NCBI GenBank assembly: GCA_018304615.1
Contig: JAGVVV010000003.1
Coordinates: 1-61,470 of the forward strand
Length of the DNA stretch: 61,470 nt
Reading direction: 5' to 3'
Origin: Candidatus Aenigmatarchaeota archaeon
GTDB taxonomy: Archaea > Aenigmatarchaeota > Aenigmatarchaeia > CG10238-14 > SCSR01
This document shows, piece by piece, positions 1 through 61,470 of the stretch. The position numbers were made by a program, and so were the translations under genes. The notes under the pieces were generated by a model. The model was not told the DNA's origin. It ran no database searches and saw nothing but the letters and a program-made list of their open reading frames with translations. How positions within the stretch are numbered: position 1 is the stretch's first letter; the number at the start of each line of letters is the position of its first letter.

Positions 1-15
1 GGAGAATGAAATCGA

Positions 16-297
16 ATGAAAAAAAGAATTTCTCTAGCAATTCTATCTCTTGGTTTAATTTTTATTTTTGTCTCCTTCGTTACTTTTTACTTCGTTGGAA
101 CGAGCTATTCTGATTGTGCGAGTGCATGCAGTGGTGTTAACTGGTTATCTGATTTGAGTCCATTAAATATGTTCACAGTTTGTATCAGAGTTTGTCGACA
201 AGGAATGATTCCTAATTCTATTTCAATACCAATTGGTCAACTCGGTATTTTGCTAGTAGTAATTGGTCTCCTGGTGAAAAAATTCGCCAAATCTTAG
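16..297 (+). CDS. hypothetical small membrane protein
   Basis: 93-aa ORF with N- and C-terminal hydrophobic helices and a Cys-containing loop (CASAC, CIRVC); converges on the DUF655 gene. Confidence 0.55.
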   Translation: MKKRISLAILSLGLIFIFVSFVTFYFVGTSYSDCASACSGVNWLSDLSPLNMFTVCIRVCRQGMIPNSISIPIGQLGILLVVIGLLVKKFAKS

Positions 298-839
298 ATC
301 CTTCCTGCAGCTACGAATAGTTTGTATCTGTCTTTTCCCTCAAGTTCGTCGAGAATTCTCTTGATTACAATTTTTTTAGGGTCAGGTAGCATCTCCACTC
401 TCTGCTGGATTTCTCCAAACGTATCGAACGGTTTCTTCTTTCTCTCGTTGATTATGTCCCACATGTGCTTCTTCCCAATTCCAGGGAGCAACTCCAAACT
501 GTGCAGTCTGGTTGTGATAGGTCCTGAGAGATTGAAGAAGTCTACGAACCTTTTTTGATCACTATTAACCATATCTGTTACAATCTGCTCCAACTCACCT
601 GTTGCATAATTTGTCAAATCCGAGTAGTTTATCCTCCCTCTTATGTATTTCACCTGTTCTCTCTTCTCGTCACCTATGTAGATCCTGTCTCTAGGCTTGA
701 GGGTGATTCCGTCTTTTATCGAAAGCTCTAAAAGATTGAAGAATTTTTCCCCGATTGTCTGTGCTACTGGTTCAGCTCTCCTGTCAGCAGCCTTTCCGCT
801 TGCAAGAAAATCCAATACTATCACGTATTCGTCTTTCAT
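294..839 (-). CDS. DUF655 family putative RNA-binding protein
   Basis: IVLDFL start, TTRLHSLELLPGIGKKHMWDI HhH-like motif; conserved position downstream of rpl21e-rpoF. Confidence 0.85.
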   Translation of the reverse strand: MKDEYVIVLDFLASGKAADRRAEPVAQTIGEKFFNLLELSIKDGITLKPRDRIYIGDEKREQVKYIRGRINYSDLTNYATGELEQIVTDMVNSDQKRFVDFFNLSGPITTRLHSLELLPGIGKKHMWDIINERKKKPFDTFGEIQQRVEMLPDPKKIVIKRILDELEGKDRYKLFVAAGRI

Positions 840-860
840 GTCTGGATCACCAGAGGAAAC

Positions 861-1187
861 TTAGATTGTATCCTTTACGATTTTAATTATAGAATCAGCA
901 TCTTCGGGGGTTAAGTTCGAGGATTCCTTGTGAAGAATAGCCCTCAAGTCATCCTTGTCTTCTGGAAGGAAGTTGGCTATAGCAATCACTTGTTTATCTC
1001 TTAGTTTACCCATCGCAGTCAATTGCTCGACTAGCTTCTTTATGTCAGCCGGATCTTTCTTGGCGAATTTCTTAAGAACGTCCGCAGAGTTCTTCTGCTG
1101 AGGCTTGAGCTCTGAGTCCTTCTCTTTCTTCTCGAGTATCTCTTTAGCCTCTACGTCTGCAATTATCTTCTCGCTCAATACGTTCAT
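861..1187 (-). CDS. rpoF: RNA polymerase subunit F (Rpo4)
   Basis: IANFLPEDKDDLRAIL HRDC-like C-terminus; sits between rpl21e and DUF655 as in the conserved archaeal cluster. Confidence 0.85.
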   Translation of the reverse strand: MNVLSEKIIADVEAKEILEKKEKDSELKPQQKNSADVLKKFAKKDPADIKKLVEQLTAMGKLRDKQVIAIANFLPEDKDDLRAILHKESSNLTPEDADSIIKIVKDTI

Positions 1188-1472
1188 TCACATCGCCTTC
1201 AGGTGCTCTGGAGCTGAAATAAGCTTCTTCACCTTATTTCCATCTACTATTTCAACAATATAACTTTTACCCCTGCGGCCAATTACTTTTCCCATCTTCC
1301 CCTTAAATCTTGGGTGGGGCATCCCCCTCTGGGAAGCAGGCTCCTGCAAAATTACGACTGCCTGGTTCTCTTTGAATTCCTGCAAAAACTTGGTTATAGG
1401 AGGCCTGTAGGCTACCTTCTGCTTTAACTTGAACCTTGTCTTTGCTCGAAAACCTCTCGTCTTCTTTACCAT
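1188..1472 (-). CDS. rpl21e: 50S ribosomal protein L21e
   Basis: GFRAKTRFKL, GMPHPRFKGKMGKV, KKLISAPEHLK motifs. Confidence 0.95.
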   Translation of the reverse strand: MVKKTRGFRAKTRFKLKQKVAYRPPITKFLQEFKENQAVVILQEPASQRGMPHPRFKGKMGKVIGRRGKSYIVEIVDGNKVKKLISAPEHLKAM

Positions 1473-1522
1473 CTTCTTACCTCAGTATATTCTTGAGTCT
1501 GTGAAGCTTATAAAATTACCTC

Positions 1523-2788
1523 CTAGAATTTGGAGTGTATCTTCACCACATCCAGAAGTATCCTCTTCACCTTGTTCCCAAGTATGTCTGACACGTTAGG
1601 CTTTGTCCTTCCCTCGTCTCCAGTTATTAGTTCCTTTATGTAAAGTCCTGATTCAGAATGAATCTTCAATTCCAGTTTCTTCTTTCCGAGAACTCTCCAA
1701 GAAATCCTCTTTACCATCCTTTTTCTCTGCAAATCAGCTCTCCTATGGGCAACTCTTGTCGGAGTCCTCTGCTCTATTTTCATCTCTAAACTTTTCAGGT
1801 CTTTCAACTTATTCTTGTCTACATTTTTTCCAAAATTCACAACTGCGATATACGTCTTGTCTATTTTTGCAGCCTTTATCTTCCTCACAAATTCCTTGTC
1901 GACAAATTTCAACGATTTTATCTTCACTTTTTTCGACTTTAGCTTCTGTATTTTCTTCAAATCCAGTTTCCTCACTTTCGGCTTTACTATTTCTATAACA
2001 AACGGCCTGTAAGCAAGGCATCTTGCATCTATGTCTTCCCTTCCTGCACCATGGAAACTAGATTCTCTCGCCTTAGCGAACTTGACAAATGGTTTTTCTA
2101 TCTCTTCCTGAACAGAAGTCTTGTAAAGTTTACCTGTTCCTTTGCAGACTTTACATCCTTTTCCTCCGCATTCAGGGCACAACCATTTCGTCTGCGGGAT
2201 TCCTCTAACCAATTTGCTGTAATATCCGAAAATGAACAAGGATCTTATCGACGTTCTTATCTTTTCTGCATCCAAGTCTACTAGAACTGTGACATCTGGA
2301 TTTTTCATGGAGAAAGTTTTTCCTGTCAGTTTCTCCAACCTCTTCCCAACTTCTCGATTAATCTCACTTTTTATAGGTTCTACGAAGTCTATCCCAGTCT
2401 TCTGCCAAATATCTTCTTCAGCTCTTGACATTTCAACAGAAGGTACGCTTCCGACAAGAAAAGTCCTGTATTCTATTCCTTCAAGTTTTTTTACAGTTTC
2501 TTCAGCTACATCATCTATTTTTTCGGGAAAAAAATTTTTACACACTTTGCACTTTTCCGGCTTGGGAGGTTTTATTTTAGAATTCCTGAATTTTATGCCG
2601 TAAAGATTTTTAGAATCTATTTCTATTTTTTCTCCTGCATCAACCATCATCGCAATTGTATTCCTGATCATTTTTCCTCTTTCCTCATTTGTCAAACCAG
2701 ATAGAAGCTGTCCAAACTGTCTTCCGAGGCATGAATCACATATGTAATCGTCTTTCAGAACTTCTACTGCCTTTTCGATAGTATTCAT
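1523..2788 (-). CDS. pus10: tRNA pseudouridine 54/55 synthase Pus10
   Basis: N-terminal ICDSCLGRQF, catalytic GAGREDIDAR, IEQRTPTRVAHRRAD and GLYIKELITGD motifs. Confidence 0.92.
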   Translation of the reverse strand: MNTIEKAVEVLKDDYICDSCLGRQFGQLLSGLTNEERGKMIRNTIAMMVDAGEKIEIDSKNLYGIKFRNSKIKPPKPEKCKVCKNFFPEKIDDVAEETVKKLEGIEYRTFLVGSVPSVEMSRAEEDIWQKTGIDFVEPIKSEINREVGKRLEKLTGKTFSMKNPDVTVLVDLDAEKIRTSIRSLFIFGYYSKLVRGIPQTKWLCPECGGKGCKVCKGTGKLYKTSVQEEIEKPFVKFAKARESSFHGAGREDIDARCLAYRPFVIEIVKPKVRKLDLKKIQKLKSKKVKIKSLKFVDKEFVRKIKAAKIDKTYIAVVNFGKNVDKNKLKDLKSLEMKIEQRTPTRVAHRRADLQRKRMVKRISWRVLGKKKLELKIHSESGLYIKELITGDEGRTKPNVSDILGNKVKRILLDVVKIHSKF

Positions 2789-2821
2789 AAATATCTTAAT
2801 TGAATTCTACTTAAAAACGAT

Positions 2822-2998
2822 TCAACCGAACCTTTTATCCTTACGATAAGCAGCTAAAGATGCCAGAGCACCAGCAGCTGTAAATGAGCCTAAAAGATTT
2901 GCGGCATTATATCTACCAGTAAAATAAGCATGAACGGTTTCAGCAAAAAGTAAAGCTGTGACGACTACCAATGGAACTGTAAGTGTGTATTTGAACAT
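2822..2998 (-). CDS. 58-aa two-helix membrane protein (below ORF-track cutoff)
   Basis: Read by hand: MFKYTLTVPLVVVTALLFAETVHAYFTGRYNAANLLGSFTAAGALASLAAYRKDKRFG*; fills the srp54-pus10 gap. Confidence 0.5.
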   Translation of the reverse strand: MFKYTLTVPLVVVTALLFAETVHAYFTGRYNAANLLGSFTAAGALASLAAYRKDKRFG

Positions 2999-3046
2999 AG
3001 TCAGTTACTATTAGGACAAGTATTTATGATTTTCTCTTACAAACAT

Positions 3047-4369
3047 TTAGAACTTGAACCCAAATTGTTTCCCCAAATTCTTCAGAGCTCCTCTTTGAAG
3101 GCCTGCTTGTCCTCCAAGCATCTTCATCATTTTCTTCATCTTCTCATACTGATCTAACAGTTCCCTGACTTCTGACTCAGGTCTTCCACTTCCTTTTGCA
3201 ATCCTCTTTATCCTGCTTGCATTGACTATTCCTGGATTCTCTTTCTCAGATTTTGTCATTGATTGCAATATATGTTTGAAGCGTTTCATCTTCTCTTCCT
3301 GCTTTTCCATCATGGCTTCTGGCATAGCAGCTCCGAGACCAGGGACCATTTTTGCTATTTGCCCCAAAGGACCCATCTTCTGCATGGCCTCAATTTGGTC
3401 ATAAAAATCTTGCAAGTTGAATCTGCCTTCGACTATTTTTTCCACAGATTCTTTCTTGATGTCAACTTCCTTCGCCTTCTCTAGAAGAGTTTCCAAATCT
3501 CCCAATCCGAGAAGTCTAGAAACGAATCTCTTCGGATCATATGATTCCAAATCATCAATCTTCTCACCCACTCCGATGAATTTTACTTTCGCTCCTGTTA
3601 CCGACGCGGCGGCCAATGCCCCACCTGCTTTCGCAGTCCCATCCATCTTAGATATAACCACCCCTGTCACTCCAGCAAGCTTGTGGAATTCTTCTGCCTG
3701 GACTTTCGCAACTTTACCCAAATCAGCAGGAATAACCAACAAAACTTCGTCAGGTTTTATTATTTCTGTAAGTTTCTTCAATTCCTCAGCAAGTTCCTTG
3801 TCCAGCGCGTTCCTGCCTGCAGTGTCGAAAATTACAGTATCATATTTCTCGAATTTCTTCATGCCTTCTGCCGCAGCTTCATATGGATTCTTGTTGGAAT
3901 TGATATGTACAGGAACCCCAATCTGTTTCCCCAACTGTTCTAACTGTTGTGGTGCGGCTGGCCTATGATAATCCAATGCTACAAGCGCGGGCTTCAATCC
4001 CTGTTTCATCAATGATTTCGATAATTTTCCTATCGTGGTGGTTTTTCCAGAACCGAAAAGTCCGACAAACATGATTCTTTTCTTTCCCATCAATGGAGCT
4101 GGATTTTCTCCAAGAAGCTTTACTAATTCTTCATAAATTGTCTTCAAAACATGCTCCCTCAAAGTCAATCCAGCAGGAGTCTTTTCTTCAAGAGTCTTCC
4201 TTCTTACATTGCTCACTAGTTCATCTGCAAGTTTGATGTCTACGTCTGATTGAAGAAGAAGTATCTTCAAGTCGTTCAAGATTTCTTCTACTAATTTCTT
4301 GTCTACTGATGTTCCTGTAGTCAGCTTCCTTATTAAACCGCTTAATCCTTTGCCTAGGCTATCAAACAT
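3047..4369 (-). CDS. srp54: signal recognition particle protein SRP54
   Basis: GLFGSGKTTT, DTAGR, SKMDGTAKAGG GTPase motifs and Met-rich M domain (NASRIKRIAKGSG). Confidence 0.97.
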   Translation of the reverse strand: MFDSLGKGLSGLIRKLTTGTSVDKKLVEEILNDLKILLLQSDVDIKLADELVSNVRRKTLEEKTPAGLTLREHVLKTIYEELVKLLGENPAPLMGKKRIMFVGLFGSGKTTTIGKLSKSLMKQGLKPALVALDYHRPAAPQQLEQLGKQIGVPVHINSNKNPYEAAAEGMKKFEKYDTVIFDTAGRNALDKELAEELKKLTEIIKPDEVLLVIPADLGKVAKVQAEEFHKLAGVTGVVISKMDGTAKAGGALAAASVTGAKVKFIGVGEKIDDLESYDPKRFVSRLLGLGDLETLLEKAKEVDIKKESVEKIVEGRFNLQDFYDQIEAMQKMGPLGQIAKMVPGLGAAMPEAMMEKQEEKMKRFKHILQSMTKSEKENPGIVNASRIKRIAKGSGRPESEVRELLDQYEKMKKMMKMLGGQAGLQRGALKNLGKQFGFKF

Positions 4370-4422
4370 AACTTTCTATTGTAAATGTGAAGCTTTTAAT
4401 ATTTTAACAGTTATCAAAACTT

Positions 4423-4833
4423 ATGGTCGATTTACAAGAAATTGAATATAGAAGAAAAGAAGCTTATACATCTATTGATATGTTCGAGAAGTCTTCAGTA
4501 GGATTACAGATGCAGTTAGTAAAAACTATGACCGAGAAGTCTCGATGTGTTTATTTTGAGCATGTTAGATCTGTAAAACCTGAGCATCCAGAATTCGTTC
4601 AAAAATTCGGAAGGCATCTACGATTGCTAAAAACTATTTCTCGTAATCTCTGGTATTACCGACCTAGTGTTCGCGATTCAAGATTATTAGACGAAGTCAA
4701 AGAATTAATCAACAATGCAAAAGATGCCTTGCTTGGAATTGCCGATACGTATGAAGAAATTCTGTCCTCTTACGGCATTTCTTCAATTAACTCAACAACA
4801 AATTCACAAATTCCTGAGCTTCAAATTTCTTGA
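4423..4833 (+). CDS. hypothetical protein
   Basis: 136-aa ORF occupying the ftsY-srp54 gap on the opposite strand; its 3' end overlaps the ftsY 3' end by 47 nt. Confidence 0.5.
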   Translation: MVDLQEIEYRRKEAYTSIDMFEKSSVGLQMQLVKTMTEKSRCVYFEHVRSVKPEHPEFVQKFGRHLRLLKTISRNLWYYRPSVRDSRLLDEVKELINNAKDALLGIADTYEEILSSYGISSINSTTNSQIPELQIS

Positions 4834-6034
4834 AATCTTTGTATTCCTGCCCTAATCCTATGAAAAGAATAGGTTTCTTCAGTTCATGAGTCACAGAAAG
4901 AATTGCTCCTCCCTTCTCGTTTACGTCAACTTTGGTAAAAATCAACCCATCGACTCCAACTTCATTGTACATCCTTGCCTGAATGACTGCGTCGTTACCT
5001 GTGAGAGAGTCTATCACCAGTAATTTCAAATCAGGTTTGTTGACTCTGATAATTTTCTGCATCTGGTCCATGAGATTTTTGTTCGTGTGAGCCCTTCCAG
5101 CTGTGTCTGCCAGAACAAAATCAATTCCGTTTGCCTTCGCATGCTCTACGGCATCAAAAATAACCGCAGCAGGATCAGCACCGTACTGATGCTTGATTAC
5201 TTTAACTCCAATTCTCTTCGCGTGCTCTTCCAACTGCTCTTCGGCTGCAGCCCTGAATGTATCAGCAGCAGCAAAGACGCACGAATATCCGTTTTCAATC
5301 AGCCACTTTCCTACTTTTGCCAGGCTTGTAGTCTTTCCAGATCCGTTAAAACCAAGGAAAACTATCAAAAATGGTTTCTTCTGCTTTGCAAGAGAGGCGA
5401 GATCAACAGCCGGAACATTCAGTATTTCCATCAGGCTGTTTCTGATAGATTCTGTGACGATTTTATTTTCAGTCCCCCTCTTGATTTCTCTGTCAAGAAG
5501 ATTGTTCTTCAAATCGTTCTTTATCTTTTCGGCAACTTCATAGGCAACATCAGATTCAATCAACCCAGTCTCCAAATCATTCAAAACAGGAACCACGTCT
5601 TTTTCAGAGAGTTTCTTCTCTACTACTTTCTTGACGACTTTCTCGAAAACTTTCTCGAAGAATCCCTTTTTCTTTGGTTTTTCTACTTCCTTTTCTACAA
5701 CCGCAAATTCAGGCTTTACTTCGATCGGTTTTTCCGAAGGAATCTCAGGACTTATCTTCTCAGTTTCCTCAACTAGTTCGGGGGCGAGAGTTTTTTCTAT
5801 CTCTTCAGTCTCTGGTATCTGTTCTAAAACTTCTTCCTTTATTTCTTCAACTATTTCTGGTTCTATTTTTTTTATCTCTTCTACTTCTTTCTGAATTTCA
5901 ATCTGCGGCTTGATTTTTTCTTCAACAACCGGTTTAATCTCTTGCGGTTCTTGAACTGGCTCCTCTTTTTTTTCGAACTTATCAGAAATAGACTGAACTG
6001 CCTTTTTGATTTTGTCTTTCAGAAAACCGAACAT
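4787..6034 (-). CDS. ftsY: SRP receptor FtsY
   Basis: Acidic Glu-rich N-region then GFNGSGKTT, ADTFRAAA, DTAGR, TKVD; start set at MFGFLK (6034), just after the pfdA stop. Confidence 0.95.
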   Translation of the reverse strand: MFGFLKDKIKKAVQSISDKFEKKEEPVQEPQEIKPVVEEKIKPQIEIQKEVEEIKKIEPEIVEEIKEEVLEQIPETEEIEKTLAPELVEETEKISPEIPSEKPIEVKPEFAVVEKEVEKPKKKGFFEKVFEKVVKKVVEKKLSEKDVVPVLNDLETGLIESDVAYEVAEKIKNDLKNNLLDREIKRGTENKIVTESIRNSLMEILNVPAVDLASLAKQKKPFLIVFLGFNGSGKTTSLAKVGKWLIENGYSCVFAAADTFRAAAEEQLEEHAKRIGVKVIKHQYGADPAAVIFDAVEHAKANGIDFVLADTAGRAHTNKNLMDQMQKIIRVNKPDLKLLVIDSLTGNDAVIQARMYNEVGVDGLIFTKVDVNEKGGAILSVTHELKKPILFIGLGQEYKDFKKFEAQEFVNLLLS

Positions 6035-6035
6035 T

Positions 6036-6458
6036 TCAACCACCTTCTAGGTTCTCGTGTCCTTCGACCATGGATTCCAGTTCAGGAGCCAAAATTTCCA
6101 ACCTGTTAGCAGTCTCGACCATCTGATCCTGTATCTTCCTTATCACATCTTCAACCTCATTCTTCCTCTCTTCCAGAATTTTCGCGGCTTCCTCAGGAGT
6201 TTTCTCAAGTGCGACTCCTGCACCAATTTCTACGATCATTTTGTTGCTGGTAATTTTTCCAAAAGTATAGGCTGTCGAACCTAAAGGAAATAACACTTCA
6301 TCCTTGTTCCTCCGAAGTTCATTGATACTTTCCAGAGTTGATTCTATCTCTGCCATTCTTTGCAGCAAAAGATCTCTTTGTTTGGACATTGGTTCCAATC
6401 TGCTCTCGAGAATCCTGTATGCTAGAGCTTTCTCCTGCAATTCCTTCTTATCTGCCAT
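6036..6458 (-). CDS. pfdA: prefoldin alpha subunit
   Basis: Coiled coils flanking LFPLGSTAY...IVEIGAGVALEK beta-hairpins; upstream of ftsY; start set at MADKK. Confidence 0.93.
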   Translation of the reverse strand: MADKKELQEKALAYRILESRLEPMSKQRDLLLQRMAEIESTLESINELRRNKDEVLFPLGSTAYTFGKITSNKMIVEIGAGVALEKTPEEAAKILEERKNEVEDVIRKIQDQMVETANRLEILAPELESMVEGHENLEGG

Positions 6459-6499
6459 CAAATCACAATTTAATTTGGGGGACAAGCTTAATAATTAAT

Positions 6500-6979
6500 A
6501 TGAACTACCCAGCCTTAGCTTTTCTAATCCTCTTTTTCCTCATCCTTGTGGTAGTAGTGAATGCTGCTAACGGGACGGTTTCTCTGAATGTCTACAACTC
6601 CACAGTCTGGTGGAACGACAGCGTGACAGTCAATGGAACTGCCACTTATACAAATGGCTCGACTTTCGGCTCAGGACAAACCGCCAATGTGACCTTGGAT
6701 AATGTGCAATATTGCACTGGAACCACGAATTCGACTGGTTTCTACAACTGCACTTTCAGAGCTCCGATCAGGCTTGGGACTTACACACTCCAAGTTACTG
6801 TCACAAATTCATCTGGGCAATCTGTTTCCAATTCTTCCTCATTCTATGTAAAACCGAACTTTGGAGAGACTGTCATAGGAAAGGTTGACAGGTCCGTCTT
6901 CGAAGTCCCGATGCTGATTGAAGACATGGACGGAACCATCAGGCAGATTTGGGCCCGCGTGATTGTCTGGAAGGCGTAA
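6500..6979 (+). CDS. secreted Ig-like beta-sandwich glycoprotein
   Basis: Signal peptide from MNYPAL (6500), many N-x-S/T sequons, TNSTGFYNCTF and GTYTLQVTVT strands; the longer ORF-track start overlaps pfdA. Confidence 0.7.
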   Translation: MNYPALAFLILFFLILVVVVNAANGTVSLNVYNSTVWWNDSVTVNGTATYTNGSTFGSGQTANVTLDNVQYCTGTTNSTGFYNCTFRAPIRLGTYTLQVTVTNSSGQSVSNSSSFYVKPNFGETVIGKVDRSVFEVPMLIEDMDGTIRQIWARVIVWKA

Positions 6980-7035
6980 CCACCACTCATGCAAGTTCTA
7001 AAATTATTTCAGAAAAATTTCAATATTTTTATTTC

Positions 7036-7779
7036 ATGCCTGTGATATCTGTTTTCAGGTTTGAGATGATTCCGGAAACTCATAAGATCTGCAGAATCCT
7101 CAATTCGAACAAGTTCGAAGGCAAGTGGTTCACAGCCAAGCCGAGCAAATACAACGAGAGCGAAGTGTTCATCCAATTTTGGTTCTATGAGGATGTGGAA
7201 GAGTCTTTCAAGAGGATTTATTCTGAGGACGATTTTTATGAGATAGTAACTTATCTGAAGGAAAACGGCAAGAACAAAGTGCTGAAAAGGATTTACATCT
7301 TCATGAACACCTTTCTCAAGACTCTGGAAGTTTACAGGGGAAATGATGAGAAAACAACTGAATTAGTTTCCATTCTGGAAAGTTTGTTGGATTGTAAATT
7401 CGAGCAGCTCAGCCTCCCGCCTGAGACTCTTGCGAAAATCTTCTCAGAACATTCGAATGAGCTGAAGCAGGTGATGTTCAGAAACGTCAACGGTTTCTTC
7501 TACGATATCATCAGGGGAAATTATCTTGAAGCGAACGACAAATTCATAGAGTACATGCAAACATTTCCTGACAAATTGCGTGTGATCAGCTTCAGGCCGA
7601 AGATAAAATTCCTGAACAATTTTAATAAATATCAAGTTACTGTAAACGGAGACAAAGGGACGATTAGATTATCTTCAAATGAAGTTTTCCAATGGCGCCC
7701 AAGATTTGAAATTAGGCAATTAGTTTTCATTTTAATTTCTTCACTTGGACTTTTGGGGAAGAGACAGACACCTTTATAA
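7036..7779 (+). CDS. hypothetical cytoplasmic protein
   Basis: Long ORF with protein-like composition; first ATG at 7036; no family recognised. Confidence 0.6.
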   Translation: MPVISVFRFEMIPETHKICRILNSNKFEGKWFTAKPSKYNESEVFIQFWFYEDVEESFKRIYSEDDFYEIVTYLKENGKNKVLKRIYIFMNTFLKTLEVYRGNDEKTTELVSILESLLDCKFEQLSLPPETLAKIFSEHSNELKQVMFRNVNGFFYDIIRGNYLEANDKFIEYMQTFPDKLRVISFRPKIKFLNNFNKYQVTVNGDKGTIRLSSNEVFQWRPRFEIRQLVFILISSLGLLGKRQTPL

Positions 7780-7802
7780 ATTATGTATTACATGTTATAC
7801 AT
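7773..7802 (+). promoter_or_regulatory. TATA box plus two overlapping palindromic operators of the vapBC pair
   Basis: TTTATAAA 7773-7780; ATGTATTACAT 7783-7793 and ATGTTATACAT 7792-7802 directly before the ATG. Confidence 0.55.
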
Positions 7803-8054
7803 ATGAAGAAGGAGATGATTGCCGTTAGAGGGGTTGATGAGGAAGTACTAAGGAAGTTCAAGGCGAAGACTTCTGAGGAGAGGATGAAAATGGGTCAAGC
7901 ACTTACAGAAGCGATGAAAATATGGGTAAAAGAGAAGGAAAAACGTATCGATATTGATCCTAGAAATATTCTCAAGATCAAGCCTTTCAAAGTTGGAAAG
8001 AAAGTTAGATGGAGCGAAGAGGTAGATGAGATTCTTTACGGGTGGAAAAAATGA
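7803..8054 (+). CDS. antitoxin, ribbon-helix-helix-like
   Basis: IAVRGVDEEVLRKFKA...MGQALTEAM RHH pattern, C-terminal SEEVDEILYG, ATGA overlap with the PIN gene. Confidence 0.75.
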   Translation: MKKEMIAVRGVDEEVLRKFKAKTSEERMKMGQALTEAMKIWVKEKEKRIDIDPRNILKIKPFKVGKKVRWSEEVDEILYGWKK

Positions 8055-8455
8055 TTATATTGGATTCGAGTTTTCTGATTGCATTTAAGATTTTAGACGA
8101 TGTGCATCACCAAAAGGCTGTCAAATTGATGGAGAAAATAGTTTCAGGAAGATACGGAAAATCTATTCTTACAGATTATATTTTCGATGAGACTGTGACA
8201 GGAATCTTGGCTCGCAGTAAAAAACTGAAATTGGCTATTGAATTCGGGGAGGAGATTTTGCAATCTTTGCCATTGGAGAAAATTACAGACAAACTGTTCT
8301 CGGATTCATGGGAAATTTTCAAGAAGCAGTCCATCGCGGATTTGAGTTTTACTGACGCCATAATAATTTCTGTGATGCGTGAAAACGAGATTAAGAATAT
8401 AGCCACATTCGATGGCGATTTTAAGAAAATCAATGGAATAAATGTAATCAGTTAA
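8051..8455 (+). CDS. vapC: PIN-domain VapC toxin
   Basis: IILDSSFLIA, IFDETVT, LSFTDA, IATFDGDF acidic PIN motifs. Confidence 0.9.
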   Translation: MIILDSSFLIAFKILDDVHHQKAVKLMEKIVSGRYGKSILTDYIFDETVTGILARSKKLKLAIEFGEEILQSLPLEKITDKLFSDSWEIFKKQSIADLSFTDAIIISVMRENEIKNIATFDGDFKKINGINVIS

Positions 8456-8907
8456 ATTTTTCTCGCTGCTTCTTTTAGCATCTTCATCAGTTTGTCGAGT
8501 TGGCTTTTTTTGATAGAGACAGCGCCGATTGATCTGTACTTGCTTGAGGATCTGACAAGATGGTCGTGCTTGGTCTGGTTTATCCTGATGGCTTCTTCCT
8601 CACCCGAATATCTCGGTTTTATAACATCTACCCAAATCTGCTCAGTGCCGCTTTGTGCTAATTTTCCGACGAACTTGCTCTTTCCAGCAGAGTAGAAAAT
8701 CTTCGCAGGTCCCTTCTCGTCATAATTGACCTTCTTCTCCATGAGCATCCTCTCCAGGAGTTTGGTGACAGTGTGCCTGTTGAGCTTCAGCTCGTTTGCT
8801 ATGTCCGTTATCGTCAGGCCTCTCTCACTTTTTTCCAGAGTATTAAGAACATTATGTGCGTTCTTGGTGTCGTATTCTACCTCTTCGGTAGTCCTCGGTT
8901 CTCTCAT
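8452..8907 (-). CDS. winged-helix DNA-binding protein with an extra C-terminal domain
   Basis: GLTITDIANELKLNRHTVTKLLERM HTH followed by wing GPAKIF. Confidence 0.75.
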   Translation of the reverse strand: MREPRTTEEVEYDTKNAHNVLNTLEKSERGLTITDIANELKLNRHTVTKLLERMLMEKKVNYDEKGPAKIFYSAGKSKFVGKLAQSGTEQIWVDVIKPRYSGEEEAIRINQTKHDHLVRSSSKYRSIGAVSIKKSQLDKLMKMLKEAARKI

Positions 8908-8981
8908 GACCCTCTACTCTAAAGAATAGACTCAACAAATAAATATACCCACCAATACATAGATATTAAATTGGTGACTCC

Positions 8982-10730
8982 ATGAAAAAATCTAGGAGGA
9001 TGAATCTAGAAGTTTTAATCCCTATAATAATTTTTCTCGTAGCTTTCTTCTCCAGGTTCGTCTACATAGGTAGATATTTCGGGCAGGACGAGGTCTACTA
9101 TGTCGGTTATACAAAAGATTTGATTACAGGAAGGTCGTTCACGTCAGTCTTTCCTCCATTCTTCTACTACTTCCTCTCGCCGTTCGTCGCAGCTTTCGGG
9201 GACAATTCGATAATGATCCACACGCTGATGACATTCCTCGGAGCGATTAATGTTTTAGTGGTCTATTACTTTGGGAAGAAATTCCTTAACCACACTGCCG
9301 GAATAATAGCCGCTATACTTCTCATCTTCAACACTACCCATTTCTTCTTCTCGGATTTTGCGATGCTTGATCTTCCTGTCACATTATTCTCGACAGTCGG
9401 TTTCTACTTCTTCTGGTCCTGGTACAAGGAGAGGAAAGATAGGGACTTGATTCTCGGAAGTTTGTTCACTATTTTCTCTGTGATGACTAAATATGGTTTC
9501 TTTGTAGCACTGGCCATGTTCGGATTCCTTTTCTTGTATGAAAGAAAGATTTTCAAGGACAAGAGATTCCTGCTCTTTACATTGCTTCCGTTGTTTGTCT
9601 TCGCTGCGTTCCTAGGGCTTACAAAATATTCTTCAACTTCGCAACTGATGTCACTTTTGTTCGAGGTCTCCAAGTACGCATTCCTCGGCTCTTTAGGGAT
9701 TGTCGTGGTCATACTAGCCTTCTATATCAAACTCACTCCAGACAGGAAAGCTGTGCTGATGACATTATTGCCTATGATTGTCTTCGTTGCCTGGATGTTT
9801 TTCTACATCTCCAGCCAGGGCTGGCTGTGGAACTGGTGGTCTTCCTATGTCACTGGCCAGCTCAGCATCAATCTTCCATTTTATATCTATCTTGAATCAA
9901 TCTACTCGGAGTACCTTCTCCCGATACTCACTTTGTTCATTCTGTTTGCAGTCGTGTTTCTCGAGGCAGAGAGAAGGAAAATCCACACAAAGGCAAGCTA
10001 CGTCTTTCTAGCCATATTCATTTTAGTCTATCTGTTTGTCTCTCCTCTCTATCTCCAACCGACCACAAAAGCTGTGATAGGATTCTTCTCAGTCCTGATA
10101 CTTGGAATGTACTACTTCCAGCAGAAGGACGTCTACAAGTATCTGATCTTCATCATACTCGGAGTTTTCCTTTTCTATTCTCCTCTGGGCGTGAAGTTTC
10201 CAAGATATGTCCTCCCTGCCCTCCCTGCACTTTATCTCCTTGTCGGACAGATGTTCTCTGACATCAAAAAATTCAAGTGGTTCTTCATAATCGGGATTGT
10301 TGTGTTGGTCTGGTTCGTAGTTTCGAATTTTGAGGACACTGTGAACAAGCTGATCGTCGACAAGGAGATCAATCGGGTGAAATTCCTCACGCAGGACTAC
10401 ATGAACAAGAACAGCGAGCAGTGCAGCCAAGTCTTTTCATCGACCTGGTATGGATTCTATTATGTGAGGACGAGAATTTCAGATTTGCCGAAAAACATTG
10501 ACGACCTCAAATCGACAATAAAGAATAGATGCAACTGCCCGCCTAAGTATGTGGTTTCAGAAGGTCTCCTATCTTCGAATATCAATTCTGTTCTCACGCT
10601 TGAGAAAGGATTCTCTGGCGCTGCCATCCAGTACAAGTATCTGGAAACTGGGAAGACTGATGTTACTTCTATTGCTCCTGTACAAGTCTACAGAATCAAC
10701 GATGATTTTATTAGTTCAGTTTGCAAATAA
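8982..10730 (+). CDS. GT-C membrane glycosyltransferase (GT39/PMT-ArnT-like)
   Basis: GQDEVYY acidic first loop, FPPFFYY, multiple TM helices, FPRYVLPALP motif, C-terminal extracellular domain. Confidence 0.8.
   Translation: MKKSRRMNLEVLIPIIIFLVAFFSRFVYIGRYFGQDEVYYVGYTKDLITGRSFTSVFPPFFYYFLSPFVAAFGDNSIMIHTLMTFLGAINVLVVYYFGKKFLNHTAGIIAAILLIFNTTHFFFSDFAMLDLPVTLFSTVGFYFFWSWYKERKDRDLILGSLFTIFSVMTKYGFFVALAMFGFLFLYERKIFKDKRFLLFTLLPLFVFAAFLGLTKYSSTSQLMSLLFEVSKYAFLGSLGIVVVILAFYIKLTPDRKAVLMTLLPMIVFVAWMFFYISSQGWLWNWWSSYVTGQLSINLPFYIYLESIYSEYLLPILTLFILFAVVFLEAERRKIHTKASYVFLAIFILVYLFVSPLYLQPTTKAVIGFFSVLILGMYYFQQKDVYKYLIFIILGVFLFYSPLGVKFPRYVLPALPALYLLVGQMFSDIKKFKWFFIIGIVVLVWFVVSNFEDTVNKLIVDKEINRVKFLTQDYMNKNSEQCSQVFSSTWYGFYYVRTRISDLPKNIDDLKSTIKNRCNCPPKYVVSEGLLSSNINSVLTLEKGFSGAAIQYKYLETGKTDVTSIAPVQVYRINDDFISSVCK
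10602..10645 (+). repeat. 44-bp exact direct repeat, copy 1
   Basis: GAGAAAGGATTCTCTGGCGCTGCCATCCAGTACAAGTATCTGGA, identical at 11496-11539. Confidence 0.95.
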
Positions 10731-10732
10731 AA

Positions 10733-10760
10733 CTTTAAATACTTTTCATATTAGTATGAA
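10733..10760 (+). promoter_or_regulatory. TATA box and palindromic operator of the AbrB/PIN pair
   Basis: CTTTAAATACTT 10733-10744; TTCATA-TTAG-TATGAA 10745-10760 overlapping the ATG. Confidence 0.55.
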
Positions 10761-11028
10761 TAGTATGATAAATAAGAAAATAGAGGATGTAGTTAAGGTT
10801 TCTACTAGAGGGCAGATAGTCATACCAAAAGAAATTAGGAAGAGGATGGGTGTTTCTGCTGGAGAAAGGCTTTTGGTTATGAGCGAGGATAGAGGAATTT
10901 TGATTAAAAAGCTAGAAAGTCTTTCAATGGAAGAGATAGGAGAAAGGATAGAAGCTACTGCGAAGAAGAAAGGCATAGATGTAGATAAGCTGATAGATGA
11001 GGCCACTAAATGGGCAAGGTCAAAGTAG
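10756..11028 (+). CDS. AbrB/MazE/SpoVT family antitoxin
   Basis: VSTRGQIVIPKEIRKRMGVSAGERL; true start at 10756, not the 10549 of the ORF track. Confidence 0.88.
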   Translation: MNSMINKKIEDVVKVSTRGQIVIPKEIRKRMGVSAGERLLVMSEDRGILIKKLESLSMEEIGERIEATAKKKGIDVDKLIDEATKWARSK

Positions 11029-11435
11029 TTTTTGATACCAATGTTTGGATATCAATTTTTACTAAAAAAACTCTAAGTAAAGAGTTCTCCGAAATCCTAG
11101 AGAAAGAACTTGTATCCGTTTATATCAGTGAAGAAATTCTTAAAGAAATTACCAAAGTCCTTTTTTATCCCAAAATCGAAGAACTATTAAACCTCTCAGG
11201 TGTGAATGAAAGGGACATTCTCAGGAATATCACTTCAATTTCCAATTTCGTCAAGCCTAAATTCAAATTGAAAGTCATAAAGGAAGATCCGGAAGATAAT
11301 AAAATTCTTGATTGTGCTATGCAAGTCAAAGTCGATTTTATTATAAGTGGAGATAGGCATTTACTAAAGCTTAAAAAGTTCAGGAATACTAAAATTGTAA
11401 CACCGAGAGAATTTTTGGATATAATTGTTGAATGA
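11010..11435 (+). CDS. vapC: PIN-domain toxin (putative TA toxin family)
   Basis: VVFDTNVWIS, DPEDNKILDCA, IISGDRHLL, IVTPREFL. Confidence 0.9.
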   Translation: MGKVKVVFDTNVWISIFTKKTLSKEFSEILEKELVSVYISEEILKEITKVLFYPKIEELLNLSGVNERDILRNITSISNFVKPKFKLKVIKEDPEDNKILDCAMQVKVDFIISGDRHLLKLKKFRNTKIVTPREFLDIIVE

Positions 11436-11486
11436 TTTATTTTTAAGTACTTTTCTGGATTTTACTTCCACTGATTTTCTTCGGAG

Positions 11487-11624
11487 TTAACTTTGGAGAA
11501 AGGATTCTCTGGCGCTGCCATCCAGTACAAGTATCTGGAGACTGGAAAAACTGACATGACTACTATAAATTCTGTTCAAGTTTACAGAATTGATGATTCG
11601 CTTGTCAGTTCTATCTGCAAGTGA
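11487..11624 (+). pseudogene. displaced duplicate of the glycosyltransferase 3' end
   Basis: Encodes LTLEKGFSGAAIQYKYLETGKTDMTTINSVQVYRIDDSLVSSICK*, 36/45 aa identical to the GT C-terminus; in-frame stop upstream at 11472-11474. Confidence 0.9.
11496..11539 (+). repeat. 44-bp exact direct repeat, copy 2
   Basis: Identical to 10602-10645; period 894 bp. Confidence 0.95.
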
Positions 11625-11625
11625 A

Positions 11626-13179
11626 TCACGGATATGGGAAAATCAGAGTTCTGTTTTCAATTGTCTGTGTGTGTTTTTTCCCAGAATTTATGAACGCCAG
11701 CCATTCGAACAGCTTTTCCTTCAATTCATCGGCTACTTGCGGTTCTTTGCCAATCAGATTATTTTGTTCGTATGGATCTGTTTTCAGATTGTAAAGCTCA
11801 AACTCAGGAATCGGGATGGTTTCGTTTATCACCCTTCCCCACATGGAAATGTTCTCAGAGACGTTTCTGCTCTGCCTGTAAATCAATTTCCATTCGTTCG
11901 TCCTGACAGCAAAGTCTTCATCCGGAGCAAGAGAATATCTTTCCTCCCACAGGGGCCTCTCCACGAAGACATACTTGTTGAAATCCTGAGGAGGATAATT
12001 CCCAAGAAGAGGCTTGATAGATTTTCCCTGGGCCTGGGTAGGAATCTCTATGTTCAGGAAGTCCAAGATTGTCGGGAGGATGTCTATCCCTTGGACTTGG
12101 GCATCTATGACTTTTCCGCCCGGGATTCCCGGGTTCTTGATTATCAGCGGTGAATGAATCTCAGTGTCGTATATGTCATAATGCCAGAAGTACCCATGCT
12201 CCCCCAGACCTTCGCCGTGTTCCGATTCTATTATGATGATAGTATTGTTTTCCAGTCCAAGTTCTTTCAGTTTATTGAAAAGCTTGCCTAGATATTGATC
12301 AACATAAAATATCCCGGCATCGTATCTGGCGTTTATGTATGCGACGTCCTGATCATCCAGATTAAACCCAGGATTCCTTGAGTCGTACATCAGAGTGTCT
12401 TCGAAGAAGGCGTAAGAGACGCTTATGTTCGAGACGTTCATTGTCGTTATGCTTTCGTTGGCTGTTATGTTGTAGAAAGTCCTGTTGTAGATCCTTGAAA
12501 ATAGCTCATAGTCCAAATCCAGACTTATGTTCTTCAGAGGGCCGTCGTAGTCCTTCGGGTCGAACTTGGACTTTATTTCCGGAGGGACATTTTTCGCGAA
12601 CGGCTCGTGGATTGTTCCCAATGCAAGATAGAGGAAGAAGCTGCTGTTGGTGTTGTTTTCAAGCCAACCAGAGACGTTTTCGAACTCTGGCAGAGTCCTG
12701 ATGCGTCTTTTGTTGAAGGAGTCGAAGCCGTAATGGAAGGCCGGGAACTGCCTATCTGCAGATATCTCCGGGGAAGTGGAGTAGGCTGCTGTCTTGTAAT
12801 TATAAATTTTCAGTATCTGGGCTATCGTGAGATAACTTTTGATGGTGTCATTCGGAAATTCAAGCTCATGAGCGAATGAGAGGGTGTTGTGGAAGCTCGG
12901 ATAAAGGGATGTCTGGAGTGAGGCTTCGCTGATTGGTGTTAGATAAGAATTGGAGATGTAATTCTTGAAGACTATTCCCTCTCGAGCCAGGTTATCTATG
13001 TTCGGGGATGTATCCCTAGAATATCCATATATCCCAAGGTGATCTGCGCGTAAACTATCCAGAGAAATCAGTACGACATTACACCTGTAGCAAGAGGACG
13101 TTTGATTATTTTGAGAAGGCAAGTCAATCGTGATTACTAAAATGATCAAGAAAAAGGAGAGCGCAATTTCTTCCTTCAT
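11626..13179 (-). CDS. secreted sulfatase-like hydrolase/transferase (alkaline phosphatase superfamily)
   Basis: NVVLISLDSLRADHL, SEHGEGLGEHG, HSPLIIK, ELYNLKTDPYEQNNL; nucleophile motif is LTPISEAS instead of CxPxR. Confidence 0.85.
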   Translation of the reverse strand: MKEEIALSFFLIILVITIDLPSQNNQTSSCYRCNVVLISLDSLRADHLGIYGYSRDTSPNIDNLAREGIVFKNYISNSYLTPISEASLQTSLYPSFHNTLSFAHELEFPNDTIKSYLTIAQILKIYNYKTAAYSTSPEISADRQFPAFHYGFDSFNKRRIRTLPEFENVSGWLENNTNSSFFLYLALGTIHEPFAKNVPPEIKSKFDPKDYDGPLKNISLDLDYELFSRIYNRTFYNITANESITTMNVSNISVSYAFFEDTLMYDSRNPGFNLDDQDVAYINARYDAGIFYVDQYLGKLFNKLKELGLENNTIIIIESEHGEGLGEHGYFWHYDIYDTEIHSPLIIKNPGIPGGKVIDAQVQGIDILPTILDFLNIEIPTQAQGKSIKPLLGNYPPQDFNKYVFVERPLWEERYSLAPDEDFAVRTNEWKLIYRQSRNVSENISMWGRVINETIPIPEFELYNLKTDPYEQNNLIGKEPQVADELKEKLFEWLAFINSGKKHTQTIENRTLIFPYP

Positions 13180-13233
13180 AGTTTAATATTTTATATCATC
13201 AAATAAAAACGTTGAAATAAAACCAAGTTCATA

Positions 13234-14175
13234 ATGATTTTAATGCCCATCAACACTATCACTGTAGAGCTTACAAACAAGTGTGATTTGGATTGCAAGT
13301 TCTGTGTTCCTGAAAGAGAGGAAAGCAGTCTGAAGTTCTCAACGTTCAAACACATTGTGAAAGAGAGCCAGAAGGTCGATCCGCCGATAAAGAATTTCGA
13401 GTTCGGATATTTCGGAAGCCCCTTGATGTATAAGAGATTTGAAGATGTTTTGAAGCTACTTCAAAAAAACAAACTGTCTGCCAATGTGGTTACTAACGGG
13501 TTTAATCTGAAATGGAATCTGGGTTTCATAGGCGACAAACTGATGAAAAATATCAGCGTTTCTGTATATCTAGAGAGTCTTGACGAGGCTAAATGCGACC
13601 AATTAACTGGAGTAAAGAAATATTACAAAAAAACCATCGAAGCCATGGAGTACATGAACGATAGAAGAATTCCCTACAACATATTCATGAGGATCACTTC
13701 GCTGAATTATCAGGAGATAGAGCAGATGCTGGATATTATGAAGTTCTACTACGGCCAAGGATTATTCCCAATAGAGATGTTTCCTTATACTGACGAGAGT
13801 CTGCTTCTGACGGACGAGATGAAGAAAGAAGCGATACAAAAGATAGTCGAACTACAGAATTATGGGGAAAGTATTCATAGGGTAATACAATTCTCAGAAG
13901 TTGAAGGTAATTGCAGCTATCAGAGGATGGAGAGGCTGTTTGTGAATTCTTCTGGGAATGTAGGATTTTGTCATTTTCTCACGCCATTAGAAAAAACGGG
14001 ACTTTTCAATGCAGGGAAGATGAAAATCTCCAAGATCATAGAACTGAACAACAAAGTGAGGAAGAAATACCTTACAAAAAAACCGAAGGAGTTGAAAATC
14101 TGGAAGAGGCCTAGGCAAACTGTCTCCCCGTGTAGTTACTGTTTGCACAATTTCGGGTTGAAAAAGAACTGGTGA
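13234..14175 (+). CDS. radical SAM protein with SPASM/twitch-like C-terminus
   Basis: VELTNKCDLDCKFC (CxxxCxxC), VVTNG, C-terminal NCSY...FVNSSGNVGFCHF...CSYC. Confidence 0.88.
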   Translation: MILMPINTITVELTNKCDLDCKFCVPEREESSLKFSTFKHIVKESQKVDPPIKNFEFGYFGSPLMYKRFEDVLKLLQKNKLSANVVTNGFNLKWNLGFIGDKLMKNISVSVYLESLDEAKCDQLTGVKKYYKKTIEAMEYMNDRRIPYNIFMRITSLNYQEIEQMLDIMKFYYGQGLFPIEMFPYTDESLLLTDEMKKEAIQKIVELQNYGESIHRVIQFSEVEGNCSYQRMERLFVNSSGNVGFCHFLTPLEKTGLFNAGKMKISKIIELNNKVRKKYLTKKPKELKIWKRPRQTVSPCSYCLHNFGLKKNW

Positions 14176-14176
14176 A

Positions 14177-14686
14177 CTATTTCTTCTTGTCAAAAAACCA
14201 GAAGACCACACAGATTATGAGATAAAGTAATACCAAGTTTAGGACTAGCATCCCGACATCAGCAGAATTGCACGAGTTTGTCATTCCTAGTATGTTCAGA
14301 TTCGTGCTTACGGAATTCTGGACTACCAGGGAGCTGACATCATTGTCTAGAATACAGGCCATGGCTCCTGAAGGAATGAACATTCTCGCATAGTCGAAAT
14401 TGGAGTTGAATTTTGAGAACCTGTCATATTTGGCGTTCAATTCATCTACAGTCTGGTTGAGCTGGGACTCCTTGTTGTATATCTCATTGGCATTGAGATA
14501 GCAGTTTGCTGCCGTAAGTTTGATGTCGCAGAAGGCCTGCTGGAACTCATTAGTTCCTATAATCATTATCGGAAGGGAATTAACTAGGATTTGAATCCAT
14601 AGGAATGAGAAGAACAGGATTACTATAAGGAAAATTGTCAATTTTCTCCAGTCTGGGTAAAGGAAGCTCCTCAATTTCTTGTCCAT
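14177..14686 (-). CDS. hypothetical membrane protein
   Basis: LYPDWRKL then a TM helix, a Cys-containing external loop and a C-terminal TM ending KKK. Confidence 0.65.
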   Translation of the reverse strand: MDKKLRSFLYPDWRKLTIFLIVILFFSFLWIQILVNSLPIMIIGTNEFQQAFCDIKLTAANCYLNANEIYNKESQLNQTVDELNAKYDRFSKFNSNFDYARMFIPSGAMACILDNDVSSLVVQNSVSTNLNILGMTNSCNSADVGMLVLNLVLLYLIICVVFWFFDKKK

Positions 14687-14807
14687 ATGCCTAAACTTAT
14701 TTTATTAAAAGTAGGGCTTAAAGGTGACGAATTCTTATTTTTGAAAAATCAATATTGTTTATTCCTAAAATGGAAATCTTTATATAGGGTATAACTACTA
14801 AAAAGTA

Positions 14808-16028
14808 ATGACTGTTATGGAAGAACAGTACAAAAGCCCAATTTCGAAACTTGGCCACCTAGCTGGGTCTGGAGTTAGAGACCTTTCCAAAGAACTCATG
14901 TCTCCTTTAAGTCCAATAGATGAGCAATTTAGATACACTACCGAGACTAAACAGGTTCAACGCAAGCCTGATTATTCAAGAAGACGGTTTGTTATCGGAG
15001 GTTTGGTTCTTGCAGGATTGGTTGCTGAAGAATATTTCATAGGTATTGGAAGAAAATCACTTTTTTCCTCTACCCCTACTCCTACCCCAACTAATTCTAG
15101 TACTTATTCGATGAGTTCTGGTTCTACTTCCGAGATAATTTCTCAAACTAAGACTACTCAAACTGCCACAACTAGAAGCTTGCCTGCACTTGAACTCGGG
15201 GAATATGATTTGGGCGGTTATTCTTTCCATGACTATAATGGAATGGGAAGTTTGGAAGAGAATGAACCCATTGTTGATGATATTGAAGTGGTTGCTAAAA
15301 GCGCCAACAATACATTCACAACTAAGCCTGATAATGGAGGTTTTATTTTCAGAGATTTACCAATAGCTCCTTATACTGTTACTGAAGTTCATCCTGAAAA
15401 TAAGTTTAGGTACATGTGGAGGTCTGGAGAAGAGGTTGTTAATACTAAAACTGGCTTTAAAATTGATTTTCGTGGTAAATTGAGGTTGGATATAGCAATG
15501 GGAGAAGGACTTTTAACATCACCTTATGATGTTAGAAATACATTTGTTAGTGAGAAAATTTATATGGACGAAGATCCTGCAAAAAATACCTACAAAGATT
15601 GGAGAGGTGATCCTGATCCATGTGGGGGATGTGCTGATGGTCACGAAGGTACTGATTTCTTTTTTCCAGTAGGTACTCCAGTTTATGCAGCTGCACCTGG
15701 TAAGGTTAAATATATCGATAATTGGGGTCCAGTAGGTCTTTTTCTTATTATCCAGCATGAAGATTCTTTGTCCACTCTTTCCGCTCATATGAGTGAGGTT
15801 GATGTAAGTAAAAATCAATCAATTTATAGGAGACAATATTTAGGCAAATCTGGGCAGGACAAAACAAAACGAGGAGCGATACAGTTGCATTTTGAACTTG
15901 ATCAGGGTTTTCATGGTAGTTTAACTAGGGATTCTTGGTATAGACCATTAGATCCTTATAAGTCATTATGGTTACCAAATGCACTAGGATACTGGACAGA
16001 GGAGAATAAACTTCATTTTCCAAATTAA
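14808..16028 (+). CDS. membrane-anchored M23 family metallopeptidase with an SdrD-B-like domain
   Basis: SRRRFVI + TM; GGYSFHDYNGMGSLEENEP (SdrD-B-like); HEGTDF, GTPVYAAAPGKV, AHMS, QLHFE. Confidence 0.85.
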   Translation: MTVMEEQYKSPISKLGHLAGSGVRDLSKELMSPLSPIDEQFRYTTETKQVQRKPDYSRRRFVIGGLVLAGLVAEEYFIGIGRKSLFSSTPTPTPTNSSTYSMSSGSTSEIISQTKTTQTATTRSLPALELGEYDLGGYSFHDYNGMGSLEENEPIVDDIEVVAKSANNTFTTKPDNGGFIFRDLPIAPYTVTEVHPENKFRYMWRSGEEVVNTKTGFKIDFRGKLRLDIAMGEGLLTSPYDVRNTFVSEKIYMDEDPAKNTYKDWRGDPDPCGGCADGHEGTDFFFPVGTPVYAAAPGKVKYIDNWGPVGLFLIIQHEDSLSTLSAHMSEVDVSKNQSIYRRQYLGKSGQDKTKRGAIQLHFELDQGFHGSLTRDSWYRPLDPYKSLWLPNALGYWTEENKLHFPN

Positions 16029-16315
16029 TTTGAAAACCAAATTTCTTTAATAGTAATTAAAGAACCAATCAAAATAAATATAAATGCAATAATCCCCAAT
16101 GGTAAGCCAATTATCTGACCTAAATTTGGAACATTTAACATATTACTTATATCTACGAAAGGTATATTATCATGTATTAAATAGAACAATCCACCTGTTA
16201 CAATCCATTTTAAACCTTTGTATTCTTTATCTTTTAAAAAAGAATACCTAAGTAAAGCTACCGCAAGAAAAACTATAACTGTAATATCCATTGTTGGCGT
16301 ATTGAATAATGACAT
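16025..16315 (-). CDS. small three-helix membrane protein
   Basis: 96 aa, three hydrophobic segments; follows the SDR gene in the AT-rich block. Confidence 0.6.
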   Translation of the reverse strand: MSLFNTPTMDITVIVFLAVALLRYSFLKDKEYKGLKWIVTGGLFYLIHDNIPFVDISNMLNVPNLGQIIGLPLGIIAFIFILIGSLITIKEIWFSN

Positions 16316-16355
16316 TTCTTACTTTTTAATTAGTATTTGTTAATTATAAAGATTT

Positions 16356-17108
16356 CTATGAATATCTTGTAAAAACACTATGGCCACCATCAATAATTAA
16401 AGTTTGCCCCGTTATAAAATCAGAATCTGATGATGCTAGAAAAACAACTAATTTTGCAACATCTTCAGGTTTTCCAACTCTTTTTAATGGTATAAGATTT
16501 TCAGCCCATTTTTGATATATTTTTTTGGGATAGTTAGCTTCTATTATTCCTGGAGCGATACAATTCACGTTTATATTATATTGTGCCATTTCCATAGCCA
16601 GATTCCTTGTAAAAGCAATTAATCCTGCTTTTGCTGCAGCATGAGCAGTATGTCCAATCGTTCCAGTAATTGCAACAATCGATGATATGTTTATTATCTT
16701 TCCATAATGTTGTTTTTTCATTGTAGGAATAACACTTTTTGAAAACAGAAATGATCCCTTTAAGTCTACATCAAATTGCATATCCCATCCTTCTTCGGTT
16801 ATAGTCTCTACCGGGCCCTTTACCCCTGAGCCAGCATTGTTTACGAGTATATCTATTTTTTTAAACTCATTAATTGTAGCTTCAACAACTTTCTTTATAT
16901 CTTCAAGTTTTCTAACATCACATCTCATTAATTTTACAGATTTATTGTATTTCGATTTTATTTGTTGTGATAGCAAATCAGCATTTATTTTATCAGTTAA
17001 AAAAGTAGAAACAACATCAGCCCCTTCTTTTACTAGTTCTTCGACAGCAGCTCTTCCTATGTGACCAGAGCCACCAGTTACTATTGCTACTTTGCCTAAT
17101 AATTTCAT
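16356..17108 (-). CDS. short-chain dehydrogenase/reductase (FabG-like) with His replacing the catalytic Tyr
   Basis: TGGSGHIG, LVNNAG, ISS, AHAAAKAG, INVNCIAPG, GQTLIIDGG. Confidence 0.92.
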   Translation of the reverse strand: MKLLGKVAIVTGGSGHIGRAAVEELVKEGADVVSTFLTDKINADLLSQQIKSKYNKSVKLMRCDVRKLEDIKKVVEATINEFKKIDILVNNAGSGVKGPVETITEEGWDMQFDVDLKGSFLFSKSVIPTMKKQHYGKIINISSIVAITGTIGHTAHAAAKAGLIAFTRNLAMEMAQYNINVNCIAPGIIEANYPKKIYQKWAENLIPLKRVGKPEDVAKLVVFLASSDSDFITGQTLIIDGGHSVFTRYS

Positions 17109-17177
17109 GTACTTCTATATTAATTTAATTCAAATAGTTTATATTTTCATATATCTACTAGTGATTTTATTAACATT

Positions 17178-17906
17178 TTGGGAAAAACATCAATTGTAAC
17201 TGGTGGAACAGGTAACCTCGGTAGTATTATAGTAAAAAAATTTCTAGAAGAAGGATCAGATGTAGTTTTTACTTATCTTAAAAATCAGAAGACAGTTGAA
17301 GTTCTTCAGCATCAAGCTAAGATTCTTAAAAGAAAAATACTTCCAATTAAATGTGACATTAGAAATCAAAATCATATTATAAAAGTTGTCGAGACAGCAA
17401 TCAAGAGTTTTAAAAAAATAGACATTCTTATCAATAATGCTGCCATTGAATACAGAGTTCCTACTTTAGAAACGACTAATGAAATGTTGAATGAAATTAT
17501 TGACGTCAATTTAAAAGGTCCATTTTACTTTAGTAAATTTGTCATTCCACATATGATTAAACAAAAATATGGTAAGATAGTGAATATAGCTTCCCTCGCA
17601 GGTTTAATTGGCGCTGATTCTTCTGCTGCTTATCACGCAACCAAAGCTGGTTTGATGGGCCTGACAAAAAAATTAGCTTTTGAATTTGGACCTTACAACA
17701 TCAATATCAATTCGATTGCTCCAGGTGTTATTCTTAGAAATACATTAGACAAAGAGTATATTGATTATATTGTAGCTTGGACTCCGTTAAGAAAAATGGT
17801 TAAACCAACTGACATTGCAAATGTTGCTTTATTCTTAGCTTCTCCTGAGTCAGATATGATAACTGGGCAGACTATCATTGTAGATGGTGGAACAGTAATG
17901 CTGTAA
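17178..17906 (+). CDS. short-chain dehydrogenase/reductase (FabG-like)
   Basis: TGGTGNLG, LINNAA, AYHATKAG (YxxxK), ININSIAPG; TTG start, exact start uncertain. Confidence 0.92.
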   Translation: MGKTSIVTGGTGNLGSIIVKKFLEEGSDVVFTYLKNQKTVEVLQHQAKILKRKILPIKCDIRNQNHIIKVVETAIKSFKKIDILINNAAIEYRVPTLETTNEMLNEIIDVNLKGPFYFSKFVIPHMIKQKYGKIVNIASLAGLIGADSSAAYHATKAGLMGLTKKLAFEFGPYNININSIAPGVILRNTLDKEYIDYIVAWTPLRKMVKPTDIANVALFLASPESDMITGQTIIVDGGTVML

Positions 17907-17907
17907 T

Positions 17908-19383
17908 TTACTTTACAAAACACATAGAGTTACAAATTCCACGTAAGTGATAAATACATTTTTTACATATTTCTGGAATTTTCATGTTACTGTGTACTGA
18001 ATTGAAATAATCAAATATTTGTTCTCTATTGTTTACTTGTTTTAACTCAGGCCCGAACTTATTTTTGAGCGGTTCGCAGAATTTTATTATCCCATTTTCC
18101 ACTGTGAACATTTCCCTGCATTCAAAACAGTTTTTCGGCTGTTTATCCATCTCCATTTTCAGACATGGAGGAAGAGGCCTACTTAAAACAAACTTGATTT
18201 TCTCATTCCTCAATTTTTCTAGGAAATTCTGAATTTTAATTCTTGTTTTCTGATTCCAAAGATCTTTTTCTTTTAATTCAAAAGATAATAAAAATTCCCT
18301 GTCACCGACTCCATAATGTCCGTGAAGTTTCTTTTTCTCCATCAACTCATTTAAAATAAAATCAAAATCATCATACGTTCTTATTCTAACAAATTTTCTC
18401 CCTATTGCTTCTTCATGGAAATTCTTATCAAAAGGAATGTTTCTTAACATATCAAAAATATCATCGAATTTCATAGGAACGAAATTTTGAATTTCCCAAT
18501 AATTTTCTCTTGAAAATAAAAAGTTTCCCGAGTATGTGTTCTTGAATTTCTCTATCATGTTGGAAAGATTTCCCTCAGCGATATTTCCCATGAACTCAGA
18601 TTTGAAAGTAAATGAAGTAGCGTAAACGTTTCCATTTGGAAAAGTAGTTGGAAAGAATCTAGCTCCAAACTTCACTTTAGTCGAGTTGGTGAGGTAGTAT
18701 CTATAATCATTGGGAGTTTTATATTTCTTAGCATAATAACTGATTTTTTTAAAAATGTAATCTTCAACCTGATTAAAATTCTGCCGGGGAGTAGTATCTA
18801 GGTTTTCAGCCCTTCCAACAACTCCCCATGTGTGAACTTCTATAGGTGTCTCATGCTTTACTATGATTTCAGCTATTTTGTCTATAAGTGGAAAACTTAA
18901 CATGTCAAGGCTGAGTCTCAGAATAATTTCTATATCCATTTCTTTACATACTTCAGCTACATTGTTTATTTTTGTAAGTGGGACTCTAGGCAAATGAAAT
19001 CTGTCGACACTAACTATCATTGTATCGAAATCGGCATTTTTTATTACATTCAAGTTTCTTCTTGTGTTTCCGATACTTCCAGCAAACACAGCAGAACTAA
19101 TTATGTTAAGGTCAAATGGCTTATAATATTCCAACAAAATATCGATGCATCTCTTCAATTTATCTAAATTGTAAAATGGTTCTCCCCCGCAAATTCTTAT
19201 TGCAATATCATTTTTTGAATATTCTTCTGCAACTCTTCTGATAGTTTCTTCAGGCATCCATTTCTGCGGTTCAAGAGATGGAAGACACGAATAAACACAA
19301 AAATCACAATTAACAGGACATGCCATCGTTATTAGCAAATCCCCGTCTACAGGCTTGTGCCTGACATCTTTTTTAATGACCAT
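17908..19383 (-). CDS. radical SAM protein with a Cys-rich C-terminal extension
   Basis: ITMACPVNCDFC, ICGGEP; C-terminal RPLPPCL, CFEC, FCEP, CKKC...ICNSMC. Confidence 0.88.
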   Translation of the reverse strand: MVIKKDVRHKPVDGDLLITMACPVNCDFCVYSCLPSLEPQKWMPEETIRRVAEEYSKNDIAIRICGGEPFYNLDKLKRCIDILLEYYKPFDLNIISSAVFAGSIGNTRRNLNVIKNADFDTMIVSVDRFHLPRVPLTKINNVAEVCKEMDIEIILRLSLDMLSFPLIDKIAEIIVKHETPIEVHTWGVVGRAENLDTTPRQNFNQVEDYIFKKISYYAKKYKTPNDYRYYLTNSTKVKFGARFFPTTFPNGNVYATSFTFKSEFMGNIAEGNLSNMIEKFKNTYSGNFLFSRENYWEIQNFVPMKFDDIFDMLRNIPFDKNFHEEAIGRKFVRIRTYDDFDFILNELMEKKKLHGHYGVGDREFLLSFELKEKDLWNQKTRIKIQNFLEKLRNEKIKFVLSRPLPPCLKMEMDKQPKNCFECREMFTVENGIIKFCEPLKNKFGPELKQVNNREQIFDYFNSVHSNMKIPEICKKCIYHLRGICNSMCFVK

Positions 19384-19424
19384 TTTATCAATATAATATA
19401 CAATTGTATATTATATTGATAAAT

Positions 19425-20009
19425 TCAATAAAATATTGATGTTTTTGCATCGAGTATAACCCAAAATCCAGTATAAACAATGGGATTATTTTCTTGTGTT
19501 TTTTTAATACAATCAAGATAATAATCAGAAGGTTCAGGAACATCAGATAGGTGAAATTTTTTGCATCCAAAGTAAAAAACATAATAATCATCCATATTAT
19601 CTTGTATTCCAGAATTTCCGTAAAAGATGCAATTTGGACCATTTCTAATTGCATCATCTATTAATTTGGCTGATTGTTCATTACAATTTTTAATATAGCC
19701 AAGGTAAACATAAGAATTATTTTTATCTTGATAATAGATTTCTGAATACAGCTTTCCGAACTCGCAAGTTATTTCATAATTTGAGCCGATTTTTTTAATA
19801 TGAGCTGCGTTGACTAAAGATTCATTTGCAGGGTTATCGCATTTCCAACTATTATCCCAATTCGATAAAAACCAAAAATCAACATTTCTTAATTCCGAAA
19901 AATTGTCAGAAAATGAAACATGAACAGGTTTATGAGAATATAAAATTATAAAAGCTAATACTATTCCTATAACAATAACAATACCAAATATTTTTTTTTC
20001 ACTTATCAT
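19425..20009 (-). CDS. membrane-anchored exported hypothetical protein
   Basis: N-terminal TM then a six-Cys soluble domain; co-oriented directly downstream of the precursor gene. Confidence 0.65.
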   Translation of the reverse strand: MISEKKIFGIVIVIGIVLAFIILYSHKPVHVSFSDNFSELRNVDFWFLSNWDNSWKCDNPANESLVNAAHIKKIGSNYEITCEFGKLYSEIYYQDKNNSYVYLGYIKNCNEQSAKLIDDAIRNGPNCIFYGNSGIQDNMDDYYVFYFGCKKFHLSDVPEPSDYYLDCIKKTQENNPIVYTGFWVILDAKTSIFY

Positions 20010-20057
20010 TAATTATAATTATTTTGACGATTTAGATATTTTTGTTTATACTGTTAT

Positions 20058-21365
20058 TTAACAACCACCGGTAGTGGCAGTAGTACTGATAGTAGTACTG
20101 ACAGTAGTACTAGTAGTATCACAACTTATATTATGTACCAATACTCCATCAGCAAAGAACGAATGCGTCCTGGTAATATTCTTAATTGTGTATGTCTGTA
20201 TCACTCCATATTCAAAGTCTATCTTGACAACCGTCTTAAACTTCAAATCACTCGTCATTACCATATCTCCGATTTGTAATTGAAGTACTCTTGATTTCTG
20301 CAATAACAATGAATTCTGTCCTCCCTTTGACTGAACTTCACTTCTCATATAAGCCTCTTCGCTTCCAGTAGGATCGACAGCCTTCCATCCACCAGCCGTG
20401 TAAATGGGATGATCCCTACTTATTCTCAGTTTACTGTTATCGTCGAAAGTAATCTTACAAATATAATCATGAACTACACTTTCTAATCCAAGAACTTTTC
20501 CTATTGCAAGTTGATTAGTATTTTCATCATAACCCATCACCCTCTCACCAATCTGCACATCCTCAATATTCTTCAGACTCCCATTCCCCATGAGTACCTT
20601 CGTCCCTCCCGGAAGACATGTATAAGCTGAGGTCGCCGGTCCTGTAGTAAATATATTATGTACCAATACTCCATCAACAAAGAACGAACACGTCCCTTGG
20701 AGGGTGTATGTCTGTATCACTCCATATTCAAAGTCTATCTTGACAACCGTCTTAAACTTCAAATCACTCGTCATCACTCTATCTCCTGTCTGTAGTTGCA
20801 GTACTCTAGATTTCTGTAAGAGTAAGGAGTTTTGTCTACCTTTCGATTGAACTGTTTCGTCACCGAAATAAGTTTCTTCACTTTTGCTCGGGTCAATAGC
20901 CTTCCATCCACCGGCCGTATAAATCGGATGGTCATTTGTTATTCTCAATTCAGTGTTGTCATCAAAAGTAATCTTACAGACATAATCACGTAATGGCCTC
21001 TTCAACCCAAGAACCTCCTTTATGGTCATGTTGTGGGTATTTTCATCATAACCCATCACCCTCTCACCAATCTGCACATCCTCAATATTCTTCAGACTCC
21101 CATCCCCCATGAGTACCTTCGTCCCTCCCGGAAGACAGCAGCTTCCAGTAGTTCCAGTAGTGCTCACAGAACTAGAATGTGACCCTTGGATATTAGGTTT
21201 TGCATAATTGATATTTGTGGAGGAAGTGTGTGTGGCTGCAGTAGCGGCAGTAACTCCAGCAAGTGCAGTTCCTATGGCGACTAGAGCCTTCTTTGATATT
21301 TTTCCTTCCTCACCAGTAAGGAAATCGGATATGTTTTTCTTAATCTTAGGAAGATTCAAAGTCAT
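20058..21365 (-). CDS. His-Xaa-Ser-type peptide precursor containing two tandem Hint (BIL-like) domains
   Basis: Leader DFLTGEEGKISKKALV, HTS (aa46-48) and HSS (aa63-65); Hint1 aa77-237, spacer aa238-249, Hint2 aa250-412, tail aa413-435. Confidence 0.85.
   Translation of the reverse strand: MTLNLPKIKKNISDFLTGEEGKISKKALVAIGTALAGVTAATAATHTSSTNINYAKPNIQGSHSSSVSTTGTTGSCCLPGGTKVLMGDGSLKNIEDVQIGERVMGYDENTHNMTIKEVLGLKRPLRDYVCKITFDDNTELRITNDHPIYTAGGWKAIDPSKSEETYFGDETVQSKGRQNSLLLQKSRVLQLQTGDRVMTSDLKFKTVVKIDFEYGVIQTYTLQGTCSFFVDGVLVHNIFTTGPATSAYTCLPGGTKVLMGNGSLKNIEDVQIGERVMGYDENTNQLAIGKVLGLESVVHDYICKITFDDNSKLRISRDHPIYTAGGWKAVDPTGSEEAYMRSEVQSKGGQNSLLLQKSRVLQLQIGDMVMTSDLKFKTVVKIDFEYGVIQTYTIKNITRTHSFFADGVLVHNISCDTTSTTVSTTISTTATTGGC
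20079..20114. repeat. 12-bp tandem repeat, three copies, encoding STT(V/I/A)
   Basis: AGTAGTACT(G/A) units at 20079, 20091 and 20103. Confidence 0.8.
20130..20618 (-). other. Hint domain 2 (163 aa, no endonuclease)
   Basis: Starts CLPGGTKV, block B SRDHP, ends HSFFADGVLVHN; +1 residue Ile. Confidence 0.92.
20655..21137 (-). other. Hint domain 1 (161 aa, no endonuclease)
   Basis: Starts CLPGGTKV, block B TNDHP, ends SFFVDGVLVHN; +1 residue Ile. Confidence 0.92.
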
Positions 21366-21392
21366 ATTCCCTTATTAATATTTGCAAAAAGC

Positions 21393-22142
21393 CTAACTTA
21401 AATGTTCCCCATCTCTCATCTTTTGGTATACATCCAAATTAGTTACCATCTCAGCTTTTATTTCCATGCTTTTGACTAGCTTGAACCCCAACGAAAGCAT
21501 AAGTGCCTGAAGTATCTGAGACGACCAGACATACATCTTGAATTTTACCATCCCCTTTCCTTTAAAAGAAACCCTGATTAATTCAATTGAATTATCTAAA
21601 TGGGAATAATTTCCATTAATGTTAAGGAAATTATCTGATGTGGAGATAGAATACTGATCCCTCAAGACAGATTTGAGAGAATCATTATAACTAATCAACA
21701 CATTTCCTTTTTTCCTCAAGTTCTTGTTCAAATTCCTCATTATTTTGACGAACGAGATTAATGAGATATTAGCCAAGGTATTACCAAACATTGTGAAAGA
21801 ATCAAACATTTTATCCAATTTCACAGTTCCAGCATCTGCATTTTTGAACTCTGATTTGAATTTTAACTTTTTCTTCTCCCCAAGTGCAATTTTTATCATC
21901 TTTTTATTGTTGTCTATCCCTACGATCGAATACCCCTTTGATTCAAGCCATAAAGACAAAAGACCTCCGCCACAACCTATGTCTAAAATTCTACCTTTTA
22001 TCATGCGTTTATTTCCACTCAAGAAAGGTTCAATTTCCTTGTAATTGGCTTCCATCTCAGCAATCCTTTTCTTCCCCCACCGGGAGGAATAAGTATATTT
22101 TTCATAACCTTCAACATCTTTCCAGAAATCAATCACAACCAT
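21393..22142 (-). CDS. class I SAM-dependent methyltransferase
   Basis: ILDIGCGGG, VGIDNN, FKNADA, FDSFTMFGNT. Confidence 0.88.
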   Translation of the reverse strand: MVVIDFWKDVEGYEKYTYSSRWGKKRIAEMEANYKEIEPFLSGNKRMIKGRILDIGCGGGLLSLWLESKGYSIVGIDNNKKMIKIALGEKKKLKFKSEFKNADAGTVKLDKMFDSFTMFGNTLANISLISFVKIMRNLNKNLRKKGNVLISYNDSLKSVLRDQYSISTSDNFLNINGNYSHLDNSIELIRVSFKGKGMVKFKMYVWSSQILQALMLSLGFKLVKSMEIKAEMVTNLDVYQKMRDGEHLS

Positions 22143-22177
22143 AATCTACAATTGTCAACTCTATTTATTAAAATGAA

Positions 22178-23638
22178 CTAAATCGAAGAATTCTTCACCC
22201 AGTTCATCATGATTTTGGCGTCTTCAGGATTGAAAATCAGCTTCCTGAACATGTGCTCTATCTGCAAGTCATGTACCTGCAATATGTAGTCTTGCTTCGT
22301 CTTAGTGATTAGATTCTTCTGCTGGCCGTACGAACTGACATGGCATGGGGAAGAATACGGGTGCCAAGGAGAAGTATCGTCCTGAACAGTAGTAGTCAGC
22401 CCTATAAAGTTAATCGCATCCTTTGAAGTGAAAACTTCCCTGTAAGTGTTCTCTTTCACATTTCCCAGTTTGAAAACATCTGAATTCTTCCCTTCGTCAC
22501 ATGTGAAGACATCACCCCACTGGTTGTATCCGGCTTGTGTAATGCAAGCACCGCAAGGGGCTCCAAGACAAGTGTAAGAAGAAGGCTGCAATGTCACGAT
22601 CCTCCTCAGCAAAATGATTATGTCATCCCCCACCATGTTAACTCCTTTCCTGTTTAGTTCCAAAAGATATTCCAGATAATTCTTCCATCCCTCTACAAAC
22701 TCCTCGGCAGTATATCCTATCTTATCCCAAGTCTGTTCAGCCCTACCTGCTATGAAAATAGGCCTGAAACTGATGTGATTCAATCCGTGTTTGATATACT
22801 CATCAACGAGTTCTCTCACATAAGGAAGAGTATACCTTGTGACTGTTGGCATGGCAGTCGAGAAGAAAGGATATTTCAACTCTTTCAATTTATCTATCCA
22901 ATAAACAACCTTTTCATGAGAACTTCCTTTGACCCAAGGCCTGTTCTTGTCGTGAATTTTCTTCGGCCCGTCAAGCGAAGTGCAGATATGGACTTTATTC
23001 ATCATCAAATATTCAAGTTTCTCTTCGTCCATCAAAGTCAAATTTGAAACCAACTGGAAAGTGATTTTCTTAATGCCGTTCCACCATCCGCTTTCATCAG
23101 CCTCCTTACTTTTGTTTATTTTCTTCGCTCGTTCAATCATGAATTCAATCATTGGAAAATTAAGTAAAGGCTCTCCTCCTGTGAATTCAATTGTCAGATA
23201 CGGGGACGGAGATTGGAAGATGAAATCTATAGTAGCCTTTGCAGTCTTCTTATCCATGTCAACCCCTTTCTTGTTTTCATGGACTGCATAAGGATAGCAG
23301 TACAAACAACCTTGGTTACATCTCAAAGTTGGAGTGATAATGTGAAGATTAGTTCCAGTGAAGATCCTGTTGAATCTCATCCTATACATGTTGGTAAGTT
23401 TGTCATGGTTCCTCTCAGTGATTATTACCCCTTTCTCTTCCAAAACAGAAAACAAATTAAGATCTTCTTCTAACTTGTCCATTTTGAAAAGTCTGAATTC
23501 TTTTCCATCAAGTACAACCCAACTTCCATGTTCTGTAGTAATCAGATGATGATTCTCATCAAACTTTTTCACCCAATGCTTGTTGATCTCATGCAATGGA
23601 GCAGAAGTCTCAGAATTTACTGAAAGTGAGAGTGCCAT
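22178..23638 (-). CDS. hxsB: His-Xaa-Ser system radical SAM maturase HxsB-like
   Basis: LHIITPTLRCNQGCLYCY, TIEFTGGEPLLNF, ICTSLDGPKKIHDKNR, TCLGAPCGACITQAGYNQWGDVFTCDEG. Confidence 0.82.
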   Translation of the reverse strand: MALSLSVNSETSAPLHEINKHWVKKFDENHHLITTEHGSWVVLDGKEFRLFKMDKLEEDLNLFSVLEEKGVIITERNHDKLTNMYRMRFNRIFTGTNLHIITPTLRCNQGCLYCYPYAVHENKKGVDMDKKTAKATIDFIFQSPSPYLTIEFTGGEPLLNFPMIEFMIERAKKINKSKEADESGWWNGIKKITFQLVSNLTLMDEEKLEYLMMNKVHICTSLDGPKKIHDKNRPWVKGSSHEKVVYWIDKLKELKYPFFSTAMPTVTRYTLPYVRELVDEYIKHGLNHISFRPIFIAGRAEQTWDKIGYTAEEFVEGWKNYLEYLLELNRKGVNMVGDDIIILLRRIVTLQPSSYTCLGAPCGACITQAGYNQWGDVFTCDEGKNSDVFKLGNVKENTYREVFTSKDAINFIGLTTTVQDDTSPWHPYSSPCHVSSYGQQKNLITKTKQDYILQVHDLQIEHMFRKLIFNPEDAKIMMNWVKNSSI

Positions 23639-23899
23639 TCACTGACCTCTTTCCTTCACAGCATTTAGCAAATGATTGTAAAACTCATATCCCAGCAATT
23701 CCATCTCCTCCGGTTTTAGATTCTTTTTCGGCTGCATTTCAACGAATATCCTAGACTTTTCATCTGCCGCAACTACATGGCAAACCTGCTCGAATTCTTC
23801 TTTCACCTTTTTCACAGACTCGAAATCATAGAATTTTGGATTTATGAACAACTGGACTCTATTTCCGTTTACCTTTATTTTTTCTGCTAACTTTGGCAC
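23639..23899 (-). CDS. HxsD-like small protein
   Basis: FINPKFYD...GYEFYNHLL, paralogous pattern to the adjacent 139-aa protein. Confidence 0.65.
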   Translation of the reverse strand: MPKLAEKIKVNGNRVQLFINPKFYDFESVKKVKEEFEQVCHVVAADEKSRIFVEMQPKKNLKPEEMELLGYEFYNHLLNAVKERGQ

Positions 23900-24278
23900 T
23901 CTTTACTTTCCCCCTTTTAACTGGAGCACTCTTTACTTCAGATTCTTGTGATTGAGTCTCAAACGCTTTCTGGATTATCATTCCCCTAAGAACAGCATTT
24001 TTCTCCACCTGAGTATTGTAAACAGAATAACTGACTAACTCATTGTTGAACTGCCTCCCCAATTCTTCCAGGTTTATTTTAGCGTCTTTCCTCCTCAACT
24101 GGACTATTATTTCCTCATTGGGGTCTCCGTCAATCAGCACCCACGCCTTGTCTACAAGAATATATGCGGCAGAAAAAATCGTGTTCATCGGGTAAATCTT
24201 GGGATTCACAGAAATGACGACATTTCCAGTCTTCTCATCGACTTCCAGATTATCTACAGACAAAATTCCTTCTGCCAT
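23859..24278 (-). CDS. hxsD: His-Xaa-Ser system protein HxsD-like
   Basis: VNPKIYPMNTIFSAAYILVDKAWVLIDGD...LGRQFNNELV pattern; first gene of the cluster. Confidence 0.72.
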   Translation of the reverse strand: MAEGILSVDNLEVDEKTGNVVISVNPKIYPMNTIFSAAYILVDKAWVLIDGDPNEEIIVQLRRKDAKINLEELGRQFNNELVSYSVYNTQVEKNAVLRGMIIQKAFETQSQESEVKSAPVKRGKVKSAKVSRKNKGKRK

Positions 24279-24319
24279 GAAATCCTCTTTAAATTATCTT
24301 AACAGTTAATTTATATTAA

Positions 24320-25351
24320 ATGGTCGATTTAATACTTATTGCTATTATTGTCTTCGGATTTATTAATTCCTATACCGATTTGAAATATTCCAAAATAAAA
24401 AACGTTTTAATAATTCTAATGATTCTTTCATCAGCAGTCCTTAACTTCTATCTGAATTCATTCACATACGAAACGATAATCAACTCTTCAATATCCCTTG
24501 CTCTAGGATTCTTTCTTTTTTATCTGAACTACTGGTCTGCCGGAGACGCCAAACTATTTTTCGCATTCTCCCTTCTTGTTCCAATCTCAGTCTACCACTT
24601 TGGCAAAGTAAGCTACTTCCCATCCATCAGCATCTTGATCAACGCCTTCGTCCCAGTTACAATTTACTATTTGCTCAAATCGGTTACAACCCTGAAAATA
24701 AAAAACCTTGTCAATATCCTAAAAGATCAATTGAAACCAAAAACACTACTCGCAACAGTTCTATTCCTTTTCGGTTTTCCTTTCATATTCAATTTTTTCA
24801 ATCTGAAACTCGATGTAATCTCCTCAGTGTTCATCTTGCTCCTTCTTTTCCAGGTTCTTAAGAAATTTCCCAAAAAATATTCCCTTGTCTTCTTCGTTTC
24901 ACTTTCCATCCTCAATCTACTCTTCTATCCGGATAAAATTCTAGTTCCTCCTTTCTTTTACAATTTCATCCTTTCAGTAATTATCTATCAGATATTCAAC
25001 TTAGCCCTAAGTTTCCTATTTACCCTATCTTTTTCAAACCAGTTCTTAATTGACAAATTGAAACCTGGGATGATCCTAGGCGAGCCATTATTCGAACTTG
25101 GAAATAAATTCAGCAAAAAATCAAAAAAAGGAGAAAAGATAACGAAACTCTCGCAAGAAGACATCTCGTTGCTTAACAAATTGTACAAATCTGGGAAACT
25201 GGATTTTAAAACTCTCCTGATTGAGAGAACAGTTCCATTCGCACCTTTCATTTTCATAGGAGTTCTTCTCACATACTTAGTCCAAGGAAACCTGTTTTCT
25301 TACGTCTACCTCATCTATCTGAAACCTTATTTTGCGACTTTACTAAGTTGA
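24320..25351 (+). CDS. class III signal (prepilin) peptidase, A24/FlaK-PibD-like
   Basis: YTDLK first Asp, WSAGDAKL GxGD-type motif, C-terminal VPFAPFIFIG. Confidence 0.85.
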   Translation: MVDLILIAIIVFGFINSYTDLKYSKIKNVLIILMILSSAVLNFYLNSFTYETIINSSISLALGFFLFYLNYWSAGDAKLFFAFSLLVPISVYHFGKVSYFPSISILINAFVPVTIYYLLKSVTTLKIKNLVNILKDQLKPKTLLATVLFLFGFPFIFNFFNLKLDVISSVFILLLLFQVLKKFPKKYSLVFFVSLSILNLLFYPDKILVPPFFYNFILSVIIYQIFNLALSFLFTLSFSNQFLIDKLKPGMILGEPLFELGNKFSKKSKKGEKITKLSQEDISLLNKLYKSGKLDFKTLLIERTVPFAPFIFIGVLLTYLVQGNLFSYVYLIYLKPYFATLLS

Positions 25352-25352
25352 T

Positions 25353-25721
25353 TTGATGAAAAGGAGGAAGAAGAATAAGAAATCTAATAAAAACCTCATG
25401 ATTCTAATTGGAATCCTGCTTGCGGTTTCATTCTTTTTGCTTATCAATTTCAAACCCCAGGTATCCACTTTCTCTATCAATTCACCTGAAAACATAACAT
25501 ATGATGACGGAGACATTTTTCTCAGCGTCTCCTCTAACAGGCTGATGGTCTGGATGAACGACTCTCTAGATGGAGAGAATCTGAAAAACCAGTGCACGTT
25601 CTGCTATGATTTCAGGATAGATGGCTACAAACTCAAACCCGGAACCCACAGCTATTCCGTAGACGCCATGACAGAGGACGGGATAATCCTTTCACAAACA
25701 GTCGTCTTCACAGTCAAATAA
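25353..25721 (+). CDS. membrane-anchored small Ig-like protein
   Basis: Basic N-terminus + TM; INSPENITY, GTHSYSVDA, QTVVFTVK strands. Confidence 0.65.
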   Translation: MMKRRKKNKKSNKNLMILIGILLAVSFFLLINFKPQVSTFSINSPENITYDDGDIFLSVSSNRLMVWMNDSLDGENLKNQCTFCYDFRIDGYKLKPGTHSYSVDAMTEDGIILSQTVVFTVK

Positions 25722-25753
25722 TCTTAATTTGGAGAAAAAAAGGAATAACAAAT

Positions 25754-28465
25754 ATGAAAAAACTGATAATAGGAATAATTTTTACTTTCATTTTCATTTC
25801 CATAATTTCTTCTGCTTCCTTTGCTCAGTGTGCTGCTTGCGCTAACCAAGTCTGCATAAACGGATGCGGATTATCCAAATGCTGTACAATCTCCTGTACA
25901 GGAACCTGTTCCCAGACTTGCCCGAGCGGATATACTGACCAATGCAGCATCAACGGAGTCTGGGGTTCCTCACCAAACCAATTCACATGCAATCCATCAG
26001 GAACTTACAACCAGTGCAGTTCCACAGGAGGATCATTCCCAACAACTGCTAATGCAACTTACAACGGAGTCTTATGTAGCTCTTTCAGCGGAACTTCCTA
26101 CTACAACAATTATATTAATCCCAACATTTGCATCTCAACTTACTGCACCGGGACCGCTACCCCTTGTTCCTCATTTACTAGTCAAACAGCCTGCCAAGCC
26201 CAGAGCGTTTGTAGTTGGTCCAGTTCTTGCAGCGGTACTTATTCTTGCAGTCAATTCAGTTCTTCGACCTCTTGCACTGCTTATGGATGCACATGGAATA
26301 TAGGTAGGCCGAGGTTAGAAGAAGACCCCTATTGCAGTGGAACTAGTAAATCATGCAGCGGCTTCTCCCAATCCCAATGCACACCAATCGGATGCACATG
26401 GACTTCACAATGCCAAGGAACAGCAACTTCTTGTAACAGCTTCAGCACCCAGACTCCCTGCCAGAATCAGGTGGGATGCAAATGGATTGGTTGCTCAGCA
26501 GATTCTGCATGCAACGGAACTGCTCCCAATTCCCAGATATCCGGTGGTTACTGCGACTCGAACTGCAAATTCAGCATATCAATAGCTTTATCTGCAAACC
26601 CGTCTTCTGTTTCCAATAACCAGCCATCAACAATAACAGCTTCCACCTCTGACATCAAATCTGGAGTTTTAATTTCCCTCACGACAAATCTCGGTTCAGT
26701 CACTCCGACTAGTTGCACTACTAATTCCTCAGGCCAGTGTTCAGTTAGTTTCAGCTCTCCAACTACAGGAACAGCAACAATAACTGGTTCTGCTCCTTCT
26801 CCATATACTTCCGGAACAACTCAAGTGACAATAAGCAACACACTTTCTCTGTCAGCCTTTCCAAAAGTCTTAACTATAAACCGCATATCAACAATAACAG
26901 CTACAACTCCAGACACAAGATCCGGAGTTTCTATCTCATTCGCGACCAACCTCGGTGTTCTCAACCCAACAATTTGCTCAACCAATTCATCAGGTCAGTG
27001 TTCAGTCACCTTAAACTCAACAACAGCTGGAAACGCAACAGTCACAGGATCTGCCTCAGGTTATAATTCCAATTCAACATGGGTCTGGTTTACATCAAGT
27101 GGCTGCACATTCTCGCTAACAATAAATCCCGCTTCTGCCAACTATACCGATACTTCAAATTCTTGGACCATTAATGCAACAGATTCCTCCTCAGCCTCGT
27201 GTCCAACTCCAATTACATATACGATCACAAACACAACTTCAGGAACATGCGCATCCACATCAGCTCCATCTTCAATCACTGTCAACAGGGGGGGTTCGAC
27301 AACCTATCCAGTCTCAGTGACAAGATCAACTTCATCTTGTACTCTCACAACCACTCACAACGATTTGAACCTCAATACAGTTGCCACTGGGAGCTATAGT
27401 GTTAGTTCAATAGTGCCGGCCACATGCGGAAACGGTGTAGTCGATCCTGGAGAGAACTGCTACAACTGTCCTGCCGATTCAGGCTGCTCTTACGGCCAGC
27501 TGTGCTGTCAAGACAATTCATGCCAATCTAATTGTGTGACAAATGGCTGCAACAACAACGGAATCTGCGAACCGACTGAAACTTGCGATTGCGCAGACTG
27601 CTATTACAAGCAAGAAGGATGTTTGCCAGGCGACATGTGTAACCCACTCTCAAACAAATGCGGTTGCATCCCAACTGCTGATGGTATTTGTCCGATTGGA
27701 GATCCTGTCTGCTCCAACCAAGATCCTGACTGCACTGCCAATCTCACTTCAATATATCTCAGAGGAAATAAAGATTATCTGTACATCTATTGGAACGCCA
27801 GCGCCATGTCCCAGCCACCTTCAACTATCGGTTTGGACTGTTTCTTGAACTGCGATCCGACAAAATCCAGCTGCGGCCTGCCATCATGCTCGCAAGTAGT
27901 CTCGCCTTCATCCGGCCTTTGCCAAATCAATAAACCCAATTATCTGTACGACTCAACAAACCAGGTAGCTTGCAGGATGTACAACCAGACCTCCAACTAC
28001 ACCTTCGGATATGCACGCTCATCGTTCAAGCCTTACGACTCTTCACTCGGAGTCTCCTCGTTTGCAGTCACGGTCGGCCAGGATTTTTTCCTTCCTGTCA
28101 CGATCAGAAACACCGGATTATTTTCTGATTCCTTCACAGTCAACATCTCCCAGAACAACCTCCTGTACAATCCAAACCCCGTCCAGACGACAAACTCATC
28201 TCCAGCCGGTCCTATCCTCTTAGGGATGCCGGAGAATGAGAACACACAGTTGCTTTTCAACATGAAAGTCCTGGCATTGACAGGCTCACCGATCGGCCTG
28301 CTTGTCATTGCAAATTCTACTACAAATACAACTCATGGAAACGCTTTATTTGTCCAACTACAGTCAGGATCAGCCAGCCTGCCAGACTTTGACATCTTCG
28401 GAGTCTTCCAACTGATTCTCATCTCTACTCTGATTTTCTCCTACGTAATCCTGAGGAAGAAATAG
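25754..28465 (+). CDS. large Cys-rich cell-surface protein with tandem Ig-like domains and a C-terminal sorting signal
   Basis: Signal peptide; four CxGTx(2-3)CxxF...CxW repeats; two TNLG...CxTNSSGQCSV domains; CGNGVVDPGENC; LPDF + TM + RKK. Confidence 0.85.
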   Translation: MKKLIIGIIFTFIFISIISSASFAQCAACANQVCINGCGLSKCCTISCTGTCSQTCPSGYTDQCSINGVWGSSPNQFTCNPSGTYNQCSSTGGSFPTTANATYNGVLCSSFSGTSYYNNYINPNICISTYCTGTATPCSSFTSQTACQAQSVCSWSSSCSGTYSCSQFSSSTSCTAYGCTWNIGRPRLEEDPYCSGTSKSCSGFSQSQCTPIGCTWTSQCQGTATSCNSFSTQTPCQNQVGCKWIGCSADSACNGTAPNSQISGGYCDSNCKFSISIALSANPSSVSNNQPSTITASTSDIKSGVLISLTTNLGSVTPTSCTTNSSGQCSVSFSSPTTGTATITGSAPSPYTSGTTQVTISNTLSLSAFPKVLTINRISTITATTPDTRSGVSISFATNLGVLNPTICSTNSSGQCSVTLNSTTAGNATVTGSASGYNSNSTWVWFTSSGCTFSLTINPASANYTDTSNSWTINATDSSSASCPTPITYTITNTTSGTCASTSAPSSITVNRGGSTTYPVSVTRSTSSCTLTTTHNDLNLNTVATGSYSVSSIVPATCGNGVVDPGENCYNCPADSGCSYGQLCCQDNSCQSNCVTNGCNNNGICEPTETCDCADCYYKQEGCLPGDMCNPLSNKCGCIPTADGICPIGDPVCSNQDPDCTANLTSIYLRGNKDYLYIYWNASAMSQPPSTIGLDCFLNCDPTKSSCGLPSCSQVVSPSSGLCQINKPNYLYDSTNQVACRMYNQTSNYTFGYARSSFKPYDSSLGVSSFAVTVGQDFFLPVTIRNTGLFSDSFTVNISQNNLLYNPNPVQTTNSSPAGPILLGMPENENTQLLFNMKVLALTGSPIGLLVIANSTTNTTHGNALFVQLQSGSASLPDFDIFGVFQLILISTLIFSYVILRKK

Positions 28466-28500
28466 GCTTTTTATTGATTAGCAGTGAAAGAATATTCTAT

Positions 28501-28586
28501 GGGCTCATAGTCTAGTGGTAGGACGTGGCGCTTTCAAATACGGCGCATACAACGCCAGAACAGGAGTTCGATTCTCCTTGAGCCCA
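28501..28586 (+). tRNA. tRNA-Val(UAC) with a 15-nt intron at position 34/35 (28534-28548)
   Basis: Acceptor GGGCTCA/TGAGCCC, discriminator A, T-loop TTCGATT; BHB with central helix GCGC 28528-31/28543-46 and bulges TTT and ATA; spliced loop CT-TAC-AA. Confidence 0.88.
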
Positions 28587-28612
28587 CTTTACCACGCGAT
28601 TCAGTTCCAAAT

Positions 28613-28645
28613 CTTTAAATACTTCTATTATAATAAATTATAATA
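28613..28645 (+). promoter_or_regulatory. TATA box and palindromic operator of the second AbrB/VapC pair
   Basis: CTTTAAATACTT 28613-28624; TATTATAA-TAAA-TTATAATA 28626-28645. Confidence 0.55.
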
Positions 28646-28656
28646 CGTGATGAAAA

Positions 28657-28878
28657 ATGTCCCAAATGTTCAAAGCTAAAGTGAGAAAAGTAGGGACTTC
28701 TCTAGGAGTTTTGATTCCGAAAGATTTTGCCCAAAAAGAGAAAATAAAAGAAGGGGAAGAAATTGAAGTCGGCGTTCTGAAAAAAAGGAACATAGAGGAT
28801 GTATTGAGACTGGTTGGAGCGATCAAAGGTTCTAGACCTTTTGTAAGAGATAGAACCGATCGGGTAGATAGATACTAA
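28657..28878 (+). CDS. AbrB/MazE family antitoxin
   Basis: KVRKVGTSLGVLIPK...IKEGEEIEV. Confidence 0.88.
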   Translation: MSQMFKAKVRKVGTSLGVLIPKDFAQKEKIKEGEEIEVGVLKKRNIEDVLRLVGAIKGSRPFVRDRTDRVDRY

Positions 28879-29255
28879 TGTTATTCGACACTTCGGCATG
28901 GTTAGAATTGTTCCAAGAATCAGAAAAGTCTAAAAAAATAGAGGATATCTTGAAAAAAGAAGAAAATTTTACTAGCATTGTAACTTTTGCAGAAATTATC
29001 AACTGGTGCCTGAAAAATAACTATGAGAATAAAATAAGTTCTTTCATCGATGGAATAAAAAAAGGTTCGAAAATTCTCATTTTGGATGAATCAATGACCA
29101 TTGCTGCTGGAAAAGTAAACTATGAACGAAAAAAAATTATAAGGAATTGGGGAATGATCGATTCATTTATTCTCACTACTGCATTGTTCTACAATTTAGA
29201 AATTTTGACTGGCGATTCCCATTTCAAAGATTTACCTATTGTTAGATTGATTTAG
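28878..29255 (+). CDS. vapC: PIN-domain VapC toxin
   Basis: LFDTSAW, TFAEI, WGMIDS, ILTGDSHFKDL. Confidence 0.9.
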   Translation: MLFDTSAWLELFQESEKSKKIEDILKKEENFTSIVTFAEIINWCLKNNYENKISSFIDGIKKGSKILILDESMTIAAGKVNYERKKIIRNWGMIDSFILTTALFYNLEILTGDSHFKDLPIVRLI

Positions 29256-29260
29256 TTTTT

Positions 29261-29644
29261 ATGACAATAGAAGAAACTTTCGGAAGAACTGTCAACATCT
29301 CAATCAATAAAGGAATGAACGAATCTCTGAAATTTTTGAAAATCTCCAACACAAAATTAGAGGAGACAATAAGAAAGAAGAAGAAAATCATAGAAGATAA
29401 GAGTTATGATCTCCTCATAGATTACAAGCCGAAGATCAACCACCTCTATCTATATCTCTCTCCGAAAAAATCCAGCAAGAAGACTCTGAAAACTCTAAAG
29501 CCAAATTCACTTGAATTCAAATCTTTGGTTATACTTATCGGAAGCATCCTCCTGTTCGGAAAAAGAACTGAAGTGAGACTGGGAGCTATCGGTCCGACTT
29601 CCTCAGAACTGGCAAGAGCAGTGATAGAACACAAAAAGGTTTAA
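29261..29644 (+). CDS. hypothetical Lys-rich protein
   Basis: 127-aa ORF 5 nt after vapC; no motif recognised. Confidence 0.5.
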   Translation: MTIEETFGRTVNISINKGMNESLKFLKISNTKLEETIRKKKKIIEDKSYDLLIDYKPKINHLYLYLSPKKSSKKTLKTLKPNSLEFKSLVILIGSILLFGKRTEVRLGAIGPTSSELARAVIEHKKV

Positions 29645-29668
29645 TTTTATTCCCACATCTTAAATTAG

Positions 29669-30937
29669 ATGCAACTCACGCAGCAATACGTGGCTTCTAG
29701 ACATATATCAAACTCCGTTATTCGTCATTTGGATCAAGAGATCTTATCTCAATGTAATCCTGAATTAGACGATTATTTAGCATTCAAAGATTATTTCATA
29801 GGAGCAGGTCATGATTTTGATTGGCTCATCACAAAAAGGTATGAAGAGCCTCTGGCCGAGACCTGGCTGATAATATTATTCGGAAAACCTCTAATGGAAA
29901 AAATTACAGCACCCTTAAAAGATGTTAGACGTGGGTATGTTTTGATTCCGGTTTCAAAATATTTGAATAATTTCTATGAAGCGGCAAAGTCTAAAGGAAT
30001 AACGTACCGAGACAGCCAGGAAGCTGGTGCTGAGGCAGCCTTAAAGGTTCCAGTAGTAGACGGGACATGGGATTATTTTGTTTGGTTGTACCATCTGAGA
30101 AAGAAACCTTTTGTTGTTTCTACCTCACCTAAAGAAGCACTAGATGCCTCTGCAAAATTGAAACTAGGCATTCCTACAAACGATGTAGCTGGATCAAGAT
30201 ATTTCAAAAAAATTAACGGTCAGTATGCTTTGACATGTAACATGGATGATATGTGTATCGCAGAAGGGAAAACAAGGGAATACACAAGACTTAGAGGAGC
30301 AACAACTCATGCTTATCTCCGCTATATTTTCACAGACGATCTAATTTGGGATGAAAACTGGATCAGAGATGCTGGATACGGATTGGTTGGAATTGCTGAA
30401 GAAAATGAAAGTAGGATAGCCTTGGCCCAAATAGGCAAATATGAATGCCCTGCTCGCTTTTTTGTTGTAGTCCCCGAAGCCAGACAAAATATAAACGCTT
30501 TCAGAAGACCGATACTGTCATGCGACTTAGGGCACTTCAAAGCATCACTAAAAGACCCATCTGCAACTTTGAGGATGAGGGAAGCATCAATGGAAGTTGA
30601 AGATGCTTTCAGAAATTGCCTCACGGCAGACGAATCTGATTTTGTTTTTAGAAAGCAGGTAACAATTAAAAAATTCCAAAAGTTTTTATCTGAATATAGA
30701 GTTCCTCTAGGAAAAGAAGAAATCTCTTTATTTCCAATTCTAAGAACTGGAATTTTGAACCTAGTATCCAAATTCACTTCTTCAGAAAGCCTATCAGATT
30801 CGAAAGAACTTTCAAAAGAATTTCTTAAAAGATTTAGGGCGAATAACTTTGAAATAAGCATGAAAGAGGCACACAGAGTTGAAATTGAAGAACTTGCAGC
30901 CATTCTTGAAAAAAATCCAGAACTCAGGTGGGATTAA
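29669..30937 (+). CDS. hypothetical protein, possibly HAD-like
   Basis: 422-aa ORF; PVVDG...FVVSTSP...LGIP resembles a HAD motif II region, but no DxD motif I was seen. Confidence 0.55.
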   Translation: MQLTQQYVASRHISNSVIRHLDQEILSQCNPELDDYLAFKDYFIGAGHDFDWLITKRYEEPLAETWLIILFGKPLMEKITAPLKDVRRGYVLIPVSKYLNNFYEAAKSKGITYRDSQEAGAEAALKVPVVDGTWDYFVWLYHLRKKPFVVSTSPKEALDASAKLKLGIPTNDVAGSRYFKKINGQYALTCNMDDMCIAEGKTREYTRLRGATTHAYLRYIFTDDLIWDENWIRDAGYGLVGIAEENESRIALAQIGKYECPARFFVVVPEARQNINAFRRPILSCDLGHFKASLKDPSATLRMREASMEVEDAFRNCLTADESDFVFRKQVTIKKFQKFLSEYRVPLGKEEISLFPILRTGILNLVSKFTSSESLSDSKELSKEFLKRFRANNFEISMKEAHRVEIEELAAILEKNPELRWD

Positions 30938-31725
30938 GATGCATACTTGCTTAATACTTCCTTCAATAATCTCCTGTCCATTTCTTTTTTATCGAGCCAG
31001 CCCTCTACAGCGTCAGCAAGTTCTGTAACTTTGTCAAATGCAGCTGGATAACTTCTAACTTGTTTGAATCCCAAGTCATTAAGCATGATTGAAGTTCCAA
31101 CAAATAAATGCATTAAGCTCTCATCAACGTCTCCATATTGTTTAAACAAATCATGAGCTTCCTCTACAAAACGCTTGACAGTTGAGGCGGGTTGCCACAT
31201 TGCTGAATAGTATACAGCACTTGCTGTAAGTGATGATGTGAATTCTACCTGCTTTGGCACGGTAATAATTTGTTGTGGGGATATAAGCAATGACTCAATT
31301 TCTGGTGATCTTTTTTCTTGCATTTCTTTAGGGACTTGGATTGTAATTTCTATCGGGGCTGGAGCTATCACAACAGGTGAGTCTCGATCTATCACTACAT
31401 GTGGCACTAGCTCCAAACTTTTTTCCAAATCCCATAAATAAATTTTTGATTCTATTCGAAGGTCAAGCACTGCTTGTTCGTATCTATCATCAGTAGGTGC
31501 ATTTAAATGGAATCTCTCCAAGTAATCTTGTAGTGTATGTACTGCTTTCTTAATTTCTGGGTATACTAGAAATTTATCATATAAATAATCTTTTCTTTTT
31601 ATTTCCTGGTGTGACCATATCATCTGTCTAACTGCGTCCTCTTTTCCCAGTCGTCCTGGCCCATCAATAAATACTGGTCCGAGTTCGATTTTAGTTCCTG
31701 AAAAGGGTATTGTTGGAACATACAT
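30934..31725 (-). CDS. hypothetical protein
   Basis: 263-aa ORF; frame stays open 42 codons upstream of the ATG. Confidence 0.6.
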   Translation of the reverse strand: MYVPTIPFSGTKIELGPVFIDGPGRLGKEDAVRQMIWSHQEIKRKDYLYDKFLVYPEIKKAVHTLQDYLERFHLNAPTDDRYEQAVLDLRIESKIYLWDLEKSLELVPHVVIDRDSPVVIAPAPIEITIQVPKEMQEKRSPEIESLLISPQQIITVPKQVEFTSSLTASAVYYSAMWQPASTVKRFVEEAHDLFKQYGDVDESLMHLFVGTSIMLNDLGFKQVRSYPAAFDKVTELADAVEGWLDKKEMDRRLLKEVLSKYAS

Positions 31726-31861
31726 AGGTTTGAAGTTCGGAGTTCCCGCTTCAATATATTTGATGGCAGCTCTCCAGTATGCAATCGCAGTTAAAATCTC
31801 TGCTTTTAATAACGCCCTTTTTAGTTCTGGTCTAATAAAATTATTCTTATTTTAAAAGTAT

Positions 31862-32914
31862 TCATACTTTAGAAATTACTCTAGTTCTACCCCTGATTCC
31901 CCACTTTCTATATCTGGCATGTAGAAGTTTTATTTCTATCAGATGGTTCAAAATGTCCCTGAAACCTCTTTCAGTTATTTTGTCTTCGCTCATTCTCAAA
32001 TATTCTTCATATAATTCGCCTGATTTCAAATTCCTTTTTCCTTCGACTATTTTGAGAATAATTTTCTCCTTCTCATTTATTTTTTCCTCAAGAATCTTCG
32101 GCTTCACTTTTCCTATAGACGGAAGAACATATTTCACGTGTTCTACTTTCAATTTTAGAGAATTATCTTTCTCAGCCAGTCTTCCGGCTTTCATCAAGCA
32201 TTCAAGACCAGTCCTCACATCCCCACCATTAACAATCGCATGATTGGCACAAAGGAAAACAACCCCATCTTCAATAACTCCTGCATGGAAAGCCTCCCTG
32301 CCCCTAGCAGTCAAAATATTCTTCATCTCATCTAGTGTATACGGCTTGAACTCAACTTCATCCACATCAGCGCTACTCTTCACCCTCGGTTCCAAATCCA
32401 AAAACAAGTCGGCAAAATTCGAGATGAAAACAACTCCGACAGGATTGGATATGTATTGATTGATCCTGAACAAATCGTAAAGAGAATTCTTATCTTTGAT
32501 TTGATCTGCCTCGTCCAGACAAATCACCAAACCTTTCCTGTTTTTCTTGCAGGCTTCCACGAACTTCTCCATGACTTCGTCTTTTGCCATCCCCTTCCTC
32601 GCAACAAAGATTCCCATCCCCACAGACAGTTTGGTAAGGATAGAATGGATTGTTCTATAGTCCCAGCAGTTGACATAGAAAGTCTTCACTCCAGAATATT
32701 CTTCGAACTGCCTGAACACATGCTTCACCGACGCAGTCTTCCCAATTCCTGGAGTCCCATAAACGAATGTGTTCTGGGGCTTTCTTCCGTGGGCTGCAGG
32801 GCGAAGGTTGCCGGCAAGAATCTCTATCTGGCTCTCCCTGTGCGGAAGTACTTCTGGAAGAAATTCAGTTGACAAAACCTTCTCGTTCTTGAAAATCCTT
32901 GATTCAGAAATCAT
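31862..32914 (-). CDS. cdc6: Orc1/Cdc6 family AAA+ ATPase
   Basis: FLPEVLPHRE, GTPGIGKT, YVNCW, CLDEAD, FKPYT, GGDVR, C-terminal winged helix GIRGRTR. Confidence 0.93.
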   Translation of the reverse strand: MISESRIFKNEKVLSTEFLPEVLPHRESQIEILAGNLRPAAHGRKPQNTFVYGTPGIGKTASVKHVFRQFEEYSGVKTFYVNCWDYRTIHSILTKLSVGMGIFVARKGMAKDEVMEKFVEACKKNRKGLVICLDEADQIKDKNSLYDLFRINQYISNPVGVVFISNFADLFLDLEPRVKSSADVDEVEFKPYTLDEMKNILTARGREAFHAGVIEDGVVFLCANHAIVNGGDVRTGLECLMKAGRLAEKDNSLKLKVEHVKYVLPSIGKVKPKILEEKINEKEKIILKIVEGKRNLKSGELYEEYLRMSEDKITERGFRDILNHLIEIKLLHARYRKWGIRGRTRVISKV

Positions 32915-32931
32915 CATAATTATGATTGTGT

Positions 32932-33639
32932 TCAATCTTTAAGTTTATAATACAGCCTTCGATTGTTCTTCCCCTTGTTCTCCAAACGAGTGAGTTCTAT
33001 CTCTCCTATCTCCTTCAAGGAATTCACATGGCATCCACCGTCAGGCTGCCTGTCAAATCCCACTATATCAACTATTCTCAATTCTGGGACATTCGGAGGA
33101 AGAACATCAGCAAGTTTTACCATAGATGGATCTGCTAGAGCTTCTTCTCTTTTCATGGAGTAGATTTTTATCTGCAAATCTTTTTCAACCAATTCGTTTG
33201 CCTTCTTACAAAAACTATCTATCAAATTTCTGTCAAAGTTATCCATGTTGAAATCCATTCTAGATTCGTCAACATCAATCTGATTCCCGGTAATCTGGAT
33301 TTTTGCTTCGTGAAAGAACACTCCACTCAATAAATGGGCTGTTGTGTGCATCCTCATGAGCTTGTATCTTCTCTCCCAGTCCAAAACACCGTGAACAGAA
33401 TCTCCAACTTTCAAACTGCCCCCTTTGATTTCATGCCAAACTTTTCCAGAATTTTTCATAACATTAATCACAGTGAATTCTTTTCCATTAGAAATTAATT
33501 TTCCAGTGTCGTGCATCACTCCTCCACCAGTCGGATAGAAAGCAGTCTTATCTAATTCAACAGAATTCCCATTAACGGAAACCTCTTTCGCGTCAAATTC
33601 TGTAAGATAGCAGTCTTTCATGAAGAGCAGTTCTGTCAT
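32932..33639 (-). CDS. alaX: AlaX-M alanyl-tRNA editing protein
   Basis: LDKTAFYPTGGG, LMRMHTTAHLL (HxxxH), DGGCHV (CxxxH region); start at MTELLF. Confidence 0.9.
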   Translation of the reverse strand: MTELLFMKDCYLTEFDAKEVSVNGNSVELDKTAFYPTGGGVMHDTGKLISNGKEFTVINVMKNSGKVWHEIKGGSLKVGDSVHGVLDWERRYKLMRMHTTAHLLSGVFFHEAKIQITGNQIDVDESRMDFNMDNFDRNLIDSFCKKANELVEKDLQIKIYSMKREEALADPSMVKLADVLPPNVPELRIVDIVGFDRQPDGGCHVNSLKEIGEIELTRLENKGKNNRRLYYKLKD

Positions 33640-33643
33640 ATCA

Positions 33644-34747
33644 TCACAAAAGACTTCCGTCGTCTCCAACTATCAAATCAACAGGTCTGCCTGTAACTGT
33701 GAAATTTTTTAACCAGCCAGTTGCAAAATCTTCAATATTTTTAGGAACTCCGTCTTCCATATGAATTCTCACAATTTTGTATCCAGTCGGAATGTTTCTG
33801 TTCCATGAACCGTGGAAAGCTACAAACAGATTTCCCTGATATTCTTCCGGAAAATTGTTCCCATTATAGAAAGTCAAACCTAAGGGTGCAGAATGTGCCT
33901 GCATCTCAAAAACTGGAGGTTCTGTATCTTCACATGGATTTCTAATGTAAACATTCTTGTCAAAATCTGTATCATGAATTCTATTTCCATAACAAACTGG
34001 CCAGCCGTAGTTCTTTCCTTCTCTTATTATGTTGATTTCTTCTGGCGGAACATCCTCTCCTATCATGTCTCTTCCATTATCAGTAGCCCACAACTTCCCA
34101 TCGTAGAAAATCATTCCCACAGAATTCCTCAAACCTTTTGCGATCACTAGACAAGTTTTGTTTTCAATACTGCATGCAGAAATTGCAGCCCTTCTTTCGT
34201 CTTCCTCGTAACAGACATTGCAGCTTGACCCTATACTCAAATAAAGAGTATCATTGCTAATTCTAATCGTTCTGGTAATATGACCTCCAGAAGGTAGGTT
34301 GTCAAAAAGAACTTCCAAAGTATTCTTATCAGCCTTCAATCCTTCAAGTTTGAATCTCGAAATCCTGTTTTCTTCTGCAACATAAAACCAACCATCAGAA
34401 AAAACTATTCCATGTGGATTCCTCAATCCTTCAATCACCGTTACTGCTCCATCTGCTTTACCGTTCCCATCTTTGTCTGGAAGAGCCACTACTTTCCCTT
34501 GTCGCATCAGCGAAGTAAACAAAACACCATCTTTTATTTCCAGAAATCTCGGCCCGTCATTCGGTCCTGGATACGAAGCAGGGCTTGCTGATAATCCTTC
34601 GGCAAAAACTTCAATCTTGAATCCAGGTGGGACTTTTATCTCACTTGCATTTTGTTCCACTCTTGGTCTTATTCCTAATTGGAAATATCCAAAAACAAAA
34701 ACCGCCAAAATAATTAGAAGGAAAATAATAATCCTTAATTTCTTCAT
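33644..34747 (-). CDS. PQQ-dependent sugar/sorbosone dehydrogenase family, apparently C-terminally truncated
   Basis: GGHITR, SIGSSCN, GLRNSVG, NYGWP, AHSAPLGL, AFHGSWNR, GRPVD; stops at DGSLL. Confidence 0.85.
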   Translation of the reverse strand: MKKLRIIIFLLIILAVFVFGYFQLGIRPRVEQNASEIKVPPGFKIEVFAEGLSASPASYPGPNDGPRFLEIKDGVLFTSLMRQGKVVALPDKDGNGKADGAVTVIEGLRNPHGIVFSDGWFYVAEENRISRFKLEGLKADKNTLEVLFDNLPSGGHITRTIRISNDTLYLSIGSSCNVCYEEDERRAAISACSIENKTCLVIAKGLRNSVGMIFYDGKLWATDNGRDMIGEDVPPEEINIIREGKNYGWPVCYGNRIHDTDFDKNVYIRNPCEDTEPPVFEMQAHSAPLGLTFYNGNNFPEEYQGNLFVAFHGSWNRNIPTGYKIVRIHMEDGVPKNIEDFATGWLKNFTVTGRPVDLIVGDDGSLL

Positions 34748-36360
34748 ACATACTCTTCCAATATCTGTATGACTTCACTTTTTCCTCTGTCAATTATGTA
34801 CGGTCCGAGCCTCGGCCCTCTCTCAGAATTTAATAGAATCTTGTATATGTTCTTGAAAAACTCAATCGGCTTCACTCCATGCCTCTTAGCTATTTCAAAA
34901 ATTTCTTTTTGCAGCTTCTCTCCGTCTTTTTCCTTTTTTATCAACTCAATTAAATCAGAAATCCCAGCTTTGATGTCTCTGGACAATTCTATTCTCACAG
35001 TTTCTTTCTGCCCATATTTCTGATACCAGATCTTCGCGTATTCTAATCTTTCTTTAATTCCTTTCTCATCTTTGGCTTTATGCCCGAACTCTTTCAGCTT
35101 GTTCATTGCAAATTTCAGCTGATTTTTTTCCGGAAGTATTTTCACAATCTCGACAAAGACTGAAAATGGAGCTGTGTGTTCAAACTTCTTTGGAATCGGT
35201 TTTATCTGAAGCATCGTGAAAAGTCTCTTGAAATTAATTTCGTCTCTTTCATTCGGAGCTTTCTTCAACCCGTAATAAATCTCTGCGAGCTTGTCATACT
35301 CGTCATTCATCGATGGAATGTCAGCCCATCTGAAATTCCTCTCCCTCATAGGATCTTTTAAAAATAGCAATCTGAGTAATTCAGCAGTTGCAACCTTCAG
35401 CCATTCGCGAGGATAGACTATATTTCCAAGAGAAGCAGACATCTTCTTCCCATCTATAACCAAATGCTCGTAAAAAATAGGGATTGAAGACGGGAAATTC
35501 AAAATCTTTTCCATAATTTCAGTTGCGACCCAAAAAGCCGAACCGGGAACTATATATTCTTTTCCGAACCCTTCAGCCCTAACTTTCCAGTGTACGTGCT
35601 GAGCTGCCAACTCGCTTCTGTAAAGTAATTTTCCATTTCCTTTAGATGGATCATCCACCCCTTGATATTTACAGCCAACTGCAGTTTGGGTTTTGAACGA
35701 ATAGTCTTTGCAAATGTAATGTACTTTCCCTTTTTCAACTTTAGTTACCCGAGTGGTGATTATCTTTCCACAGTTTTTGCAAATTGGCTGCCAGGGACTC
35801 CAATCTTTAGGCAAAGGATCCTCCTTCGGCCTGTGGCTGTTCAATATCTGAACAACCTTTTCGTAATCATTCAAAATAATTTTTATTTCTTTCTTGAAAG
35901 TTCCCTTGAGATACTCTTCTCTCATCGAATAAACTTTCATCTTACTTTGAATGAATTGGTTTACAACTTCCAGATACAATAATCTGTGATGCTCTTCGTA
36001 TGACTTGTGGCAACCATCAGAATCAGGAATCTCAGTGACAGGCACGCCAATGTATTGTTTGTAATTTTCCGGAACGCCTTTTGGAATTTTTCTCAACGGA
36101 TCAACATTATCTGCAGACCAAATGAAATCCGATTTGAATCCTAAATCAGTCAATGACCTGTGAACAGTTTCCACTCTTATCGTATCGCTTAATCTTCCTA
36201 TGTGGAGAACTCCAGAGATTGAGGCAGCAGACTTTACTACAAACCTCTTGAATTTCGGAACTGATTTATCCAAATATCTGAATTTTTTCATCTCAACGAT
36301 TTCTTTTGCTATTTTGTCAGTCCAAAACTCGTACTTGTTTTTCATATTCTCTAATTTCAT
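34744..36360 (-). CDS. lysK: class I lysyl-tRNA synthetase
   Basis: SGVLHIGRL (HIGH), KMSASLGN (KMSKS), RGPRLGPYI; start may be 36345. Confidence 0.95.
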   Translation of the reverse strand: MKLENMKNKYEFWTDKIAKEIVEMKKFRYLDKSVPKFKRFVVKSAASISGVLHIGRLSDTIRVETVHRSLTDLGFKSDFIWSADNVDPLRKIPKGVPENYKQYIGVPVTEIPDSDGCHKSYEEHHRLLYLEVVNQFIQSKMKVYSMREEYLKGTFKKEIKIILNDYEKVVQILNSHRPKEDPLPKDWSPWQPICKNCGKIITTRVTKVEKGKVHYICKDYSFKTQTAVGCKYQGVDDPSKGNGKLLYRSELAAQHVHWKVRAEGFGKEYIVPGSAFWVATEIMEKILNFPSSIPIFYEHLVIDGKKMSASLGNIVYPREWLKVATAELLRLLFLKDPMRERNFRWADIPSMNDEYDKLAEIYYGLKKAPNERDEINFKRLFTMLQIKPIPKKFEHTAPFSVFVEIVKILPEKNQLKFAMNKLKEFGHKAKDEKGIKERLEYAKIWYQKYGQKETVRIELSRDIKAGISDLIELIKKEKDGEKLQKEIFEIAKRHGVKPIEFFKNIYKILLNSERGPRLGPYIIDRGKSEVIQILEEYV

Positions 36361-36375
36361 TTCATCACATTTAAT

Positions 36376-36486
36376 TGGGCCGGGAGGGATTCGAACCCTC
36401 GACCTGCCGATTTCCTAGCCTCGACATATAAGTCGGCTGCATATCAACACTTGGTAGTGTTTCTAACCAGGCTAAGCTACCGGCCC
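36376..36486 (-). tRNA. tRNA-Ile(UAU) with two introns: 23/24 (21 nt, 36441-36461) and 37/38 (15 nt, 36412-36426)
   Basis: GGGCCGG/CCGGCCC acceptor, GCCGA/TCGGC anticodon stem, loop CT-TAT-A|A; both introns form bulge-helix-bulge motifs. Confidence 0.9.
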
Positions 36487-36543
36487 GTATACTTACACAC
36501 ACATTTTTATCCTTATCCGCTACCAATAAGGTTTTAGATAAAG

Positions 36544-37452
36544 ATGTTTAATAAATCTCTTTTGGTGAATAAGCTAGTTAATTCTTTGCTTTCAAAACAA
36601 TTTCAAGTTTTACTAAGCCAGGGGTCTTTCGACATAGCAGCTAAGAGAGAGAATCTCATGCTCGTGAAATCGGCACTGAATGTCGACAGTGTGAATGAAG
36701 GGCAGATGAAAAGCCTGAAATCCATTTCATTTTTCCTTTCTGCCTATCCCCTGATAGTTTCTGTGAAGAACAACAGGGAATTTCTGAACGATCAGATGGT
36801 CTATTCAAGATTCGACCTCCCTGTGATTACACCAACTCTTTTTGAGAATTTCTTAGATGAGGAAAAAATCCCTGTGGTTGATTCTTCGAGAGGGAGACAC
36901 ACGATAAAAATCGACACTACTTCTCTAAGAAAGAAAAGAGAAGATCTGGGTTTCAGTTTGAGGCAATTGTCATCCTTGGTTGGTATTTCCAAGAAGGCCC
37001 TCTATGAAATCGAAAAGAACAGAGTGAATCCAACAGAAGATACAGTCAGCAAACTTGAAACGACATTGAAGATCGAGCTGAGAAATAATTTCAAGCTGAA
37101 TAAAACTTCAGAACCTGTTTACTTGAAACCAAAGAACGAGTTCCAAAACGAAGTTTCGAACGAATTCAAGAGAATCGGGATTGATAATTCTCCAGTTTAT
37201 TCCTCACCATTTGAAATAATTGGTAAAAGTAATTTCTCGTTGATAACTCATCTATCAAAAACTGAAACAAGAATGGAGAAAGATGCAAGTGTAGTTAAAC
37301 AGTTGTCGAATGTATTCTCCAGCAAGGCTGTTCTAGTACTCAAGAAATCCAAAGAAGAAAATGTAGAGGGCGTTCCGATAATTCTTGAAAAAGAACTTTC
37401 TGAACTAGAATCTTCTAAAGATCTCAACAATAGAATGAAAGAAAAACTTTAA
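36544..37452 (+). CDS. archaeal Cro/C1-type HTH transcriptional regulator (COG1395-like)
   Basis: SFDIAAKR, LRKKREDLGFSLRQLSSLVGISKKALYEIE, SSPFEII. Confidence 0.85.
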   Translation: MFNKSLLVNKLVNSLLSKQFQVLLSQGSFDIAAKRENLMLVKSALNVDSVNEGQMKSLKSISFFLSAYPLIVSVKNNREFLNDQMVYSRFDLPVITPTLFENFLDEEKIPVVDSSRGRHTIKIDTTSLRKKREDLGFSLRQLSSLVGISKKALYEIEKNRVNPTEDTVSKLETTLKIELRNNFKLNKTSEPVYLKPKNEFQNEVSNEFKRIGIDNSPVYSSPFEIIGKSNFSLITHLSKTETRMEKDASVVKQLSNVFSSKAVLVLKKSKEENVEGVPIILEKELSELESSKDLNNRMKEKL

Positions 37453-37493
37453 ATATGTATACCCACATACACATATATTGAGTTCTAGGAGGT
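37448..37493 (+). promoter_or_regulatory. thermosome TATA box and ribosome-binding site
   Basis: TTTAAATA 37448-37455; GGAGGT 37488-37493, 6 nt before the ATG. Confidence 0.55.
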
Positions 37494-37499
37494 ATACAC

Positions 37500-39155
37500 A
37501 TGGCAAATGCAATGATGGGAAATCTAGGCGGACAACCTATTCTAATTTTACCTGAGGGAACGCTCAGACAGATGGGCAAAGACGCTCAGCGTAACAACAT
37601 AGCTGCAGCGAAGGGAGTGGCAGACGCCGTAAAAACCACTCTAGGTCCGAAGGGAATGGACAAGATGCTGGTTGATTCCATCGGAGATATAGTGATCACA
37701 AACGACGGAGTTACAATTTTGGAAGAGATGGAGATCGAACATCCTGTTGCGAAGATGATGGTTGAAGTAGCAAAGACGCAGAACGAGGAAGTAGGCGACG
37801 GGACAACTACATCAGTAGTTTTGGCCGGGGAACTTTTGAAGAAGGCCGAAGAGCTTCTCGAGCAGGACATTCATCCCACGGTAATCACCAGAGGGTTCAA
37901 GATTGGCAAAGATGAAGCTTTGAAAATTTTGGAAGAGATAGCAAGACCGATTAGCCTCGGAGATACTGATACTTTGAAGATGATAGCATTGACTTCCATG
38001 TCCGGAAAATCAGTCGAAAGGGCATCGCCACATCTCGCAGATGTTGTAGTGTCTGCAGTTAAGGAAGTAGCAAGAATGGAAGGAAGTAAAATCGTGATTG
38101 ATACTGATGACATTAAGAGGGAAAAGAAACATGGAGGTTCTGCCGAAGACACCGAATTGATAAAGGGAATTGTGGTAGACAAAGAAGTAGTCCATCCTAG
38201 TATGCCGAAGAAAATCGACGACGCAAAAATCGCACTTTTGGACGTAGCACTCGAAGTCAAAGAGACAGAAACAGATGCTGAAATCAGGATTACTTCACCT
38301 GAACAGATGCAGGCTTTCCTCGAGACAGAGCAGAAGATGCTGAAGGACATGGTAGAGAAAGTCGTGGCATCAGGCGCAAACGTCTTGATGTGCCAGAAGG
38401 GAATCGACGACGTCGCACAACACTACCTTGCAAAGAAAGGAATTCTCGCAACCAGAAGAGTGAAGAAATCTGACATGGAACTTTTAGCCAAAGCAACAGG
38501 CGGTAAAATTATTTCTAATCTTGACGATTTGCAATCAAATGATTTAGGATTCGCCAAGTTGGTCGAGGAAAAGAAAATCGGCGGAGAGGCGATGACATTC
38601 ATAAGAGAAGCTAAAAATCCTAAAGCGGTCACTATTCTTGTCAGAGGTTCAACTGAACATGTCGTCGATGAGATTGACAGGTCTGTCGAAGACGCGGTCG
38701 GAGCAGTTTCTTCAGCACTAGAAATAGGAAAAATAGTCGCAGGTGCAGGCTCTCCAGAAGAGGAAGTCGCGATGAGATTGAGAAAAATTGCTGAAAAATA
38801 TTCTGGCAGAGAACAACTCGCAATAAAGGCATTCGCAGAAGCTCTTGAAGTCATTCCGAGAACTCTTGCAGAAAACGGAGGTTTGGATCCTATTGACACT
38901 CTAGTCGAAATGAGAGTTGCGCACGACCAAGGAAAAATCACATGGGGAATTAATGTTTTTAGCGGAAAAGTCGATGACGCTCTTGCCGATGGAGTTGTCG
39001 AACCTTTGAAAGTGAAGACTCAGGCAATAAAATCAGCCGCCGAAGCTGCTGAGATGATCTTGAGAATCGATGATGTGATTTCCGCAAACAAACTCTCTAG
39101 AGGCGGAGGAATGCCTCCAGGCGGAATGCCCGGCGGAGAGGACATGGGCGAGTAG
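37500..39155 (+). CDS. ths: thermosome subunit (group II chaperonin)
   Basis: [28 protein letters not shown]-rich tail. Confidence 0.97.
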
Positions 39156-39590
39156 TCACTTTACGAATTTGTTCAACCCTTCTTCCAAAAACACATGCGC
39201 CTTTTCAAAAACTTTTCTGGTATTCTCCTTCGTTCTTTTCAAAGCCTCTTCGTACGAAACCCATTCAAACGAATTGTGTTCAGGCGAAATTTTCACATCT
39301 TCTGTCTTGCTCTCCACTAGAAAGAAAATTACCTCCTTGAAAACAGTATCCGCATCCTTCTTGTAAAAATAGTTTATCTTCTCCTTGAAGCCAGGAGTGA
39401 ACTTCAAATCCTTCAGTCCTGTCTCCTCTTCTATCTCCCTCTCCACAGTCTCCTCCTCCTTTTCCCCCTTTTCTATATTCCCTTTAGGCAAATCCCAGTA
39501 TTCTGTCTTGTACTTCTTCCTTAAAAACAGATACTTGACCTTCCCGTTCTTCTTAAAGATTATCGCACCCGCGGATTTTTCCTTTATCAT
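39156..39590 (-). CDS. NUDIX hydrolase, Ap4A hydrolase-like
   Basis: EKSAGAII, WDLPKGNIEKGEKEEETVEREIEEETG Nudix box, SPEH. Confidence 0.9.
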   Translation of the reverse strand: MIKEKSAGAIIFKKNGKVKYLFLRKKYKTEYWDLPKGNIEKGEKEEETVEREIEEETGLKDLKFTPGFKEKINYFYKKDADTVFKEVIFFLVESKTEDVKISPEHNSFEWVSYEEALKRTKENTRKVFEKAHVFLEEGLNKFVK

Positions 39591-39641
39591 AAGCTCAGAT
39601 AAACTTTTATTTACCTATTAAAAGAAATATAGTTAGGTGGA

Positions 39642-40127
39642 TTGATGGCTGAGAAGCATGGCGAAGAGTTTGAACTTATTCCCATGTCACCGATAAGGCG
39701 TATGGAAAAGAGATTAGAGCAGCTCGAATCTAATACAGGCTCTAACAGCACAAATTTCATGAAGGACATTCTTGACATAATCAGGATGAACCAGCAGCTC
39801 GTCGACGAGCTGGCAAAGGCCAACGACGCATTGAGGATAGAACTTTCTAAACTGCCAGGAAGACTAGAAGAATTGATTAATGATATCCACGAACTTCTTT
39901 CTTATATCAAAGCTTCTGCAACCGAGGAGCTGGGCGTTGCTCCGAATGTTGACATGACTCCTCTTGCGCAGAAACTCGACCAACTCATCGAAGGAAACAA
40001 GAAGATAGTCGAGACAAACCAGTCCCTCATGGGAAGTCTGGACGATTTGGAGAGAAAACTCAGGAGACCTCCAATGCCTATGCCGCCTCCAACGAGAAGG
40101 CCAATGCCTCTGACCCCTATAACATAG
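39642..40127 (+). CDS. coiled-coil protein heading the pilus operon
   Basis: ELIPMSPIRRMEKR, heptad repeats, Pro-rich tail. Confidence 0.7.
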   Translation: MMAEKHGEEFELIPMSPIRRMEKRLEQLESNTGSNSTNFMKDILDIIRMNQQLVDELAKANDALRIELSKLPGRLEELINDIHELLSYIKASATEELGVAPNVDMTPLAQKLDQLIEGNKKIVETNQSLMGSLDDLERKLRRPPMPMPPPTRRPMPLTPIT

Positions 40128-40135
40128 GTTTACTT

Positions 40136-40750
40136 ATGAAAGGACAGACTGATATAATCTCTGTTGTAATCATTTTTGTGATTTCTCTCGGTCTGGTTTC
40201 TACCGCATACCTCTGGGGTATTCCCCTCATCCAAAAACGTCAGGACACAGCATTAGTCGACAGGATCGGAAAGTCTTTCGACAAGAACAATGCCAACTCT
40301 CTTGAGAAGAAAATCGAGTATGTGGCAAACAACGGAGGCAGCGACACTTTCGTTGCAGACACCGACGGAATATGGCAATACAATTCCACAAACAATTCTC
40401 TTGACTTCTCATTCACTGCCAAAGCTTCCAAGATTGCAACAGCAATAGGATGGGTTGCTGTCAGCTCGGGGAACACAAATCTCAACGGAACTCTTGGACT
40501 CGACGATTCATACATAATTTTTGCAAAGGCCGACATCGCGAATTCAGGGCTCTACAACATTACATACAGAGTCCAGTTCAGAACCCTCTGGGACAACACC
40601 CAGACAAACGGGTTCAAGATCGTCCTCACAAATCAAAATCCTTCCCCATATGTTCTTGGAAAATACGTCAGGATTTCTCGAGGCACTGTCGCACCTGACC
40701 CTTCCAACGGCAATTTAATTAACACAGAAATCAAAATTCTTTTAGGTTGA
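40136..40750 (+). CDS. type IV pilin-like protein
   Basis: Class III signal MKG|QTDII followed by a hydrophobic helix. Confidence 0.8.
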   Translation: MKGQTDIISVVIIFVISLGLVSTAYLWGIPLIQKRQDTALVDRIGKSFDKNNANSLEKKIEYVANNGGSDTFVADTDGIWQYNSTNNSLDFSFTAKASKIATAIGWVAVSSGNTNLNGTLGLDDSYIIFAKADIANSGLYNITYRVQFRTLWDNTQTNGFKIVLTNQNPSPYVLGKYVRISRGTVAPDPSNGNLINTEIKILLG

Positions 40751-40751
40751 G

Positions 40752-41177
40752 ATGAAAGGCCAGTCATTGGTCATCCAGTTCGTCCTTTTTTTCATAATCG
40801 GGTTTGGTCTATATCTTGCCATAGGGAATTTTTTCAAAATACAATCAGAAAGCTTTCGTAGCGAGATAACTGACGACAGCATCAAGCTTGCAAACAGCTA
40901 CCTCACTTCGAACATTCTTGTGGCAGCAGACAGCTGCAAGATGTGCGATTATGTCAATCTAACATTCAAGATAGAGAACACGACTGCCGGTTACTATTAT
41001 GCTTTAGATTTGTCAAAGCCTCAAGTAAACATTTCCGTCGTGCCATTCGCAAACAAAAGCTTCATCACATCAGGACACAATATGAACACGAGTTTCTCTT
41101 TCAAGGGCAATTCCAGTTCAATTAAAACATTAACTTTAACATTAAACAGAACCAAAAATGAGATAGGGATAAGCTGA
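40752..41177 (+). CDS. type IV pilin-like protein
   Basis: MKG|QSLVIQF followed by a hydrophobic helix. Confidence 0.8.
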   Translation: MKGQSLVIQFVLFFIIGFGLYLAIGNFFKIQSESFRSEITDDSIKLANSYLTSNILVAADSCKMCDYVNLTFKIENTTAGYYYALDLSKPQVNISVVPFANKSFITSGHNMNTSFSFKGNSSSIKTLTLTLNRTKNEIGIS

Positions 41178-43009
41178 TGCGGGTCTTGAAAAATATTGTC
41201 AGGAGACTGCGATTAGGATACCTCATCCTTAACGCTCCCAAACCAGTCTTCCAACCGCAGATAATCCAACAAATTATAGAAGAAAGAGTGCAGCCAGTAG
41301 TCCAAACTATCCCAATTCAGATACCTCAGATAATCAGGCCGATTGTCCAGCCTGTAATCTATCAAGCACCTGCGAAGCAGGAAATAAAATCAGATTTGAT
41401 TGAAGAGACAGTAGGATATGACATTCCTATTTTTTCCGAATCCCATATGAAACTCGGTTACAGCGGGATGAGATCCGAATCAGCGCCTATCAAATTAAGT
41501 TATCCATTGATTCCGAACAAGCCACAGAAAGGGGAAAAGATTTTGGCTTACGCAAAAATCGAGTGGGACCCGCAGAAGAACAAATACATATACACAGTCG
41601 TCGAGCCTCCACTCGATGATAAACTCAAGTCAATTATCTTGAAAATTAAAGAGCTTATCGAACAAAGACTCGATATTGATTTTTCTAAACTGAAAAAATT
41701 CGAGGCAATAGAATACCTTCACAAGAACATCAACGAACTGCTGAGTTATTATTCTTTCAAACTCACTGATGAAGAAAAAGCCGCAGTCAACTACTACATT
41801 GAAAGAGACTTTGTCGGTTTAGGAAAAATAGAACCATTCATGAAAGATCCCAACATCGAAGACATTAGTTGCGACGGAATCGGAATTCCTATCTTCGTTT
41901 TTCACAGAAGCCCTAGAATCGGATCACTCGAAACTAATGTCGTGTTCCCGACAGACGAGGAATTGGACTCAAACATAATCAGGCTCTCTCAGTTGAGCGG
42001 GAAATCAATATCGGTAGCCTCGCCACTCATCGACGGGTCTCTTCCTGACGGAAGCAGAATTCAGGCGACACTTGCCACAGACATCGCAAGAAAGGGCAGC
42101 AATTTCACGATAAGGAAATTTACCGAAGAGCCCTTGACACCTGTTCACCTTCTGGAATTCGGGACAGTCGATGTTGCAAGTCTTGCTTATCTCTGGATGG
42201 CAGTTGATTTCGGAAGGAGCATTCTCGTTTCTGGAGGAACTGCTTCCGGCAAAACAACTTTTCTTAATGTCCTCTCTCTCTTCATCAAGCCTGACAAGAA
42301 AGTAATTTCAATCGAGGACACGCCTGAACTGAAACTCCCGCATCCGCACTGGGTGCCTCAAGTTGCCAGAACCTCCCTCACGGTTGAAGGCTCTAAAAAA
42401 ATAGGAGAGATTGATCTTTATGACTTGTTGAAGGAGACGATGAGGCAGAGACCAGATTACATTATAGTAGGTGAGGTGAGAGGCAAGGAGGCTTTCGTCC
42501 TCTTCCAAGAAATGGCCACTGGGCATCCTTCACTTTCCACAATCCATGCAGAAAATCCTTCCAAGTTGATCGACAGGTTGACTACAGCTCCCATAAGTTT
42601 GCCACCGAGTCTTCTGGGAAGCCTCGACATCATAGTTTTCCTCACGAGAGTTAATTACCGAAATGTGAACGTCAGGAAAGTCAACGAGATTTTTGAGGTG
42701 ACCGGAATAGATCCGAAGACGAAGCAACCTAGAACAAACAGGGTGTTCAGATGGAATCCTTCAACTGACAAATTCGAGGTCGTCGGCAAAAGTATCATGA
42801 TGAAAAAAATAGCTGATTTGACAGGAATGAAAGAGCAAGAGGTCTCCGAAGAATTAAAGAGGAGAATGTTTGTCCTGAACTGGATGAAGGAGAGGAACAT
42901 AATCAATTACAAGGATGTGTTCAATGTTCTGAACATGTATTACACATATCCTGATAGGACAATTTCAGTAATGAGTGGTGAGAGGCCTTGGGTTTCTACA
43001 CGCGCGTGA
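41177..43009 (+). CDS. type IV pilus assembly ATPase (VirB11/FlaI-like)
   Basis: IEDISCDG, GGTASGKTT, SIEDTPEL, RQRPDYIIVGEVRG, TGHPSLSTIHA. Confidence 0.95.
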   Translation: MRVLKNIVRRLRLGYLILNAPKPVFQPQIIQQIIEERVQPVVQTIPIQIPQIIRPIVQPVIYQAPAKQEIKSDLIEETVGYDIPIFSESHMKLGYSGMRSESAPIKLSYPLIPNKPQKGEKILAYAKIEWDPQKNKYIYTVVEPPLDDKLKSIILKIKELIEQRLDIDFSKLKKFEAIEYLHKNINELLSYYSFKLTDEEKAAVNYYIERDFVGLGKIEPFMKDPNIEDISCDGIGIPIFVFHRSPRIGSLETNVVFPTDEELDSNIIRLSQLSGKSISVASPLIDGSLPDGSRIQATLATDIARKGSNFTIRKFTEEPLTPVHLLEFGTVDVASLAYLWMAVDFGRSILVSGGTASGKTTFLNVLSLFIKPDKKVISIEDTPELKLPHPHWVPQVARTSLTVEGSKKIGEIDLYDLLKETMRQRPDYIIVGEVRGKEAFVLFQEMATGHPSLSTIHAENPSKLIDRLTTAPISLPPSLLGSLDIIVFLTRVNYRNVNVRKVNEIFEVTGIDPKTKQPRTNRVFRWNPSTDKFEVVGKSIMMKKIADLTGMKEQEVSEELKRRMFVLNWMKERNIINYKDVFNVLNMYYTYPDRTISVMSGERPWVSTRA

Positions 43010-43860
43010 GCATGAGGCTCTTCGGTCAGGTTGGGGATGTAATATCTCCGTACTTCACTGACCTGAAGGGAGAACTGAAAAAGACCAGGCTCAGGACCAC
43101 AGTCCAAGAATATTTCAGCATTGCAACCTTCACGAGCCTGCTGATTTTCATTTTCGAGCTCCCTCTCCTGTCTTTTATTTTCACCCTGCTCCTTCAAGAC
43201 ATTATGTTCAGTTTCATCTCCGCATTCACAGTCTCGATATTCCTGACGATTCTGTTCTTCCTTGCTTTCATCAATTACCCCAAAGTGATCGTAAGCGAGC
43301 GTGCGAAAAAGATTGATACAATTCTCCCCTTTGCCTCACTTTATTTGGCAACGATTTCAAGCACGAAGCTTTCTCTTGCAAAGGTTTTCAATCTGTTTTC
43401 AAAATTCTCCAACTTCGGCGAAATCACAAACCAGTTTAAATCATTAACCAATGACATGGAAATATTCGGGATGGATGTCAACACCTCGCTCGAGAGGGCG
43501 ATTGAAAGGACGCCATCAAAAAATCTGAAGGAGATTTTGTACGGAATCTTGTCTGTCAACAAGAGCGGTGGAGATTTGGACGTCTATCTCAAGGAAAAGG
43601 CAAAGACTTACATAGGTGAGTACAGAAGAAAACTCTACGAGTTCTCTCACCAACTTTCGCTTTACATCGAAGTTTATCTCACGTCAATAGTTCTCGGTGC
43701 AATCTTCTTCACAGTGTTGACTTCAATAATCAGCAGCATAAGCACATCGAACACAAGCAACATAGTAGTCTTGCAGTTCATACTCATCGTCGTATTCCTT
43801 CCATTGATTTCCGCTGCGTTTATCATACTAATCAAATCCATTTCACCAGGTGAGACATGA
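42988..43860 (+). CDS. TadC/T2SS-F membrane platform protein
   Basis: IDTILPFASLYL, LERAIERTPSKNLKE, SGGDL, flanking TM helices. Confidence 0.88.
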   Translation: MGFYTRVSMRLFGQVGDVISPYFTDLKGELKKTRLRTTVQEYFSIATFTSLLIFIFELPLLSFIFTLLLQDIMFSFISAFTVSIFLTILFFLAFINYPKVIVSERAKKIDTILPFASLYLATISSTKLSLAKVFNLFSKFSNFGEITNQFKSLTNDMEIFGMDVNTSLERAIERTPSKNLKEILYGILSVNKSGGDLDVYLKEKAKTYIGEYRRKLYEFSHQLSLYIEVYLTSIVLGAIFFTVLTSIISSISTSNTSNIVVLQFILIVVFLPLISAAFIILIKSISPGET

Positions 43861-44798
43861 TGAAATTCCAACTTACCCAGAGCAGCAGACTCTTGTTCAT
43901 AACCGCTGGAGTTTCCTTGATTTTGATACTCGGAGCAATTCTCACTCACCAGACTGGGATCCTCGGCAACATGATAATCCTATCTGTCTTCATAGTCTCT
44001 GTCCCGCAATTCTTTTTCGGTTATCAGGAGTTCAAAGACATAAAAGAGATGGAAGAGAAGTTCCCTCTTTTCTTGAGAGACATGATCGAATCCTTGAGAT
44101 CAGGGATGCCTTTCCACCAGGCGGTCATGTACAACAGTAAACTAGATTACGGGAGACTCTCTGTCGAAATCAAAAAAATGTCCAACCAAATTTCATGGGG
44201 AGTCCCGTTCAACAGAGTGATCGATCAATTCGGGGAGAGACTGAAGAAAAGCAAAAATATCAGCATCGCCCTCAAAATCATCAGGGAGAGTTACTTTTCT
44301 GGAGGAGATGTAGTTTCCACACTCGAGGCTGTCGCAGATGCAAACCTCACTCTCGATGAAGCAGACAAAGAGAAGAAGAGCCTGCTGAATCAGTATGTTG
44401 TCCTCATGTACGGTCTGGCCTTCCTCTTCGTCGGGATAGTGGTCGCCATAAACAAACTAATGATTCCTATTTTCCAAGCTTCTTCTCTTCCAGGCGGAGC
44501 TGAAGCACTCGGCCTTACAAATCCATGCAACCGTTGTAACGGTTTCACATGCACCATTTGCGGCGGTTACTCTGCAATGTCAAGCAACCTGTTTTCAATC
44601 GATCCCTCGACAATCGGAGCATATTACACATCCCTGTTCTTCCTGATGAGCATCATCGTCTCTTTCTCCTCAGGACTTGTCGCTGGCCAAATAAGCGAGA
44701 ATTCCATCTTCGCCGGCCTCAAACACAGTTTGATAATGACTTTCAGTGTAGTCGGAGCTTTCTACATTTTAATTTATGTAAAGCTGTTGGGCGTTTAG
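43857..44798 (+). CDS. TadC/T2SS-F membrane platform protein
   Basis: EEKFPLFLRDMIESLRSGM, ISWGVPF, SGGDV, GLKHS. Confidence 0.9.
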   Translation: MMKFQLTQSSRLLFITAGVSLILILGAILTHQTGILGNMIILSVFIVSVPQFFFGYQEFKDIKEMEEKFPLFLRDMIESLRSGMPFHQAVMYNSKLDYGRLSVEIKKMSNQISWGVPFNRVIDQFGERLKKSKNISIALKIIRESYFSGGDVVSTLEAVADANLTLDEADKEKKSLLNQYVVLMYGLAFLFVGIVVAINKLMIPIFQASSLPGGAEALGLTNPCNRCNGFTCTICGGYSAMSSNLFSIDPSTIGAYYTSLFFLMSIIVSFSSGLVAGQISENSIFAGLKHSLIMTFSVVGAFYILIYVKLLGV

Positions 44799-45311
44799 AT
44801 GAAAGGCCAATTAAACCTCGAGCAGATCGTGGCTATGACACTCTTCATCGCATTCTCCTCATACGTTTTCTTCACGGTCTTCAATCTCGTTCCAAGATAT
44901 ACTTCAGAAGTCAGGTCTGAAAGACTGAGGTCAGAGGCATATCAGATGTCCGAACTTCTGATAAACGATCCCGGAAGTCCTGCAAACTGGGACAAAAGCG
45001 TGAAGCCGTCTAGACTAGGACTTTCAGATGAGACTGCCAATCTCACGAATTTCATTTCAAAATCAAAAGTGGCTGCGCTTGCAGGAAACTGCTCAGCTCC
45101 AAATTATGCAGGATTCTCTCAAGTCGGTCAATGGCTTGGAACAGACAGGCAGTTTTCTCTTCTGATTCTTAGCAGGAACTGTGCCATCACTGGTGTGGAC
45201 TGCAGGCCTAATGCGTCTGTTTTCCGGTCATCACCAATCAATATCTCAATCCGCAGATTCGTCGCATTCGACAACACCTGCTACGGAGAGTTGGATATGG
45301 AGGTCTGGTGA
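44799..45311 (+). CDS. type IV pilin-like protein
   Basis: MKG|QLNLE (Glu at +5) followed by a hydrophobic helix; LINDPGSPANW. Confidence 0.82.
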   Translation: MKGQLNLEQIVAMTLFIAFSSYVFFTVFNLVPRYTSEVRSERLRSEAYQMSELLINDPGSPANWDKSVKPSRLGLSDETANLTNFISKSKVAALAGNCSAPNYAGFSQVGQWLGTDRQFSLLILSRNCAITGVDCRPNASVFRSSPINISIRRFVAFDNTCYGELDMEVW

Positions 45312-45312
45312 C

Positions 45313-46704
45313 ATGAAAGGATTCGTACAGATTTTAGAACTGATTGCCGTGATATTGGCAGTGGTTGTGGCCATGAGCGTCTTCTTCCCAGGATTTCTCT
45401 ACAACAACAAGTGGAGCCAGGCAAACCTTCTATTGAATGGGAGGGATCTGATACTGACCATGGACAGGACGGGCAATTTGTACAACTTCTCATTTTCAAA
45501 AAATGATCTGCAGACTTTTTTCAGAAGCATCACACCATCTACAAACATCATCAGTTGGTCTGAAGTTGAAGGAACTTTCAAGGACAAACTCATAATAGCT
45601 TGCAACTGCTCCAATGATGCATTCAACCAAATCAGTTCATGGTTCGGTCCTCAAAGCCAATTCATTGTCAATGGAAGAAATGTCGCCGTCCAAATGTGTC
45701 AGACTAACTTGGACAAGATAAACTCTTGCCCAGATGGATTGAACCCCAAGCACACAAGCGACGTCCTGATCATTTGGGGTTATAAAGATCTAACTTCCTA
45801 TTCCACCCAATTGAACCAATTCATATCCGGCGGAAACGGAATCGTCGAAGTCGTCGATTTCAATCAAAGCAGTTGGGTCGATTCAACCCAGAATTCCATT
45901 TTCGGATTGCAATATGTGGATAATAATCACAAGACTGCTGTCGACTATGATTATTTCCCGAGGAAGCCTGACAACTCTTCTGACATAATCTACGGGCCGT
46001 ACAAATATTTCTTCAATGTTCCGTTCCCTGAGAATACATCTTCTTCTGTTCCTTCTTTCCAGATTGAAGGTAATATTTCTTCCTGCGCAACCTCCGCTTA
46101 CCCAGGATTCTTCACTTTGAATAGTACAGGTTACGGTTTTTGGATATGTAATTCCACTTCAGTTTATTTTGACACCAATAACAACGCAAAGGCAGATGTG
46201 ATTGTTTCAGCTAAACAGAATTTCATAATCAACAGCACAGTATTTACTCTGTCTTACATAGTTTTTCCTAAAGCCATAGGAATAAAATTCAATCCTCCCT
46301 ACATTTTTGCCGATTTCCTAGTTAACCAAAAGCCCCCAGGTTCTCCTCCTGGAAATGCATGGGGTACTTATTACGCGACTGAGCTCGCTCCAATAGATGG
46401 AAATGTCAAAAGAATTCTCTTGAATGGAAGCATAAACCGTGGACAAGAAAAAGACGTGCCAGTCGTGATTCTGAACAACACTAATGGGAAAACAGCGTGG
46501 ATGGCCGACTTCTCTGACAATGGATATTCTGATGACGAGAAACATCTCTTCTTCTCATTAGTCCTTTGGGCATCCAACAAAAGACCTGTCGCAGTTCTAG
46601 CTCCGAATCTGCAGGTCGGTTACTTGACTTCCTACATCAACATCAACAACACAGATGTCTTCGAAGTTTACAGACTTGGTTTAGGATTAGGATATGCCTA
46701 TTAA
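45313..46704 (+). CDS. large pilin-like protein (possible adhesin or minor pilin)
   Basis: True start MKG|FVQILE at 45313; large glycosylation-rich soluble domain. Confidence 0.78.
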   Translation: MKGFVQILELIAVILAVVVAMSVFFPGFLYNNKWSQANLLLNGRDLILTMDRTGNLYNFSFSKNDLQTFFRSITPSTNIISWSEVEGTFKDKLIIACNCSNDAFNQISSWFGPQSQFIVNGRNVAVQMCQTNLDKINSCPDGLNPKHTSDVLIIWGYKDLTSYSTQLNQFISGGNGIVEVVDFNQSSWVDSTQNSIFGLQYVDNNHKTAVDYDYFPRKPDNSSDIIYGPYKYFFNVPFPENTSSSVPSFQIEGNISSCATSAYPGFFTLNSTGYGFWICNSTSVYFDTNNNAKADVIVSAKQNFIINSTVFTLSYIVFPKAIGIKFNPPYIFADFLVNQKPPGSPPGNAWGTYYATELAPIDGNVKRILLNGSINRGQEKDVPVVILNNTNGKTAWMADFSDNGYSDDEKHLFFSLVLWASNKRPVAVLAPNLQVGYLTSYININNTDVFEVYRLGLGLGYAY

Positions 46705-46705
46705 A

Positions 46706-48580
46706 TTATTTCAATCTTATCCCTTCTAGATTTCTTGGAGTTGCTGTTTCAACTCTGAAAAGCTTGTGGACAGTCCTTGCCAACTCTACTACCTTGCTTG
46801 CTTCTCCGTGGCAGAATAATATTTTGTCCGGTCTCGATCCCAGATTGTTTATGTAATTTAATAATTGTTTCCTGTCCGAGTGACCAGACAGACCTTCAAT
46901 CGTCGTAATCTCCATCTGCAAGTTCATTGTCGCAGTCTTTCCACCGTCGACTCTGATAGGAATCTCTCTCCATCCTTTCTGTATCCTTCTTCCCATGGTT
47001 CCTTCTGCCTGGTAACCTGCAAACAAGAGTGAGTTCTTAGGATCTTCCCCAAGTTGTTTCAAATGTTCCATGGCCGGTCCGCCCATCAGCATTCCTGAAG
47101 TCGAAATTATCACCGACGGGCCTTCGTTCCATGCCTTCTCCCTGTCCTGCGAGGAAGCGATTCTCCTGAAAATTTCGTTCTTGAAAGGATCCTCGTTGTT
47201 GAAAATCTTGTTCTGCATCTGTCTTGAGAGATATTCTGGGTATGCAGTGAAAATCCCATTGGCATCCCAGATCATCCCGTCCAGAAAAACTGGCAAATCG
47301 AATTTATGTTCCACCAAAATAGCCATCAGCTCCTGCGCTCTTTCAACTGAGAATGATGGAATCAAAACTTTTCCACCTTTTTCTATAGTCCTTCTGATTG
47401 TATCCATCAATTGTTTCTCCATTTCTAATCTCGGCGGTATTATGTCCTCAGGATTTCCGTATGTGGATTCCATGATCAGAGTCTCAACTCTCTGGAAATC
47501 AGTGAACGCTGAATCCAATAAATTTGTCTTTGCATATTTCTGGTCTAAAGCGTAGACGATGTTATGCAGTCCTTCTCCTATGTGCAAGTGAACTAATGCA
47601 GAACCGAGAATGTGTCCAGCATTCTGGAAAGTCAGTCTGACATCAGGAGCCACATCCGAAACTTCTCCATAATCAAGAGTAATCGAATGCCTGACCGCTT
47701 CCTTCACACCTTTCGCAGTAAAGATAGGAGTTGAAGCATTTCTCTGAATGACATCGATGAAATCCAAATTCAAAAGTGCGAACAAATCCAAAGTCGGAGT
47801 AGTGCAGTACATAGGTCCTTGGTAGCCATATTCGTACAAATAAGAAACAAACCCGCAATGATCTAGATGTGCATGAGAGAGAATTATCGCGTCGAGTTCT
47901 GCAGGATCAAATTCCTTTGTCATCAGATAAGGATAACCGCCACTCCCGCTTGAGAGTCCGCCTGGAGAAACCCCGCAGTCTATCAAAATTTTCGATTTCG
48001 GAGTCTCAATTAATAAGCAACTTCTCCCCACTTCCCTGAAACCACCGAGAGGTATTAACCTAATCCAATCTCTTCCTGTCTTTCTTTCTGTGAAAATCTT
48101 TTCTCCGATCTTGTTCAAGAATTCCTTCCTGAACTTGACTTCTGAGTGGATGACATTCCTGATTCCGTTAATGACATCTGATTTTATGGCCGGGACTCTT
48201 TCTATTCTCGGAACCCAGAAGGTCTCCGCACGGACTTTTCTGAAGGTTTCCCCTCCTCTTCCTATCACAAGTCCTGGCTTCTCTGCTACAATTATCACAA
48301 GGCTTCTTTCGACTTCAAAATAAATCTCATGTATGTTCGCCTCAGGAGGAACCATCTCCATGATCAATTTTTTTGTGGCTTCTTGATCGAGACAGATTGA
48401 GGCCTCAGGTCTGACTTCGATCCTTTTCTTCAGCTGGGAGACAACCTGTTTTACTTCTTCTTCGTGCTTTACAAACCAATCTCTGTCTTTAGTGTAAACG
48501 ATTATTTCCGATCCTTCTACCTCTACCCTGCTTATGGATTCACTAGGCAGGCTAGCTTTTACTTTTTCCAGAATTTCCAT
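46706..48580 (-). CDS. aCPSF1 beta-CASP ribonuclease with KH domains (FttA)
   Basis: KPGLVIGRGG KH, GGFREVGRSC, SHAHLDH, AGHILGS, MESTYG, SGHSDR. Confidence 0.95.
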   Translation of the reverse strand: MEILEKVKASLPSESISRVEVEGSEIIVYTKDRDWFVKHEEEVKQVVSQLKKRIEVRPEASICLDQEATKKLIMEMVPPEANIHEIYFEVERSLVIIVAEKPGLVIGRGGETFRKVRAETFWVPRIERVPAIKSDVINGIRNVIHSEVKFRKEFLNKIGEKIFTERKTGRDWIRLIPLGGFREVGRSCLLIETPKSKILIDCGVSPGGLSSGSGGYPYLMTKEFDPAELDAIILSHAHLDHCGFVSYLYEYGYQGPMYCTTPTLDLFALLNLDFIDVIQRNASTPIFTAKGVKEAVRHSITLDYGEVSDVAPDVRLTFQNAGHILGSALVHLHIGEGLHNIVYALDQKYAKTNLLDSAFTDFQRVETLIMESTYGNPEDIIPPRLEMEKQLMDTIRRTIEKGGKVLIPSFSVERAQELMAILVEHKFDLPVFLDGMIWDANGIFTAYPEYLSRQMQNKIFNNEDPFKNEIFRRIASSQDREKAWNEGPSVIISTSGMLMGGPAMEHLKQLGEDPKNSLLFAGYQAEGTMGRRIQKGWREIPIRVDGGKTATMNLQMEITTIEGLSGHSDRKQLLNYINNLGSRPDKILFCHGEASKVVELARTVHKLFRVETATPRNLEGIRLK

Positions 48581-48599
48581 TCAAATCACAAGAGATAAA

Positions 48600-49244
48600 T
48601 TATTTGATAAACTTTTCTGCGAAGTCGTGCCTGGTGAGCTTGATCCCGTCTTTAGTGATAATAGCGACATCAATCGCCTTACCACCAGAGCCGATGTCTC
48701 TCTCAATTGCTGCACGGATTGCCCTGAGAGCAAGATTGGTTCCTTCCTGAGTTGACATCCCCTCTCTGTATCCGTCCTCAAGAACTCCAAGCGCCATTGG
48801 AGAGCCTGATCCTGTGGAAAAGAATTTCTTCTCCTGTTCTATCGATCCGATCGCGTCGAGGCTAAAGACCATAGGACCCTCATCATCATAACCGGCAAGA
48901 ATGAGCTGAACCATGTAAGGCATGTAAGTCCATCTTCCGCCTTGTAAGATGTTTGATAATAAAGAAGCTGCGCCTTTCACAGAAATTTTCCTGTTGTTTT
49001 GTATCATGAACAATTTCAATTCGGCCTTCAATAATTTTCCAAGGGCTTGAGCGTCACCACTCGCGCCTGCGATTGTCATTGCAATGTGGTCTGCAACCAG
49101 GTCAATCTTCTCGGATTCCTTCGAAGCTACCAGATATCCGAGGGTGGATTTCTTCTCAGCAGCGACGACCACTCCCTCCTTGCAAACCATTCCCAGAGTA
49201 GTAGTCCCTGTCTTTCTTATTTCCGGTCTCATTTCTTCTTCCAT
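48600..49244 (-). CDS. psmB: proteasome beta subunit
   Basis: Propeptide KTG|TTT, GSGS, RDIGSG; start ATG 49244 or TTG 49253. Confidence 0.95.
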   Translation of the reverse strand: MEEEMRPEIRKTGTTTLGMVCKEGVVVAAEKKSTLGYLVASKESEKIDLVADHIAMTIAGASGDAQALGKLLKAELKLFMIQNNRKISVKGAASLLSNILQGGRWTYMPYMVQLILAGYDDEGPMVFSLDAIGSIEQEKKFFSTGSGSPMALGVLEDGYREGMSTQEGTNLALRAIRAAIERDIGSGGKAIDVAIITKDGIKLTRHDFAEKFIK

Positions 49245-49311
49245 TTTACTCAAGCAACTCACCTAGGATGAGATAAATAAAATTCGATAAGTGGGTTTAA
49301 ATATTTAACTC

Positions 49312-50757
49312 TTAATACGACTTTCCGAAATAGACAACTTCTTTTGCGGACTTCTCACAATAAACGCATTTGCTAAATCCGCTTTCTCTTTTTAATGGAA
49401 TTACTCTTATGGTTGCACTAGTCTCAATTTTTATTTGCTCCTCACAATGAACATCACCACACCATCCAGCTCTTATGAAACCACCATTTTCAACGGCCTT
49501 TTTGAATTCAGAATAATTTTTGGCGTCATGTGTCATTTTCTCCATTTCATTCTTAGATTTTTCGTGCAAACTTTGTTGGATCATATCTAATGTCTTCCCA
49601 GCTTCTTTTTCTATTTCTTTATCTTCCACCATTGTTTTTTTCTTTTTCTCAGCTTCGTCTCTTCTGGCAAAGACAACATGCTTCTTTTCCACATCCTTAG
49701 GGCCGATTTCTATCCTCAACGGCACACCTTTCAGCTCCCATTCGTTGAATTTCCATCCAGGACTATACTCTGTTCTTCCATCAAAATGGACTCTGAATTC
49801 TTTCAAGATTTCCTTCACCTTCTCAGCCTTTTTCAACACATCTTTTCTTTCCTTCTCATTATAATAGACTGGAACAATCACAATCTGTATCGGCGCAATT
49901 TTTGGAGGAATTACTAATCCTCTGTCATCTCCATGAACCATTATCAACGCTCCGAGCAGTCTGGTCGAAATTCCCCATGAGGTAGTCCAGACAAATTTCT
50001 CTTTCTTGTCCTTGTCCAGAAACTTTATTTTAAAAGGTTTGGAAAAATTCTGGCCTAGATTGTGCGAAGTTCCCATCTGCAACGCCCTCCCATCTGGCAT
50101 CATGCTTTCGAAGGTAGTAGTCGTCAATGCCCCTGGGAATCTTTCCATCTCGCTCTTCTTTCCTTTCAAAACTTCAAGTGCCAGATAACTCTCAGCCAAG
50201 TCTACATATTCGTCAAGAATGGCAAACATCTCCTTGTCAGCATCTTCTTTAGTTGCATGGGCCGTGTGACCTTCCTGCCACAAGAATTCACTTGCTCTGA
50301 TGAAAGGTTTGGTCGACTTTATCTCTGCTCTGAGTACGCTGCACCATTGGTTCAACAGCAATGGCAGATCTCTCCAGCTTCTTATCCATTTTGAGTAAAA
50401 GTGGTAAATCATAGTCTCAGAAGTAGGCCTGACAACCAGTCTTTCTCCCAGCTTGTTATCTCCAGAATGAGTAACCCAGAAAACCTCAGGATCAAATCCC
50501 TTGAAATGCTCGGCCTCTTTCTTCAAGAATCCCTCTGGAATTAATGTAGGGAAATAGGCGTTCTTGTGCCCTGTCTTTTTTATCTTCTCATCGAAAATCT
50601 TCTGAATCATCTCCCAAATCGCATAAGAGTATGGTCTCATCGCAATTGTTCCCTGGACAGGACCGTAATCTGCCAATTCCGCCTTCTGAACTACCTGTGT
50701 GTACCAATCAGTGAAGTTCTCCATTTTCTTTACAGTAATCCCCTGCTCTTCAGCCAT
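49312..50757 (-). CDS. proS: prolyl-tRNA synthetase, archaeal type
   Basis: VRPTSET, FLWQEGHT, GTSHNLGQNF, WGISTRL, WELKGVPLRIEIG. Confidence 0.96.
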   Translation of the reverse strand: MAEEQGITVKKMENFTDWYTQVVQKAELADYGPVQGTIAMRPYSYAIWEMIQKIFDEKIKKTGHKNAYFPTLIPEGFLKKEAEHFKGFDPEVFWVTHSGDNKLGERLVVRPTSETMIYHFYSKWIRSWRDLPLLLNQWCSVLRAEIKSTKPFIRASEFLWQEGHTAHATKEDADKEMFAILDEYVDLAESYLALEVLKGKKSEMERFPGALTTTTFESMMPDGRALQMGTSHNLGQNFSKPFKIKFLDKDKKEKFVWTTSWGISTRLLGALIMVHGDDRGLVIPPKIAPIQIVIVPVYYNEKERKDVLKKAEKVKEILKEFRVHFDGRTEYSPGWKFNEWELKGVPLRIEIGPKDVEKKHVVFARRDEAEKKKKTMVEDKEIEKEAGKTLDMIQQSLHEKSKNEMEKMTHDAKNYSEFKKAVENGGFIRAGWCGDVHCEEQIKIETSATIRVIPLKRESGFSKCVYCEKSAKEVVYFGKSY

Positions 50758-50893
50758 AGAAATCTCCAATGTAAATTTTGAAAACCGTAAAGATAAAGCT
50801 AAGAATCAGATTAGTATTTTGGAAGGCTACCACGCATGTTGTTCACTTCAATTCTAGTTGAAAACTCAAATATTTAAACCTCTAATTAATCTT

Positions 50894-51514
50894 ATGCCTA
50901 AATTGATTCTTTCTTTCCTCGGCCTTCCTGGTTCTGGCAAGACTACCATCGGGGAGAAAATAGCTCAGAATCTCGGTTTCAAGTACATCCCAGAAATCGG
51001 AACAAAGCTAATTCTCGAACGGAAATACAAGACTGGGATTGATGCTCCTTTTGAATTCGACAACACTGTTTTCATGAAGACTAAGAGTCTCGCCCAAGAA
51101 GTTCTGAACTCGAAGGACAAGAAAATTATTCTCGAAGCAGGACCGCCTATGCCTCAATTATATGTCAAAACGAGAGCCGAACTGGGAAAGCACAAGGATC
51201 CGAGGAAGAGCCTTCTTCAGGCATACGACCATCACGACATCAACAACCTGATGGAGAACACGTTCTACTTCTTCCTCTTCATGCCGCCTCAGATTGCAAT
51301 CAGCAGGCAGGAAGAAAGGAACATGCAGGAGCTCGACACCATGAACATGGATTTCCTTCATCTGATGCACAAGAATATGTGGGATTTTTACAAGGCTCAC
51401 AAGGATAGAGTAATTTTAGTTGATGTTGTCGGGAAGACTGAAAATCAGGTTTACAACCAAATAGAAAAAAAGGTTCAGGCCTTAGTTCAAAAGGAATTCG
51501 GGACTTCAACATAA
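50894..51514 (+). CDS. thymidylate/deoxynucleoside kinase family P-loop protein
   Basis: GLPGSGKTT, YIPE, PPQIAISR lid region. Confidence 0.75.
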   Translation: MPKLILSFLGLPGSGKTTIGEKIAQNLGFKYIPEIGTKLILERKYKTGIDAPFEFDNTVFMKTKSLAQEVLNSKDKKIILEAGPPMPQLYVKTRAELGKHKDPRKSLLQAYDHHDINNLMENTFYFFLFMPPQIAISRQEERNMQELDTMNMDFLHLMHKNMWDFYKAHKDRVILVDVVGKTENQVYNQIEKKVQALVQKEFGTST

Positions 51515-51541
51515 ATAATTTTTCGTGTATAGAATTACTGT

Positions 51542-52762
51542 ATGAAAATAGCCGTATTCTCTGACCTTCATTTCGGGTATGCCTACAATTCTGAGACTGA
51601 GAACGATTCTTTTGAAAATGCGGCTGAGGCCTTTGAAATCTCAAAGGATGCCGACTTGATTCTGATTCCAGGGGATCTGTTCGATTCTCGAGTTCCTAAG
51701 ACAAGCGTGTGGGCGAATGCTATAAGGGTCATGGTGAAGCCGCTTCTCAGGAGTTCTACAGGAGCAGAACTAGTGGACACGGATAAAAAGATGAAAGAAA
51801 TTTCAAAAAGAACAACTAATCACCAGCCTGTCATCGCTCTTCATGGAACTCACGAGAGAAGAGGCAAGGGAGAGATAAATGCGATTGAAGCCCTGGAGGA
51901 TGCTGGAATCTTAATCCATCTCCACTGCAACTATGTCGTTTTTGAAAAGGACGGGAAGAAAGTCGCAATCCATGGAATGAGCGGAGTTCCTGAGAGGTAT
52001 GCTTATGAAATTCTCAGTAAATGGAATCCGCAGCCTATACCCAACTGCATAAACATCCTCATGGTGCATCAGAGCATCGACCCTTTTGTATATTCACCAC
52101 TAGAACCTCCGAGTTTGACTCTTGCCAATCTTCCGAAAGGTTTTGACATAATCATCAACGGCCACATCCACGGCCATACTCAGCAGAAGATAGAAGACAC
52201 CATTCTGTTGTTTGGAGGAAGCACTCTGATAACACAGATGGAAAAAAACGAATCCGAATCTCTTAAAGGCGTTCATAAAATAATTGTTGAGAATGGGATT
52301 AGAATAGAATTTGTCTCACTTTCAGGCAACAGAAAATTCTACTATGAGGAAGTTGATGCTTCTCAGGATTTGAAGGAGACTGTCGAAGCCAGAATCAAAA
52401 CAATCCTGATGAAAGAGAACAAGAAGAAACCTCTTGTGAAGATAAAGATAACCGGGAAAGATGAGGACGTTTTTGATAATGATTTGAAAGAACTTGCAAA
52501 GAAGTACGAGAACGAAGCACTGATTGTTTTTTCAAAAGTTACAGAATCCACGGAGATGCAAGAGAAGATAGATTTTCTCAGAAATGCCCGCGATCAGAGA
52601 TTCTCGACCGAAGAAATGGGTCTTCAGATACTGAAGAAGAACTTGGATGTTTTAGGCTTTCACGAAACCTTTGACCATGATTTAATTTTCAGCCTTTTGA
52701 GCGAAGGAGAGGTCGACAAATCATTCCAAATCGTCCTTGGCGAGCAGAAGACTTTGAAGTGA
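51542..52762 (+). CDS. mre11: Mre11 nuclease
   Basis: SDLHFG, GDLFD, HGTHE, MVHQS, NGHIH; directly upstream of rad50. Confidence 0.92.
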   Translation: MKIAVFSDLHFGYAYNSETENDSFENAAEAFEISKDADLILIPGDLFDSRVPKTSVWANAIRVMVKPLLRSSTGAELVDTDKKMKEISKRTTNHQPVIALHGTHERRGKGEINAIEALEDAGILIHLHCNYVVFEKDGKKVAIHGMSGVPERYAYEILSKWNPQPIPNCINILMVHQSIDPFVYSPLEPPSLTLANLPKGFDIIINGHIHGHTQQKIEDTILLFGGSTLITQMEKNESESLKGVHKIIVENGIRIEFVSLSGNRKFYYEEVDASQDLKETVEARIKTILMKENKKKPLVKIKITGKDEDVFDNDLKELAKKYENEALIVFSKVTESTEMQEKIDFLRNARDQRFSTEEMGLQILKKNLDVLGFHETFDHDLIFSLLSEGEVDKSFQIVLGEQKTLK

Positions 52763-52766
52763 TGTT

Positions 52767-55136
52767 ATGATAACAAATGTCAAATTAAAGAACTGGAGAT
52801 CGCACTTAGACTCTGAGTTCAATTTCTCAAGCGGAACTAATGCCCTGCTAGGGTCGATGGGTAGTGGCAAGTCTTCGACTATGGATGCCATCTGCTTCGC
52901 CTTCTTCGGCACATTCCCGAATCTTCAGACAAAAAAATTGAAGCTTGATGATGTGATAATGAAAAAGCCTTCTGAGAAAGACCATGCCGAAGTTGAGATA
53001 GAATTCAAATCCGGAAATTCAACCTACTCATTGAAAAGAATTGTAGAGAAAGGGAAAGGAACCACATATTCTGAGATAAGGGAAAACGGAAAACTTTTAG
53101 AGGCCCCGAACTCCCAGAGGGTGACTGAGATTGTCGAGAACTCTCTTAAAGTGAATTACGAACTTTTCAGCAAGGCAATTTACTCTGAGCAGAATGCCAT
53201 AGATTATTTTCTGACTATTCCGAAAGGTCAGAGGATGAAGAAAATCGACGAGCTTCTTGCCATCGACAAGTTCGAGAAGGCGAGAGCCTCTTCAGTCAGC
53301 CTATCAAACAAGATATCAGAGAGGAAGTCTGCTAGACAAACTCTCCTCGACCAGACTGATACAAAGGAGATTGAAAAAATAGTTTTTGAAATAAAAAATT
53401 CCCTTACAGAAGCAATCAAAGAGAAAGAGACAATCTCTGAGGAACTCTTGAAGATTTCTGAGGAAAAGTCTGAGATGGAAAACGAACTGAAGATTCTAGA
53501 ATCAATCAAAGAGAAATGGGAGGTTGTCAGGACTGAACAAAGCAATCTCGACTCCTTGATAGGAGAGACCAAAAAATCTCTTGTTCTGATGCAAGATACA
53601 ATCAAAGGAAAATCCAAGGAGGAGGTTGAAAAATCTCTGCAGGAGTTGAGTTCCAAGTTAGATTCGTTGGAAAAATCATTGAAGGAGAAAAGGTCCATGT
53701 ACGAGAAGACTGCATCCTCCGTCAATGAATCCAAGGGTAAACTCCAATTCATGAGGAAGGAGAAGATTCTACTTTTGGAAAAAGAAATCCAGGAAAAAAT
53801 GAATACGAAGTTGAAGCTGGATGAAATCAGGAAAAAAACAGGGGATGACATCTCGAAACAAGTTGATGACAGGAAGAAAGGATATGAAAAAATCTTTTCC
53901 GAATTCCAAGAATTGAACATGAAGATAAAAGATTTGTCCGAAGTCATCAATTATATTAATTCATCTGAAGGACTTTGTCCTGTTTGCGATACCAGATTAT
54001 CCGAGGAAAGGAAGAACCTTCTCATCCAACAAAAGCAGCTCAAGATCACAGAGTTCAAGGGAAAACTGCAAGAGGTGGCTCAGAATAAAGAGATCAATGA
54101 AAAGCAGCTGAAGACTTTGGAGGAACTTTCCAACACCCTGCAGCAGATGTTCAACGAAGTCAAGAATCTGGAAGAAATGAAGATGAATCTTGATAATTCC
54201 AAGAGAATGTTCATCGAGCTGACAGAATTAGTATTGAAGACTGAGAATGAATTGACAGACGTGAGAAGAACCATCGAGCAATCAGAGGATGAGTTCAAGA
54301 GGATGAGTGGCTACAAACAGAACCTGGACATCCTTGTGTTCCAAATGAAAGAATATGAAGTGAAAGAGAAACGATTTGTTGAATTGATGAAAGAGAAAGA
54401 GCATATAGAGACTCGGGCATGGGAACTTGAGGAACAAATCACGGAAGGGAATCTTGAAAACAAAAGGGAGAAATACAACCAACTGATTTTGAATGACAAA
54501 GAATTGCAGACTAGATCATCTGGTCTTGAACGGCTGATCAAAGAAAAAGAGACCAGAGCCGGTGAGTATGAAACTGAACTCCAGCAGATATACAAGCACA
54601 AGCATGAGATTGAAACTTTTGACAAACTCGTGAGGGATCTGAAGGTTTTCGAGAAAGCCCTTCAAGAAACCCAACTCGAACTCAGGAAGGAATTCATTGT
54701 AGCAGTGAATTTCACGATGAACGATCTTTGGTCCACTCTATATCCATATCAAGATTTTGCAGGAATCAGGCTGAATACTGAGGAAGGGGATTACATTCTC
54801 CAACTCAATGAGAAGAGCGGAAGATGGGTGAATGTCGAGGGGATTGCTTCTGGTGGTGAAAGAAGTATCGCAGCACTTGCGTTGAGGATTGCATTTTCAT
54901 TAGTTTTGGTTCCGCAGCTGAGGTGGTTGGTTTTGGATGAGCCGACTGCAAACTTGGATCGTCAGGCAATTTCAGTCCTTGCTACAACCCTGAGAGAAAA
55001 AATTGGGAATGTCGTCGACCAAACATTTCTTATCACACATGAAGAGGAATTGGAAGGCGCGATTACTGGAAATGCCTATGTTCTTTCAAGGAACAAAGAG
55101 AGAGATGGGATAACCAAAGTCACACCTTTAGATTAA
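52767..55136 (+). CDS. rad50: Rad50 ATPase
   Basis: GSMGSGKSS, central CPVC zinc hook in a coiled coil, ASGGE, LDEPT, ITH. Confidence 0.95.
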   Translation: MITNVKLKNWRSHLDSEFNFSSGTNALLGSMGSGKSSTMDAICFAFFGTFPNLQTKKLKLDDVIMKKPSEKDHAEVEIEFKSGNSTYSLKRIVEKGKGTTYSEIRENGKLLEAPNSQRVTEIVENSLKVNYELFSKAIYSEQNAIDYFLTIPKGQRMKKIDELLAIDKFEKARASSVSLSNKISERKSARQTLLDQTDTKEIEKIVFEIKNSLTEAIKEKETISEELLKISEEKSEMENELKILESIKEKWEVVRTEQSNLDSLIGETKKSLVLMQDTIKGKSKEEVEKSLQELSSKLDSLEKSLKEKRSMYEKTASSVNESKGKLQFMRKEKILLLEKEIQEKMNTKLKLDEIRKKTGDDISKQVDDRKKGYEKIFSEFQELNMKIKDLSEVINYINSSEGLCPVCDTRLSEERKNLLIQQKQLKITEFKGKLQEVAQNKEINEKQLKTLEELSNTLQQMFNEVKNLEEMKMNLDNSKRMFIELTELVLKTENELTDVRRTIEQSEDEFKRMSGYKQNLDILVFQMKEYEVKEKRFVELMKEKEHIETRAWELEEQITEGNLENKREKYNQLILNDKELQTRSSGLERLIKEKETRAGEYETELQQIYKHKHEIETFDKLVRDLKVFEKALQETQLELRKEFIVAVNFTMNDLWSTLYPYQDFAGIRLNTEEGDYILQLNEKSGRWVNVEGIASGGERSIAALALRIAFSLVLVPQLRWLVLDEPTANLDRQAISVLATTLREKIGNVVDQTFLITHEEELEGAITGNAYVLSRNKERDGITKVTPLD

Positions 55137-56632
55137 GAAAATGCCTGCAAATCTTCCGAAGTCTTCAATTTATCCTGGTTGAAAGAGCTCATCGCGTCTT
55201 CCAGATTTTTAGTTTTCTCAAACTTCTTGCTGCTTCTATTTCTGATATTTACAAGAAGAGGATAATTCACTGCTTCTCCGACAATCAACGCCTCTCCAAC
55301 TTTTAATCCGGGAATCATGTTCAGAACGTCTCTTGTTATTCCCTCGCTGCTTTTTCCTATGTGGTCCAAATCGTAAGGATTGGTAACTCTGAGAATTATA
55401 TGTGTGTTACATTGACTAAGAGCTGTAGTAGAAAGTCTGATCGGTCTCTGGCTGATCAAGACAAGGCACGCGTTGAACTTCCTTCCCTCTCTTGAAATCT
55501 GTTCTATGACGGACCTGGAAATTGCAGATTCCCTTTCTACGCCCTCAGGACAAAATTGATGGGCTTCCTCTACAAATAAAACAAATGGAGATATTTTTCC
55601 ATTCCTTCTCGCATCGAAAAGTTTTCTGGAAATACTTGTCGCAATCAACTGCCTGTCTCTCAAATGGACAAATTCTGAAAGATCGAAAACGGAAATCTGT
55701 CCTGGTTTCGCCAATTCTTCAACAGAAGGAGAATCCACATTGCTGAACAATCCGCTGGAATTCAGTTCCATCAGCCATGAGATCATAGGCTCCTTAGTCG
55801 CAGGTTTAATCTCGCTCGCTTCCACTTCTTGGATTAGTTCTTCCAGATTGTATACATGTTTCTTGGTTCGAATGGTTTGAATTACCTGATTTAATTCTCT
55901 TCGTTGAACAGAACTGAAGTGAGGCATCAATTCCGAAAGCTGGAAGGCAGAAAGGTTGCTCGCGGCAATGCTGATGCTCTTCTCATTGAAAATTTTTGTC
56001 TTGTGTGCGAAATTCTCGTCATGAGAGAATCCTTTATACTCTCCGTGGGGATCTAAGATGACAACAGCCGGTGCTTGATTTCTTTTCAGAATTTCTTCGA
56101 TCAGAACAGATGCAAGATAACTCTTTCCCCCACCTGAGATTGCAAGAATGGCAACATGCTTTTGGAATAATTTGCTCAAATCCAATTTCACATCCATGTC
56201 ATGAGAAGAAATCTTACCTATGTGAATTCCATTTTCATTGAATCCGAGAAAACTGGAAAGAATCTTTTCATCAACATTGAAAACCTTTTCACCAGGCGAA
56301 GGAGGAAAGCTTATTCTCTTCTGACTTCCTTCATTCAAAACTCCCAACGGAACTGATTTTGCGACAAGATACTCCCACCTGTCGACAGGGAAGACATCCA
56401 TCAACGGCTTTCCGGACCTCTCATACTCCCTGACAGATTCAGCCCTCATGAAGTATCTGTTCGTCTTGTAAATCTCAGAAACCCTCGCTACCAATAATCC
56501 TTCTTCTGTATTCAATTGTACGAACTGCCCCTTCCTGACAGGCATCTTACCTTTTTCTTCCTTGATAACGAAGGAGAATTCACTGCTGTTCGGCCCTTCA
56601 ATAGTTGCGATAACAGTTCCGATCTCAGACAT
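55133..56632 (-). CDS. herA: HerA-like helicase/translocase
   Basis: N-terminal HAS barrel, HVAILAISGGGKS, LDPHGEY, VEEAHQF, SREGRKF, ISQRP. Confidence 0.9.
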   Translation of the reverse strand: MSEIGTVIATIEGPNSSEFSFVIKEEKGKMPVRKGQFVQLNTEEGLLVARVSEIYKTNRYFMRAESVREYERSGKPLMDVFPVDRWEYLVAKSVPLGVLNEGSQKRISFPPSPGEKVFNVDEKILSSFLGFNENGIHIGKISSHDMDVKLDLSKLFQKHVAILAISGGGKSYLASVLIEEILKRNQAPAVVILDPHGEYKGFSHDENFAHKTKIFNEKSISIAASNLSAFQLSELMPHFSSVQRRELNQVIQTIRTKKHVYNLEELIQEVEASEIKPATKEPMISWLMELNSSGLFSNVDSPSVEELAKPGQISVFDLSEFVHLRDRQLIATSISRKLFDARRNGKISPFVLFVEEAHQFCPEGVERESAISRSVIEQISREGRKFNACLVLISQRPIRLSTTALSQCNTHIILRVTNPYDLDHIGKSSEGITRDVLNMIPGLKVGEALIVGEAVNYPLLVNIRNRSSKKFEKTKNLEDAMSSFNQDKLKTSEDLQAFS

Positions 56633-56686
56633 ACTTTAACATTTACTGACTAACAAATAAATAGTATTTCCACTTTGGTGAGTGGT

Positions 56687-57445
56687 ATGACAGTAAGATT
56701 CATAACAGACTATCCGGCTGCATTCATCCCAGAGATTAAGACATTGGTAGTGGCAGAACTTCACTTGGGAATAGAATACGATCTTTACAAGTCAGGAATC
56801 TACATAGAAGCCCAGAGAAAGACATTTTTGAAAACCATTGACAAACTTGTTAAGATGACAAAGGCAAAGAAGATTATTTTGCTTGGGGACGTGAAGCACA
56901 AGGTGCCTGGATCTACAATTCGCGAAGATCGGGAAATTCCACTTTTCCTTCAAGAACTGTCAAAGACTCTGAAAGTTATTCTCGTGAAAGGGAATCATGA
57001 CGACAGATTGGAGGAGATAATTCCTTCAGGAATAAAGATGGTCTCTTCGCACGGGATAAAAATCGGAAAGTATGGTTTCTTCCATGGGCATGCTTGGCCT
57101 TCCAAAAAGCTTCTCTCATGCGAATATTTGCTAATGGGTCATATCCATCCGGCTTTGGAATTTGTCGACAAGTTCGGATTCAGATCCATAGAGCAAGTCT
57201 GGGTTAAGGGAAATCTAAATCAGGAAAAAGTGAAAAAGAAGTTTGATATGAAGAAAGTTGGAAAACTGAACTTGGTAATTCTTCCTGTGTTCAACAAGAT
57301 GCTAGGCGGAGTTCCAATCAACAAAATAAAAAGACAAGAACTGATTGGACCCATTCTTTCAAGCGACTTGGTTGATCTGGAGAAATCGAACATCTACCTT
57401 CTCGACGGGACTTACTTGGGAAACCTGAAGAATTCCATGAAGTGA
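56687..57445 (+). CDS. metallophosphoesterase (calcineurin-like, COG1407-like)
   Basis: VAELHLG, LGDVKH, KGNHD, FHGH, MGHIHP. Confidence 0.85.
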   Translation: MTVRFITDYPAAFIPEIKTLVVAELHLGIEYDLYKSGIYIEAQRKTFLKTIDKLVKMTKAKKIILLGDVKHKVPGSTIREDREIPLFLQELSKTLKVILVKGNHDDRLEEIIPSGIKMVSSHGIKIGKYGFFHGHAWPSKKLLSCEYLLMGHIHPALEFVDKFGFRSIEQVWVKGNLNQEKVKKKFDMKKVGKLNLVILPVFNKMLGGVPINKIKRQELIGPILSSDLVDLEKSNIYLLDGTYLGNLKNSMK

Positions 57446-57482
57446 AAATCATTTTAAATAGTTTACTTTTTATTTCAATACC

Positions 57483-57875
57483 ATGAACTCGAGAGTCAAG
57501 AAGGATATCAGAGCATATATACAGAGAGAGCTGACCCAAAGAAGTTCTGTATCTTTTTACACCTGCATAGTTCCTAGATTTTGTGTTAACGGCGTATCAG
57601 TATTAGACGTTGCAGACTATGTTGTTGAACGTGGATGCGGAAGAAGACTTGCAGCTATTGGGGCCTTCTCCCCTAAAGACTCTTCATACGAGTGGTTCAT
57701 CGGCGGGCGGGATAATATTAAGACCTGTGTTGCTGCAATTAAAAGAAAAGGTTTTGAGGTCGATGATGTCTTTATACGAGGAGAGAGATTCGATTATTTC
57801 ACAGGAGAGAAAACCAGCTCTGAGGCTGTCCCAAGTTCAAAAAAAGGAAAATATGATTTATTTAATGAACCTTAG
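57483..57875 (+). CDS. hypothetical protein
   Basis: 130-aa ORF with TATA-like TTTAAATA upstream; no motif recognised. Confidence 0.5.
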   Translation: MNSRVKKDIRAYIQRELTQRSSVSFYTCIVPRFCVNGVSVLDVADYVVERGCGRRLAAIGAFSPKDSSYEWFIGGRDNIKTCVAAIKRKGFEVDDVFIRGERFDYFTGEKTSSEAVPSSKKGKYDLFNEP

Positions 57876-57895
57876 AAGCACGATTTTAATCCTAA

Positions 57896-58900
57896 TTATC
57901 CAGAACTAAAAGCACTCAATATGTTTGATTCGTACCCATCTTTTTTAAACTCACCGTAGTACATTCTGTAGCCATTATCAATTTTTATCACATCCGGATC
58001 AGTTACTAATCCACCAGATGTATTTGGTTCAATCAATTTACCTTCATCTATTACAAAATTAACCCCGTCTGTAGAACTAGCACTCATCACCCATTGTTCA
58101 CCAAATCCAAATTCATCTGCAAAGGTTGTGAAGAAGAGTTTGTATGTACCATCATCTAATAGCACAATATCAAGATCTATTGCAACTTTTCTAAAGAGTT
58201 CTAAATTTGTTTCTTTGGTCCAAGTCAATCCTTCGTCACTTGACAAAGCTGTAGCAGAAGTTGCACCTCTTGTATAGTACATACGTAGCCTACCATCTGG
58301 TAATTTAATAACATCCGGAACAGATGTGAATATCTCACCAGGCTTTCCGTCCCCGTAATCCCAAAATCTCACTCCCCACTCTTTTTCCCACATCTTGGCA
58401 TCAATAGAAACTGCACTGTAAAGTTTTCTATCGGTTTGATATCGTTTTCCCATTTCATCTTCGGCCCATTTACTGCCTTCATAAATCATCCTGTATCTGC
58501 CATCCGATAGTCTAAAAACAGTAGGATTTGTAACCATTTCCTGCTCAGAACCAATAGGACCGTTCTTAACCACGTTTTGTCTATTTGCAAAATTCAAACC
58601 GTCTGTAGATGTAGCTAATTCAATCCCATCCCACGTGTAATACATCCAGTACTCGTCGTCTTTAATAATGGCAGAAGGGCTAACGCCACTAGTTCTTATT
58701 CCCTCTTCTTTGCTCCATTTTATTAGTTTGCCAGTCTGAGCTGTAATGGCTGTAGTAGGTGATGTACTAGTAGAGGTTGTTATAGAAGAAGGTGTGGTGG
58801 TTATTTCATTTGTTGTGACATTAGACTGTTGATAAAAGAAAAAGGCGGCTATTGAGATTATCGCGACGAGTAAAATTATGATTTCAATATTTTTCCCCAT
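57896..58900 (-). CDS. membrane-anchored beta-propeller protein (five-bladed glycoside hydrolase-like repeats)
   Basis: TM + Thr/Ser linker, then repeated P(D/T/S)V...(YW/YR/LR)MY(Y/E) and SxDG blades. Confidence 0.7.
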   Translation of the reverse strand: MGKNIEIIILLVAIISIAAFFFYQQSNVTTNEITTTPSSITTSTSTSPTTAITAQTGKLIKWSKEEGIRTSGVSPSAIIKDDEYWMYYTWDGIELATSTDGLNFANRQNVVKNGPIGSEQEMVTNPTVFRLSDGRYRMIYEGSKWAEDEMGKRYQTDRKLYSAVSIDAKMWEKEWGVRFWDYGDGKPGEIFTSVPDVIKLPDGRLRMYYTRGATSATALSSDEGLTWTKETNLELFRKVAIDLDIVLLDDGTYKLFFTTFADEFGFGEQWVMSASSTDGVNFVIDEGKLIEPNTSGGLVTDPDVIKIDNGYRMYYGEFKKDGYESNILSAFSSG

Positions 58901-59006
58901 GAATCATATTTAGGTTTTTTTAATAATCTATTTGACAGATGGTTAGAGTTTGCTAACCTGCATAGCATAACATCATATTCTAATCTTTAATGTCCATCCT
59001 TTATTC

Positions 59007-59303
59007 ATGGAAGAATACATTAACCGCAGAGGAAGAAAAATATTCTTTCCCAGCTCTGAATGGGACAGGATTGAAAAAGTGAGGGAAGAAATTGGTCCTT
59101 CTGTATATCATCGAACTCTGAAATATCTATTGTCGCCCACTGGCAAATCAGAGCCTTTGGATCAGGATTGCCTTTCAGCATTAAGCAGATCTGGCTGCAT
59201 TCTTCCAGGAGAAAATGGCGGATATGCCATTACATCAACAGGTCTATATTTTTTTCATATCTTAGATGAATTTTTTGTCAGATTCGGGGCTTTGGACGAG
59301 TGA
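59007..59303 (+). CDS. hypothetical protein, possibly winged-helix-like
   Basis: 98-aa ORF with GGYAITSTG wing-like motif. Confidence 0.45.
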   Translation: MEEYINRRGRKIFFPSSEWDRIEKVREEIGPSVYHRTLKYLLSPTGKSEPLDQDCLSALSRSGCILPGENGGYAITSTGLYFFHILDEFFVRFGALDE

Positions 59304-59322
59304 TTCTAGCCTGCCTTAGACG
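59299..59322 (+). repeat. 24-bp imperfect direct repeat, copy 1
   Basis: AGTGATTCTAGCCTGCCTTAGACG; 20/24 identical to 60188-60211. Confidence 0.6.
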
Positions 59323-59383
59323 ATTTGCGTGAGAAATGCGTGTTATTTGGAGGCCCCATAAATCACGCATATTTTACGCATTT
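59323..59383. repeat. imperfect inverted repeat with four TGCGT boxes
   Basis: Arms 59323-59342 and 59364-59383, 15/20 Watson-Crick pairs plus 2 G-T. Confidence 0.65.
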
Positions 59384-59467
59384 GTTCCTGAAGCCATCTC
59401 AGTTTAATCTCACAATTTACAGCTATTTATGTTTAAGAATATTTGTTGATTTCAAACTAGTGATGAA

Positions 59468-60169
59468 ATGACACAAAGAAGAGTAGCGATTCAAAGACCT
59501 ATAGAAGGCCAGAAGTCATTAGATATCGAACTAGCAATCCACTCTTATTCTAATGGAGTAATTGTTGTCAATTATCCAGGTATAACTGGAAACATCGATG
59601 GTTATAATAACAAATATGGTAAATTAGCAGATCTTATCCAAGAAAAAGGTATTGGAACAGTTGTTAGAATGGGTAATGAAGACTTTCCAAACTTGCCTTA
59701 TCCTAAAGGAATGATTGATAATTTCAGATACGTACTTGATTATTGCCTCTCAAATGGTAGAGAACTAAGTGGTAAAAGAGATCCAAAACTTTATCTAATG
59801 GGATTTTCTGCAGGCTCAAGCGTAATCGCTGCGGTTTCTGGCGATTATTTAGCGGTTGAAAAAATACTGTTAATGGCTCCGTCCGGAGATGTTGGTCAAG
59901 ACGCAGTAGAAAGAGGCTTAGCTAAATTCAGAGGAGAAGTTTATGTAGCAGTAGGTGCTGACGACGAAGTTGTTGGAGCTCATGCAGGAAAGATATTCTA
60001 TGATTTGGCTGTTGCTGCTAAATTAAGAAAATTAGAAGTAGTTCCTAGTTGCGATCATCAATTCCGTGGAGAAAGAAACGGAAGAATTATGAGTAAAGCA
60101 CCACTATGGGCTTTTGCAAACGATAGAACATTTCCATCGCCAAATGGTGGAATAAAATTATATGATTGA
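59468..60169 (+). CDS. alpha/beta hydrolase
   Basis: GFSAG nucleophile elbow, GADDEVV Asp, CDHQF His. Confidence 0.85.
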   Translation: MTQRRVAIQRPIEGQKSLDIELAIHSYSNGVIVVNYPGITGNIDGYNNKYGKLADLIQEKGIGTVVRMGNEDFPNLPYPKGMIDNFRYVLDYCLSNGRELSGKRDPKLYLMGFSAGSSVIAAVSGDYLAVEKILLMAPSGDVGQDAVERGLAKFRGEVYVAVGADDEVVGAHAGKIFYDLAVAAKLRKLEVVPSCDHQFRGERNGRIMSKAPLWAFANDRTFPSPNGGIKLYD

Positions 60170-60187
60170 TAAGACGATATATCAAAA

Positions 60188-60211
60188 AGTGATTTTAGCC
60201 CACCTTAGATG
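60188..60211 (+). repeat. 24-bp imperfect direct repeat, copy 2
   Basis: AGTGATTTTAGCCCACCTTAGATG. Confidence 0.6.
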
Positions 60212-60315
60212 TAAATTACAAAAAGTCATCTAGCGAAGAAACAAACATCAATTTATCATTAGATAGAAACAAATGGTTAAGTTTATTGCGTCAAAGTTTA
60301 AAGAACTAATTGATA

Positions 60316-61013
60316 ATGACTAGTGAAAATGAAAGAACGAAGATTGAACTCGAGCACGATTCTTATGTCCAACTTCTGCAAGCTTTAATGTTAGTATTAG
60401 TTACAATTAGTGTTTATTTGCTCGGTCAGGCTCAAAACTCAAAAGATCCTAACACCATCTACTATGCGTTTGCTATTATTTTGGCATTCGGTGGTGGTTT
60501 GCTCTTACTCTTTAATGGAATGATACTTCCATATGTCAGAAGAAAATTGGATTCAATAAAAAGTGTTAGAAGAAAAGGTCAAGCTATACCTTCGGCGATA
60601 ATTGTTATTGTGTTTTTCGCAGCAATATTTTTTGTTCTTGCCAATTTTTCGGCATTGATGACTTTATCACTACCTTTTCTTACGGTCAAGAATTTTTCTT
60701 GAATTTAGTAATTAGTAACCCAACAGGTAGTAATTATACCCCATCATTGAGTTTGTATTTTGATAAAAACTGTGTTTCTTCTGGTATTTTTATGCCCAAT
60801 GCTCCATTTAGTATTGTATCGCCTATTGTTAATCAGAAAAGTGAAAATAATTATGCCTTTAATTTTACAATTTCAAACGGTTGTAATTCAGGAACTTCAA
60901 ATATGAGTCTCACCCTTTTTTACCCGAACCTATCAAGTATTGTAGATTATAAATCAGTTTCTTTCAATATAATCCAAACAAACCCAAACACAACAGGTAC
61001 TTCGCATCCTTAG
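60316..61013 (+). pseudogene. frameshifted membrane protein with an internal pilin-like signal (joins ORFs 60310-60702 and 60699-61013)
   Basis: Second frame is open from 60570; one extra T in the T5 run at 60645-60649 gives ...LANFFGIDDFITTFSYGQEFFLNLVISNPT... Confidence 0.6.
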
Positions 61014-61070
61014 ATTAAATGATAAAAAGGTTTTTTATTATTAATAAGGCTGATAGGAAAATATATAATC

Positions 61071-61470
61071 ATGTCCGATGTAATCATTTTAAAAAAAGAC
61101 GAATCAAAAGAAATCTGGGATAAAAACTATAAAGGAAAATCTTTGAGAATTTTTGTAAGCTATTCTTCAAATGATAGAAAAGTTGTTGGAGAAATCAAGA
61201 ATTCTATAGAGCGCTTTGGCTTATCTGTTTTTTTGGCTCATGAAGATATCATACCATCTTCAGATTGGCAGATAGAAATTATTAAAAATTTAAAGGGTTG
61301 TGATATTTTTTTGCCGTTCCTAACTAATAATTTTATAAGTTCTGATTGGACAGACCAAGAATCTGGAATGGCTGTTGCTTTAGATAAATTTATTCTTCCT
61401 ATAAATGTTGAAACTGTTCCTTATGGTTTTATTAACAGATGGCATGCTTTTAAATTTGATATCTCTAATT
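61071..61470 (+). CDS. TIR-domain protein (partial; runs off the window edge, absent from the ORF track)
   Basis: Hand translation: RIFVSYSSND...VFLAHEDI...WQIEIIKNLKGCDIFLPFLTNNFISSDWTDQESGMA. Confidence 0.88.
   Translation, partial: MSDVIILKKDESKEIWDKNYKGKSLRIFVSYSSNDRKVVGEIKNSIERFGLSVFLAHEDIIPSSDWQIEIIKNLKGCDIFLPFLTNNFISSDWTDQESGMAVALDKFILPINVETVPYGFINRWHAFKFDISN

Follow-up and report, generated by a model that had tools for sequence, protein, structure and literature searches.

Type-A bacterial intein-like (BIL) domains reportedly go back to Amitai et al. 2003 and Dassa et al. 2004. The definition of the type and its amine-attack mechanism are set out in PMC4031507, and cleavage products predominate among BILs (PMC7664689). 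The precursor HxsA of the Escherichia coli HXS antiphage system is matured by radical SAM enzymes and N-terminally processed (Li et al., Nat Commun 2026, PMC13128918), and the system blocks phage DNA entry; 99.7% of the described HXS systems are found in Pseudomonadota (PMC13128918). That paper makes no mention of Hint domains in the precursor ("intein" and "Hint" are absent from its text), and we found no publication that connects such domains to precursors of the radical-SAM or RiPP type. The window analysed here, a 61,470-nucleotide stretch of DNA from a tiny archaeon of Candidatus Aenigmatarchaeota, encodes a predicted Hxs-type precursor with two Hint domains separated by 12 residues. The noteworthy part is this fusion of an Hxs precursor with BIL-like domains, rather than the spacer, for which an earlier note had proposed excision or head-to-tail cyclisation.

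Gene Cluster and Precursor Protein

The ORF at 20058..21365 (minus strand; gene of 1308 nt) encodes 435 aa and occupies the precursor position in an Hxs-like cluster with the content HxsD / HxsD-like / HxsB / methyltransferase / precursor / radical SAM. The same 1308-nt gene, with 0-1 nt differences, is present in three independent ENA assemblies (ERZ27254845, ERZ4903137, and ERZ4903072), and their agreement rules out the tandem Hints as an assembly artefact. On the same strand lie genes for an HxsD-like protein (23859..24278; TIGR03976, E 8.7e-11, 42 bits against a cut-off of 50), a second small HxsD-related protein (23639..23899; NF038315, E 6.6e-9), an HxsB-like radical SAM/SPASM maturase (22178..23638; TIGR03978, E 1e-101, 341 bits against a cut-off of 370), and, between hxsB and the precursor gene, a SAM-dependent methyltransferase (21393..22142). 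Downstream of the precursor gene, also on the minus strand, are genes for a 194-aa protein (19425..20009), which has no Pfam, NCBIfam, or PADLOC match and is missing from the P0002 and P0003 loci of related precursors, and for a second radical SAM enzyme (17908..19383; 491 aa) with a YydG-like core (TIGR04078, E 6e-18) and a Cys-rich C-terminus. The latter matches TIGR03977 at E 1.9e-4 only, and no recognisable HxsC is present in the cluster by profile matches. Orthologs of the YydG-like enzyme (59-65% identity) are encoded downstream of the precursors P0002, P0003, and P0086. PADLOC matched no Hxs models; its matches were generic ones, to homing endonucleases and viperin-like radical SAM proteins.

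The precursor begins with an HxsA3-like leader (LPKIKKNISDFLTGEEGKISKK followed by a hydrophobic helix; 21234..21365, minus strand), identified by a match to NF038309, by phmmer, and by the AlphaFold2 model, in which residues 25-40 are helical. The match to NF038309 (HxsA3) covers residues 5-39 (E 1.3e-6) and scores 28 bits against a curated cut-off of 65 bits; it is the sole precursor-family match, and short archaeal homologs likewise score 21-34 bits. The HxsA3-like archaeal precursors look like a diverged sister branch, and phmmer with the leader alone returned 101 clusters. The core region (aa 45-76; 21138..21233, minus strand) contains two His-Xaa-Ser motifs, HTS (aa 46-48) and HSS (aa 63-65), and a Ser/Thr/Gly linker, and has Cys76 as its last residue. 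A corresponding H-x-S..Y..P..H-S-S motif is kept across approximately 100 short precursor clusters (50-170 aa) that share the leader; the core of the window protein has just these two motifs, and P0011 has HGSHSSHGSHGSHSS. At the other end of the protein, the C-extein of the second Hint is a Thr/Ser-rich tail of 23 aa, ISCDTTSTTVSTTISTTATTGGC (20061..20129, minus strand), similar to the Thr/Cys-rich tails of Hint-less family members; such tails are hypervariable across the family and missing in some members (P0089, 69 aa). From its sequence and gene neighbourhood, the window protein is a predicted HxsA3-like precursor on which the enzymes of this archaeal His-Xaa-Ser radical-SAM cluster putatively act.

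Two Type-A BIL-Like Hint Domains

Hint1 (aa 77-237; 20655..21137, minus strand) starts with Cys77, has TNDH as block B, and ends in VHN (235-237) before the +1 residue Ile238; Hint2 (aa 250-412; 20130..20618, minus strand) starts with Cys250, has SRDH as block B, and ends in VHN (410-412) before Ile413. The Hint1 boundary coincides with the start of the TIGR01445 (intein_Nterm) match at residue 77, and the Hint2 boundary with the end of the Pfam Intein_splicing match at residue 412 (profile position 155/155). Pfam Hint-family profiles match the window protein twice, with further NCBIfam Hint/intein matches. C77, H146, H236, and N237 are nearly invariant in an alignment of 46 sequences. Block F of Hint1 reads TCSFF, with Cys, versus THSFF, with His, in Hint2 and the relatives, and this substitution may weaken Asn237 cyclisation. 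Neither Hint contains a homing endonuclease domain (modules of 161-163 aa), and across leader-bearing Hint fusions the +1 residue is never Cys, Ser, or Thr; Ala, Tyr, Lys, and Asp were seen. A canonical class 1 intein is ruled out, since the +1 nucleophile is missing (Ile) and the insertion site is a hypervariable tail of low complexity.

The AlphaFold2 model comprises two complete, sequential Hint folds (pLDDT mostly > 90) joined by a disordered spacer. In Foldseek, the top matches are the BIL domains 6TMM and 6Y75 (E 1.6e-11, TM by target 0.86-0.89), which are BIL2 of Tetrahymena BUBL1, and 2LWY, the Clostridium thermocellum BIL; Hedgehog (1AT0) ranks 28th. A sequence search of the PDB gave weak matches only, to PI-SceI over the N-terminal 34 residues. 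Both Hints are type-A BIL-like, with the Hint fold, Cys1, block B His, terminal His-Asn, and no +1 nucleophile, and we infer autoprocessing by both from these conserved residues.

Insertion and Duplication

Hint1 and Hint2 share 78% protein and 81% DNA identity in a mosaic pattern, with a dS of 0.70 and a dN/dS of 0.18; the latter shows that both have been retained under purifying selection, and says nothing of what they do. In the tree they are sisters (support 100/98); the single Hint of P0002 branches off next, and P0003 has its second Hint in a different clade. The ancestor had one Hint, which was duplicated solely in the lineage of the window protein. Among 5.8 billion proteins searched, the leader occurs at protein lengths of 239-761 aa in the window protein (P0001), P0002, and P0003 only, and P0003 is the only other leader-bearing protein with tandem Hints.

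The closest relative, P0002, carries one Hint and measures 114 aa once this is removed; the window protein without both Hints measures 111 aa and aligns end to end with P0086, a Hint-less precursor of 115 aa encoded in a near-identical cluster (HxsD 93% and HxsB 88% identity). Some leader-bearing fusions have few residues after the Hint: KGM (P0011 and P0013), KTAY (P0097), and KIA (P0003). BIL-type Hints have been inserted into precursors of the His-Xaa-Ser system several times independently. A pattern scan of genome contigs gave 46 matching stretches, none of which encodes a relative, and none of 60 related genomes encodes a precursor-Hint fusion; the matches in these genomes are leader-only precursors (G049) or Hint modules within ORFs of 594-2100 aa.

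The Spacer and Its Predicted Fate

The 12-aa spacer IFTTGPATSAYT (aa 238-249; 20619..20654, minus strand) lies exactly between Asn237 of Hint1 and Cys250 of Hint2 when the ORF translation is mapped to the window, as the earlier note had placed it, and its hand-calculated masses agree with the recomputed monoisotopic values of 1210.587 Da (cyclic) and 1228.598 Da (linear). Ser, Thr, Gly, Pro, and Ala make up 0.75 of the spacer, compared with 0.79 and 0.74 of the flanking linkers and 0.27-0.28 of the Hints, and residues 240-247 are disordered in the model (pLDDT < 50). The sequence is carried by P0001 only among the 5.8 billion proteins searched. The spacer DNA aligned locally to the pre-Hint linker, the tail, and the P0002 linkers with scores no higher than those of shuffled sequence, so that its similarity to them points to no origin; the available strain variants are near-identical (0-1 nt differences) and carry no information on selection on the spacer. 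It contains no His-Xaa-Ser motif and is not conserved across the leader-bearing relatives compared. Spacer comparison across homologs, which the earlier note had offered as a test of its proposal, went against it: the inter-Hint spacer of P0003 is 23 aa long, Gly/Thr-rich, and unrelated to IFTTGPATSAYT, and those of tandem Hints elsewhere span 1-28 aa with no common motif. In itself, the spacer is ordinary: most likely a young, unconserved, low-complexity Thr/Ser/Gly/Pro/Ala linker, with no sign of selection, that is in effect a middle extein, and a dedicated cyclic-peptide product is most likely not its role.

We consider it probable that the spacer is a middle extein between paralogous type-A BIL-like Hints, without a function of its own, in a hypervariable precursor tail. 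Each Hint would autoprocess in the type-A BIL manner: an N-S acyl shift at Cys77 would convert the Cys76 carbonyl to a thioester, so that the leader-HxS core peptide would be released or transferred, a corresponding shift at Cys250 would activate Thr249, and the downstream junctions would be cut through cyclisation of Asn237 and Asn412. The spacer would then be lost as a by-product, a linear 12-mer, or, in a minority splice-type reaction, the freed alpha-amine would attack the thioester of the same Hint, with ligation of the spacer into the Thr-rich tail; both fates are plausible, and a head-to-tail cyclic form would arise in a minor side reaction at most.

Alternative Explanations

The earlier note regarded the tandem Hints as a natural counterpart of intein-based cyclisation, in which aminolysis of the Thr249-Cys250 thioester by the Ile238 amine would yield cyclo(IFTTGPATSAYT) (1210.59 Da). 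The part of this proposal that concerns excision stands: excision of the 12-mer is chemically plausible given the residues for the N-S shift (Cys77 and Cys250, with TNDH and SRDH) and the His-Asn pairs at 236-237 and 411-412; all four catalytic positions are present, and the Tetrahymena BUBL locus offers a precedent. The idea also gains from the proposed ligation by type-A BILs through free alpha-amine attack without a side-chain nucleophile, the transfer of a thioester to an amine by BUBL BIL2, purifying selection on both Hints, and a flexible, disordered 12-mer whose Gly-Pro could allow it to loop back. Against a natural macrocyclase, the spacer is confined to a single lineage and was born with a recent duplication that is specific to it, the sole comparable protein (P0003) has an unrelated spacer, and many tandem Hints elsewhere have spacers of 1-2 aa, too short for meaningful macrocycles. 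There is also no +1 Cys, Ser, or Thr, and the attacking residue would be a beta-branched Ile. Each end of the spacer belongs to a different complete Hint fold, unlike in split-intein cyclisation, where a single active site has to be reconstituted; within Hint2, the spacer amine would have to compete with water and the +1 amine of Ile413. A domain-swapped (circularly permuted) fold, in which Hint1 contributed its C-terminal half and Hint2 its N-terminal half, might permit macrocyclisation. As a selected function, head-to-tail cyclisation is chemically conceivable and unsupported, and we regard a natural macrocyclase as the most improbable of the explanations considered. Hardly more probable is that the spacer is a second core peptide, released in linear form and tailored by a neighbouring enzyme, either the YydG-like radical SAM protein or the methyltransferase. 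The conservation of the former downstream of Hint-bearing precursors, and Ile as the first residue of both spacer and tail, would fit this reading; however, the spacer lacks both a His-Xaa-Ser motif and conservation, and the YydG-like enzyme is also encoded beside the Hint-less precursor P0086, which ties it to leader and core and not to the Hints or spacer.

Two further readings deserve more weight, although we hold both to be unlikely. If both Hints mainly splice, the spacer would stay in a mature precursor of 111 aa (leader, core ending in GSC, IFTTGPATSAYT, and a tail running from ISCDTT to GGC), a product that would be equivalent to the Hint-less precursors; we give this reading a modest chance. 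The joined exteins resemble P0086 in length, composition, and their Cys-containing C-terminus, P0002 minus its Hint is of nearly the same size, type-A BILs are capable of splicing, and the +1 residue is Ile at both Hints. Nevertheless, BIL products are mostly those of cleavage, tails are hypervariable and even absent within the family, and several leader-bearing fusions have just 3-4 residues after the Hint, so that ligation cannot be what these domains generally serve for. The other reading, to which we give somewhat less credence than to splicing, treats the Hints as modules for structure or binding that lack catalysis, joined for good by the spacer as an uncut inter-domain linker. It would account for Cys in place of the block F His in Hint1 and Ser in place of the block B Thr in Hint2, and purifying selection by itself is no proof of catalysis; yet Cys1, block B His, and the terminal His-Asn hardly vary across the family, both copies included, which is hard to explain without autoprocessing.

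Comparison With Known Systems

As in SICLOPPS, an engineered system, the peptide lies between an upstream intein C-terminus (Asn) and a downstream intein N-terminus (Cys). In SICLOPPS, one intein supplies both flanks as halves that come together in a single active site, and the first residue of the peptide is Cys, Ser, or Thr; here, each flank is a complete Hint with a fold of its own in the model, and the first residue is Ile. With the Hedgehog autoprocessing domain, the arrangement shares a Hint C-terminal to its cargo and a Cys1 thioester that frees the cargo or transfers it to a nucleophile; the resemblance is one of fold only, and the Hints here have no sterol-recognition region and do have a terminal His-Asn. 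Type-A BILs agree in fold and in the complement of catalytic residues, and their characteristic cleavage at both termini, with amine-mediated splicing as a minor reaction, is predicted here; they differ in residing in large secreted bacterial proteins, rather than in a radical-SAM peptide precursor of an archaeon that carries tandem copies 12 aa apart.

Like the antiphage system HxsD-HxsB-HxsC-HxsA, the cluster places HxsB-like and HxsD-like genes beside a leader-bearing HxS precursor; unlike it, the host is an archaeon, all Hxs matches fall below the curated cut-offs, there is no recognisable HxsC, and the precursor has no peptidoglycan-binding domain and just two HxS motifs. If the Hints are active, they would release a modified peptide without a protease or transfer it by way of a thioester. 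This would be a new processing route for an archaeal branch that is still unstudied, and might serve as a tool in peptide engineering. The related cluster with a Hint-less precursor is a natural control.

The best structural match of the Hints is to the ciliate BUBL loci, in which BILs alternate with ubiquitin-like domains. In Tetrahymena BUBL, the BIL-flanked segment is liberated with its N-terminus free and its C-terminus activated as a thioester, ready for transfer to an amine, and this BIL-segment-BIL geometry is exactly what the earlier note proposed for the spacer. The BUBL cargo, a ubiquitin-like domain, is folded and becomes attached to a lysine; unlike it, the segment here is 12 aa long, disordered, low in complexity, unconserved, and without Lys or an evident target. 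In a related reading, which we hold to be improbable, the Cys76 thioester made by Hint1 could conjugate the radical-SAM-modified HxS peptide to an amine of the cell envelope, much as in BUBL; if so, envelope conjugation would replace the peptidoglycan anchor of bacterial HxsA.

The Precursor Gene and Its Hxs Cluster

The 435-aa tandem-Hint precursor (P0001) is encoded by an ORF on the minus strand (20058..21365). The gene and its cluster are identical to within 0–1 nucleotide differences in three independent metagenome assemblies, which rules out an assembly artefact as the source of the tandem Hints; strain variants this close carry no information on selection acting on the 12-residue spacer between Hint1 and Hint2. 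The NCBI product for this contig (P0082) has only 238 aa (20058–20774) and starts at internal Met198, and leader, HxS core and most of Hint1 are therefore missing from the annotation.

P0001 residues 5–39 resemble the leader of NCBIfam HxsA3, the sole precursor family matched, scoring 28 bits where the cut-off is 65. Using residues 1–76 as the query against 1.84 billion representative proteins, we retrieved 101 clusters, nearly all of 50–170 aa. These have in common a leader, made up of LPKIKK..FL.GEEG.ISKK and a hydrophobic helix, and the core motif H-x-S..Y..P..H-S-S; the tails beyond the core are hypervariable and rich in Thr, Ser, and Cys. On the strength of this leader and core, we take P0001 to be the precursor in a divergent archaeal His-Xaa-Ser (Hxs) system. 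The cluster genes are all co-oriented, in the order HxsD-like (23859..24278), a second small HxsD-related gene, HxsB-like radical SAM/SPASM (22178..23638; E 1e-101), methyltransferase, tandem-Hint precursor, a 194-aa protein without family match, and a YydG-like radical SAM enzyme (17908..19383). A 2026 paper established bacterial HXS as an antiphage system; its effector, HxsA, is matured and N-terminally processed by HxsB, HxsC, and HxsD (PMC13128918). Hint domains are nowhere mentioned in that paper.

An archaeal host is supported by the genome data (22 contigs, 0.79 Mb), by the archaeal C-terminal domain on the A24 peptidase adjoining the cluster, and by TBP and RNase P p30 encoded at homologous loci. 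This A24 (prepilin/FlaK-type GxGD) peptidase (24320–25351, plus strand) is divergent and adjoins hxsD; it also occurs at the related loci L016 (3015–4046), L017 (1–46) and L019 (1148–2182), the last being the cluster of a Hint-less relative. We regard it as a candidate peptidase dedicated to the precursor leader, with its FLxGEEGxISKK and hydrophobic helix. GC content is 0.30–0.31 across 16001–20000, compared with ~0.40 elsewhere, a stretch that spans an SDR pair, the second radical SAM gene, and the 194-aa gene. ARAGORN reports a tRNA of undetermined identity with a four-base anticodon call (tcaa) at 28501–28587 (plus strand), probably an intron-containing archaeal tRNA.

Two Type-A BIL-like Domains

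Pfam and NCBIfam place two Hint/intein modules in P0001: the match to the intein N-terminal profile begins at Cys77, and Asn412 is the last residue matched by the intein splicing profile. In both Hint1 (C77–N237, 161 aa) and Hint2 (C250–N412, 163 aa), the last three residues are VHN and the next is Ile; both begin with Cys1, and block B reads TNDH in Hint1 and SRDH in Hint2. By sequence, both carry the features that define type-A bacterial intein-like (BIL) domains, namely Cys1, the block B motif, terminal His-Asn, and a non-nucleophilic +1 (PMC4031507). The AlphaFold2 model of P0001 contains two confident Hint folds. In the PDB they most resemble BIL2 from Tetrahymena BUBL1 (6TMM/6Y75, E 1.6e-11) and the Clostridium thermocellum BIL (2LWY), both of which outrank true inteins and Hedgehog.

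Duplication and Insertion of the Hints

Protein identity between Hint1 and Hint2 is 78% and DNA identity 81%, with dS of 0.70 and a dN/dS of 0.18, indicating that both copies are maintained by selection. Their identity is a mosaic (20130–21137): the first 90 nt and nt 360–420 are at 93–100%, and other blocks at 57–70%. This pattern, with near-identity over the first 90 nt, suggests patchy gene conversion. A maximum-likelihood tree built from 20 Hint modules joins the two as sisters (support 100/98); next come the single Hint of P0002, the closest homologue (280 aa, same leader and core), and then Hint1 of P0003. The second Hint of P0003 falls in a different clade. This placement indicates a lineage-specific duplication in the window and an independent gain of the second Hint in P0003.

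The very closely related L019 cluster has HxsD, HxsB, and second radical SAM proteins 93, 88, and 65% identical to those of the window, and a 115-aa precursor (P0086) without a Hint. P0001 minus both Hints is 111 aa and aligns end to end with P0086, including a Thr-rich tail ending Gly-Cys; this is the pattern classically left by intein-like elements inserted into host proteins. Despite the 88–93% identical HxsB and HxsD, the accessory genes differ: L019 (5388–8820) has a 636-aa radical SAM enzyme, a 295-aa protein, and a 220-aa protein, whereas the window (19425–22142) has the methyltransferase and the 194-aa protein, and its precursor differs by the Hint insertions.

Other Hint Fusions

Out of 5.8 billion proteins searched, just three (P0001, P0002, and P0003) combine the leader with a length of 239–761 aa, and precursor–Hint fusions were found in none of 60 related genomes. 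Leader-bearing single-Hint fusions were also found (P0011, P0013, P0097, P0171), the Hints of which belong to different clades; P0011 and P0013 have true HGSHSSHGSHGSHSS repeats. In P0171 (328 aa), the Hint sits between the leader and an HxS-containing region (THTSGS...HHHHASHNSY), with Asp at +1, such that Asn cyclisation would amount to autocatalytic leader removal. P0007 and P0008, with Hints in the same clade as those of the window, join a type IV pilin-like N-terminus (FTFVELLVV; PF07963) to a C-terminal Hint; thus, self-cleaving Hints appear on pilin-like secreted proteins. A widespread ~755-aa family (P0004, P0005, P0016, P0017, P0026) has two or three consecutive C-terminal Hints just 2–7 residues apart, ending VHNK, and an N-terminal domain of ~300–450 aa without a Pfam match. 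The noteworthy feature here is the Hxs precursor–BIL fusion, rather than the spacer; our literature search found no description of such a fusion.

Origin and Fate of the Spacer

The spacer, IFTTGPATSAYT (residues 238–249), occupies exactly 20619..20654, between Asn237 and Cys250, as the earlier note had placed it; its masses were also right (recomputed as 1210.587 Da cyclic and 1228.598 Da linear). On the insertion reading, the spacer would be a low-complexity piece of tail left between two Hints. Its S/T/G/P/A fraction is 0.75, compared with 0.79 in the pre-Hint1 linker, 0.74 in the tail, and 0.27–0.28 inside the Hints, and residues 240–247 are disordered (AlphaFold2 pLDDT below 50). Local DNA comparison with other linkers did not trace its origin.

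For type-A BILs, N- and C-terminal cleavage is the main outcome (PMC7664689), although splicing is also possible, through attack on the N-terminal thioester by the alpha-amine that Asn cyclisation liberates (PMC4031507). We infer that cytoplasmic radical SAM enzymes would modify the HTS/HSS core first, after which each Hint would autoprocess: an N-S shift at Cys77 would activate Cys76, with the leader-core peptide released or transferred, another at Cys250 would activate Thr249, and Asn237 and Asn412 would cyclise. Cleavage at both junctions plus thioester hydrolysis would give a linear 12-mer. Alternatively, Ile238 could attack the Cys76 thioester inside the active site of Hint1, joining spacer to core, or Ile413 the Thr249 thioester in that of Hint2, joining spacer to tail; both together would yield a product of 111 aa that corresponds to the precursors lacking Hints.

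The earlier note proposed that the spacer could be excised or cyclised head to tail. Excision is plausible as a by-product; cyclisation as a function is unsupported, and we regard it as very improbable. A cyclic 12-mer would require the amine made in the active site of Hint1 to reach that of Hint2, there to compete with water and the pre-positioned +1 amine of Hint2 itself; the attacking amine belongs to a beta-branched Ile with no side-chain nucleophile. Nor is the spacer conserved: in P0003, the only other leader-bearing tandem protein, it is an unrelated 23-aa sequence (YTGGGGTTGGATTGSTTSATTEV). Measured between HMM-defined domain boundaries, inter-Hint spacers in the retrieved proteins run from 1 to 28 residues with no common motif; short ones include K, KG, RG, RPMV, RPFY, RPMVA, KICRL, KGGGG, KGESD, RPMIGS, and FKYAGGA, and longer ones have 10, 14, 23, and 28 aa. 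Many are too short for macrocycles, and the set essentially shows the random lengths and lack of conserved turn residues that the earlier note had itself named as counting against cyclisation.

Engineered split-intein cyclisation depends on a single active site assembled from both flanks and on a peptide starting with Cys or Ser; in contrast, the window pair offers neither. Among natural systems, the already known BUBL loci of ciliates come closest to the proposed geometry: there, a ubiquitin-like domain flanked by BILs is passed on, as a thioester, to the amine of a lysine (PMC8616854).

Follow-up and report, generated by a model that had tools for sequence, protein, structure and literature searches.

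Introns outside the canonical position in archaeal tRNA genes

Non-canonical tRNA introns, which lie outside the 37/38 bond and are flanked by a bulge-helix-bulge (BHB) motif, are known from Thermoproteales, Nanoarchaeota, ARMAN-2 and other DPANN archaea (PMC4090602, PMC4033280, PMC3239211, PMC5829648). The positions given in two reviews are 20/21, 22/23, 25/26, 29/30, 30/31, 45/46, 53/54, 56/57, 59/60 and 3/4, followed by 'etc.' (PMC4090602, PMC4033280). Position 34/35 is not named in the lists of these two reviews; the exact string '34/35' is not searchable, and an earlier report is possible. Literature on introns within the anticodon, or between bases 34 and 35, was searched for and nothing relevant was found. 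In the tRNA-Pro(CGG) of A. pernix, an anticodon-loop intron off the canonical bond has been confirmed experimentally (PMC4307357). Such introns are also an annotation problem: compared with version 1.3, tRNAscan-SE 2.0 corrected 54 mis-annotated non-canonical introns, with 4 still mis-annotated (PMC8450103).

The gene considered here lies in a 61,470-nucleotide stretch of DNA from a Candidatus Aenigmatarchaeota archaeon (the window). With a probability of roughly 0.9, it encodes the genome's tRNA-Val(UAC), interrupted by an intron of 15 nt that separates anticodon bases 34 and 35. The gene adds to the known non-canonical archaeal BHB introns and introduces no new mechanism.

Layout of the gene

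The gene and the sequence directly upstream comprise the following elements.

28467-28479, forward strand: putative TATA-like promoter element CTTTTTATTGATT, lying some 22-34 nt before the 5' end of the mature tRNA
28501-28586, forward strand: tRNA gene, matched by the Rfam tRNA model at 58.7 bits
28501-28507 and 28579-28585, forward strand: acceptor stem GGGCTCA/TGAGCCC, from the sequence
28510-28513 and 28521-28524, forward strand: D stem GTCT/GGAC, from the sequence
28526-28530 and 28553-28557, forward strand: anticodon stem TGGCG/CGCCA, from the sequence
28562-28566 and 28574-28578, forward strand: T stem AGGAG/CTCCT, from the sequence
28501-28533, forward strand: 5' exon, tRNA positions 1-34, last base U34 (Rfam, BHB register scan, orthologue alignment)
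28534-28548, forward strand: 15-nt intron TCAAATACGGCGCAT at position 34/35, the sole BHB-flanked excision, with same-site introns in relatives
28549-28586, forward strand: 3' exon, tRNA positions 35-73, first bases A35-C36 (from the sequence; the spliced product folds as a cloverleaf)
28553-28557, forward strand: mature anticodon-stem 3' strand CGCCA, which pairs with 28526-28530 only if the BHB conformer is absent
28586, forward strand: discriminator base A73, from the sequence; CCA is absent from the gene's 3' end

Between the two strands of the anticodon stem (28531-28552) there are 22 nt, CTTTCAAATACGGCGCATACAA, in place of the expected 7, leaving 15 nt to be removed. Refolding of the spliced sequence gives a 71-nt Val(tac) cloverleaf with the loop CTTACAA, U33 and four intact stems. 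The predicted mature junction joins GGCGCTT to ACAACGCC if the gene is read as Val, and GCTTTCA to ACGCC if it is read as Glu. The decoy UUC that is visible in the DNA is composed of exon base U34 (28533) and intron bases 1 and 2 (TC). Upstream, the 13-mer CTTTTTATTGATT recurs, identical and in the same place, before the orthologue of a second genome of the genus (G001), consistent with its candidacy as an archaeal promoter element.

The bulge-helix-bulge motif and the choice of register

The BHB geometry that was scored consists of a 4-bp central helix and, on either strand, a bulge of 3 nt that is cut behind its second base. This placing of the cut, between the second and third bulge bases, is taken from PMC4307357 and fits the genome's own 37/38 introns, including those of Glu(CUC), Pro(UGG), Tyr, Ser(GCU) and others. 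All eight possible 15-nt excisions within 28531-28552 were scanned, and a BHB was found in only one register, with cuts at 28533/28534 and 28548/28549, that is, at position 34/35. The parts of this motif are as follows.

28526-28527, forward strand: 5' side of the outer helix, TG, forming the pairs G28527-C28550 and T28526-A28551
28528-28531, forward strand: 5' strand of the central helix, GCGC, tRNA positions 29-32, three of them within the mature anticodon stem; pairs with 28543-28546
28532-28534, forward strand: 5' splice-site bulge TT/T, with the cut predicted after 28533 from the motif geometry
28535-28542, forward strand: inner element from the register scan, a single pair C28535-G28542 closing the 6-nt loop AAATAC
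28543-28546, forward strand: 3' strand of the central helix, GCGC, intronic (register scan and covariation; used in the RNAfold minimum-energy structure)
28547-28549, forward strand: 3' splice-site bulge AT/A, with the cut predicted after 28548 from the motif geometry

All four pairs of the GCGC/GCGC central helix are G-C, and in the outer helix the base C28550 is anticodon base 36 while A28551 is position 37. In the 37/38 register one of four central pairs is formed and there is no inner helix, and across registers 35/36 to 38/39 the central pairs number one or two of four, with the inner helix again absent. The mature loop is CTTACAA (Val UAC) for cuts after 28532 or 28533 and CTTTCAA (Glu UUC) for cuts after 28534-28537, while the two most 5' registers yield CATACAA, which is without U33. 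When the 22 nt were shuffled, 1196 of 200000 trials (0.6%) had an equally good BHB in one or another of the eight registers. The initial annotation had held that no BHB forms for a 37/38 cut and that a clean one, with the loop CTTACAA, results from removal of 28534-28548; the register scan agrees on both points, and all of its coordinates proved correct.

The helices on either side of the motif are short. There are 2 bp in the outer helix and 1 bp in the inner, and relatives have one or two outer and zero to two inner pairs, compared with three or four central and four to seven outer pairs at the genome's own 37/38 introns. The strict hBHBh' form, as Marck and Grosjean reportedly set it out in 2003, calls for flanking helices h and h' that each have 2 bp or more. 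The window motif is thus a borderline case at the weak end of the strict form, between strict hBHBh' and relaxed hBH/BHL, because its flanking helices are short. Splicing and refolding of all BHB candidates with ARAGORN accepted many odd products and was too permissive for ranking sites. A separate candidate, in which intron GGCG pairs with the 3' strand CGCC to give the loop CATACAA, was rejected: it would have A as base 33 and surplus bases following the D arm, and the relatives cannot form it.

The central helix uses positions 29-32 and the outer pairs join 27-28 with 36-37, so that formation of the BHB precludes that of the mature anticodon stem; the precursor would therefore have to take the BHB fold for cutting and refold after ligation. 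The minimum-energy precursor structure predicted by RNAfold (-29.1 kcal/mol) contains the GCGC/GCGC helix. The strict BHB conformer is predicted at -22.4 kcal/mol, compared with -26.4 kcal/mol for the cloverleaf with an intact anticodon stem, and being less stable it would have to be captured or induced by the enzyme. RNAalifold, applied to six precursors, returned the mature cloverleaf with the 28553-28557 stem and not the BHB. This outcome is expected and is neutral on the BHB, since both partners of the 5' strand covary.

Conservation among relatives

All 70 genomes of the family were searched with a covariance model of Val(UAC) (R1), and the matches were retrieved. An intron of 12-15 nt at 34/35 is present in seven genomes of four genera: the genome of the window (G000) and G001 in genus g1, G005 in g5, G015 in g15, and G072, G020 and G073 in g20. 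In all seven, the intron-bearing gene is the best match to the Val(UAC) model. The orthologue in G001 stands behind almost identical upstream sequence, has the loop region CTT[ACAGATGGCGCAT]ACAA and forms the same BHB; it is Val(UAC) by either cut, at 34/35 or at 37/38. Intronless Val(UAC) with the loop CTTACAA was seen in 12 of the 27 genera of the family, in genera g6 and g36 the Val(UAC) intron lies at the conventional 37/38 bond, and several genomes have D-arm or position-26 introns. In a phylum-wide search with the intron-bearing model, limited in sensitivity by a ceiling of 12 scored candidates per genome and by the low scores of divergent Val bodies, no 34/35 case was found outside the family.

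The Val(UAC) intron state also varies inside genus g20 (L028, L029, L057, L070, L047, L062, L066). The gene lacks an intron in G074 and G078; in G071 and G075 it is interrupted in the D arm or at position 26, and in G072, G020 and G073 at 34/35. Such variation implies rapid gain and loss of tRNA introns.

The central helices at 34/35 are GCGC/GCGC, GCTC/GGGC, ACCC/GGGT, GCCC/GGGC and GCCC/GGGT. Pairing is complete (24 of 24 cells) in the six distinct 34/35 precursors, and two of the four pairs show a compensatory double change; in slid controls, where the partner was moved by one to three columns, pairing fell to 18-50%. The outer pair G28-C36 is kept in six of six orthologues and the 27-37 pair in three of six. 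In this small sample of six sequences, the observed covariation was reached by 9 of 500 shuffles on most measures and by 76-94 of 500 on pair and type counts. These exon bases show covariation with the anticodon stem's 3' strand as well, and the intron therefore tracks the exon.

Ten intron-bearing Val genes were used for a test of register; the intron lies at 34/35 in six of them, at 33/34 in two and at 37/38 in the other two. In each of the ten, the register with 4/4 central pairs gives CTTACAA. When the 37/38 register was forced on the eight non-canonical genes, the anticodons read TTC, TAC, TAG, TAG, TAA, TAA, ATT and ATC, the single TAC being that of G001 and arising by coincidence.

The two 33/34 introns belong to another family of the same order, in which Val(UAC) has the arrangement CT/ATTATCAGGCGAA/TACAA with the central helix CGCC/GGCG (4/4 pairs).

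L101, G087:C40:2105-2188: Val(UAC) gene with 33/34 intron
L103, G101:C8:473654-473742: Val(UAC) gene with 33/34 intron

The offset between 33/34 and 34/35 may represent a one-base 'sliding' of the intron or an independent gain. With these two relatives as precedent, the window gene could itself be a Val(UAC) gene that is cut one base earlier, at 33/34, or at imprecise sites; its mature product would be unchanged, because 28533 and 28548 are both T and the two cuts give identical mature sequence. In the 33/34 register, however, the window gene has two of four central pairs and no inner pair, compared with four central, two outer and one inner pair at 34/35, and the 33/34 cut does not yield CTTACAA in G005, G015, G072 or G020. 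Such a cut is very unlikely for the window gene, and the 34/35 site in a Val(UAC) gene is the reading that is followed below.

The gene might also be a decaying or unexpressed pseudogene, the real Val(UAC) or Val(GAC) lying in the unassembled tenth or so of the genome. The assembly is indeed 89% complete and the flanking helices of the BHB are weak, but all four stems of the cloverleaf are intact after splicing, and the gene, its BHB and the AT-rich element upstream are conserved in the sister species. Moreover, changes in the exon are matched by changes in the intron across genera, and the best matches to the Val(UAC) model in the seven 34/35 genomes are the very genes in question. Loss of function is accordingly judged highly improbable, and the gene is treated here as a functional tRNA-Val(UAC).

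Valine identity and the tRNA complement of the genome

The comparative evidence, which is drawn from sequence, settles the identity of the window gene as Val, and the UUC triplet in its DNA is no anticodon. BLAST of the gene against 40 relatives led to Val tRNAs at 11 of the 13 loci inspected and to Glu at none; the other two loci hold a gene for Trp(CCA) (L007) and an isolated 3' fragment (L013). The spliced gene is 94% identical to the Val(UAC) of the same genus and 76-88% identical to the intronless Val(UAC) of six other genera, compared with 63-65% identity to the two Glu tRNAs of its own genome. Against the Val(UAC) covariance model it scores 82 bits. The acceptor GCTCCCA/TGGGAGC and the D arm GTCT-AGTCCGGTYAA-GGAT are common to the genome's Glu(CUC) and Glu(UUC), whereas the window gene has the acceptor GGGCTCA and an 8-nt D loop. 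In bacteria and yeast, A73, A35 and C36 are identity elements for ValRS, and we know of no established identity rules for archaeal ValRS. After the predicted splicing, the window gene has A73 (28586), A35 (28549) and C36 (28550).

A Glu(UUC) gene is present elsewhere in the genome. It was located by BLAST with the halves of Glu(CUC), having been missed by both the Rfam tRNA model and ARAGORN, and occupies 155 nt at C17:29755-29909 on the reverse strand. Its ends are 96% identical to Glu(CUC), and around CTTTCG/.../A it forms a 37/38 BHB with four central, four outer and four inner pairs. Three introns interrupt this gene, one of 20 nt near 27/28, one of 47 nt at 37/38 and a third of 13 nt within the variable region, and their removal leaves a clean 75-nt cloverleaf; Glu(UUC) is therefore supplied elsewhere than at the window locus.

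Searches with Val profiles (nhmmer) revealed two Val-like genes in the assembly, the window gene and a Val(CAC) at C10:71065-71137. No intact GAC or TAC anticodon arm was found in a tRNA context in the assembly, and a scan for intact GAC, TAC and TTC anticodon arms returned only non-tRNA hairpins. With an assembly that is 89% complete, the failure to find further Val genes is suggestive and not proof. In 355 long ORFs, GTT, GTC and GTA together make up 81% of valine codons, and Val(CAC) is unable to read any of the three. GTT and GTC alone account for 61% of valine codons, and no tRNA-Val(GAC) gene was found in the 89% complete assembly. Val(GAC) either lies in the missing tenth or so of the genome or has been heavily disrupted; alternatively, all four GUN codons are read by Val(UAC).

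The behaviour of ARAGORN at the window gene depends on its settings. By default the call is 'tRNA-??? (tcaa)', and with introns allowed it is 'Glu (ttc) i(36,15)'. Both relatives' genes that were tried, those of G001 and G005, were called correctly as Val. The initial annotation had described the tRNA body as Val-like, which the identity values confirm, and had proposed that the genome be checked for another Glu(UUC) and for any other Val(UAC); the first was located on C17, and none of the second was found in the assembly, 89% of the genome. Its warning that automated tools could mis-call the gene holds for ARAGORN, the one program for which a mis-call was demonstrated.

That the window gene is instead a tRNA-Glu(UUC), with a conventional 37/38 intron removed through a relaxed or unrecognised motif, is scarcely credible: the ARAGORN call with introns allowed, the formally valid cloverleaf with U33 and a 7-nt loop after 37/38 excision, and the five outer pairs provided by the anticodon stem in that register speak for it, but they are set against 1/4 central pairing without an inner helix, a body nearer to relatives' Val(UAC) (76-94%) than to the genome's own Glu tRNAs, a same-genus orthologue in G001 that is unreadable as Glu, the separate Glu(UUC) gene on C17, and a valine complement that would be left without a tRNA for 81% of its codons.

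Other tRNA genes of the same genome are disrupted or difficult to call. In the window itself, 36376-36486 on the reverse strand is a tRNA-Ile(UAU) which, by hand reading, has a 37/38 BHB (CTTA/TAGG) and, in its D arm, a second insertion; isoleucine tRNAs with the anticodon UAU have been described in ARMAN lineages without TiaS (PMC3239211). With introns allowed, ARAGORN gives Lys(ctt) at C1:6424-6511, where the BHB and an Arg(UCU)-like body point to Arg(CCU), and Ala(agc) at C17:54382-54475, where the gene is Lys(CUU) with a D-loop intron. Three tRNA-like genes (C21:6165-6259, C8:52427-52500 and C10:77111-77180) all have a GUU (Asn) anticodon loop. One of them has an A1·A72 mismatch, and another matches the tRNA model at positions 9-63 only, its acceptor stem probably being interrupted.

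Splicing machinery and proposed maturation

The only EndA gene detected in the genome encodes an alpha-type subunit (alpha4 type) of 190 aa, with N- and C-terminal endonuclease domains that score 92.9 and 66.3 bits.

L015 1474-2046, corresponding to about 75.5-76.1 kb of C10, reverse strand: EndA, with profile matches to both domains

The protein aligns end to end with the homotetrameric EndA of M. jannaschii (1A79; E = 3e-30). Enzymes of the alpha4 type are classically considered strict. The EndA of this genome has a 6-residue insertion directly before the catalytic His (VKLIRGPKSPHEH, where M. jannaschii has NID------KEH), and the ARMAN-2 enzyme is aligned through the same stretch with a one-residue gap only. 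It is at this site that the broad-specificity loops of the crenarchaeal and ARMAN-2 enzymes are located, and in DPANN archaea alpha4-type EndA with inserts accompanies heavily disrupted tRNA genes (PMC5829648). By analogy, the insertion may confer broad specificity on the EndA of this genome. The EndA gene adjoins a multi-intron tRNA-Phe gene. The ligase RtcB is also encoded (C8:21701-22969, 518 bits).

A course of maturation can be proposed from these elements. The precursor would be transcribed with the 15-nt intron between anticodon bases 34 and 35, and in it the 5' strand of the anticodon stem, together with C32, would pair with the intronic GCGC and not with the 3' strand of the stem. The resulting BHB would present the splice sites 28533/28534 and 28548/28549 in two 3-nt bulges, EndA would cut both bulges and RtcB would join the exons. 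The normal anticodon stem could then form, with the loop C-U-U-A-C-A-A. In this model cleavage is expected at exactly the two predicted bonds, the precursor is expected to switch conformation, and the spliced product would presumably be charged by ValRS.

Consequences for annotation and for intron evolution

The main value of the window gene is as an annotation trap. Reading it in the 37/38 register turns the only Val(UAC) into a second 'Glu(UUC)', and valine decoding then looks incomplete; in relatives, the forced 37/38 reading leads to Leu-type or nonsense anticodons. The tRNA complements of DPANN archaea have already been noted as incomplete (Kaneta et al. 2018). With one gene mis-registered, as for Val(UAC), and another invisible, as for Glu(UUC), estimates of DPANN tRNA complement, codon capacity and 'missing tRNAs' are therefore vulnerable.

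The locus also indicates that the anticodon stem's 5' strand, together with anticodon bases, can supply the parts of a BHB, so that the RNA folds either into the splice motif or into the mature stem. In genera for which the EndA detected is one alpha-type subunit with an insertion at the specificity-loop site, this arrangement has been retained with compensatory change. It is rather unlikely, but conceivable, that introns in or beside the Val(UAC) anticodon are a selected, recurrent feature of this DPANN order and not neutral insertions, or that they reflect 'intron sliding' between its families. If selected, the intron could shield the anticodon loop of the only GUA-reading tRNA from an integrating element or an anticodon nuclease. 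If sliding has occurred, the BHB would migrate along the anticodon, and a single shift could change the amino acid that is decoded.

Comparison with known systems

The mis-call at the window gene belongs to the same class of error as the tRNAscan-SE cases (PMC8450103), in which the 37/38 register is imposed on an intron close to the anticodon. It differs from them in that the error, here seen with ARAGORN, changes the amino-acid identity from Val to Glu.

The canonical 37/38 introns of Val(UAC) in genera g6 and g36 (G061, G063, G060, G054 and G064) concern the same tRNA in the same family, follow the same BHB logic and are 13 nt long. Their BHB sits on an intact anticodon stem with five outer pairs, whereas the BHB of the window gene excludes the anticodon stem. 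The intron of A. pernix tRNA-Pro(CGG) resembles that of the window gene in that the BHB predicts the true site and the cut falls between the second and third bulge bases (PMC4307357); its site has been confirmed by experiment, whereas that of the window gene is predicted from sequence.

With the known non-canonical BHB introns as a group, the window intron has in common its short length, its 3-4-3 BHB, its position outside 37/38 and its occurrence in a genome with many interrupted tRNA genes, as well as presumed removal by EndA and joining by RtcB. Known introns at 29/30 and 30/31 likewise build their BHB from exon bases that later belong to the mature stem. What sets the window intron apart is the bond that it interrupts, which lies inside the anticodon, between bases 34 and 35.

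Follow-up and report, generated by a model that had tools for sequence, protein, structure and literature searches.

A twice-interrupted tRNA-Ile(UAU) gene as the probable AUA decoder of an Aenigmatarchaeota archaeon with no detectable TiaS

In this study, a stretch of 61,470 nucleotides of DNA from an Aenigmatarchaeota (DPANN) archaeon, referred to below as the window, was found to hold a tRNA gene with two introns, the predicted removal of which would expose the anticodon UAU. Judging from the gene and its relatives, we consider it very probable (roughly 0.9) that this locus is a functional gene for the tRNA-Ile(UAU) that reads AUA in this organism, the genome of which (785 kb, 22 contigs) is 89.5% complete. 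This reading is carried by the geometry of the two splice sites, by the conservation of the gene across the phylum and by the failure to detect the enzyme on which the usual archaeal reader of AUA depends.

The tRNA model RF00005 of Rfam matched the minus strand of the window at 36376-36486 over model positions 1-71, with a score of 45.6 bits against a gathering score of 29, and the match carried two large insertions. ARAGORN, when run on the window, missed this gene, its sole call being the other tRNA of the window, which it mis-read. An unconstrained RNAfold minimum-energy fold of the whole precursor contained neither a cloverleaf nor the bulges of the bulge-helix-bulge (BHB) motif, and explicit BHB geometry was used instead, i.e., two 3-nt bulges that are separated by a 4-bp central helix, with the cut placed after the second nucleotide of the bulge. 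The search for this geometry was exhaustive, and every spliced variant was passed to ARAGORN. The best solution had exactly two introns, one of 21 nt at 23/24 and one of 15 nt at 37/38, and the spliced product of 75 nt, with the loop CUUAUAA and the anticodon UAU, was called tRNA-Ile(tat). Written in DNA letters, the precursor begins with 5'-GGGCCGG TA GCTT AGCCTGGTTA GA, which is followed by intron 1 (AACACTACCAAGTGTTGATAT); its middle part is GC A GCCGA CTTATA, followed by intron 2 (TGTCGAGGCTAGGAA), and its 3' part is A TCGGC AGGTC GAGGG TTCGAAT CCCTC CCGGCCC A. As RNA, the same precursor reads GGGCCGG UA GCUU AGCCUGGUUA GA, then intron 1 (AACACUACCAAGUGUUGAUAU), GC A GCCGA CUUAUA, intron 2 (UGUCGAGGCUAGGAA) and A UCGGC AGGUC GAGGG UUCGAAU CCCUC CCGGCCC A. 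The search recovered both of the structures that had been proposed in an earlier note, which were a canonical 37/38 BHB with a CTTA/TAGG helix that leaves the anticodon TAT and a D-arm intron of 21 nt at 23/24 with an ACACT/AGTGT stem and a GTTA/TGAT helix. In intron 1, the central helix GUUA/UGAU is flanked by an inner helix ACACU/AGUGU (5 bp) and an outer helix CUG/CAG (3 bp), and the bulges are GA-A and AU-G, the hyphen marking the cut. In intron 2, the central helix CUUA/UAGG contains U34 and A35, the bulges are UA-U and AA-A, and the anticodon stem (5 bp) serves as the outer helix; with an inner helix of just 2 bp, intron 2 is a borderline case of a strict hBHBh'. Both introns are strict or near-strict BHB motifs, and their excision by the splicing endonuclease EndA is predicted. 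The coordinates of all of the features are collected in Table 1.

Table 1. Location of the tRNA-Ile(UAU) gene, its parts, its neighbours and the related genes of the genome. Locations without a contig handle refer to the window.
Feature	Location	Strand	Remarks
tRNA-Val(UAC)	28501..28586	+	Anticodon split by an intron of 15 nt at 34/35; Rfam 58.7 bits; BHB solver Val(tac), 71 nt
Class I lysyl-tRNA synthetase (lysK)	34744..36360	-	Gene start 15 nt beyond the 3' end of the tRNA, same orientation; Pfam tRNA-synt_1f, 5e-83
tRNA-Ile(UAU) gene, complete	36376..36486	-	111-nt precursor with 3 exons and 2 introns, CCA not encoded; Rfam, BHB solver and ARAGORN
Exon 1	36462..36486	-	Acceptor 5' strand, U8 A9, D stem 5' strand, D loop, G22 A23; aligned by BLAST with nt 1-25 of the spliced tRNA (36486-36462); splice site GA-A in the 5' bulge
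Intron 1	36441..36461	-	21 nt, precursor nt 26-46; strict hBHBh' at position 23/24 (3' strand of the D stem)
Exon 2	36427..36440	-	G24 C25 A26, anticodon stem 5' strand GCCGA, C32 U33 U34 A35 U36 A37; BLAST query 26-39 = 36440-36427
Anticodon TAT (U34 A35 U36)	36428..36430	-	Read directly from the sequence
Intron 2	36412..36426	-	15 nt, precursor nt 61-75, canonical position 37/38; BHB
Exon 3	36376..36411	-	A38, anticodon stem 3' strand, variable loop AGGUC, T arm, acceptor 3' strand, discriminator A73; BLAST query 39-75 = 36412-36376, with an ambiguous junction A
HTH protein, PRK04140/COG1395 family	36544..37452	+	Divergent, head-to-head with the tRNA; NCBIfam NF003162, 4e-61, full length
Initiator tRNA (CAU)	C9:58829-58920		A1; G29-G31:C39-C41 in the anticodon stem
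Elongator-like tRNA (CAU)	C19:303-417		Intron of ~40 nt
tRNA-Ile(GAU)	C17:31330-31404		
EndA gene	C10:75539-76111		190 aa; PF02778 N-terminal and PF01974 catalytic domains

A comparison with the tRNA-Ile(GAU) of the same genome showed that 66 of the 75 positions of the spliced tRNA-Ile(UAU) were identical (88%), that the two D arms differed by one base and that both tRNAs had the same type of acceptor and D arm as well as A73. Because the spliced D arm and body match those of tRNA-Ile(GAU), the two-intron structure is more than a product of chance. A BLAST search of the genome with the spliced tRNA found no third Ile-like tRNA gene. Orthologues were then taken from 11 additional genomes within the same order, and 12 spliced sequences were aligned. 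The strict solver, which demands a 4/4 central helix, failed for three relatives, L037, L042 and L048, the 37/38 introns of which have a 3/4 helix; L042 and L048 were spliced by hand for the alignment and L037 was left out. The loop CUUAUAA was invariant in all 12 sequences, the sequences and lengths of their introns being different, and 98.8% of the stem cells were paired, with compensatory (double) changes in 11 of the 21 pairs. None of 500 shuffles reached the observed value, and the slid controls were paired at 26-50%. The splice choices in the relatives were guided by the reference sequence of the window, whereas the stem covariation is independent of those choices. Across the phylum, a strict pattern matched tRNA-Ile(UAU) orthologues in at least 67 of the 251 genomes, a minimum count since the pattern had been tuned to the organism's own order, and the reversed control pattern gave no matches. 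The D-arm intron at 23/24 also occurs at the same site and with a related sequence in three further genomes (G039, G014 and G211) and is hence common to four genera. Its inner helices covary among them (ACACU/AGUGU, ACAC/GUGU, CUCU/AGAG and ACACUU/AAGUGU), as does the central helix, and by these comparisons the D-arm intron is old. The surroundings of the gene have been kept as well. In the relative L003, the LysRS of which is 55% identical, a tRNA-Ile(UAU) with a 37/38 intron lies at 3872-3968, directly upstream of lysK, and the head-to-head pairing of a COG1395 gene with tRNA-Ile(UAU) was found in eight of the 14 loci of the relatives. In P. abyssi, the accession numbers of the COG1395 and COG1571 proteins lie four apart.

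The usual archaeal reader of AUA is a CAU tRNA that carries agmatidine, which is added by the enzyme TiaS. In the genome studied here, ATA is a frequent codon that occurs 28 times per 1000 codons (~2.8%) and accounts for 34% of the Ile codons. A six-frame search of the genome with the Pfam domain TiaS_FLD (PF08489) gave no matches at E<=1, and neither did searches of 41 relatives (0/41), of the 251 genomes of the phylum (0/251) or of 301 genomes of a second DPANN phylum, that of the MAG named 'Nanoarchaeota archaeon' (0/301). All of these searches used this single domain model, and four of four archaeal control genomes matched every time. The loss of TiaS that the earlier note had suspected for this organism holds in so far as the enzyme is absent from its genome, although it is not peculiar to it, as the two phyla show. 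A literature search on DPANN in combination with TiaS or agmatidine returned nothing specific. A census of tRNAs that was not exhaustive, several isoacceptors being missing from it, yielded no more than two with CAU, an initiator and an elongator-like tRNA, and a tRNA-Ile2(CAU) with many interruptions, or in split or permuted form, could have escaped it. Both of these CAU tRNAs are needed for AUG, one in initiation and the other in elongation. A scan of the genome for T arms and acceptors added three more intron-rich tRNAs (Leu, Glu and Gly) and no CAU genes, and a genome-wide regular expression for CAT anticodon loops with optional introns, which was very noisy, found only the known elongator again. 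The search for tiaS that had been suggested as a check turned out in favour of the proposal, and the tRNA-Ile2(CAU) that was to be looked for with it is, as far as the incomplete census reaches, likely absent from the genome. The absence of TiaS together with the apparent lack of a tRNA-Ile2(CAU) would make tRNA-Ile(UAU) the sole decoder of AUA, and because the whole lineage is without TiaS, AUA would be read directly through UAU.

It could be argued that tRNA-Ile(GAU) has been duplicated, that the present gene is a silent or decaying copy of it and that AUA is read in another way, e.g., by an undetected tRNA-Ile2(CAU) that is modified by a divergent enzyme. The 88% identity of the two Ile tRNAs would fit a recent duplication, and in a genome that is somewhat short of complete and in which several tRNAs escape standard detection, such a tRNA might be overlooked. 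Against this stand the conservation of the gene across families, with compensatory changes in its stems and an invariant anticodon loop, the conserved synteny of its locus and the lack of TiaS in 552 sampled genomes of two DPANN phyla. Moreover, both of the CAU tRNAs that were found are occupied with AUG, and AUA is a major codon. We therefore regard a silent duplicate as quite improbable and retain a working tRNA-Ile(UAU) as the preferred reading.

A different splice register that would create another anticodon is less probable still. There is a precedent in the same genome for an intron that interferes with the anticodon, since the unspliced tRNA-Val(UAC) of the window displays an apparent Glu anticodon that becomes one for Val by the excision at 34/35, and other registers for the excision of 15 nt from the tRNA-Ile gene would yield UAA, UGA or GGA. 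Leu and Ser tRNAs require a long variable arm. The alternative registers are not credible because their anticodons are those of Leu or Ser, while the gene has a variable loop of 5 nt and an Ile-type body. Additionally, only the 37/38 register offers a 4-bp central helix, two flanking 3-nt bulges and an intact anticodon stem, there is no CAT or GAT triplet in the region, and 12 of 12 aligned orthologues give CUUAUAA despite their varied introns. The alternative splicing that had been named as a possible refutation of the UAU anticodon thus has no register that gives a sensible tRNA.

In four genes of the window, the residues of the relatives that aligned with ATA were I (57%), V (24%), L (7%) and M (2%), a profile that was the same at the ATT positions and different at the ATG positions, where M reached 48%; judged by these alignments, AUA means Ile and not Met. 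That AUA has been reassigned to Met and that the tRNA(UAU) accepts Met, as in some mitochondria, is hardly conceivable even though a UAU anticodon is in principle able to read both AUA and AUG, given the I, V and L at the ATA positions, an M share no higher than at ATT and a tRNA body of the tRNA-Ile(GAU) type that is unlike that of the CAU tRNAs of the genome.

As for how the tRNA would function, the body of the spliced tRNA points to an Ile identity and to IleRS as the candidate enzyme for its charging. The genome encodes Elp3 (654.8 bits), and an xm5U-type modification of U34 is accordingly possible. We also considered Elp3 as the universal partner of the UAU tRNA and rejected it; it scored above the cut-off in only nine of 21 relatives and is lacking in about half of those with this tRNA, and for this reason Elp3 does not explain in general how the reading of AUG by U34 is prevented.

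The splicing of the precursor would fall to a single enzyme. Neither phmmer nor a six-frame search with PF01974 at E<=1 found a paralogue of EndA or a second (beta or fused) unit in the genome, and the best solved relative of the protein is the alpha4 enzyme of M. jannaschii (1a79), which it matches over its full length with 3e-30. By its sequence, EndA is a single alpha-type enzyme that is predicted to be of the alpha4 class. Compared with M. jannaschii, it has an insertion of six residues between the catalytic Tyr and His (GVKLIRGPKSPHEH), which aligns without gaps to the alpha subunit of N. equitans (3iey_A) and with a gap of one residue to the ARMAN-2 enzyme (4fz2). The classification of the EndA architecture, which had been proposed as a check, has thereby been made, and the outcome is a single alpha-type unit with a loop insertion that it has in common with Nanoarchaeum and ARMAN-2. 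The canonical catalytic triad of EndA is Tyr-His-Lys (Y115, H125 and K156 in M. jannaschii). The Tyr and the His align, while the position of the Lys, 31 residues after the His, is occupied by Ala (AHNIRA vs AHSxRK), contrary to five of five solved EndAs. Of the 120 closest homologues, 117 carry Ala there as well. The homology of the protein to EndA is clear, but its active site, to go by the alignment, is non-canonical, and a lysine of the inserted loop, in which GVKLxRGPK is conserved, may have taken over the role of the catalytic Lys. More than 25 tRNA genes of the genome need splicing, so EndA must work, its activity being assumed from this necessity. Kaneta et al. (2018) are reported to have described alpha4-type EndAs with a loop of the Nanoarchaeum/ARMAN-2 type in several DPANN lineages and to have associated such a loop insertion with the heavy disruption of DPANN tRNA genes. 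Going by the description in that paper, we infer that the six-residue insertion corresponds to the published 'L3' loop, which is linked to a broad substrate range. The earlier note had argued from the introns to an endonuclease of relaxed specificity; the strict or near-strict BHB motifs do not require one, and yet the EndA of the genome is of the kind that was expected.

The intron in the anticodon loop is kept in a striking manner. When one search frame (D-arm motif, anticodon loop and T loop) was applied to both isoacceptors in the 251 genomes of the phylum, tRNA-Ile(UAU) proved to have an insertion behind its anticodon in 67 genomes and to lack it in one (G132), whereas for tRNA-Ile(GAU) there was an insertion in nine cases and none in 70, four rows being undecidable. 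The raw Fisher p value for this bias is ~3e-30, which is inflated by shared ancestry. Eukaryotes show the same bias, and it is also reported for Korarchaeum. A tentative explanation, which we think rather less likely to be right than wrong, is that the 37/38 intron of tRNA-Ile(UAU) is kept by selection and helps AUA to be read without the reading of AUG. The precursor would lock U34 and A35 in the central helix of the BHB and might be the required substrate for a modification of the anticodon; alternatively, the intron may keep Elp3 away from U34 until the appropriate stage. Since the genome G132 has a gene without the intron, the intron is not absolutely required, and the bias could come, at least in part, from a low rate of intron loss or from shared ancestry. 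A crude motif search for TruA, Pus7 and Pus10 matched only Cbf5, this search being too crude to show absence. If selection does keep the intron, the archaea would have an equivalent of that eukaryotic tRNA intron whose function is understood best.

Taken as a whole, a possible pathway begins with the transcription of the 111-nt precursor from the minus strand, perhaps jointly with lysK 15 nt downstream. The single EndA would recognise two BHB motifs and remove the 21-nt intron of the D stem (23/24) and the 15-nt intron of the anticodon loop (37/38). The exons would then be ligated and CCA added, after which IleRS would charge the 75-nt tRNA and AUA would be read by the pairing of U34 with A.

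With this gene, the Aenigmatarchaeota join the archaea that read AUA through a UAU anticodon. The TiaS-free state of all of the 552 sampled genomes is useful for annotation and for dating the loss, or the non-gain, of agmatidine decoding. Standard tRNA finders miss or mis-call both tRNA-Ile(UAU) and the neighbouring tRNA-Val and, because such genes are missed, tRNA censuses of DPANN that are based on MAGs under-count decoders. Two questions are raised by our analysis: why the UAU gene almost never loses its anticodon-loop intron when its sister, GAU, is mostly without one, and how an EndA without the canonical catalytic lysine splices dozens of introns.

Among the known systems, the ARMAN lineages are the closest. 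Fujishima et al. (2011, PMC3239211) found that ARMAN-2, -4 and -5 have a tRNA-Ile(UAU) and lack both TiaS and tRNA-Ile(CAU), and that in vitro the EndA of ARMAN-2 cleaves its own pre-tRNA-Ile(UAU), in which an intron of 25 nt lies at 37/38. Like Candidatus Micrarchaeum acidiphilum ARMAN-2 and ARMAN-4/-5, the present organism belongs to DPANN, uses UAU and is without TiaS, and many tRNAs are interrupted at non-canonical positions (PMC3239211). The intron at 37/38 in a BHB motif is also common to it and ARMAN-2 (PMC3239211), whereas the second intron, in the D stem at 23/24, sets the present gene apart. The enzymes differ too, as the EndA of ARMAN-2 is a three-unit epsilon2 and the one described here, known from its sequence, is a single alpha-type unit of ~188-190 aa with Ala in place of the catalytic Lys. 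The view that UAU anticodons are confined to a few lineages such as Nanoarchaeum and Korarchaeum, from which the earlier note had started, is right about these two genera but too narrow, as ARMAN-2, -4 and -5 belong there as well (PMC3239211, PMC6000648). In Nanoarchaeum equitans and Candidatus Korarchaeum cryptofilum, a UAU decoder is reported to replace the CAU/agmatidine route, and the UAU gene of Korarchaeum is described as most similar to its own GAU gene and as carrying an intron that the GAU gene lacks (PMC6000648). By that account, the present gene resembles the one of Korarchaeum in being closest to its own GAU gene and in having an intron where the GAU gene has none. The differences are that these organisms belong to other phyla, that one intron is reported for Korarchaeum compared with two here, and that the trait is documented here phylum-wide.

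Outside of the archaea, the intron of the yeast pre-tRNA-Ile(UAU) pairs with the anticodon, is required for the formation of Psi34 and Psi36 by Pus1 and blocks the Elp-dependent formation of ncm5U34 (PMC11408192). As in the eukaryotic tRNA-Ile(UAU), the 37/38 intron in the Aenigmatarchaeota pairs with the anticodon and is almost always retained, and the cell has an Elp3-type enzyme (PMC11408192). The role of the yeast intron as a determinant of the Pus1 substrate was shown by experiment, while the evidence from the Aenigmatarchaeota is the retention bias, and archaeal splicing, unlike that of yeast, recognises the BHB motif and not the mature domain. A further parallel is the tRNA-Ile(UAU) of a red alga, in which the same isoacceptor is interrupted in the D arm and in the anticodon loop, though this is a eukaryote with three introns in the gene, the pseudouridylation of which was studied experimentally. 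In bacteria without tilS, e.g., Mycoplasma mobile, a UAU anticodon is likewise reported to compensate for the lost enzyme that modifies C34 (PMC3575796). That case is similar in that UAU offsets a missing C34-modifying enzyme and, as reported, differs in that it concerns a bacterium, TilS and lysidine instead of TiaS and agmatidine, and a gene without introns. The decoding strategy itself has already been published for ARMAN, Nanoarchaeum and Korarchaeum; the novelty of the present case lies in its lineage, its D-stem intron and its type of EndA.

Using one identical search frame (D-arm motif, anticodon loop and T loop) for both isoleucine tRNAs across the 251 sampled genomes of the phylum, we found that tRNA-Ile(UAU) almost always carries the anticodon-loop intron (present in 67 genomes, absent from one), whereas in tRNA-Ile(GAU) the intron is uncommon (present in nine cases, absent from 70). 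The gene for Elp3, a candidate xm5U34-type modification enzyme, is carried by the source genome. Among the 21 relatives that were scored against the family cut-off, just nine exceeded it, and Elp3 was missing from some genomes that are at least 90% complete and encode tRNA-Ile(UAU), such as G003.

The 3' end of the tRNA-Ile(UAU) gene is separated from the lysK start codon by only 15 nt (ATTAAATGTGATGAA), within which there is a Shine-Dalgarno-like motif, GTGAT. Because this gap is so short, the arrangement suggests that the two genes are co-transcribed and that the 5' end of the lysK mRNA is made by tRNA processing. On the other side, a PRK04140/COG1395 gene, whose product is a predicted PD-(D/E)XK-HTH protein (PMC1189080), is divergent from the tRNA gene and is followed by a thermosome gene. 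The divergent layout was also found in loci L003, L057-L059, L064, L065, L068 and L069 of the relatives and is kept across families within the order.

Coordinates of the genes and gap discussed (contigs without a G prefix belong to the source genome)
Feature	Position	Locus
PRK04140/COG1395 gene	window 36544-37452 (+)	
tRNA-Ile(UAU)-lysK gap	window 36361-36375	
Elp3 gene	C15:37396-38943	
tRNA-Ile(UAU) without anticodon-loop intron	G132:C1:37675-37730	L076
Candidate permuted tRNA-Ile(GAU)	G040:C3:4380-4640	L050
Sole EndA gene (outside the window)	C10:75539-76111	L001
tRNA-Pro genes	C9:29362-29436, C22:5983-6057, C9:34734-34808, C22:655-754, C11:30350-30424	
tRNA-Ile(UAU) pair in G026	G026:C13:84-167, G026:C7:79575-79658	

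Five tRNA-Pro genes (two GGG, two UGG, one of them with an intron, and one CGG) are an unusual redundancy for a genome of 785 kb, and the copies with the same anticodon clearly diverge in sequence. The two nearly identical tRNA-Ile(UAU) copies of the relative G026 lie close to contig ends and probably represent a repeated stretch at which the assembly broke. In another relative, the tRNA-Ile(GAU) gene appears from its sequence to be circularly permuted: the 3' half (...CTGATA..ACCGGAAGGTCGAGGGTTCAAATCCCTCCCGGCCCA) comes first, with TTTTAAA next and the 5' half (GGGCCGGTAGCTTAGCCTGGTTGGAGCGTCCG) after it. Its outer flanks, CCAACTCACC and GGTGAGTTGG, are mutually complementary, as is expected for the BHB-forming leader and trailer of a permuted gene.

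The alignment of the splicing endonuclease EndA placed an alanine at the position of the catalytic lysine, as was also the case in 117 of the 120 closest homologues. A conserved, lysine-bearing insertion, GVKLxRGPKxxHEH, lies between the catalytic tyrosine and histidine, and the catalytic lysine may have been relocated into this loop. In the five solved EndAs that were aligned, by contrast, the position is always occupied by lysine, and the motif reads AHSxRK rather than AHNIRA.
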